A DNA stretch of 64,000 nucleotides from Flaccisagitta enflata (GCA_965153355.1 OZ231126.1:31682001-31746000), one strand, 5' to 3'. Shown: positions 1 to 64,000, numbered from the stretch's first letter. The notes: generated by a model not told the origin, from the letters alone. Translations and numbers: made by a program.

Positions 1-134
1 ATGAATGAATGAATTTTAAGTTGAGGTGAAGACGATTTAGAACTTTTTATGACCTTTTGATTTCTTTGACGTCAAAATTTTGGCGAAAGATGGGAAATTT
101 GGAGTTGATTTTTTGACATAAAGCTGCAGCGGAA

Positions 135-188
135 AGAGATAGAGAGAGAGAGAGAGAGACAGAGAGAGAGAGAGAGATAGAGAGATAT

Positions 189-283
<95 letters not shown>

Positions 284-1625
284 CAACCTAGAGACACACA
301 GACACACAGACCGACAGACAGAGGTAGATGGTCAGCCAGAGGCATAGAAAGAGAATGGTAAAAATGAAGTTTCAGATAGATAGAAAGGCACAGGTAGATA
401 TACAAATAGACAGATGGAGAGTATGATTGACAGGTTGCAGATTTGCAGACTTACACAGACCAATCGATTTAAAGAAAGAAAGAAAGAAAGAATGAGAGAA
501 AGAATGAGAAAAAGAATCAGAGAAAGAATGAGAGAAAGGGAGAGAGGATGAAAGAACTAAAGGAAGATAGGATGAAGATAGAAAGGAAGGAAGGCAGAAA
601 GGCAGAAAGGAAGAAAGGAAGAAAGAAAAAGAAGAAAAAAAAAAGACAGCGACTCAAACAGTTAAATGGTTGAGGCAAACAGAGACAATGCCTTTTAGTG
701 CGTATGCACCGCTTTGTCCGTCCCGTCGGTCATCGTCGTCTGGTCCATCCGTCCGTCGCTACTTTTTTAATATAAATCAATTCTAATTTTAGGTCTTTTT
801 TAGTCATTAACAATTATTCTAAGTCATTTTGAGTCATTCTAAGTCATTTTAAGTTATTCCGAGTCATTTTAAGTTATTTTAGGTCATTTTTGGTCATTAG
901 GTTTTTTAGTCATTTTAATTCCTTTTTGGACATTTTAAGTCGTTCTAAGTCATTCTAAGTCATTCTAAGTCATTCTAAGTCATTCTAAGTCATTTTTACC
1001 CTGTAAATCTTGCACGCGACTCATAGGTGTTGGCCTTGTTTTACACCCAAATCAATATGAAAATTAAGTGATGAGAAAACACAGGAGAAGAAGAAGAGGA
1101 GGCAGTTAATCCATGTTTAGTTACAAAGAAGCACATTTTCTCTAACGTCACAATGCCAATGGTTTCTGTTCATGTTGAAAAGAATTTCCTCATTAGCTAC
1201 CTGTTCATTTTCTCTTCATCATTATTCTCTTCCTATTTCTATTTCACTCCCTCTTACTCTATGTACGCTTTTATTTATTTCTTCTTCGTCTTCGTCTTCT
1301 CTTCTCTCTCTTCTTCTTCTCTTCTCTTCTCTTCTCCTCTCTCATCTCCTCTCTTCTCCTTCTTCTCTCTTCTTTTTTTCTTCTTCTCCTTTTCTCCTTC
1401 TCCACCTTTTCTTCTCCCTTCTCTTCAAATTCTTCTGTCTTCTTCTTCTTCTTCTTCTTCTTCTTCTTCTTCTTCTTCTTCTTCTTCTTCTTCTTCTTCT
1501 TCTTCTTCTTCTTCTTCTTCTTCTTCTTCTTCTTCCTCCTCCTCCTTCTCCTTCTTCTCCTTCTCCTTCTTCCTCGTCATCTTCATCTTCTTCTTCTTCT
1601 TCTCCTTCTTCTACGTCATCTTCCT
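135..1625. repeat. Microsatellite and low-complexity cluster: (AG)n, (AT)n, GAAA-rich, TAAGTCATTC decamer array (about 790-995), (TTC)n
   Basis: Directly visible simple repeats. Similar long tracts at 7670-7818, 11084-11161, 16732-16821, 17152-17424, 19582-19672, 27234-27318, 33948-34288, 36974-37070, 54458-54634, 55600-55794 and 59328-59423. Confidence 0.95.
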
Positions 1626-2423
1626 CTTTGTATTCCTTTCCATCTTTCTATCAAACTGGTTCTAAACGCTCAAAAAGCATTGACTAAAGAGCAGAGACTT
1701 AAGTGTTTCTTAATCCCTGCTGTGTCGCTGAATTTTGAACTTGCATAAGAATTAACTCTCATCTTTCAGCAGGTTTTTTTTTTTTTTTTTTTTCATCTAT
1801 CATATTCAATATTGTTTACGCCGACGAGATCAATCACTTTTGAAACAATCATACAGAATTTAGCAAGATTGCCTTTTTTTTGTGCATGCAAATATGTAAA
1901 TATGCATATCTCTTTAGTTACTAACCGATTGATTTTTTCCACGTCCTACACGATTCTTTCGCCACATGGCCACATTCTTTCCCATAAACATGTATCATAG
2001 ATCACATCCTTTATTAGCCAATGAGAGTAAAATCAGAGGATGTACTCGAAAAAACGATTTTATTAACTGCTCTCACTCCTGATCCTTTGACAATCAATCT
2101 TCTCTAAAATTTGTCCCCCACGAATCGTCCAAATCAAGGATGATTTGTAAACAGAATCAGAAACCGTTTCCGTTTAAACGATGGTGGCCTTTAAAGTTTT
2201 TAACAGGAAGTCGTAATAACGAAGATCTTTGTTCCCCATCGTGTGATTTAAGTGGGACACTTTTATGACAAATTGAAGCAAACTTATGAAAGATCTCCTA
2301 TCGACTTTCGTCAAAACCGTTATCACTCTCTATCGCCATTTAATAAAGCGATCCCTTATTTCTACAGTCAAAATCTTCCTTTCTTTTCGATCTTTTTGTG
2401 AATGATTACTTTATTTGCTAACG

Positions 2424-2594
2424 ATTGGCCATGACGTCACATTTTTAGATTTTTTTTGAAGGTTGGCTTCGGTTCGAGCGCATGTAGCCAATTAACCCTG
2501 CTAGAATGCGGCCAATTGGCCCCAACCTTCGCCCCTTTCCCCATCCCATTCATTTCCCCCACCTCCTAGAGTCCTAGTCACCCCTTTACGTCAC
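2424..2594. promoter_or_regulatory. Putative promoter cluster upstream of the LIX1-like gene (CCAAT boxes and CRE-like sites)
   Basis: ATTGG 2424-2428, perfect CRE TGACGTCA 2432-2439, CCAAT 2488, palindromic GCCAATTGGC 2511-2520, TTACGTCA about 2587; 450-600 bp upstream of the first coding exon. Function is inferred. Confidence 0.35.
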
Positions 2595-3040
2595 CTTTGA
2601 GCCCCCACCCCGCAGACACCCTTACCACATCTTGATTTTCTTAATGTCTACATCACATAAAGGGAAACCTGATTAAAAAAATAAATAAATAAAACAAACC
2701 GTTACTTATCGTAAGCATAACACCATTCATACTCTTTCTAGCTTCTTGCAGACGAATTGGCGTAAACGCGAAGTGTGCGTGAACTGACAATCTTCCTCAA
2801 CTACTTAACATCAACTGCCATCAAAAATTCAGAACCACTATCAAAATTTTCCCCGCAATAAAATTCAATTGATTCCAACGGATTTGCCTTTGATTTTGAG
2901 ACCGAGAAACTCACAACAGCAAATATGCGACAGCGACATAAGACTTTTCTCTTCTATCTGTAACCTTATCCTGACATTATCTTTATCCGCGACGAATCTC
3001 GCTCACTTAGCTTATTCGACGCGCTCCTTTCATCATCATC

Positions 3041-9001
<5,961 letters not shown>

Positions 9002-9078
9002 GCTGTTTGAAGCTGCAGTTGCGGCAGCTACAGTTATTTGCAATAATGGTAGCAGAAAGATGAATTATAAGGCTCATA

Positions 9079-9686
9079 ACTCCCCTGACATAATTAGGCG
9101 AACTTGGAAATTGATCAAAATGGAGAGTAAAAATGCGATTTGAAGCTTGAAATTTGACACAGAGATAACTCAGATATGGTATTTTCACGAACCGAGGCCA
9201 TGTGGAGTACATGCTAAACGGTGTGGCCCTGGCAATGTGATATGGCAGAAATCGGAAAGACGATTTAGTCTGATTTTGACATGGAAATTCATTTATGAGA
9301 AAACACCATGATGTATCACTTATTTTTCTATATGAGATGAAAGAAAACTGTCATTCCCAGGTTGATATATAACTGCCAGGTAAAAATGAGGCAATGGCAC
9401 AGAAAGTCAGTCCTAGAGTGCTTTACAAGGTGGGAGAACCCCTAATGAGAAATGGTGGTTTCTCCAGCAAATTTGTAACTTTTGATAAAAAAAAACATCA
9501 TTCTCATATCAATAGAAAGAAGGCAGTAGAAGCCTTTTGTTGACACGCATTGGGCATTTTTTGAAGAAAACCTACCGGAAATAGCATATTTTCAAGTTGA
9601 CTTCAAACTCTGACTTTTGGTGAGCATATTTCAGGGTATTTATAGACAAACTCTTATCCCAGTTCGCCTAATTTTGTCAGGGGTGT
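9079..9686. mobile_element. MITE, TA TSD, just 3' of the LIX1 stop codon
   Basis: TA|ACTCCCCTGACATAATTAGGCGAACT versus AGTTCGCCTAATTTTGTCAGGGGTGT|TA. Confidence 0.75.
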
Positions 9687-10504
9687 TAGCTGTTGCTACA
9701 ATATTGAAATTGTGGCAGCGCTGGGAGAGTTTTTAATTATCATTCATTCTTCAGCATGCTTCAGCATATTCCTCAAATGATATTGACATATAATTGCGGT
9801 AAACACTAGTGCAGCAACAATAAAAACTACGAAAATAGCAGCAATAAAGCTGCAGCAATGACGAGACTCATCTGCTTTTGTAGGAATAACGCTATGACAG
9901 TATGATAAGTTATCATACATATTGATAACCATATTGGTCCCATTACAAATTCTTTGTAACCCGCCTCATCTGGGCTCTGCAACCCAATTTATTAAGGAGC
10001 GGTGCTCCAACAACTTGGAATCTTAAATGGTAGCAATGATGCTGGTGATGATTCTGATGAAGATATTGATAGTGTTTGCTCAAAATTGGCTAAAAATTGC
10101 TAAACAACCCCCCCCCCCCTCGTTCCATTTTTTATCCATTTTCATCGTGTATTATTACAGCTGTTTTGTTGTCTAAAAACATATATTTATACGTCAAAGA
10201 TTACTGTTATTTACATATCATATAATCTTTTTTTTTTTCTAATTGGCTTTAAAACTCTATTGACAAATACTTCATATATTCTTGTGCGCGTGAGTGACTT
10301 CAATGGTCAAAAGCGACACGAATTGAAGCACTGGATGGAAAAAATGAATTTCATGCAAATAACGAAGATAGCGGGACTAGTGGAACCGGTAATAGTGAAT
10401 GAATTGCACGATATGCACGTTTCTTGCGAAATTTGGAGAACCGTTGAGAGGAATGCTGAAAGGAAAACTAGAAAAAGAAAGAAAGAGAGAAAGAAAGAAA
10501 GAAA

Positions 10505-10568
<64 letters not shown>

Positions 10569-10719
10569 CATAAAGAAAAAGAAAGAAAGAAAGAAAAGGA
10601 ATTTTATAGACTGTCACAATGACTAGACGTAATTACTAAGCTTAAACGTAATTTCTAATGCTTTCAGATCCTAGCTTGTCTGATAAATTGTATTCCCGTT
10701 ATGTGTTTTAAGTTCTTAC

Positions 10720-10985
10720 TAAGGGGGCTTTTCTAGTCAAAGACAATCGCGTTTTTAACGGGCCACTCGGTCACTCGCTATATTTGTTCGCTCATACCGC
10801 TTACTCCACTCACTCTACTCACTTGCTACGCAGCGCTCCGCTTTGCTATGCTCACTTGGCTAGCTCGCTCCGTTCATGGGCTCCCCCACTGACTGACAGT
10901 TGAAACTCTTGAAAATGTGTTCACGCTGTGAACACGTTTCACGGGAAGAAACGCGTTTTTCATCTTCACTAGGAACACGCCCTAA
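10720..10985. mobile_element. Short MITE with CGCT-rich core
   Basis: Imperfect terminal inverted repeats (AAGGGGGCTTTTCTAGT / ACTAGGAACACGCCCTA) and an internal CTCGCT-type repeat. Confidence 0.45.
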
Positions 10986-11080
10986 CTATGGTACGAGGTA
11001 AATTGTGGGTGAACATCTTTTTAATCTATGTCATCAACATCATTCCCTTGACTCTCCTCTTGCCCGCCAGTTTGCATGTG

Positions 11081-11166
<86 letters not shown>

Positions 11167-12087
11167 CTCTTTGTAAGCTTCATTCATCTGTTATCATTCA
11201 TCTTTCCGTATGCATTGTTGACCTTTACCGACATGTATTTCCATACCTTTGTTCTCACAGTTTGTAAGACCTGCTCCAATTATGCAACATTGTAAGTCTA
11301 TACTTGTTCCTGATTCATACTCCGTAATGTATTTCTATTAGGGTGGTGGGCATACTGGGCATAGTGCATAAGCTGCCTTCGGGAATACCTGAAATGATGG
11401 CTCATGTCAATATACTGAGCATGAGTATCTCCCACTGCAATCAATATGAAACTTGAAATGTTACGTGGCACAGTGGCTAAGAATTGAAAAAAAACGGTAG
11501 TGATATCAATTCTAGGGTGTCTTATCAAAAACTCATTGAAATACTATCTTGGAAAAAAATCTTTGAAAAGTAGGCATCTACTTTTGTTAAGTTTTGCTGC
11601 TAAATGAATAAACCCAAGATTAGTCCTAGTAAACAACTCAGATTTGTCTAGACTTTTTATTCATTTTGTTGAGGAGCAATGCTCTTTCAAAGTTGATGCT
11701 TACTTTTTCAAGCGATAGGTTCTTTTCCCAAGATAGTGGAATATTTTTCTCAAGTCAATGATCATTCGAGTTTTTTTTACGGGAAACGTATATTTTGGTG
11801 TCATTGTGATTTCGTATTTGACTGATGATGACGATATAAATTGCCCCTAAACTTCTTTTTATATCGCACTATCTAGATTACCGCATAGCTTAGAAATTTG
11901 GATGACAAATGTAAATGCTAGCTAAGTGACTTTGAATTAGAGTTTGAGTTAGCTGGTTCACCGACATTTGAAGTACGTAGTTGGTAAACTTTTCAACTAC
12001 CGTATTTCCTCTAATTAGCGCCCCTTCTCTAAATAGCGCCCCCCCTCTTTTGAAAAAAAGAAATATTTTCAATATGGATCTTTGCTA

Positions 12088-12643
12088 CAGGGTGATTTTT
12101 TTCAAGTGGGGCAAGTATTAAGACATCAAATTTTTGTTTTGCAATTTCAAGATAAACCAAAATAGTTTAAAGTTATAAACTACTTGACATTTAATATTCA
12201 AAAAAGAAAAAATATTTTTGACCAGTTTTGACTTCAATTTAGCATAGTTGACCTTTTTCAATCTATTAAGTTCACATTATTTTTCATAATAGTGAATTTT
12301 TGAATAATACACTAAAATAACTTTTTTGGGTCAAAAAGTTGAATATCTGTTTATTTTTATCACAGAATTGAATATCCTATAATTTGTTTTTATTCAAAAC
12401 AGTTTTTCACTTAGATTTTGTAATTTCAGCTTTGTTTACATAGACAAAAACATGAAAACATTAATTTTCTTGAAATTTTAATTTTGATAAAAATATAAAT
12501 AAAATTTGTCAAAGATATTTTTCTTTCTTGAAAAGTAAATGTCAAGTAGTTTGCAACTATAAACTGACTTTGATTCATTCTAAAATGTCATAATTAAAAT
12601 TTGATACCTTAATACTTTCCCCCACTTGAAAAGAATCACTCTG
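12088..12643. mobile_element. Palindromic Tc1/mariner-type MITE
   Basis: TA|CAGGGTGATTTTTTTCAAGTGGGGCAAGTATTAAG versus CTTAATACTTTCCCCCACTTGAAAAGAATCACTCTG|TA. Confidence 0.8.
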
Positions 12644-14416
12644 TATACAATCATTATCGGGAAAAAAGTCGAAGTCAGTCTTCGACTTTTTGTCAAAATA
12701 AGAGTCCTCGCAATTGAATTTAGTTCTTAAACCTTGAATATTGATCAGAAATACCTGTTTTCTTTTTACCAAAGTTTATTGTAGCGTATTTTAGCACTAG
12801 ACATTGCTTGTATAGTGATTTTTATAGTGTCATAAAGCAGCACCACTGATTTGAGTGTGACAGGTTTCTAATCTCTTTTATCTGTTTTTGCCACTTTGGT
12901 TTTATGGTGAGGCTTGTACTAATTTTGTTGTAAAACCTAAACGATTTGAGCAAATGAGCTCTGCTTGGTGGCAAATGAAAGCTCTTTTGAAGCTCTTTAC
13001 AACGGTCAGCAATTTTCTTAAGTTTCTCTAACTTTTATGTATAGAAAATATCCAAGTGAAGCTGCTGGAATCTCAAAAACAGAAATCAATAATTTTTAGC
13101 TTAGAAATCAAGATGAATCATTTTACTCTTTCTTCTATAAAATCTAAACAAATTGAGCTACAGAGGTCTGCTTGGTGGCATTAGATCGCATTTTCGCAGA
13201 GCTTTCTAATGGTAGAGGGAGGTGTAAAACATGGTTGGGCCCTGAAAAGTTGTTGTAACACCAAAACTCGGCCATCAAAGTGGGTAGTGGCATGTATCCT
13301 GACAGACTAGAAACATAGTTGGACCCAAATTTACTGAAAGGGGTCGGCGCATTGCCCTTATTGATCATCTATGCTGCACCAATGATTTCATGTGAAAATA
13401 AAGCTACTTTAAGCATATTTCCCATAGCCCAACTGTAATACTTTTCTCTATGAAGTTGGATTATGTGCAAAGGTCTTTCTAGGTCATGATTTGTACAGAA
13501 CAAAGATGTATCTGACCCAGCCTGTTGAAATTGCAGCAACTTGCTGCAATTACATCATGAATTTGCAGCAAATTGCCGCAATCCACCAATTTTAAGCGGA
13601 AAACACATTTTTATCATTGAATGAGCATTCTTGTGATAATTTAGGCCCCTTAAAAAGTTTTAGGATATACAGCAACCTGCTCAAAGTGCAGCATCTTCAC
13701 TGCCCTTCTTTTGACTTGTAAAATATGCAGCAACTTGCAGCAAATCTCTTCAGAGGCACCTTTCAAGCCAAGCGTGATGTTTTAAAGCATTTCTACCCAT
13801 TGTGAAGCATGTCGGTATATTAGATAATCCCAGTTGAGTGAGGATGGGCAAGGGTAGCGATGTGGAAGACCAGCCAGGCACTATGGCAGCAGCAGCAATG
13901 CCAATATAACCAAATGTGACCAATGGACAGACCAACAGAAGGACCAACAGACCAACCAAAGAGCAAACCTGTACATCCTGCTTTCCTTCTGAGTAGCAGG
14001 ATTAGCCTACTCAATCCTTCCAACTTATCTTTTGTTTTTTATCATTACTATGTTTCCAGCATTAAAAAAAGAGCTATTTTTAGCTTAATCTCGGGCTGTC
14101 TGTTGTTAGACTCTAATCGGGTGAAGATGTGTCCTGACTGTGAATGTCCCTGTAATAAATTTTGCGCTAAACAAATAACGTATGGGATATTGGGAGGGTC
14201 AAGAGACAAATGGATGTAAAGATACCTTAGATTGATGCATGACATCCCTGCGGCGTATAAGTGTCAAGAACTGCGTTTTTTTGCACAAGCAAAACAGACA
14301 TATGGACTGATTGAGCGATGGATGGACAGATAGACCTACAGAAAAACCATCTTCAAGGGATGAGAGGACACATCTGAGAAGCACCTTGGACAAAATCTAG
14401 ACTTGAAAAAAAGATA

Positions 14417-15248
14417 CCAGTAATGGCGGCTGTCGCCGTGAGGAAAAAAGTCGTAAGCACTGATCACTTTTTACTATGCATTTATCTTCAGTCACTGAAA
14501 TTTTTTCTATTTGTTAGATCAAATCAAAAGCAATAGTGTGTATTGATTGCACTGAAAATCAGAGAAAAATAGAACTGAGCCAATGAGCTAGATGAGCTAA
14601 GATATTCAAAACAATTCAATGAGACAACCAGCTTTGCTCACTGAAATGCTCTCTTGTATTTGCATGCTTAAATCAAAACATTGATATATTTATGATATTT
14701 CAAATCAGAGAAAAAGAGTAAGCTTAATGAGCTAAATAAGCTAGAATATTTAAAAACACCCTCACAGATGAGCAGTACTGCTCACTGACATGTTTTTTAT
14801 TTGCTTGGTCAAACAAGTATAAAAATATTTATTCATTTATCATATTTGAAATTAGAAAGAATAGACTGAGCCAAGTGAGCTAAATGAGCTGAAATGTTCA
14901 AAAACGCCCTCACAGATGAGCATCTGTGCTCATAAACATGTTTTTCTGTATTTGCATGCTCAAGTAAACATAAATACACTCCTTTATTGATCCTACACAC
15001 ACAAAAATTGTAAAAAAAATTTCATTTGAATTTTTCGTAAATAAATCTTTAAAAAATCACAGCGCAAAAAATATTTGTTGTAGAGCATTCTGCTTGGCGC
15101 CAAATGAAAGATATCTATCAAATTTACTTACCCTTTCAAGGGCTCAATCAGCTCTATGAGATGCCCAACTTTCCCATAAGAAAATGAAAACCCTGTTTCT
15201 CTCGAATATGTCAAAAAGTCAAAGACTGACTTCGACTTTTTTCCCAAT
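14417..15248 (+). mobile_element. About 830-bp non-autonomous DNA element, copy 1
   Basis: Reverse complement of 21246-22406 along its length; begins TA|CCAGTAATGGCGGCTGTCGCCGTGAGGAAAAAAGTCGTAAG; related termini at 12648 and about 26457. Confidence 0.75.
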
Positions 15249-16729
15249 CACAAAATAAAGTAGAACCTCACTCTTACGGATTTCAGGGGACAAATATCTT
15301 TTTTTGTTATGGGCGGACTTCTGTTACTGCTAACAAAAAAACTTGAAGGGACCATGAATTTGCGTCTGCTATAGGTGGAATTCCATTGGTGGCGGGTCCG
15401 TTAGAGCTGGGTTCAACTGTATTTGACTGGATAGAAGATTATCAAAATTCCTAATCATTTTACGCAAAATAATTCAAGGAAAAAAGAATAAATGGAAAAT
15501 TGTACAAAGATTCATCTGTCTGTCCATTATAATCAATATGCCCCATTTGAAACAAAAACATTTAATGAGTCATTGTTTGTTAGTTCATCCAAACTGAAAA
15601 ACAGAGAAACAAGGCTGGATATACGGCCACCAGTTGCGGACGGGTGGGCAGGAGGGATATGTGCGTTTTCCCACTTTTCAACTTGTGCTGTTGGATGGAC
15701 GGACCAATGGACCAACGAACCAACGCACCGACAAACCGACGGATGGACAAAGCCTCTTGCAGGGTTGCGTGTAGAAGTCTTGTAGAACACATGGTTACTT
15801 TTGTTTGTTTATTTGCCGCCCGTCAGTCCCCCCTTGGCCCTCTCAGGCCTTGAATCTGCCCTCTAAGACCTGAAATCTATCCTCTCAGGCCTGCAATCTG
15901 CCCTTTCAGGCCTTGAATCCGAAATTTCAGGCCTGAAAGGGTGGATTTCAGGCCTGAGGAGGCGAATTTCAAGGCTGATAGGGCAGATTTCAGGACCGAG
16001 AGGGCATATTTCAGGCCTGAGAGAACTGATTTTAGGCCTGACAGGGCCTAAGGGGGATTATCAGATGGACATACAAACAGGCGTATGGACTAATAAAAGT
16101 TCCGTGTTCTACACGACTTTATCTCCGTTAGGGCTGTTGCCCAAAAAGAACACAACACAAACTGGAAACTTACACTTTTTATGACTGCCAAGGCGCATCA
16201 ATGAGAGGCCGTAGCAATTGGTGGTTCTGTTGGTCACTTGGTAATGAATATGTTCCACAATTGACCTGGTGCTGATAATGGGCTACTTGGCCTTATTTCT
16301 CTATTTCTACATATATTACTTAGAAAATCAATGATTAGACAAGTCAACAAATCAGAAAGAACCAAAGATTGAAAAATAATCATTAGTTGCGGACTCATGA
16401 CTCTTTTGTAAGCAAACTATCCATTTGATAGTCAAAAGTCGCAAAAGTGTTAGATGGTCAGCGGTATCCAATGCCCCTGGCTTAGTGAATGTGAGGTTGA
16501 GACTGGTATATCGATTTTAAAGGATGGGCACAGATGGATGCACTCATTTTGGTGCGGGATCTTGATAGAGCGGTCCCGCCTATTGCAGTCGATCAAGATC
16601 TTGATGTAACATATGATAGACTATATTGTGGAAAGACAACACTACAGGATAGTGATCTCAATATCAACCAATATCCTGTAGCCTTTTTAAACCACAATCT
16701 CGTTCCTGTATTCAGAGCAGAGCCAGCGA

Positions 16730-16827
<98 letters not shown>

Positions 16828-17166
16828 CTGACAGACAATCAGTCTCAATTACAAATAATAACGGCAAAAAAAAAAACAAACCAAACAACATATTTGTCCG
16901 CGTTTTACACCCAAGCAATGGGGAAACCCTTGCATTGCTTCGGTGATTTTTTTTTTCAGAGTATTTTTTCTACTGAATCTATTCTATTTCTAGATCGGCA
17001 CCGAACTAGACTCAACATGATATTCAAAGATAAAAGGCATCATTGTCATCAATGAAAGGAATAAATGAGTGAATCGATGAATCGAGTTTGTATGATTAAC
17101 GATTTTGTCATCGTCTTCGTCGGTGCAGTGGTTACAGTATTACGATAAATAAACAACAACAACAGC

Positions 17167-17243
<77 letters not shown>

Positions 17244-17256
17244 ACAACAGCAACAA

Positions 17257-17425
<169 letters not shown>

Positions 17426-19230
17426 AGAACAATATCAGTAACAGACTCACACATGGTCTTGAAAAAATCACATTTTTAGAATCAGACATATCTGGTTGAC
17501 TATGAGAGAATCGTGAACACTGATGTCTGGGGAATTGGATTCGGGTATTGCCAAAGCTTAATGGCCCCCCTATCTCCCCCCCCCCACCAGAGCCCCCAGG
17601 GGGGGGGGTAGTGGGGAAAATTTTTTTTGTTAAAAAAAGTTGGTCTCAATCGATTCAGAATTATCTAAAACATCCGCAAATCTTGTGTTCAAATAATTGA
17701 AATTTTTATCACTTTTTTTCCACAAGTCCGTGCATAAGTGGGGTAGCGACTAGTTGTTGTCCCCTCCCCCTAGGCTGGTCTCGCCTAACTAAAAGCTTCA
17801 TGATTTACTCGGATATACTAGGTTTTGCTTTAGCGATTTTTCATACAAAATTTCATGGGAATTGTTTGAAAAATTCACGATAAATCTCTATTGATGTGGG
17901 TCGATATTCCAGATCGACGATTTTCGCGTAAATTGTAGAATATCTGTAGTTGTCCAAAATTCAAATACAGTATGACTTTTTTTCAAATGAAACAAAAGAT
18001 GACGACATAAATCCTAAACGAATTGACAAAATAAAATTCTGAAAAAAACACCTGAAAGAGTAGGTTTTGGCATTTATTCATGCCGAATTTCAGCATTTGG
18101 TCTCAGGTAGTTTGGCCTCAATCGCTTTTTGAAGTCAAACTATGAATCATCCAAAATAACTTTTTTTTAACAATGGCAAAAAAAAAAGCAAACTACTTGT
18201 TTGTCAGTGTTCAAGATCCAAGCACTGAAAAAAATCCAGCAAAATTCATGACCATTTTGAAGCTCTGCAAAAGCTCTTTCAAATGAGACCTTGTTGGTTG
18301 TCCGAGCTCTATCTGTTTAGAAATGGCATAAGGATGAAGACAAGTAGTCAAGAATTTGGAAAATCACTGCATGATTTTCATGGGTTATCTTTATTCTAAC
18401 ATAAAAATCAAACGCAATGAGTTAGAAATTTGTTCTTGGTGCCATTTCATAGCAAATTTGAAGCTCTTTAATTTGCTCATGGATAACGAGTAGCTAAGAC
18501 AATCCTGAGCTGCATCATTGACAAAAACGGAAATACTAAAATTGCTCATTGGGAAGAAATCGAAATTTTTTCAATGAGCGAACTTTTTTCGATGAGCGAC
18601 TTTTTTCTTCAAACCTTTACCATTTCTAAACAAATAAAGCTACGATTACCAGCAACGTCGCAAAAAAAAAGATTTTTTGCAGAGCGTTCAAATGGTCATG
18701 GATTTTCTATGGTTCAGGTCCATAATTAGGCCAAAATTAGCAAAACAAAGGAAGAGATGAATGGAAGGAAGGTGGAAATGCCAGGAAGGAAGGAAAGGAA
18801 GGAAGGAAGGAAGGAAAGAAGGAAGAAACGAAGGCAGAAATCAAAATCGGAAAGGAAGGAGGCAGAAGGAAAGGAAAGGGACAAAAGAAGGAAGGGAAGG
18901 AATGGGAGGAAATAATGAAAGGCGGGAAGGAAGTAAGAAAAGAAGGAAGAGAGAAAGAAGGGAAGAAAGGAAGGAATGGAGAAGAAAGGAAAGGAGGATT
19001 TAAATGAAGGAAGGAAGTAAGAAGGTAAGGAAGGAAGATATAAATTTCTTTTATAGAATAAAGCCAACTTGGTAATAGGTAATTTTACAGCTGTATGTGT
19101 AATTGAAAACGGAGCACGAGACTGTTAAGCTTGTTATTCCTTGACTCATTCTTTCTTAATTTTTTTTTTTTCATACATTTTTTTTCTTTCTTTTTCTTCT
19201 TCTTCTTGTTCTTCTTGTTCTTCTTTTTTG

Positions 19231-19261
<31 letters not shown>

Positions 19262-19579
19262 TTTCTTTTTCTTTTTCTTTTTTTTCTCCTTCTCCTTCTC
19301 CTTCTCCTTCTTCTTCTTCTTCCAAGACCTTCCCAGAGGCTGTCATGTTCTTCCGAGTGACGGGGTTACTGGTTACTCCACAAAATGCACGCCTGTCATC
19401 ATCATTGTCATCGTCAACGACACATTCAACAGCCTCATCATCATTTTCATCATTAGCCTCGTCATCATCATAGTGGTTGTCATTGTCGTTCCTGTCATCA
19501 TCAACTTTGTCATTATCGTTGTCATCATCATCATTTTCATCATCTTCCTCATCACCGTAATCATCCATATATCGAGCAG

Positions 19580-19676
<97 letters not shown>

Positions 19677-20980
19677 CGTCTTAAGTCAACAAAAGGGATG
19701 GTGCAGCTTATAGGCTAAAGGATCGCGCTGTTGTTTAGTGAACAAGATACTGTATATCTAGCTTACCATTTATTGTGAAATGGACCAAGATCCCGCACCA
19801 AAATCAGTAGAGTTATCCGCCTAGGAGTTTAAACGACGACATATCTCGGTTGAGATGGTGACAGGGGCAGCAGCCCCAAAGGGACCAATGACCTATGCTT
19901 TCACATATGGGAAAATTTTTCATCCTCCTCAAGGTTAGGATATGGGTCTTAAAGCCAGGATTTGAGCTTCAAGACTGGGATTTTGAGCTATGAGGTTGAG
20001 ATTTTGGGCTTCTGGGCTGAGATTTGGGCTTTAGGGCTAAAATTTGGGCTTCCGGGCTGGGATTTGGGTCTTGGGATCAGATATTGCGCTTGGGACTAGG
20101 ATTTGAACTCTGAGGCTGGGATTTGGGCCTTATAGCTGAGATTTGAGCCTCACAGATGGATGGACAATGCAGGTTGTAGAGTCGTGTGCACGCGACTAAA
20201 AACCATATTCTCAAAATGCATTCATTAGCCCCACTAGATAGGAATGAAAGAATGAGTAAAGAATGAATAAATGAATAAATGCATGCATGAGATAGTAAAT
20301 GAACAAATAAAAAACAATGAATGAGTAAACAATTAAACAACTAACCCTGGGTTACAAGACCATCGCGGACAGGGCAAAAATGTGCGTTTTTACTCTTTGG
20401 GGTTATGGACCCACAAACCATCAGACCTTACCTCTTATAGAGATTCAAAGACATGGGAAGAGGTAAGAGACTCAAAAGATTTCAAAGTTCTAACCATTTG
20501 TTTAAAAATGCACTGTGGAAACCAATTTGAAGCAATGCAAAAAGGGTGACATGAAGGAGAATATGCTTGGTTCGTTCATCTTTGTAGTCCTCCTCCCCCT
20601 CCTCCTCCTCCTCCTCCTCCTCCTCCTCCTCCTCCTCTCCTCTAAACCTCTTTCTCCTGATTTATTATTTTCAAAAAACTTTATTTCTATTTTCATCAGA
20701 AGCTGATGCCAAACAGCATTAGCTTTATACCAAGATTTAAACATGAGTGCCAATAAGATGACATTGTGGTGAAATGAAGGAAAATTGCTGAAAAAAACGC
20801 ATTTTGAGGGATAAAACCATCAAAAAACAAGTGCAATGCGCCGACCCTTCTCATTACAAATGGATACCTTTTCATGTCTTTCCCATTTTATATGTTGTTC
20901 CTACATTGAAAACTTTCCGAGTATGGCAGTTTCAACTTAACACCTCCCTCTACTAATGGTCACCAATTTTTATATGTTTT

Positions 20981-21186
20981 TTTAGTCGCGTGCTACGCGA
21001 CTCTACACCCCGCTTTGTCGGTCCGTTGGTCCGTCGGTCCGTCGGTCCGTCGGTCCGTCACACTTTACTTTTTTGGCGTTTCTGGGATTTTTGGCTAAAC
21101 TGCTCCTGCCCAAATGCTCCACTGACCTCAAATATGGCCCCTGCCCACCCGCACGCGACTAGGGTAGCCGTGTATCCGGCCTTGTT
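20981..21186 (+). mobile_element. Helentron-associated (HINE/DINE-1-like) short element
   Basis: Terminal hairpin AGTCGCGTGCTACGCGACT, (GGTC/CGTC)n tetranucleotide tract, end CCGGCCTTGTT, T-rich flanks. Closely related inverted copy at 35734-35941; relatives near 690-1040, 15607-15770, 31450-32440, 38690-38950 and 62320-62480. Confidence 0.7.
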
Positions 21187-21245
21187 AAATGATCTAGCCA
21201 CAATGTAAGAAAACATGGCGGACTCTTAATTTGACCAAGATAGTA

Positions 21246-22406
21246 CAATCATTATCGGGAAAAAAGTTGAAGTCAGTCTTCGACTTTTTTACATATTCAA
21301 GAGAAACAGGGTTTTCATTTTCTTATGGGAAAGTTAGGGATCTCCACCGACCGAATGAGCCCTCCAATAAAATTGATAGGGTAAGTAAAATTAATAATTC
21401 ACTTTCATTTGGCGCCAAGCAGAATGCTCTATGACAAATATTTTTCGCGTTATGATTTTTTAAAGATTTATTTACGAAAATTGCAAATTGTATCTTTTTT
21501 ATTTTTTATGATTTTAAGTAGGATCAATAAAGGAGTGTATTTATGTTTGTTTGAGCATGCAAATACAAGAGAACATGTTTATGAGCATAGCTGCTCATCT
21601 GTGAGGATGTTTTGGAGGATTCTAGCTCATTTAGCTCATTTAGCTCAGTTTTGTTTTGTTTTTTAAATGTGATAAAAGAATTAATATTTTGATACATGTT
21701 TAAGAAAGCAGATACAAAAAAGCATATCAGTGAGCATAATTGCTCATTTGTGAGGGTGTTTTTAAGTATTTTAGCTAACTTAGCTCATTTAGCTCAGTCT
21801 GTTTTTTCTGATTTTTAATGGGATAAATAAATGTTTTGATGATAGCATGTAAACTAGGGATGTGGAAGCGGTCAATTTTAGTGCCGCTTCCACCGCTTCC
21901 GCTTCCATTTTGTAGTTCAAATACTAGTAGCTATCCCATCCTCCAAAATGGAAGCAGTCAATCGCTTCCACATCCCTAATGTAAATACAGTGGGACCTCG
22001 CAATAACAGCCCCGCCTTTAAAGGTTCCCCATCAATAAAGGTCAACATTTTAAGGTCCCAAATGATAGTATTCAATGTTATTTTACCTCTCTTTAAAAGT
22101 AACCCTGAGATAAAGGTGAAAAATCTTCAGTCCCAATGGGACCGATGAGGCGGGGTCCTACTGTACAAGAAAGCATGTTAGTGAGCATAGCTGAATGTCT
22201 AGTTGAGTGATTTTGAGCATTTTAGCTTATCTAGCTCATTTGGTTCAGTCCTATTTTTCTCTGATTTTCAGTGCAATCAATACATACAGTTGCTCTTGAT
22301 TTAATTTGATAGAAAAAAAGTTTTGCAATAATTAAAGATCAAAGCTTGGTGAAAGGTGATCAATGCTTACGACTTTTTTCCTCACGGCGACAGCCGCTAT
22401 TACTGG
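21246..22406 (-). mobile_element. About 830-bp non-autonomous DNA element, copy 2 (inverted), carrying two nested MITEs
   Basis: TA at both flanks. Nested hAT-like MITE 21855-21978 (TIR TAGGGATGTGGAAGCG, TSD ATGTAAAC/ATGTAAAT) and Tc1/mariner-type MITE 21988-22163 (TA|CAGTGGGACC...GGTCCTACTG|TA). Confidence 0.75.
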
Positions 22407-23836
22407 TAAAGATGAAGATTTTATTGTGTTTCTATTTTTTTTTTTTTTTTTTTTTTGCCTGCTTTTCTATCTCTATTTGTGGATCTTTCTGTTAAAGTTA
22501 GACTCAATGTATGTTTTTTCCTCAAAATTTACTGTTATAGACTATTTTAAAATATCCTTTTTTTTCAAAATATTTTAGAGGGGCGCTACTTAGGGGGTAA
22601 AAGAGGTTGTGTCATTTTTCAATTTTGTAAACGCCCCGGGCGCTTATTAGGGGAAATACGGTATTTGATTTCAAAAACTTTTGAGCTACCTCTTAGTGAC
22701 ACGAGGAGTGAGAGTGAGATAGGAAATCAAGGCCAACAAATTACTCATGTGTAAATTTATGGGTGGATTCATGGCATGGTTGCCCAGTTTGAAAGAAGGT
22801 GGATTGGGATTAAGTTCAGAAACGCCACAAAAGCTAATTCGGCGTAACAACCACGTATCGGACGCAGCCTGATCTCCCGATTTACTGACCGACTGACATA
22901 GTGAGTCGACTGAGTCGTATGCTCGTGACCAAAAAAGAATCAACGTATTTCTTCAAATATCAATTCCAATAGCAGCACATCGTTTTATCATATTCCTAAT
23001 ATTTATTCTCTTATTGACACTGTTACGGTTTCTTTTCTGTCTTTATACGTACAAATATGTAGCTATCTTCATATACACCAAAAATTTCGGTTGCAGCACA
23101 TCGTTTTTCTGGAAACACATGCAGCCTTCCTTTATCCTTGACCTGTCTGAAAAATTGCATTCTGCTCATCCAAGATCCTAGATATGATTTATTATCATCG
23201 CAAAATCGTAAATTACGAGGGCTACTTCTTTGAGGGATTATTTTACTAATCTAATCTACTGTCTAATGAATTGAATACCAAAAAGAAATTGTAAGCAGAG
23301 TAGTCAAAGACCATACAGGTACTCAGCTCTGATACCCTAAGATCTAAACAATTGACCCAAAGACAATTGAACTAAAGGAAAAAACATGGAATAGCAAATG
23401 AAAAAAGCCTCTGTCACTCCAAGGACCACGGTATTGCATGACGTTGTCAAGAACTGTGAAGATTCACTTTTTACTCTTTATAATTGCAAGTAGCATGTGC
23501 TTATTTGAAGATTGCTGTAAGTAGGGTGTAGGGATGGCAGCCCCATCCATATCGTCCTTTTGGTCTTCCAATAAATCCCATTTTCTCTCTCATTTCTTCA
23601 AAAGTATTTTCCTCTATTAAGCTGGTCATCAAAATAATTGAGTTTCATGTGCCAGTGATGTTTATTGGATATTGGTTGACACTGATAGTTATCAGATATA
23701 AGATGACAATGTAATAACAATCAAATTATCTTTTTTCAAGAATTAATTTGTTTGGTTTGTAAAGGTCACTCAGCAATGAATTCAATTCAGTGGCAAATAT
23801 AATTATGTTAATTTAGTTTGCTTTTGGCAGAATATA

Positions 23837-24409
23837 ACATCTGTCAGGATATTATTGTCCCAAAACCAAACGACTGTCACATCAAAACAGAGACATTTAG
23901 CCACAAACGGATTTTTTCACCAGTTAGAGCTGGAAAAAATCTCCATTTTGCTCATGAATTTTGCCTGAATTTCTTCAGACAAAATCGGACTAGATTAAAA
24001 AGAGTTAAAATACTCCCCATGCAAATTACCAGAAAAATCTAATCAACTTCAGATATGCACCAAATCTATAAAGAGATAGATTCTCAGATGCGGATTTCAC
24101 GGCTGAAAAGCTTATAATAACTTCTTTAATTTGCCCATGGATTTCCATTGATTTCTTATGAGTGAACCCTTTCAAAATTTGAACTAAAGCAGTAGAAAAA
24201 TTTCTGCCAGGGCGCTGCGTGCTAGTGGTCAAGGGGTGATTAAGTTGAAAAGAAGCAACCAAAATGGGACAAAATACACAAAACAATGTGGAATATACTA
24301 AGAAATACTCTGTGATATCCAATACCAGTGATTTATATTGTTCCTCACCAGTAGAAGCATAGCATCTTATGTTGTAGCACAATTGGGACAATAATATCCT
24401 GACAGATGT
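23837..24409. mobile_element. MITE, TA TSD
   Basis: Perfect TIR ACATCTGTCAGGATATTATTGTCCCA flanked by TA. Confidence 0.8.
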
Positions 24410-24798
24410 TACAGTAAAAGACTCCAAAAGCAGAACGATAGGAAAAAATGAGGGGGAGGGAAGTATAGAATAGGAATTGGGTAAAAAATCTCATTTGTTT
24501 TTAATATGAAAACTATTCAAATCAATTCAAATACAGTGATGGTAAACAGTTATCATTATCTTTCATGTATGGTTGGGTCTTATTAAATGTTATCATAATC
24601 TGTGCATCAAGCCTCCAAATTTCTAGCGGGCACACAACTTTGACTGTAACCTTAAACGCTTAATCTCCAGGCAAGCTGTTGCTTCTGAGACAAATCAAGG
24701 ATGCCCTTGCTAATAACAATGATTGGAATCGTCAAAGCCACAAACCAAAAAACTGCTCTTGCTTCAAACATGTGTCCAGACTTCAGAGTGATGTTGCT

Positions 24799-27982
<3,184 letters not shown>

Positions 27983-28032
27983 GGTTGCGCAGATTCAACC
28001 TTTTTTGCGGAGGAGTGATTATTTTCTTTATA

Positions 28033-28592
28033 CAGTAGATCTCGTCTAGACTTGAGATAACGGGGGCAAGTATTGTCGGAAAACAAATAAAGCCAGGGAA
28101 GTGATATTTCAAACATAGACTAATAACGGGATGCTTTATTGCCCATGATAGCTGGTTGCCATGGAAACACATTTCCATGTATTCTCGCTAAAGTATCAAT
28201 ATTTTGAGAGGTCATTTCCACAATAAATCAGCCCAGCTGAAAATCATGATGTAACAGTTATGTTTTTATCATGCTAATCCTTATTTTTCATGATAAAAGC
28301 TGTTGTCACACATGGATACGCTCCTAGCAACGGCCAAACGGGCGACATTCTTACAGAACATACTGTGGGAAAGTTGTAGCAAATTTTATTTTAAGCAATG
28401 TTCCCTAAAAAAATCTCTCAAAATATTGATACTTTAGCGAGAATACATGGAAATGTGTTTCCATGGCAACCAGCTATCATGGGGAATTAATCATCCTTTG
28501 ATTAGTCTATAATCCAAATATCGCTCCCCTGCCTTCATTTGTCTTTCCACAATGCTTGCCCCCATTATCTCAAGTCTAGACGAGATCTACTG
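28033..28592. mobile_element. Palindromic MITE, TA TSD, about 50 bp upstream of the secreted gene ATG
   Basis: TA|CAGTAGATCTCGTCTAGACTTGAGATAA versus TTATCTCAAGTCTAGACGAGATCTACTG|TA; the arms are complementary for about 200 bp. Confidence 0.85.
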
Positions 28593-29379
28593 TATTTGGA
28601 ATTGGTTTTGAAATAAGGAACTTTTTAGAGAACCGGAGAGAAGACGAAAAGTGATTGAACTCAAACTTCAAGTGAAGATTACCCAATATTAGCGAACTAC
28701 GCATCGAATTGTGATGGAGTTCGTTCACATGGAAGACTTTGGTTTTTAAATGCAACTCTGTACGCCTTTTTTTTGTTTGTCAGTTTGACCATCCATCAAT
28801 CGATCTATCTTTGGAAGGCTCTAGCTATTAAACCGTTTGAGATACAAACCTAGGATTGGTCTAAATAGAAAGATTTTTTGAAAATCTTCAAAAATAATTC
28901 TTTAAAAAAAAATTGTATTTATTTTTTGTATCTGTTTCATCAATGAAAACAAAGGTACATTTTTTTTTTTATACACGTGGTAGAGCAGGAGTATTTAGTT
29001 GAGTGTCAACTAGTTTAACAGTTTCCTTTCAGTAGCTTGAAAGAGTAGAAATAGAATACATAAGTATTGCAAATTGTTTGAAAAGAGTAAAAAATAAACT
29101 TGAAATAGTCATAAAGCAAAGAGTCCAAAGAAAAGAGCCCAATGTGAATGAGGCCTGGAGGGTCGTAGTTGAGATGCTTTGGAAAGATGCAAAGAAACGG
29201 TACTTACTGCGCAGCTCTGCACAAAGGGTCAAATTTGACGAAACCTTTTCTATAAAAGAAAATAATAATTCTGATTAACATTTTTGAATATAAAGTTTAC
29301 TATCTTTTTTTCAAAAACAACAAACAGTTATTCTTAAAAAGTATAGGCGATCAAGATTTGATCAAATTGTCCATCACAT

Positions 29380-29760
29380 CATCATCTACACTACGGCGTG
29401 ATCATTAAATGCTGACCAATTTTGTCATCAGCAATACTACAGTGCCACCTTTTAATACTGGTAGCTATGGATTGGTAACCTCAGTTTGGTAATCTTTCTT
29501 TGGCCAATTTTCAATTTTGTTATCATCTATACCATAGTGCAATGATTGCAATCTATGAGTGCTGATTAAGACGGTTTGTTCATTCCAATTTAGTTATCTC
29601 TGCTAATTTGTCAACATCAATACCTGTTGGTAATCACAGTTTGATAATCTATCATCGGCCAATTTTCTCATCATCTAAACCAAAGTGCAATCTTTGTGTG
29701 TAAATTAAGATGGTTTGGTAACCTCAGTTTGGTACTCTCTCATTGGCCAATTTTGTTTTC
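29380..29760. repeat. Degenerate tandem repeat (about 3 units)
   Basis: Recurring TTGGTAACCTCAGTTTGGTA...TTGGCCAATTTT...TCATCTA...AGTGCAAT blocks. Confidence 0.55.
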
Positions 29761-30241
29761 CCAATTTCTTTTTATTTGATCCAATTATGCCCCAATTCTA
29801 AATCGAAAATCGAGTTTAGATGAGAACATTTTCAGTATCAATCACGTGATCCTTAAAGAACGAATTTGGTCAGTCTCAATTATCAAAGGAGGGGATATTA
29901 TCATCAATGCCTCTAAGGCCTAAGCCCATATCCTAACGCTAAGAGCATTTTGTGAATGGTGAATTTGGTGACCTAACAGATAACATAACAATAATTAGGG
30001 AAGTCAACGTGCGTTGGTTCCTCGAAAGTGCGAGAGAAAAGGCAATGTCGGAATTTTTTCCCTGCATTTGAATAGATCCCGCGCGATAAATATGGAAGAA
30101 CATTGTCCAAATGCAATGAATTTCATTCATTTTTGGCTGGATGATTTTTTTTCTTCGAAAAAATTGTGTAAAAACTCAGAGAAATAAAGAAGCTTAGAAG
30201 AAAGGGTGGTTATGGCTCAAATTGGGCAATGTGAGGTAACG

Positions 30242-31253
30242 CACAGCGCAATCTATAATACAAAAAGTGGACATTAGTCCCCCGTGGGAAAAACCCTGAT
30301 GTCCCCGAGAAAAAGTAGTTTGAGCTTGGAAAAGCCCGGTTACATCCCCCTTTAAAAGTTTGTGAAAAAAGCTCTGGGGACTGAATGGGGGATATCCCTG
30401 GGGGACTTCCCCGGATTCAGACTTTGATATTTTTCAGCAAGCCTCTTTTCAAACAAAAGTTAACAGGGGATGTCTCTGATAAAAAGTAGTTAAAATCTGG
30501 AAAAGCCCGGTTGTATCCCTCTTTAAAAATTTGTGAAAAAAAACTCTGGGGACTAAACAGGGGATATCCCCAGAAGATTTCCTGAAATTCAGACTTTGAC
30601 ATTATTCAGCAAGCCTCTTTCATTTTTCAAATGAAAGTTAACAAGGGGATGTAACGGGGCTTTTCCCCGGGGAAAAGCCCCAATATCCCTGATAAAAAAT
30701 AGTTAGTTAGTTACATCCCCCTTTAAAAGTTTATAAGAAAAAAATCCAGGGAATGAACAGTACGTCCCATGAACCGCCCCAAACTTTGACGCTGACTCTC
30801 ACCAATCTTACCATGGTTGAGGCTTGGTAAAAAAACATCCCATGCAAAATTTCAGGCCTCTGGTACAGCAGGAACCTTTGTCAGGGTGACCATGAAGTTT
30901 CCATAGAAACCTATGGCAGAGACAAAATTTGCATAATAGAAATATTGATTCCAATGCTAATTCAATATAAACTTCAACCTAACCCTGACAAAGGTTCCTG
31001 CTATCTCAGAGGCCCAAAATTTTGCATGGAATGTTTTTTTAACAAGCCTCAACTGTGGTAAGATTGGTGAGAGCCATAGTCAAAGTTTGGGGCGCTTCAC
31101 GGGACGTAATGAACAGGGGATGTCCCCAGGGGACTTCCCCGGATTCAGACTGACATTTTTCAGAAAGCCCCTTTCACTTTTCAAATAAAAGTTAACAGGG
31201 GGTGTAATGGGGCTTTTCCCCGGGGGACTAATATCACTGCAGATTGCGCTGTG
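30242..31253. mobile_element. Transib-like non-autonomous transposon
   Basis: 5-bp TSD TAACG (30237-30241, 31254-31258); perfect 13-bp TIR CACAGCGCAATCT. CAC termini plus a 5-bp TSD are Transib/RAG-transposon hallmarks. Confidence 0.75.
30761..31108. mobile_element. Palindromic MITE with 8-bp TSD (hAT-like) nested in the Transib-like element
   Basis: TSD ATGAACAG (30753-30760, 31109-31116); ends TACGTCCC...GGGACGTA with long inverted arms. Confidence 0.8.
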
Positions 31254-34000
31254 TAACGTGAGCTGCATGTGATATCCCCAGAGTATGACTAATTCAAATC
31301 TGTTTTCGTTTTTACTTCATGACAACGCGCGTTGACGCGATAAAAAAAAGAAACAGCGTATGATTTCACAAAAGTTGCAACCTAAGAAAAATGTTACACT
31401 TTTTGATAGTTCCGTTTCTTGGACGACTTTTAGCGCGCATCTTATACCTCTCTAAGTGCGTCCTCGCACTTCTTTAAGAGGTCAATTCTGTCAGTTGGTC
31501 GGTCGGTTGGTTAGTCGGTTGGTCGGTTGGTCGGTCATGCAAACATTTGAAATGCGCAAAACGGCTGATTCTGACATATTTCTTCATTCCTATCACCTTT
31601 CATGCCTTTACACATTCATATTCATTCATTCATTCTTCATACATTCATTCATTCATTCTTCATGCATTCATTCATTCATTCACTCATATATCAAAAACGT
31701 TCATTCACAAATTACTAGTCAAGCCAGGCGCACTTATTGGCCTTGTTTTAAGCCGCATGCTACGCGACTCTACACCCTGCAATGTTGGTCCATTGGTTGG
31801 TTGGTTGGTTGGTCCCCCTTTGGGCAGCGGCCCCCGAAGGGGTCAATGACCTATGCTTTCACACAAATGGGGAATTTTCTCCTTCTTCTCCTCCTTCTCC
31901 TCCTCCTTCTTCTCCGTCCCCCCCCTCCACTTAGATTCCAGTCTCTCGGCCCAATTTCCAGTCTCGAGGCCTTAATCCCAGTCTTGTGTCCCAAATCTTA
32001 ACCTTGAGACCCAAATCCTAGCCTAAAGGCCAAAATCCTATGCTAAAGGCCAAAATCCTAACCTGGAGGCCCAAATATAGATCCCAGCCTTGAGGCCCAG
32101 ATCCCAGCCTGGAGGCCCAAATCTCAGCCTCAAGGTCCAAATCCCTGCCAAGAGGCCCAATCCAAGAAGGAGAAGGAGGAGAAAATTCCCCATATGTGTG
32201 AAAGCATAGGTCATTGACCCTTTTGGGGCCACTGCCCTGCTCCCCCCTCAATTTCAAGCACAACCTTCTCAAGCAGGGCACGGGTTGTGCTGACCATCTG
32301 ATGCTTTTGCGACCATTTACTTTTTGGGCATTTTTAAGCTTTTTGTGCATACAGCTCCTGCCCAGATGCCCTAGTAACCTTCTCCAGCACTGCTCCTGTC
32401 TACCCGCACACAACTAGGGTAGCCATATATTTGGCCTTGTTTACCTTATCATGGCTGAAGTAGTCACGTGCAAGAATTTGTCAAATTTGGGATCTGTGCC
32501 TCTTGGCTGGGTTGGGACCTCAAAGCGGGGATCTGGCCCTCCAGGCTAGGATTTGGGCCTTAAGGCTAGGATTTGGGCCTCGAGGTAAGGATTTGGTCCT
32601 GGAGACTGGAATTTGGGCCTCAAGACTGGAATTTGAGGAGGGGGGTACGAAGAAGGAGGAAAAAATTCCCCTTATGTGTGAAAGCATAGGTCATCGACAA
32701 CTCAGGGGCCGCTGCCCAAAAAGGAGAGCAAAAGGGAGCCAGCAAGCGAGAGCAAGCGAGAGCAAGCGAGAGCAAGTGAGAGCGACCGCAAGCAAGAACA
32801 AGTGCAAGCGAGAATGAGCACAAGGGAGAATGAGCGCAAGCAAGAACAAGCACAAGAGCAAGTGCAAGCAAGAGCAAGTGCAAGCAAGAGCAAGTGCAAG
32901 CAAGCAAGCAAGAGCAATTGCATGCAAGCAAGCAAGAGCAATTAAGAGCGAGCACAAGTGAGAGCGAGAGAGCAAGCAAGAGCAAGAGAGCAAGAGCACA
33001 TGCTGGAGGGAGTATAGGGACAATATCTATATGATATATTTATATATAATTTCATACCTTTTCAATATTTTTCTAGGGTATAGTGAGGGATATTGTTCCA
33101 CCTACCATATATAAATATAGGAATATATATGTGATAGTTTTAGTAGTTATGAAAAGTGAAACAATATCCCTCACCATACCCAAACTGAAATAAATGGAAG
33201 AGGGCCTTGTGAACCCTCCCTGACTAGTTAATACGCGCACCGCTCCTAGTTTTCCATAAAACAGAATCTAAAAAATATTCCTTTTCAATCCTACCCAAAA
33301 GCAAACTGCTTGCCAAAAGTATGTTGTACAATTTTCAAAAGTATGTTGTACAATTTTCATAGATACATGAGGCTCAATATATGAACCACAACGACCATGA
33401 GCACAACAACAACAACAACAATGACAACAACAACAACAACAACAGCGACAACAACAGCAACAGCAACAACAACAACAACGAGAGCAAGAGCGAGTGGACG
33501 AGAGCAAGCAAGAGTTTTTTGTTATTGGGCCTCTTCCCAGAATTTGTTTGTCATTGCTGTATATTGTTAAATGCTTTTTTTTTATGAAAATTGGCAATTT
33601 CCCCTTTTCCCTTATTAAAAATAGTGTTTCTTGTCTTCTTTGACAAATCTCGTTCATTGATATGCTCAAAAAAAGTGAGAAGGTGATCAAGAAAAAGTTC
33701 GCAGAAACATCCGAGAGGGCGATTTTATAATTTTTTGGCCACAGCGACATAGAATAAGAAAAAATGTATGTCACGAGGTGTCAAATGAAAGCCCTTGCAA
33801 CACTGAATCGACTCATACCGGTTATTAGGGGTTTGGGGTAAACTTTTTTTTTTCGTTTACATTGCTAAATAATCAGGCGTGCTTTTTCTGGAGTAGCAAG
33901 TAGCGCCGCTACTCGGAAGCATATGAGCGCCTCTCGGAAGATCTTGGAAGAAAAAGAAGAAGAAGAAGAAGAAGAAGAAGAAGAAGAAGAAGAAGAAGAA

Positions 34001-34031
<31 letters not shown>

Positions 34032-34094
34032 AAGAAGAAGAAGAAGAAGAAGAAGAAGAAGAAGAAGAAGAAGAAGAAGAAGAAGAAGAAGAAG

Positions 34095-34222
<128 letters not shown>

Positions 34223-34479
34223 GGAGGAAGAAGAAGAAGAAGAAGAAGAAGAAGAAGAAGAAGAAGAAGAAGAAGAAGAAGAAGAAGAAAAAGGGGAAGG
34301 AGAAGAAAGTTGAAATGAAATGATTTAATCAATTTTTTTTCAAAATGCATCAAAAACATTTGTTTTTAAGCATACTTACCTTAAGACTTAAGCATGCAAA
34401 TATTTCAAATAACAAAAAGTATGTGAGCATACCTGCTAGAGGTGGCTTTTTGCACTTTTTTAAAGTGAGTAACTGCTGT

Positions 34480-36973
34480 GTACAATAATCTTCATGACTC
34501 GCCTGTTCAGACTAAGGATCCACAGTTATACACATTGACTTTTAGGTTCAGAACCTCCGAAGTGCTACACACATCCTATTCTTGGAATGTAGCTACCTCG
34601 CCAATCAGGTTGCTATTGAGAGGAAATAAAACATTTTCGCATAATAATGTTCACTTGGCAAAGTGGACAGAAAGAGAGAGAAAAGCGATTAAATAGGGAA
34701 ATAAACAGGAGGAAATGAGAAATGAGGGAAAAGAGATACAAAGAGAAAGAACAAAGATACAATCCCAGACTATCTGAGATAGGAGAGAGAGATAATCTCT
34801 CTGGACCCCCCCCCCTTCTAGACAACGACCATCCAGCAGAATCATGTGTCTCTAAGTAGTTGAAGTACGGGGTCACAGGCGTTGGATTTTGTGGCTGGTT
34901 GAGGGTAATTCAGCCCTTCACCAGCAGCAGTCTTCTGACAGCAAATCTCGAGATTTTCTCGAATGAGGCAGTTTTGTTGGAGAGCTTTTTTGCTTTTGTC
35001 GTTGAATGTTGCGAGAATTTTGGGTTCATCCCAATTGATAGTCCCAGTAGTGCAGTGACGGACGTGTTTTGAGATACCGGAGATATTTTCATCGGGTTTG
35101 TTTGAAGTCACATCATTGCGATGTTGTGCCATTCTACAGGGAATACCCCGCCAAAAGATACAAAAGAAAACGACATAATTCTGCATTGGAAAAAGATATT
35201 TCAAATCTGAAAAAAGTGTTAGAGAGCCCAGTAAAAACGATTTTATCCTGTTCTGATACATTCCAACCTCCTAACGGTTTTGGCCCTCCACAGAATGTGT
35301 TTTAAAAACATTCAATTTGAAAAAAATCATTTTATAAAATTTCTCTATTCACAGCAGCTGAACCTTTCATCTTTAATTCAATATCATTTCCAAACAAATT
35401 GAGCTAAATACATGAGATTGGGCTCATATTAAAGATAATTAAAAAAAAATTATGAAATTGTTGGAACAGATACGGTGGGGACATTTCAGATCAAGAAAAC
35501 TGTTTTTTTTTTTTCACCACTTCCAATATGTTGCTCAAAGAAGATGGATCCTCTGAGTTGTTTTCAATAGTCGAAATGTTTAATTTTTTAAACAAAGTGA
35601 GCATATCTAAAATTTAAATTGAATTTGAATCAAGTTTGGTAAAATCCTAAAATTTTTGCTCAATATCTTAATGGGAACCACTAATTTTATGTTCAAAATC
35701 ATTAAAAATCCTCGATTTTCCTTTAAAACATTAAAACAAGGCCGGATACACGGCTACCCCAGTCGCGTGCGGGTGGGCAGGGGCCATAATTGAGGTCACT
35801 CCATCATTTGGGCAGGAGCAGTGAGGCCAAAAACCGCAAAAACCCAAAAAAAGTAAAGTGTGACGGACGGACGGACGGACCGACGGACGGACCGACGGAC
35901 CGACAAAGCGGGGTGTAGAGTCGCGTAGCACGCGACTAAAAAGCTGTAGTTTTTCAAAACGATGTGAGCTCTAAGTCGAGGTGCAAACAAAGACTAAATT
36001 AGAGGAGTCAAAACATTCTTTCCAATATTTTAAATTCTACTAATTTAGACTTTTTTCATGAAAGAATATAATTTTTATGTTATATTGTTTTCAGTTTTGC
36101 ATAGAAAATCATTTGTAGATAAAAAAAAGAGTGCTGAGCAAGTGAAAAGGGGAGAAAAAAGAAGGAAATCTAAAGAAAATTTAATTTTGCAACTTGACTT
36201 GTCTTAGGGAAAATTCTAAGACTCTCTCTAAATGCAAAATTTTGCATTTTCGAAAACATGGCCTCATTCTAAAAACATATAAGATAAGGGCCATGTTCTT
36301 AGAAATGGAAAATTGTTTAATTTCTTCAAGTCTTAGAATTTTCCCTTCGCAGGTTTTGAATTTTTGCACTACTATTTCTAAAGAATCTATCATTTCCAAT
36401 AATTCTTTCTTGTCTTTGTCAATAAAACAAAGCAATGCCTTTATCATACTAGAATATTATCAAATTACAAAATTACAAATTTCATTTAAGAAATCACAAA
36501 ATAGTAATGAATATACTTATGAGAAGAGACTGAAACCGAAATTTTATCTTCATTTGCACCTCGACCTAAGTAGTTCCTCCTCATAGACTCTGAACTGAAC
36601 AGTAAAAAATCGTTTTTTAAGCTCTCCGTTTTTTAAGCTCTCCGGATCTTTTTACAAAATCGATCTACTATCTCAAGAAGCAAAGTTATGTCGTTTTCTT
36701 TTGTATCATTTGGCGCGGTATTCCCTGTAGTACCGAAACTGACTCGAGTTTGACCGATATACTTCGCGTTGGGATTGCAGTCGCAGTTTTGTTCATAGAC
36801 GCCACATAGTTCGAGAGAAGGAGTCGGAGTTTTGATACATTTGCATAAAATGTTACCAAGTTTAGGTCCTGGTTTGGTGTGATAGTCCACATCATTGGAA
36901 AGGGAAGCACGTTTGAGTTTTTTGTCAATGGCCGCGACGCATGCAACAGAAACAAAAGCGAGTCTTTTTTCCG

Positions 36974-37071
<98 letters not shown>

Positions 37072-37260
37072 CCCCTGCCCACATGATGGCAAGATTATCT
37101 CTCTCTCCTATTTCAGATTGTCTGGGATTGTGTCTTTGTTCTTTCTCTTTGTATCTCTTTTACCTTATTTTTCATTTCCTCCTGTTTCTTTCCATATTTA
37201 ATCTTTTCTCTCTCTTTCTGTCCACTTTGCCAAGTGAACATGATTATGCTAAAATAATCG
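34480..37260 (-). mobile_element. 5'-truncated Penelope-like retroelement: C-terminal GIY-YIG endonuclease remnant plus inverted pseudo-LTR
   Basis: Removing the 35137-36727 insertion joins GVYEQNCDCNPNAKYIGQTRVSFGT to RMAQHRNDV...SGISKHVRHC...INWDEPKIL...LIRENLEI. The 3' region 34640-34800 recurs inverted at 37092-37245. Outer limits are approximate. Confidence 0.8.
35137..36727. mobile_element. TA-TSD DNA element inserted in the Penelope GIY-YIG coding region
   Basis: TA|CAGGGAATACCCCGCCAAAAGATACAAAAGAAAACGACATAA versus TTATGTCGTTTTCTTTTGTATCATTTGGCGCGGTATTCCCTG|TA; contains a HINE-like copy at 35734-35941. Confidence 0.85.
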
Positions 37261-37308
37261 AAAATTTTTGGCTCTTCTTGTCATGTTACATGTATGGTTT
37301 TCCTCTAA

Positions 37309-38444
37309 CCGGGTCATCAGCCTGAGATGCTGGATAATGTTAAGCTTATACTCTGAGATGCCACATATCACTTGCGTGCTTCGCATAGCAAAAGTTGGGA
37401 GTTTCCCTTCACCCTACTTAGGTAATGTGGAGGAGCAAAGATCATGAAGATGACCATTTTCCTTTTTTTAAAATTCTTTCAGCTTCCGTTTTTGTTTTGG
37501 CCTTAAAGTTTCCACAGATTTCCCAGAATTCAGCAAAATCCTGTGCAGTTTTTTTACAAAAAGGACAATTATTTGTTTTAGAAAATTATTATGCTTGTAA
37601 AAATAAACTATAATATTAGAACATAAGCTATGAAAAAGCTTATGAAAAGGCAGAATTGCAATTCTTTGAAAAATAGAAATTTGTAAGGCTAATTCAAACA
37701 ATATCAGCATATTGTTTTATCCTCTGCATTATGCAAATTAGGCCCTCAAAAATAATTTTCTAAAAAACGGAAGATGAACAATTTTTGATAAAAGAAAAAT
37801 GGTAAGGGTCCTAAAATTGGCCACTCCACATTAGGTAAAGAGGGCAAAAAGAAATAAACAACATTTGCTATGTGAAGCACCCAAACATATCACGGATTTC
37901 ACACTGATTGTCTCTTAAAGAGTATAGATTGCCGTTTTTTGTATCAAAATTTCATCAAAATCGGTGAAGTAGTTTAGATTTTACATGTATTGAAGTAAAA
38001 AACTTCCTTTCTGCCATTTCTGTTTTTTTTTTTATGGGAAAATGGAGGAACAGTATTTTTCCCCATTCTCTCAGTTTGCGATGTTGTGAGCCAGAGACAC
38101 AAGATTAGTTCTAAATAAAAGATGATTTGACAAGTTCATGGAACTACATAAATTTTTTTTATCATACTAGACCATTGACATGTTCCCAGCTCAAACTGTT
38201 CAAAAAAGAGAGAAATTTGAAAATGCTCTCACCATTTTTATTGAAAATTCTGCCATTGAAAGAAAATTAGTTTTTACTTCAGAGACTTGTAAAATCTAAA
38301 CTACTTGACCGATTTCAATAAAATTTTGATACAAATAACATCAATCTATGCTCTTTAAGAGACAATCAATATATGAAATCCAAGATATGTGGCAACTCTG
38401 CATAAAAGCTTAACAGAATCCGGCATCTGAGGCTGATGACCCGG
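37309..38444. mobile_element. MITE with a nested inverted-repeat element (about 37365-37885)
   Basis: CCGGGTCATCAGCCTGAGATGC versus GCATCTGAGGCTGATGACCCGG. Confidence 0.7.
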
Positions 38445-39619
38445 TATGTGAGGTTCATTTCGTTTTTTAAATATAATCGCCCATACAAAAGATGCCGTCG
38501 TTGAAGAAACAGAACATAACAGATCAGCAATCAATATTCATATTGCAGTATTATTGCACACAAAAAAACTTTTACATTCATTTTTCATTCATTTTCACAT
38601 TTATCTATGTTTTTTTTTTTTGCTCTTTCTCACTGAATAGATACAAATTATGCATTCGAATGTTCTGCCCAAAATCTATGGAAGCTTTTTCGCCCCGTGC
38701 TGCGCGACTCAACACCCCGCTTTGTCCGTCCGTCCATTGGTCGATCGGTCTGTCGGTTGGTTGGCCCATCACATTTTACTTTTTTTATGATTTTTTTCTT
38801 TGACCTTACTGCTCCTGCCCAAATGGTCTAGTGACCCCAAATATGGCCCCTGCCCACCCAGACGCGACTGGGGTAGCCATGAATCCGGCCTTGTTTTATC
38901 ACTCCTCTGCCCACCTGCACGCGACTTGGGTAGCCGTGTATCCGGCCTTGTCTTTTTGAGCCTCCATGCCGAGGAAATAAATATCGCGGAAAAGTGTCAA
39001 TGAAGGAAATGTAGGCGGGAGAAGGGAAAAACCTATTGAGGAAGTAAATTCATGTATAACTCTGGGAAAATCCTGGAGGCTAAATTTAATTAAGTAATGT
39101 CATTGCCGCTACCATGCCAATGGAACAAACAACGTGGGCAAGTGTCGAGGACAAAAAAAAGGGGAAAACCCACAAAGAGAAGAACCAGGCCAGATGTCCA
39201 GTAGATTCTTCCACTTTAGTGTTTAGTTATAAGATATTACACAGTTACAGGCAATCTCTCGATAATTCTCCCAATGAGAAAAATCCTTTATTATATTTCT
39301 TTTCATAAAACGGTAAAGCGATTTATGAATATGTACCATCTCCCTGCCCCCAAGGCCCCAACCCTCTACCCCCTACCCCACTTGCCCCCAACACCCCGCT
39401 CCTGACTAAGTGAATTTCAACCCTCTGGTCGTCGGTTGGTCGGTTTGTCCAGTTGCCTCATCAAAAAAAACAAACATGAGAATGGCATATCGAGTTGCCT
39501 TCAAGAGAATTTTAGGTTTCAGTACTTTGATTTAAAGGGTGTGGTTCATATTCAATAATCAGTCCTCATCCTAACATCTTATTCCATCTTTATCTTGTAA
39601 GAGGCAGGATATGGTTAAA

Positions 39620-40209
39620 CAGGGTGTTTCATGCCAAATTAGATACAAGAAAACAATATCATTCTGCTTCTAAAAATGCAAAAATAATTTTGAAAAAAGA
39701 TTCAAAGAGCACTTTAGCTCTGATTTTTTGCGTAAAAATTTCATGGGTTTGGGTCAAATATCTTGGCCACAACATCAATTTGAAGTAAAATGAGCATTTA
39801 AAGCAGAAGCTCTTTTCACATAATTTTGATTTTGAAAGGTTTTTTTTTTTAAGTGCTCTCATTTCTAAACGGCTTGAGCCGCAGATGCCAAATTGGTCTC
39901 AAATGAAAGAAAATTCAATAAGCTTTAATCTGAGACCAATCTGGTATCTGTAACTAACATCGTTTTGAAATGAGAGCACTTAAAAGAAGAACTTTTAAAT
40001 CAAAATTATGTCAAAAGAGCTTTCCTTTTAATTGCTCATTTTACTTCAAATTGATATTGTGGCCAAAATATTTGACCCACACCCATGAAATGTTTACACA
40101 AAAAATCGGAGCTTAAGTGCCCTTTAAAACTTTTTTCAGAACTATTTTTGCATTTTTAGAAACAGAATGGCATCGTTTTCTTATATCTATTTTGGCATGA
40201 AACACCATG
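39620..40209. mobile_element. Fully palindromic MITE
   Basis: CAGGGTGTTTCATGCCAAA versus TTTGGCATGAAACACCATG; the arms are complementary to the centre at about 39916. Confidence 0.85.
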
Positions 40210-40590
40210 TAGCTCATGGCGGGACTGATATGAGCCATGAGCAGTGATCGTTATATGCGTTATTGGATTAGTCATAGATTATCATTGTTGTCACTGTTCA
40301 CCGATTGCTATTCATTGCCCTCTGATGCTATCAATGCTATTTGGTTATACATTCGATATCTCTTTGTTCCATAGTTGATAGCAGATTCAGGGGTATTTAG
40401 CCGCTCGCTTAGCTCATTAGCTATCATCGATATTCTCCAATCGTCTGTTCTACTTTCAGATAGCTGCTCACTTAGGAAGCTCATTCATTCGTTAGCTAAC
40501 TCTATCTCTGGCGAGCCTATCCCAGACCACAATAAGGACATCTCTCTTTGGGTCTACGGAGAAGCCTGGACGTCTCTGGAAGGTAGGCAG

Positions 40591-41538
40591 CATCGGATTG
40601 CGTAGAAAATTCGGAAACCCGTTTTTTGTCACGTTTTGCTATTCCCCAATAGCATCAAAGACACTATAGTTACGATTTTTGCATATAACGACTTCATTTC
40701 TGGTCGTTACGGTCTTTTTAAAGCTATATAAAGCTATCAAAAGCTATTAGAAGCTATTTACAAATATTTGAAGCTATTCAAAGCTAGTTACTAAACATAA
40801 AATGAAATATATGTATGTGTCTGTCTGTCTTTCTGTCTGTCTGTCTGTCTGTCTCACTGTATCTCTGTAATTATCTCTCTATGAGAGACAATTTCAAGTT
40901 AAGCATGTCAGAGAATGATTGATCATTTTCTAACTTTGGTCATTTTCTATCAAAACATTCTTGATAAAAGGAATATAAAAATGCTCATATGTAACTGTTT
41001 TAAAGAATTTAGAATTAAAGTATATGAAACTAGAATTTAAATATGAAACCTTAAATATCAAAGGTTAATAAAAGAGGAAAAAGAAAAACTGTATACCAAA
41101 AATTAAAAGTGGAAAAAATAAAAAGAAAAAAAGTCAAAAGAGAAAAAAAAATAAAAAAATTAAAAAACAAGAAAATAAAAAAGAATAAAAATTTCAACAA
41201 TGAAATATAAAAAATGGAAAAATTAAAATGAAAAATAAAAAGTGAAAAATGAAAAATAAAAAGAAGATAAAAGATAAAAAATAAAAAATGAAAAGTGAAA
41301 AGTAAAAAAAATCATTATTAATGATGAATTTAATATATAATATTTTTTATCTTGGTTTTTTTTTTCAAATGATCACAAAAAATCCATAATGAGTTAAAAA
41401 GATGGATAAAAAAAAATGACAGCAATGACAGCAGTAATAACGCCTCAAATAACGCTATATAGACTCCAAAATGGCGTTACGTTACCATGGCGAATACCGG
41501 AAATGGCGTTACTACAGAAGTCGTTATGCAATGGGTTG
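40591..41538. mobile_element. hAT-like non-autonomous element inserted in the LTR
   Basis: 8-bp TSD GTAGGCAG (40583-40590, 41539-41546); imperfect TIR CATCGGATTGCGTA / TATGCAATGGGTTG. Confidence 0.7.
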
Positions 41539-41585
41539 GTAGGCAGCTTGCAAGATCTGGCCGCCTACAACTGCCACTGTACAAC

Positions 41586-41650
41586 TGGTGCATCGGCCGG
41601 AAATCGAACCCAGGCTGCCCGCGTGGCAGGCGAGCATTCTACCACTGAAC
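41586..41650 (-). pseudogene. Processed, 5'-truncated tRNA-Gly(GCC) copy with encoded CCA (extended primer-binding site)
   Basis: The minus strand reads GTTCAGTGGTAGAATGCTCGCCTGCCACGCGGGCAGCCTGGGTTCGATTTCCGGCCGATGCACCA, i.e. eukaryotic tRNA-Gly(GCC) from position 10 to CCA. The 5' acceptor strand is absent. Confidence 0.9.
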
Positions 41651-42311
41651 GTCAAGCGTGCGGTCGATCTTTTCGAGGATCCTGCAGTCGTCAAGAGTGA
41701 GTACTTCTTCCGCTACCGCGCCCCCCTCCCGAAGAAATACCGAAAGGCGATCGATTTGGGATGCGAAGAAGATGCTCGCACCATCGAAAATGCTAAGAAG
41801 TGCGCGCTTCGACTTCAGCTCTCCGAGGCCGACGATGATGACGACGCATCCTCCAAGAACGTGGCTTTTTCGGGTGCCGCGATGGCTGATAACACTGGCA
41901 ATGATCGTGTTAAAGCACTCGAAATGGGTTTCTAAGAACTAAGTCTGCACATGGGAAATCTTTCTGAGTCCATGCAGAAACTCCAAAGAGACGACCGTCC
42001 GGCCAGTCGTGGGCCGGACCGTCGTGAGGACTCTAAATCCAGCCGTCGCGGGGACTACAGCCGGGAGAGAGATATTCCCCGCCATGACAGTCGAGACCGC
42101 AGCCGCCGCGATGACTATGACCGCCGCCGCAATGAATCCCGTGGGTATGGGACCGCAACTGTTACGACCGTAGCAGTAGTAGATACGACAGCCGCGATCG
42201 TCACGGTAGTAGGTACGACAGCCGCGATCGTCGCAGTAGATACGACAGCCGCAACCGTCGCGACAGTGTTAGTCACAGCAGCCGCGACCGCCGCGACAGC
42301 CGGGATCGCCG
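41651..42311 (+). pseudogene. Decayed gag-like coding region (Arg/Asp/Ser-rich C-terminus), probably Ty3/gypsy-type
   Basis: ORFs 41588-41935 and 41951-42394 share a frame across one TAA; a frameshift near 42150 continues RYDSRDR repeats; GC-rich and directly after the LTR and primer site. The family assignment is inference. Confidence 0.5.
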
Positions 42312-44890
42312 CACCGTGGCTAAAAACCAGCCCCGACGCAGACCGGGGACCAACCAACCCCTCAACCAACCTAAGACGCCAACACCGTGGCTAAAATCCA
42401 CCCCCGACGCAGACCGGGGACCAACCAACCCCTCAACCAACCTAAAACACCATCACCGTGGCTAAAAACCACCCCCGACGCAGACCGGGGACCAACCAAC
42501 CCCTCAACCAACCTAAAACACCATCACCGTGGCTAAAAACCACCCCCGACGCAGACCGGGGACCAACCAACCCCTCAACCAACCTAAAACACCATCATTG
42601 TGGCTAAAAACCACCCCCGACGCAGACCGGGGACCAACCAACCCCTCAACCAACCTAAAACACCATCATCGTGGCTAAAAACCACCCGCGCGGACCGGGG
42701 ACCAGCCAACCCCTCAACCAACCTAAACACCATCACCGTGGCTAAAAACCACCGCGCGCAGCCGGACCAGCCAACCCTCAACCAACCTAAAACACCATCA
42801 CCGTGGCTAAAAACCACCGGCGCGGGCCGGGGACCAGCCAACCCCTCAACCAACCTGAAACACCATCACCGTGGCTAAAAACCACCCCGCGACCAGGGAC
42901 CAGCAGCCCCTCAACCAACCTAAAACACCATCACCGTGGCTAAAAACCACCCCGACGCAGACCGGGGACCAGCCAACCCCTCAACAGCCTAAAACACCAT
43001 CACCGGCTAAAACCACCGACGCAGACCGGGGACCAGCCAACCCTCAGCAACCTGAAACACCATCACCGTGGCTAAAAACCACCCCCTGCAGACCGGGGAC
43101 CAACCAACCCCTCAACCAGCCTAAAACACCATCACCGTGGCTAAAAACCACCCCCGACGCAGACCGGGGACCAACCAACCCCTCAACCAACCTAAAACAC
43201 CATCACCGTGGCTAAAAACCACCCCGGCGCGGACCGGGGACCAGCCAACCCCTCAACCAGCCTAAAACACCATCACGTGGCTAAAGCCACCCCGGCAGAC
43301 CGGGGACCAACCCTCCGCCAACCTAAAAACACACCATCGTGGCTAAAAACCACCCCGACGCAGACCAGGACCAGCCAGCCCTCAACCAACCTAAACCACC
43401 ATCACCGTGGCTAAAACCACCCCCGACGCAGACCTGGGACCAACCAGCCCCTCAACCAACCTAAAACACCATCACCGTGGCTACAAAAACCACACCGGCG
43501 CAGACGGGGACCAACCAACCCCTCAGCCACCTAAACACCATCACCGTGGCTAAAAACCACCCCGGCGCGAACCAGGACCAACCAACCCTCAACCAACCTA
43601 AAACACCATCACCGTGTTAAAAACACCCACGCTGCAGACCAGGACCAGCAGCCTCAACCAGCCTGAAACACCATCACCGTGGCCTAAAAAACACACCCCG
43701 GCGCGGGCCGGGGACCAAGCAACCCCTCAACCAGCCTAAAACACCATCACCGTGGCTAAAGACCACCCGGCGCGGACCGGGGACCAGCCAGCCCCTCAGC
43801 CAACCTGAAACACCATCACCGTGGCTAAAACCACCCCCGCGGACCGGGGACCAACCAGCCCCTCAGCCAGCCTAAAACACCATCACCGTGGCTAAGAACC
43901 ACCCGGCAGACAGGGGACCAGCAACCCCTCAACAACCTACAACACCATCACCGTGGCTAAAAACCACCCGACGCAGACCTGGGACCAACCAACCCCTCAA
44001 CCAACCTAAAACACCATCACCGTGGCTAAAAACCACCACGGCGCGGTGGGATGGCAACAACCCCTCAGCACCTAAAACCACCACCCCGGCAGCAGACTGG
44101 GACCAACCAACCCCTCAACCAGCCTAAAACACCATCACCGTGGCTAAAACCACCCCGCGGGCCGGGGACCAGCCAACCCCTCAACCAACCTAAAACACCA
44201 TCACTGTGGCTAAAACCACCTCCGGCGCGGCCAGGACCAGCCAACCCCTCAACCAACCTAAAACACCATCACCGTGGCTAAAAAACCACCGGCGCAGACG
44301 GGGACCAACAAACCCCAACCAACCCTCAACCAGCCTAAAAACACCATCACCGTTGGCTAAAACCACCCCAGCGCAGACCAGGGACCAGCAACCTCAACCA
44401 ACCTAAAAACACCATCACCGTGGCTAAAAACCACCCCCGACGCAGACCGGGGACCAACCAACCCCTCAACCAACCTAAAACACCATCACCGTGGCTAAAA
44501 ACCACCCCCGACGCAGACCGGGGACCAACCAACCCCTCAACCAACCTAAAACACCATCACCGTGGCTAAAAACCACCCCCGACGACGCCAACCAACCAAC
44601 CCCTCAACCAACCTAAAACACCATCACCGTGGCTAAAAACCACCCCCGACGCAGACTGGGGACCAACCAACCCCTCAACCAACCTAAAACACCATCACCG
44701 TGGCTAAAAACCACCCTCGACGCAGACCGGGGACTAACCAACCCCTCAACCATCCTAAAACACCATCACCGTGGCTAAAAACCACCCCCGCCGCAGACTG
44801 GGGACCAACCAACCCCTCAACCAACCTAAAACACCATCACCGTGGCTAATAACCACCCCCGACGCAGACCGGGGATCAACCATCCTACAC
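42312..44890 (+). repeat. 71-bp tandem satellite, about 36 copies
   Basis: Unit CACCGTGGCTAAAAACCACCCCCGACGCAGACCGGGGACCAACCAACCCCTCAACCAACCTAAAACACCAT. Confidence 0.95.
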
Positions 44891-45427
44891 CTAGGTATCT
44901 CGTCCATTTCATTTGGTGACAGATTGCTGGTCAACGTCCCTCCCACGTCCGCGGTTGACTTATGGATAAATTATTTTACCTGATCACAATCCTATTATGA
45001 CATGATCGATATTTTGAGTCAAAACAATCAGTAATTAAATTGTCATTTGCTGTCTTAATTTGTCTCCTTCATTAAGCAGTCTCAACTATTTATTGTGAGC
45101 TGACTACAATCACTCCAGATGATTTTTTGTTTTTTTTATCATTGTGTTACGATCATATAGCAGTATGCAAATGGTTTTAAATTTGTTGCCTTGTTGTACA
45201 TGTTTCGTTGCCTCCGTTTATGTCCCTCTCTCTTTTTGGGCTGCGGCCCCAGAGGTGCCGATGACCTATGATTCCACATAGGGCAATTTTCTCCGGTTTT
45301 CGTTTTCCGTCTGTTGCCCCCCCCCTCCCCAAAGCCTCAAAGCCTCTCAGACCCCAAAATCAGACGCAACACTGCGCGGCGACGAACAAAACTTTGGTGA
45401 CGAATATTCCATTATCGCCCCTGAATT

Positions 45428-46592
45428 AAAAAAGCTTAAAAACAACAGTCCTCGACTGTAGTCTATTTGGTGTCCGACCCGGCTACTCAGTCTGATCGGC
45501 TACTCAGTCTGACCCGGCTACTCAGTCTGACCCGGCTACTCAGTCTGACCCGGCTACTCAGTCTGACCCGGCTACTCAGTCTGACCCGGCTACTCAGTCT
45601 GACCCGGCTACTCAGTCTGACCCAGACCCATGATGGCATACCTTGAAGTTCATGGTGGCATACCTTGAAGTTCATGGTGGCATACCTTGAAGTTCATGGT
45701 GGCATACCTTGCAGCCTATGATGGCATACCTTGCAGCCTATGATGGCATACCTTGAAGCCCATGATGGCATTCCTTGAAGTCCATGAAAGCATACCTTAA
45801 AATCCAACAATAAAAAAGATAACAAAAAATTTTCAAATTTTTCAAAAAAAAATAAAAAATTTAAAGAAAAAAAAATAAATAATTTAAAAAAAAAAAATTT
45901 TTTTTTTAAATTTTTCAAAAAATTTTTCAAAAAAAAAAAATTCCAAAAATAAAAAAAATTTTTTTCAAAAAATTTTTCAGAAAAAAATTTTCAAAAAAAA
46001 AAAATTCTTAAGTCCAAGAAATAATGTTACTAGATACATCATAAATACCCTTATATTTTCTTAACCAATACTCAGAATTTACTGAAATCTCGCAGGGGAG
46101 CTTTAATTGATGCAGTGAACCTTGACAACAAGTTTGAACAACATTGGTGAACCTTTACTACCATTCCCCTATGTAAATTGCACAAGTCTAGGAATTAATA
46201 TTACTAGCAAAATACCCTTATATCTTCTAAACAAATACTCAGAATTATCTGAAATCTTGCAGGGGAGCTTTAATTGATGCAATAAACCTTCACAACAAGT
46301 TTGAACAACATTGGTGAACCTTTACTACCCTTCCCCTATGTAAATTGCACAAGTCCAGGAATTAATATTACTACAAAAATAATAGGCAAAGGGTATGAAA
46401 TATTTATGAATGTTGTTGAAAGTTGGTACACAGGTTAGTAATACCCTCAAAATAACACTGACCAAGTTTCATCAACATCTGAGTTGTGGTTCTCAAGTTT
46501 TTAAGGGTTGACACAAACGACGACAAACAACGACTCACTACACAATGGCTATGTTATAGTCCTCGACGTAAACTGATTGTCGAGGACAAAAA
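45428..46592 (+). mobile_element. Helentron-like non-autonomous element with internal minisatellites, copy 1
   Basis: 5' GTCCTCGAC; 3' hairpin GTCCTCGAC-GTAAACTGATT-GTCGAGGAC then AAAAA; 18-bp (GACCCGGCTACTCAGTCT) and 21-bp (CATGATGGCATACCTTGAAGT) arrays; internal duplication of about 170 bp; second copy at 50388-51852. Confidence 0.75.
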
Positions 46593-46628
46593 TGACGCCA
46601 TGAATGAAACTATCAGCGACATGGAAGA

Positions 46629-46645
46629 CGGCGAGCCATACTTGT

Positions 46646-46725
<80 letters not shown>

Positions 46726-47028
46726 CTCTGGCTATCTTGCTCTTGCTCTCGCTATCTCGCTATCTCGCTATCTCGCTCTTTCGCTCTCTTTCTCTTTCTC
46801 TCTCTCCCTCTCTCTTTTGCTCTCTTTCTCTTTCTCTCTCGCTATCCTGCTTTGCTCTCGCTATCGCTATTGCTCTCTCGCTCTATCTCGTTCTCTCTCC
46901 CATTCTCTCTCGTTCTCGTTCTCTCGTTCTCTCTCTCTCCCGCTCTCTCGTTCTCTCTCTCTCCCTCATTCTCTTGCCCTCATTCTCTCTTTCTCTCTTG
47001 CCCTCTTTCTCTCTCTCTCTCGCTTTCC

Positions 47029-47122
<94 letters not shown>

Positions 47123-47403
47123 CTCTTGCTATCTTGCTCTTGCTATCTCGCTCTTTCACTCTCTTTCTCTTTCTCTCTCTCCCTCTCTCTTTTGCTCTCT
47201 TTCTCTTTCTCTAACGCTCTCGCTATCCTGCTTTGCTCTCGCTATCGCTATTGCTCTCGCTATCGCTATTGCTCTCTCGCTCTATCTCGTTCTCTCTCCC
47301 ATTCTCTCTCTCATTCTCGTTCTCTCTCTCTCTCCCGCTCTCTCGTTCTCTCTCTCTCTCTCATTCTCTTGCCCTCTTTCTCTCTCTCTCGCTTTCCCGC
47401 TCT

Positions 47404-47478
<75 letters not shown>

Positions 47479-47757
47479 CTATCTTGCTCTCGCTATCTCG
47501 CTCTTTCACTCTCTTTCTCTTTCTCTCTCTCCCTCTCTCTTTTGCTCTCTTTCTCTTTCTCTCTCGCTATCCTGCTTTGCTCTCGCTATCACTATTGCTC
47601 TCTCGCTCTATCTCGTTCTCTCTCCCATTCTCTCTCTCTCTCCCGCTCTCTCATTCTCTCTGTCTCTCTTTCTCTCGCTTTCCCGCTCTCTTTCGCTCTC
47701 TCTCTCCCTCTCGCTTTCCCGCTCTCTCTCTCTCCCTCTCCCTCTCTCTCTTCTCTC
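46629..47757. repeat. Compound (CT)n-derived block with a higher-order triplication
   Basis: Three (CT)n runs, each followed by the same CTTGCTATCTTGCTCTCGCTATCTCG...-type degenerate unit of about 350-400 bp. Confidence 0.85.
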
Positions 47758-48969
47758 TGTTCAAGAGTGACGCGGTAAACGTAATTGTCAATACGATTCT
47801 ACCTGCGAGTACCAAACGCTTCGGCATTGTCACGTGCGCGGTGAATCGCCTATTCGTCAGTTCATCCTCTTGCGTATTCTCTTATACTTCTGTCGCCTTC
47901 TCAAAATCTATGAAAGCGACACGTACAACTATTTCTCGTTCTTGGCCCACGCGCGCATCATACACGACATTTGTCTCTGCCTAAAACTGAAGACGCAGGA
48001 GTTAAGAGAAATAAAAAAAGACATAAAAAATTCCATTCATCTGCCTCCGCCTTCTACTCCTCCTGCTGCTGCTCCTCTTCTTCCCTATCCAGCGTTCCTG
48101 ATGACGTCATCAACCCGATTCCCGAAGCCTCCTGTCAACCCGCATCCCTTCCTCATCCTTGAAACAATGAAAAAGCAATAAACGTAATCTATGCGTCGTG
48201 GGAATTCTTTAGAGGGGTTGAAGTTGACTATGCTCCAAGCCAAACGGGCGTAATGTCCATTTCTCTCCAGACCGGAAGTCAGCGACTTCCGCGCGCGCCT
48301 CTCTTTCCTCCGTCGAAAAGGAGATTCCTCCTCGACTGCCTCGATTTCCTCCCTCGATTTCCTCCCTCGACTGCTCGAATGGACGCCATCTTGTATCTCG
48401 ACGTCAAGAGGATCTTCTCCACTCCTCTGGGATCCGGATAGTCGACTGCGCGCGCTCGATGTCTTCTTTAACCTGAATGGTGGGGAATGTGCGGAATGTC
48501 ACAATCCTCGTCTTCTCCCAGATCGATACGACGGCGACGGTTACAAATAAAACAAAAGACGCTCGACACTCGTACATTATTCATCGCCCGTCAGCCTCAA
48601 TCCCCCTCCTCATCATCGTTGTCCAGTTGAGAGCGATGGTCGTCGTCACAAAAGAAGACAAGGCTAGGCAGGAGGGCCTGTCGTCGGTGGAAAATCGCCG
48701 TCTATAAAGGGTTAGATTCTTAACATACTTCTGTGTTATAGTACTAAACTATACCTCTCAATTATGCATCTGAGACTATCTCTACCCTGAATAGCTGGCG
48801 TTGTCACCGTTCTTTCTTCGTCTGTCTGCCGCCTTTTCTTCTTATAATCCTTATCCAGCGTTCCTGAATCTAACATGTCATCAATTCCTCGATCCTTTGA
48901 GCCTCCCGTCAACCCGCATCCCTTCCTCATCATCCTCGTCAGAACCGGATCGGTGATCATCCTCCTGCT

Positions 48970-51900
48970 CAGTTTTTTGTCCTGAACAAGACTGGACGGG
49001 GTACACGTCTGATTTTTTAGTGTACCCCATTAAAAACGCGTTTTTTCCATAAAAAAACACTTTGAAGTGGCGCTGACGCCAAACCAATTGACCAATGACT
49101 ATAAAATATTAGGTGAAGAAAAATATACATTTTTTTACTCGCATGTAAAATTTCAGCAAAATCGCTTCAGTAGAAGTGGAGCTATGGCGGTTTAAAGTCT
49201 GGGTCTATTTTCAAAAAAAGGGCTATGATTCAATTTTGGGGTAAAATTTCGTTTTTTTGAGCTTAAAGTCTGAAACTGTTTTTAGACATTCATTTCACCC
49301 TGATGCATGCAAGAAACAAAAAAAATTGTAAAAATCTGGTGTTTTTTTCATTTTTTGGCTTAAAAACCAAAAAATTGAGTCTCAAAATTTAGGCTAGATC
49401 TTCAAAAAAGGCTTGGTCAAGGAAAATATTGAAATCAAGGGCGCCCACTTGAGGAATCTATTGTCATGAAGTGTACCAACTTATTCCCAAACTTTCAGAG
49501 GGATACGCCAATCTGAAAAGACAAAAAATCACTTCAAAGTTCAACAAAAAAAGAACAAAAATTATGCACTTTTAGACTCCTTGGGACATATAGTAATGCT
49601 ACAGCCAAACGCCTCATCCGATTTGCCTAAAATTTTGCATGCAACTCCCAATATGTGAGGGGAATAAATGTGCCAAATTTCAGCCTCCTTATCAAACATT
49701 GAATTTTTTCAAATGTCCAAGCGGGTCTAAAAATGCAAAATTTTGGGATTTTTTTTTTAAACCTTGAAATGATTTTTTTGTCTTTTTAGGTTGGCGTACC
49801 CCTCTGAAAGTTTGGGAATAAGTTGATACACTTCATGACAATAGATTCCTCAAGTGGGCGCCCTTGATTTCAATATTTTCCTTGAACAAGCCTTTTTTGA
49901 AGATCCAACCTAAATTTTGAGACCTAATTTTTTGGTTTTTAGGTCAAAAAATGAAAAAAACGCTAGATTTTTTTAATTTTTTTTTTTTTGCATGTATTAG
50001 GTTAAAATGAAAGTCAAAAACAGTTTCAGACTTTTAGCTCAAAAAAAACAAAATTTTACCCCAAAACTGAAACATAGCCCTTTTTTTGAAAAAAGACCTA
50101 GACTTTAAACCGCCATAGCTCCGCTTTTACTGAACCGATTTAGCGGAAATTTTGCATGCAAGTAAAAAAAAGGCATATTTTTTTTTCACCTAAAACTTTA
50201 TACAGACGGGACCCTAATAAGAGCAGAGGAGGGACCCAAAGTTTTAGCATCACCCCCTACAGCCTATATGGCTCAAGCAATTTACTTAATTGCTATGGCG
50301 GATTACACCTTGGGTGGATACAATTGGCGCCACCGTGGCGATTTTTGAATTTCCACCTAAAACACCCTCAAATTTTTAAAATTGAAGAAAAAAAGCTTAA
50401 AAACAACAGTCCTCGACTGTAGTCTATTTGGTGTCTGACCCGGCAACTCAGTCTGACCCAGCTACTCAGTCTGACCCAGCTACTCAGTCTGACCCGGCTA
50501 CTCAGTCTGACCCGGCTACTCAGTCTGACCCGGCTACTCAGTCTGACCCGGCTACTCAGTCTGACCCGGCTACTCAGTCTGACCCGGCTACTCAGTCTGA
50601 CCCGGCTACTCAGTCTGACCCGGCTACTCAGTCTGACCCAGCTACCAATTGCATACAGAGGAAGGAGAAATATAAGATGTGAACCCCCCTAAAACTGTAG
50701 CACCCCCCCTTACAGCTCAAACTACAGCAATAAATAATGAATTTAACATTGCCAATTGTAGCTTATGACTATACAAGTGGCGCCACCAAAGCAATTTTGC
50801 AATTTCCATTCCAGTCTTAAATTATAATGGAAAAACGTTGATTTTTTGAACTTTTAGTAATAGTTAATTTTAATACTTTATTAAGCTATATCTTGACTTA
50901 GAAAACAAAAATGAAAAATCGCTCTGGTGACGCCACTTGTATTCATATAAACATTTTTCCTCTACCTTTAAAATATCTATAATCTAATTAGTTAGAGCTG
51001 TAGGGGGGGGTGCTACAGTTTTCAGGGGGTTCACACCTTATATTAACCTTCTCTTTGTACCTTAAAGTCCAAAAAGAAAAAAAAATCTTTTTCAAAAAAC
51101 ACAAACAATTCTTTTTAAAAAGAAAAAAAAATTTTCAAAAAAAAAAAAAAATTTAAAAATTTAAAAAAAAAAAATTTAAAAAAAAAAAATTTTTTTTTTT
51201 TCAAAAATTTTTTTTTTAAAAAATTTCAAAAGAAAAAAAAACATTTTTTTCGAAAAAATTTTTTTTTTTAAGTCGAAGAAATAATGTTACTAGATACATC
51301 ATAAATACCCTTATATTTTCTTAACCAATACTCAGAATTTACTGAAATCTTGCAGGGGAGCTTAAATTGATGCAATGAACCTTCACAACAAGTTTGAACA
51401 ACATTGGTGAACCTTTACTACCATTCCCCTATGTAAATTGCACAAGTCTAGGAATTAATATTACTAGCAAAATACCCTTATATCTTCTAAACCAATACTC
51501 AGAATTATCTGAAATCTTGCAGGGGAGCTTTAATTGATGCAACAAACCTTCACAACAAGTTTGAACAACATTGGTGAACCTTTACTACCCTTCCCCTATG
51601 TAAATTGCACAAGTCCAGGAATTAATATTACTACAAAAATAATAGGCAAAGGGTATTAAATATTTATGAATGTTGTTGAAAGTTGGTACACAGGTTAGTA
51701 ATGCCCTAAAAATAACACTGACCAAGTTTCATCAACATCTGAGTTGTGGTTCTCAAGTTTTTAAGGATTGACACAACGAACAACGAACGGCTTACTACAC
51801 GATCAGTGCTATGTTATAGTCCTCGACGTAAACTGATCGTCGAGGACAAAAATGGGTTTAATTTTTCGAGAGTCCAGAGGGTGATTTTGCAAAATCTAAG

Positions 51901-52197
51901 GGTGTTCTAGGTGGAAATTCAAAAATCGCCATGGTGGCGCCAATTGTATTCACCTAAGGTGTAAATCGCCGGAGCAAGTGAGAGAAATGCTTGAGTCATT
52001 TGAGCTGTAGGGGGTGATGCTAAAACTTTGGGTCCCTCCTCCGCTCTTATTAGGGTCCCGTCTGTAGTCATTGGTCAATTAGTTTGGCGTCAGCGTCACT
52101 TCAAAGTGTTTTTTTGGGGGAAACACGCGTTTTTTAACGGGGTACACTAAAAAATCAGACGTGTACCCCGTCCAGTCTTGTTCAGCACAAAGAACTG
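48970..52197. mobile_element. Palindromic element (arms 48970-49099 and 52067-52197) with a stack of insertions at its central TA
   Basis: The arms are reverse complements. Nested: palindromic MITE 49102-50200; TA-TSD MITE 50203-52064 (TIR CAGACGGGACCCTAATAAGAGC); Helentron-like copy 50388-51852 with an inner inverted-repeat element at about 50655-51058. Confidence 0.8.
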
Positions 52198-52698
52198 ACC
52201 CGTATGCAAATTTTCACAGCTTCTTCCAGATTCGCCGAGTTCTTTTTCTTAAATCCTGGACTAAATAGGCAAGCGCAAGGCATCTTCACAGTGCACGTTT
52301 AAAAACTGACACTAAAATGCATCACTCATCTGGGTTGACAGAGACAATTTCATGACATGGCTTCTTAGTTCAGTCGTTCTGAAGGTCACAATTCAATAAA
52401 AGGCAACAAACAAAACGATCCTAAACAACAATTCATTTCTTGAGCTAAAGCTAGCCACCAGCAAACATAGTTCTGCCTACTCAGATATTTCGAAATAATT
52501 TTGTCGATTGTTGAATATGGATTACAAGGGTCTTTATTCTATTGTTAAGATCTGTGTTTTTTTTCACATTCATAAATAAAACAAATTTGCGAGCATACTA
52601 AGTCAGCCAAGCATTAAGCAACGCATTAAGCAACCAATCAAGCAACCCCCAACCTACCAATGATACCTTCAATCAATCTTTCATCCAATAATCTAACA

Positions 52699-64000
<11,302 letters not shown>

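What the first reader, a model, noticed from the sequence alone, without database searches (positions are those of the whole stretch)
41561..41660. LTR element with an almost whole-tRNA primer site that stops exactly at tRNA position 10
Seen: 16 nt after the LTR-like end CCGCCTACA there are 65 nt complementary to tRNA-Gly(GCC), starting at TGG (the CCA end) and ending at G10, then joining directly to gag-like sequence. Established: eukaryotic tRNA genes do not encode CCA; LTR primer sites are normally 18 nt or less because plus-strand synthesis stops at m1A58; m1G9 (Trm10) is an RT-blocking modification known on yeast tRNA-Gly(GCC). Inference: the RT read through A58, copied the primer up to the next block at position 9, then switched template into gag. 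That would be a DNA fossil of tRNA modification state, or a family with an unusually long primer site.
Basis: partly seen in the sequence, partly recalled or inferred. Interest (0 to 1): 0.75.

Follow-up and report, generated by a model that had tools for sequence, protein, structure and literature searches.

The report
Primer tRNA copied into a retrotransposon
A dead retrotransposon copy in a marine animal's genome carries, where its short primer site should be, a DNA copy of almost the whole glycine tRNA that primed it, joined straight into the middle of its capsid gene, which is a rare natural trace of a known error of reverse transcription.

Summary
At 41586-41650 (+ strand) lie 65 nt that are the reverse complement of a tRNA-Gly(GCC), from the CCA end to the first base of the D stem, position 10 (Rfam tRNA, 30.7 bits). 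They sit 16 nt after CCGCCTACA.

That motif is a real LTR end. The LTR is split by a 946-bp nested insertion with a 10-bp target duplication. Other copies are contiguous across that site, and one continues after the LTR end with a normal 9-nt primer site for the same tRNA.

The downstream sequence is the gag of a Ty3/gypsy-type family. Similarity to other copies begins exactly at the tRNA position-10 junction, so 138 N-terminal gag residues and the leader are missing.

The same junction is encoded on three independent metagenome contigs, so it is not an assembly artefact.

Best reading: plus-strand DNA synthesis ran through the primer tRNA to nucleotide 10 and then joined non-homologously into gag. 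An m1G9 block is plausible but untested.

The 16-nt spacer is unexplained; it resembles the last 12 nt of the tRNA copy.

Primer-tRNA read-through is known in vitro and in retroviral DNA, so this is a new example of a known kind of error. It is a single, old, defective copy.

The parts
39010..41569 (+). 5' LTR of a Ty3/gypsy-type element, interrupted by two nested insertions. The start is a candidate only; the end is firm.
   Evidence: TGTAGGCGG at 39010 is the inverted complement of the end CCGCCTACA at 41561-41569, and each occurs once in the window. The letters that precede 41538 in other copies (loose ends) are the window's 40559-40581, so the LTR is contiguous in other copies. No second LTR copy is in the window.
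39619..40210 (.). MITE-like inverted-repeat element nested in the LTR
   Evidence: Arms 39619-39847 and 39982-40210, 229 nt, 86% complementary (I3).
40592..41537 (.). 946-bp nested insertion flanked by a 10-bp target duplication, GGTAGGCAGC (40582-40591 and 41538-41547). Its last ~170 bp are a very high-copy repeat.
   Evidence: Script check of the duplication. Summed contig depth at 41439-41537 is about 1.5-2.6e5, against 1e2-3e3 further right. Many contigs end at 41538 or 41540 with unlike flanks.
41570..41585 (+). 16-nt spacer between the LTR end and the tRNA copy; unexplained
   Evidence: Another copy reads T then TGGTGCATC directly after 41570. Bases 41571-41582 match the last 12 nt of the tRNA copy (41639-41650) at 10 of 12 positions. 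That level is reached by 159 of 20000 shuffled spacers and 72 of 20000 random window 16-mers.
41586..41650 (-). DNA copy of mature tRNA-Gly(GCC), nucleotides 10 to 76 including CCA. Positions 1-9 are absent.
   Evidence: Rfam tRNA 30.7 bits, model positions 10-63. The acceptor 3' strand plus ACCA was found by pattern. Host tRNA gene contigs match from 41589 without CCA and differ at 41601 and 41612.
41651..42310 (+). gag fragment starting at residue 139 of the family's gag. It has an in-frame stop at 41933-41935 and loses frame near 42150.
   Evidence: 13 homologous proteins, 34-92% identical. tblastn maps P0002 residues 135-274 to 41639-42055. Other copies continue upstream of 41651/41652 with coding sequence for ..KETFHALETR. 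The fold of the full-length relative resembles retroelement capsids.
42207..44885 (.). Tandem array of a 71-nt unit that replaces the rest of the element. No pol and no 3' LTR follow.
   Evidence: Repeat families D8, D12 and D16 with spacing 71. The sequence was read. No pol match in the window by tblastn.

Best explanation
This is a defective, old copy of a Ty3/gypsy-type LTR retrotransposon made by a faulty round of reverse transcription.

The family primes minus-strand synthesis with tRNA-Gly(GCC), annealed to a short primer site just after the 5' LTR. During plus-strand synthesis the enzyme copies the LTR and then the start of the primer tRNA, which is still attached to the minus strand. 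Normally it stops after the few bases that match the primer site.

In this case it went on through the T arm (past A58), the anticodon arm and the D arm, and stopped after copying nucleotide 10. That is one base before position 9, where many eukaryotic tRNAs, including yeast tRNA-Gly(GCC), carry m1G, a strong block to reverse transcriptases.

The 3' end could no longer pair with the minus-strand primer site. It was joined without homology to the minus strand inside gag. That removed the leader and the first 138 codons of gag.

The product entered the germ line. It later picked up two nested insertions in the LTR, point changes, and the loss of everything beyond gag.

Shown here: the LTR, the tRNA copy with CCA, its orientation and place, the primer identity, the exact break of homology, and the junction in independent data.

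Inferred: that the plus strand did the copying, that the stop was caused by m1G9, and that joining to gag happened during reverse transcription rather than later.
For: - The tRNA copy starts with the complement of CCA, which the host genes lack. It therefore derives from mature tRNA by reverse transcription.
- It lies in the sense of the LTR, at the place of the primer site, antisense to the tRNA. This is the arrangement of plus-strand strong-stop DNA.
- Another copy of the LTR end is followed by T and then TGGTGCATC. That is a 9-nt primer site for the same tRNA.
- Other copies of the downstream family continue upstream of 41651/41652 with gag coding sequence. Homology therefore breaks exactly at the tRNA position-10 junction.
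- The fragment begins at the first D-stem base.
- The same junction, with the same two substitutions in the tRNA part, is encoded by P0015 and P0016 on 1 + 2 metagenome contigs. P0015 is 113 of 115 residues identical to the window's reading frame as compared; one search gives 99% (P0015) and 98% (P0016).
- Passages read in papers: read-through of the primer tRNA with secondary stops at other modified bases is documented for HIV-1 (PMC8599865, PMC13191261). Yeast tRNA-Gly(GCC) is a Trm10 substrate, and m1G9 gives a strong stop in primer extension (PMC10704376).
Against: - 16 nt, not the 1-2 nt seen in another copy, separate the LTR end from the tRNA copy. Simple read-through does not predict this.
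- There is no microhomology at the tRNA-gag junction, so the joining step has no direct support.
- A later deletion could have set the position-10 end by chance. Roughly 1 in 15 by my own estimate, if any of about five known blocking positions would have been noticed.
- A58 is copied as a correct T at 41604. This fits an unmodified A58 but also a faithful bypass, so it says little.
- The modification state of the host tRNA, and even the base at position 9, were not seen.
- This is one event only. The three metagenome contigs may be alleles of the same locus.
- The canonical primer site rests on a single contig of a marine metagenome run (X2).
Confidence: 0.62

Rival explanations
1. Read-through did occur, perhaps to the very 5' end of the tRNA or to another point. 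The present end at position 10 and the fusion to gag would then come from a later genomic deletion that removed tRNA positions 9-1, the leader and the first 138 gag codons. On this view the end point says nothing about tRNA modification.
For: The copy is old and much rearranged. It has two nested insertions, a stop, a frame loss, and a tandem array in place of pol. There is no microhomology at the junction. Retroviral examples cited in PMC12220202 (passages read) lost only 4-5 nt at the tRNA 5' end, so copying nearly to the end does happen.
Against: The end falls exactly on the first D-stem base, one before position 9, which a random deletion would rarely hit. One event (read-through, stop, jump) explains both the end and the fusion. 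This rival needs two.
Confidence: 0.2
2. The long tRNA complement, or at least the D-arm-like 12 nt in the spacer, is a working feature of a sub-lineage. It would be an extended or two-part primer site that pairs with more of the tRNA, as in yeast Ty1 and Ty3.
For: The spacer matches the complement of tRNA positions 10-21 at 10 of 12, more than chance gives (159 of 20000 shuffles). The Ty3 review (PMC5371799, passages read) describes D-arm and T-arm contacts with Ty RNA. The junction ORF occurs in three slightly different versions: the window, P0015 and P0016.
Against: The copy lacks the gag N-terminus, pol and a second LTR. Only 2 proteins on 3 contigs carry the junction, and no longer ORF does. 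Another copy has a plain 9-nt primer site without the spacer. Differences of 1-2 residues in 115 fit alleles of one locus.
Confidence: 0.08
3. An unrelated tRNA retro-pseudogene, tRNA-derived SINE or neighbouring tRNA gene happens to lie next to a truncated element. Alternatively the join is an assembly artefact.
For: tRNA-derived repeats are common in animal genomes, and Ty3-like elements can land near tRNA genes (recalled, not tested). The region is full of repeats.
Against: CCA is present and the first nine nucleotides are absent, so it is not a gene. There is no target duplication around the piece. Its two flanks are not adjacent in intact copies: at least 138 codons plus the leader lie between them. 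The CCA end sits where the family's primer site for the same tRNA sits, in the matching orientation. The junction recurs on three independent contigs. No other copy of the piece is in the window.
Confidence: 0.05

Closest known systems
Read-through of the primer tRNA during retroviral plus-strand strong-stop synthesis (HIV-1 with tRNA-Lys3; PMC8599865 and PMC13191261, passages read)
   Same: The plus strand copies the attached primer beyond the primer-site length when the block at A58 fails. It then halts at further modified bases. Long products no longer match the minus strand.
   Different: Those are in vitro or cell-culture products, said not to give integrated DNA. Here the product is fixed in an animal germ line, runs to nucleotide 10, and was rescued by a non-homologous join into gag. 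The element is a Ty3/gypsy-type retrotransposon with a 9-nt primer site for tRNA-Gly(GCC).
Reverse-transcribed tRNA-Gly in retroviral DNA: Colicelli and Goff 1986 (MMLV circle; known to me only through PMC12220202) and Gurgo and Franchini 2025 (HIV provirus; PMC12220202, abstract and passages read)
   Same: A nearly whole tRNA-Gly with CCA, lacking a few 5' nucleotides, joined to an LTR end and linked with large deletions of the element.
   Different: There the tRNA is a non-cognate 'spurious' primer or self-primed. It lies between LTRs or outside the 3' LTR, and lacks 4-5 nt. Here the tRNA is the family's own primer, lies at the primer site inside the 5' LTR, and lacks 9 nt.
Hairpin-induced tRNA-mediated recombination in HIV-1 (Konstantinova et al. 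2006; known to me only through the mention in PMC12220202, the paper itself is not held)
   Same: 63-65 nt of a tRNA are built into the element by template switching and bridge a deletion.
   Different: That was an experimental system, with the insert at an engineered hairpin in nef, not at the primer site. I could not check the orientation or the end points.
Extended or bipartite primer sites of yeast Ty1 and Ty3 (PMC5371799, passages read)
   Same: Element RNA pairs with the T and D arms of the primer tRNA as well as its 3' end. The window's spacer is D-arm-complementary at 10 of 12 positions.
   Different: In Ty elements these are short separate boxes in working elements. Here there is a continuous 65-nt complement in a dead copy.

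Membership tests
Ty3/gypsy-type LTR retrotransposon | Two LTRs with TG..CA ends and short terminal inverted repeats | tested here: inconclusive
   One LTR only. TGTAGGCGG at 39010 and CCGCCTACA ending at 41569 are each unique in the window. No second LTR copy in the window. The LTR start is inferred, not seen in other copies.
Ty3/gypsy-type LTR retrotransposon | Primer site complementary to a tRNA 3' end directly after the 5' LTR | tested here: met
   A contig of run X2 reads T then TGGTGCATC after the LTR end. In the window the same tRNA complement follows after 16 nt.
Ty3/gypsy-type LTR retrotransposon | gag with a retroelement capsid fold | tested here: met
   Model of the full-length relative P0003: mean pLDDT 63, and about 81-91 over residues 31-190. 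The best Foldseek PDB matches are dArc1, MLV, PEG10, copia and PNMA2 capsids, with E 0.02-0.3 and probability 0.82-0.99. Each is weak alone, but they agree. Pfam finds no family.
Ty3/gypsy-type LTR retrotransposon | pol with reverse transcriptase, RNase H and integrase in that order | tested here: not met
   Absent from the window: the pol query had no tblastn hit. It is present behind the gag relative in locus L003, 38% identical gag, with RVT_1, RT_RNaseH, Integrase_H2C2 and rve. The window holds a fragment of such an element, not a whole one.
Primer-tRNA read-through product (extended plus-strand strong-stop DNA) | The tRNA complement starts at CCA, lies at the primer-site position, in LTR sense, and is the family's own primer species | tested here: met
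Primer-tRNA read-through product (extended plus-strand strong-stop DNA) | The normal short spacer between LTR end and tRNA copy | tested here: not met
   16 nt in the window against 1-2 nt in the other copy seen.
Primer-tRNA read-through product (extended plus-strand strong-stop DNA) | The copy ends one base before an RT-blocking modified nucleotide of the host tRNA | not testable with these tools
   The end is at position 10 by structure. m1G9 on the host tRNA-Gly(GCC) needs tRNA sequencing. It is known for yeast (PMC10704376, passages read).
tRNA-derived SINE or tRNA retro-pseudogene | Starts at tRNA position 1, is dispersed in many copies, has its own target duplication, and its flanks are adjacent at empty sites | tested here: not met
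   It starts at position 10 and occurs once in the window. There is no flanking duplication. The flanks are separated by the leader plus 138 codons in intact copies.

The most novel reading that the evidence does not exclude
The copy is a natural 'RT-stop' record of the primer tRNA. The primer molecule lacked a block at A58, which was copied faithfully as T, and carried one at position 9. The spacer, which looks like a second copy of the D-arm complement followed by a repeat of the LTR end (TACAAC), would record a further template switch between the U5 end and the primer. If so, fossils of this kind, mined across genomes, could map RT-blocking tRNA modifications and primer use in animals for which no tRNA chemistry exists.
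Probability: 0.3. Interest if true: 0.6.

Novelty: new member of a known kind. Interest (0 to 1): 0.45.

Why it matters
Textbook reverse transcription depends on the plus strand stopping after the primer-site bases of the tRNA. Papers on HIV say that longer products cannot pair and are lost.

This locus shows that such a product can survive in an animal germ line by a non-homologous join. It also keeps the exact point where the enzyme stopped. That gives a DNA-level hint about which tRNA primes this family and where that tRNA blocks a reverse transcriptase. It suggests a simple genome-mining test: a histogram of end points of over-long primer sites.

As a single dead copy it has no function for the host.

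Tried and rejected
- **Earlier notes of this scan.** Nothing by sequence, place or words.
- **Sequencing runs.** No listed holder is on record as RNA. One RNA read was laid, and only on the flank 41340-41405. This is no evidence either way on expression.
- **DNA runs X1 and X3.** No contig carrying the window's own letters at 41601 and 41612 was laid. The tool leaves out human-like records, and the best holder has only 0.38 of the words. This hole therefore says nothing about copy number or presence.
- **Scan of viral contigs with the 17-nt LTR end.** 16 hits. All 16 are unrelated coding contexts and none has a tRNA primer site.
- **Protein scan of viral contigs.** 64 pattern matches, none a relative.
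- **Metagenome contig scan.** 221 pattern matches gave 7 relatives, all only 38-45% identical. None shows this LTR or a tRNA-Gly primer site, and none has a tRNA-like stretch.
- **Pfam on the gag.** No family. The only weak hit is DUF7041 at E = 0.03 in 1 of 7 proteins.
- **Foldseek.** No PDB match at E <= 0.001.
- **Search for a longer ORF with the junction.** 4 hits among 19 candidates, all covering only the gag part.
- **Papers not held.** PMC1456326, PMC252783 and PMC1170264. Supplements were not consulted; those of PMC8599865 and PMC7293042 may list stops and m1G9 targets.
- **Literature searches**. I found no description of a germ-line LTR retrotransposon copy with the primer tRNA copied to position 10. 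This covers open-access papers only.
- **Microhomology at the tRNA-gag junction.** Looked for by eye; none found.

Full report
**1. The observation.** The window reads CCGCCTACA at 41561-41569 and then 16 nt, ACTGCCACTGTACAAC, at 41570-41585. TGG follows at 41586-41588, and a tRNA-like complement runs on to 41650. Rfam's tRNA model matches the minus strand at 41597-41650, model positions 10 to 63, with 30.7 bits against a gathering score of 29. It is the only match at gathering score in the window plus seven related loci, 78.5 kb in all.

In that alignment the first base of the fragment is the first base of the D stem, and the anticodon loop is CUGCCAC, so the anticodon is GCC. The 3' acceptor strand, the discriminator A and CCA complete it. 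ARAGORN finds no tRNA gene in the window, as expected for a piece that lacks nucleotides 1-9. The description of '65 nt, from the CCA end to position 10' is therefore correct.

**2. The host's tRNA genes.** I laid contigs of two DNA runs of the same organism and one marine metagenome run on 41340-42320. Contigs of real tRNA genes lie on the fragment. At 41601 and 41612 every contig covering the place, in all three runs, has G where the window has A. One contig of run X1 also differs at 41598. These contigs match from 41589 on, preceded by A-rich letters. On the gene strand that is a T-run after the discriminator.

The genes therefore do not encode CCA, and the window's piece derives from a mature tRNA through reverse transcription. 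It has since picked up two substitutions, at tRNA positions 50 and 61 by my count. I did not see the 5' part of the host gene, so G at position 9 is assumed.

In one search an extremely abundant repeat covers about 41370-41540. Its summed depth is about 1.5-2.6e5 at 41439-41537, against 1e2-3e3 to the right. It ends at 41538 or 41540 with many unlike flanks. Other contigs begin to match at 41538 and are preceded by 24 letters that the window holds at 40559-40581. A script confirms a 10-bp direct duplication, GGTAGGCAGC, at 40582-40591 and 41538-41547.

So a 946-bp element, whose tail is the abundant repeat, inserted into the LTR and duplicated its target. A MITE-like inverted repeat at 39619-40210 is nested further left (I3).

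TGTAGGCGG, the inverted complement of the LTR end, occurs once in the window, at 39010. I take it as the LTR start, which gives an LTR of about 1 kb without the insertions. This start is inferred. No second LTR copy, no pol and no N-terminal gag are in the window.

**4. The family's normal primer site.** One contig of the metagenome run matches the LTR end up to 41570 and then reads T, TGGTGCATC and unrelated leader (loose end of 215 nt). That is an ordinary short primer site, 9 nt, for the same tRNA whose near-whole complement stands in the window. This supports the primer identity independently. It rests on a single contig.

**5. The downstream sequence is gag.** I read the frame from 41654 with X at the one in-frame stop. 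It finds 13 proteins among 5861 candidates, all from ENA metagenome assemblies, 34-92% identical and up to 370 aa. A cluster member reaches 477 aa.

The alignment shows that the window lacks the N-terminal part. By tblastn, residue 139 of P0002 corresponds to 41651. The loose ends of other copies just before 41651/41652 encode ..KETFHALETR, the residues that precede VKRAVDL in the intact proteins. Homology to the family therefore begins exactly where the tRNA copy ends.

Pfam names no family. Two lines of evidence nonetheless support gag:
- A distant relative on a 4.9-kb contig (L003, 38% identical) is followed by a pol with RVT_1, RT_RNaseH, Integrase_H2C2 and rve.
- An AlphaFold model of P0003 (mean pLDDT 63, about 81-91 over residues 31-190) finds dArc1, MLV, PEG10, copia and PNMA2 capsids as its best PDB matches. 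These are weak (E 0.02-0.3, probability 0.82-0.99) but they agree.

'Gag-like' is therefore right, and the family is of Ty3/gypsy type.

The window's gag has a stop at 41933-41935 and loses frame near 42150. It ends in a 71-nt tandem array that runs from 42207 to 44885.

**6. The junction is real.** A search with the first 60 residues of the window's ORF 41543-41932 returned one protein, P0015. It has 115 aa, comes from an ENA metagenome assembly, and lies on a 5119-nt contig. It reads the tRNA-derived peptide and then gag, through the same stop, and is 113 of 115 identical. Its cluster has a second member, P0016, on two contigs, and one search gives 99% (P0015) and 98% (P0016) identity to the window's frame.

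Both carry the codons that reflect the window's two substitutions in the tRNA part. The join is therefore not an assembly artefact. The three versions differ by single residues, which fits alleles of one locus but does not exclude a few copies. A search among longer proteins gave 4 hits among 19 candidates, and all cover only the gag part.

**7. Mechanism.** The order on the + strand is LTR, tRNA complement starting at CCA, then gag in sense. The plus strand produces exactly this order if it copies the LTR from the minus strand, runs on into the primer tRNA still attached to that strand, and finally continues on minus-strand DNA.

A minus-strand error would place the tRNA in the opposite orientation. 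A tRNA gene, SINE or retro-pseudogene would not have CCA at the primer-site position, nor flanks that are over 400 nt apart in intact copies.

I therefore accept read-through of the primer as the core event, with confidence about 0.6 for the whole scenario. The stop after nucleotide 10 is what a block at position 9 would give. Yeast tRNA-Gly(GCC) is a Trm10 substrate, and m1G9 gives a strong stop in primer extension (PMC10704376, passages read). Whether the host tRNA has m1G9 is untested.

A58 is copied as a correct T at 41604. This is compatible with an unmodified A58 in that primer molecule but does not prove it. With a 9-nt primer site, this family's normal plus-strand stop may not depend on A58 at all. 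That is inference.

The junction has no microhomology: the tRNA copy ends ..CTGAAC, gag starts GTCAAG, and intact copies have ..ACGT before it. The join into gag may have been a non-homologous strand transfer, end joining of an intermediate, or a later deletion.

**8. The spacer.** Simple read-through predicts the normal 1-2-nt spacer, yet the window has 16 nt. Bases 41571-41582, CTGCCACTGTAC, match the last 12 nt of the tRNA copy, CTACCACTGAAC at 41639-41650, at 10 of 12 positions. That level is reached by 159 of 20000 shuffled spacers and by 72 of 20000 random 16-mers of the window. At the level of 8 of 9 matches, 193 of 5000 shuffles reach it.

The spacer can also be read as TACAAC, 8 nt, TACAAC. 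That would be a repeat of the LTR end plus spacer around a D-arm-like core.

I see two possible readings, neither tested:
- a further template switch between the U5 end and the primer, or
- a lineage-specific D-arm-binding box, as in the extended primer sites of Ty1 and Ty3 (PMC5371799, passages read).

It stays unexplained.

**9. What is known.** Reviews and a primary paper on HIV-1 describe plus-strand synthesis running past A58 when the methyl group is missing. They report minor stops at positions 55, 54 and 37 and run-off on unmodified tRNA, and they state that long products cannot complete transfer (PMC8599865 and PMC13191261, passages read).

PMC12220202 (abstract and passages read) reports 67 of 72 nt of a tRNA-Gly with CCA next to an HIV 3' LTR together with large deletions. 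It recounts Colicelli and Goff's circular MMLV DNA with a tRNA-Gly between the LTRs that lacks four 5' nucleotides. It also recounts tRNA inserts of 63-65 nt in HIV recombinants. I could not read those two original papers.

Six literature searches gave no report of a germ-line LTR retrotransposon copy of this kind. This covers open-access text only.

**10. Verdict.** The anchors are a real but split LTR, a canonical primer site in another copy, a gag of Ty3/gypsy type, an exact homology break, and independent contigs.

The modification-based cause of the stop is plausible but untested, and the spacer does not fit the simple model.

This is a new example of a known kind of reverse-transcription error. 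It is preserved in an animal genome: the window carries a LIX1 gene (Pfam E = 2e-95). It is old and dead. Its interest is moderate. It is a neat natural record, and it points to a mining approach that could make primer use and RT-blocking tRNA modifications readable from genomes.

Noticed in passing
window 8021-8998 (+): A 326-aa open frame matches Pfam LIX1 (Limb expression 1) at E = 2.2e-95. The window is therefore from an animal.
   Followed up: partly
window 42207-44885: A 71-nt unit is repeated in tandem about 37 times, directly after the arginine/aspartate-rich end of the gag fragment. The centre of the array is more decayed than its ends. Whether it belongs to a non-autonomous form of the element or arose later is open.
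   Followed up: no
window 41370-41540 (tail of the 946-bp insertion 40592-41537): A roughly 170-bp repeat with summed contig depth about 1.5-2.6e5 at 41439-41537, a hundred to a thousand times that of its surroundings. It ends at 41538/41540 with many different flanks. It is probably the 3' end of a very abundant retroposon. The insertion made a 10-bp target duplication.
   Followed up: partly
window 39619-40210: MITE-like element with 229-nt arms, 86% complementary, nested in the LTR (I3). Several similar inverted-repeat pairs lie elsewhere in the window: I2, I6 and I16.
   Followed up: no
window 45443-46454 and 50387-51714: Two direct copies about 4.9-5.3 kb apart (D11 and D19). Each starts with an 18-nt tandem repeat and holds 167-nt-spaced units that are 95% alike. 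They flank a CT-rich region. This may be the LTR pair of another, non-coding element.
   Followed up: no
L007 534-1463, and upstream of gag in L002, L005 and L006: In distant relatives of the gag (38-45% identical), what looks like a further open frame precedes gag; I listed it as an ORF only in L007, where it is about 300 aa and has no Pfam family. It may be an extra 5' gene in this group of elements.
   Followed up: partly
window 41933-41935; proteins P0017 and P0019: The in-frame stop after ..ALEMGF is shared with gag copies that have an intact N-terminus: P0017, whose sequence I read, and, going by its equal length of 233 aa, probably P0019. Most laid contigs have a sense codon there. The stop may predate the tRNA chimera, or it may have arisen more than once.
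   Followed up: no
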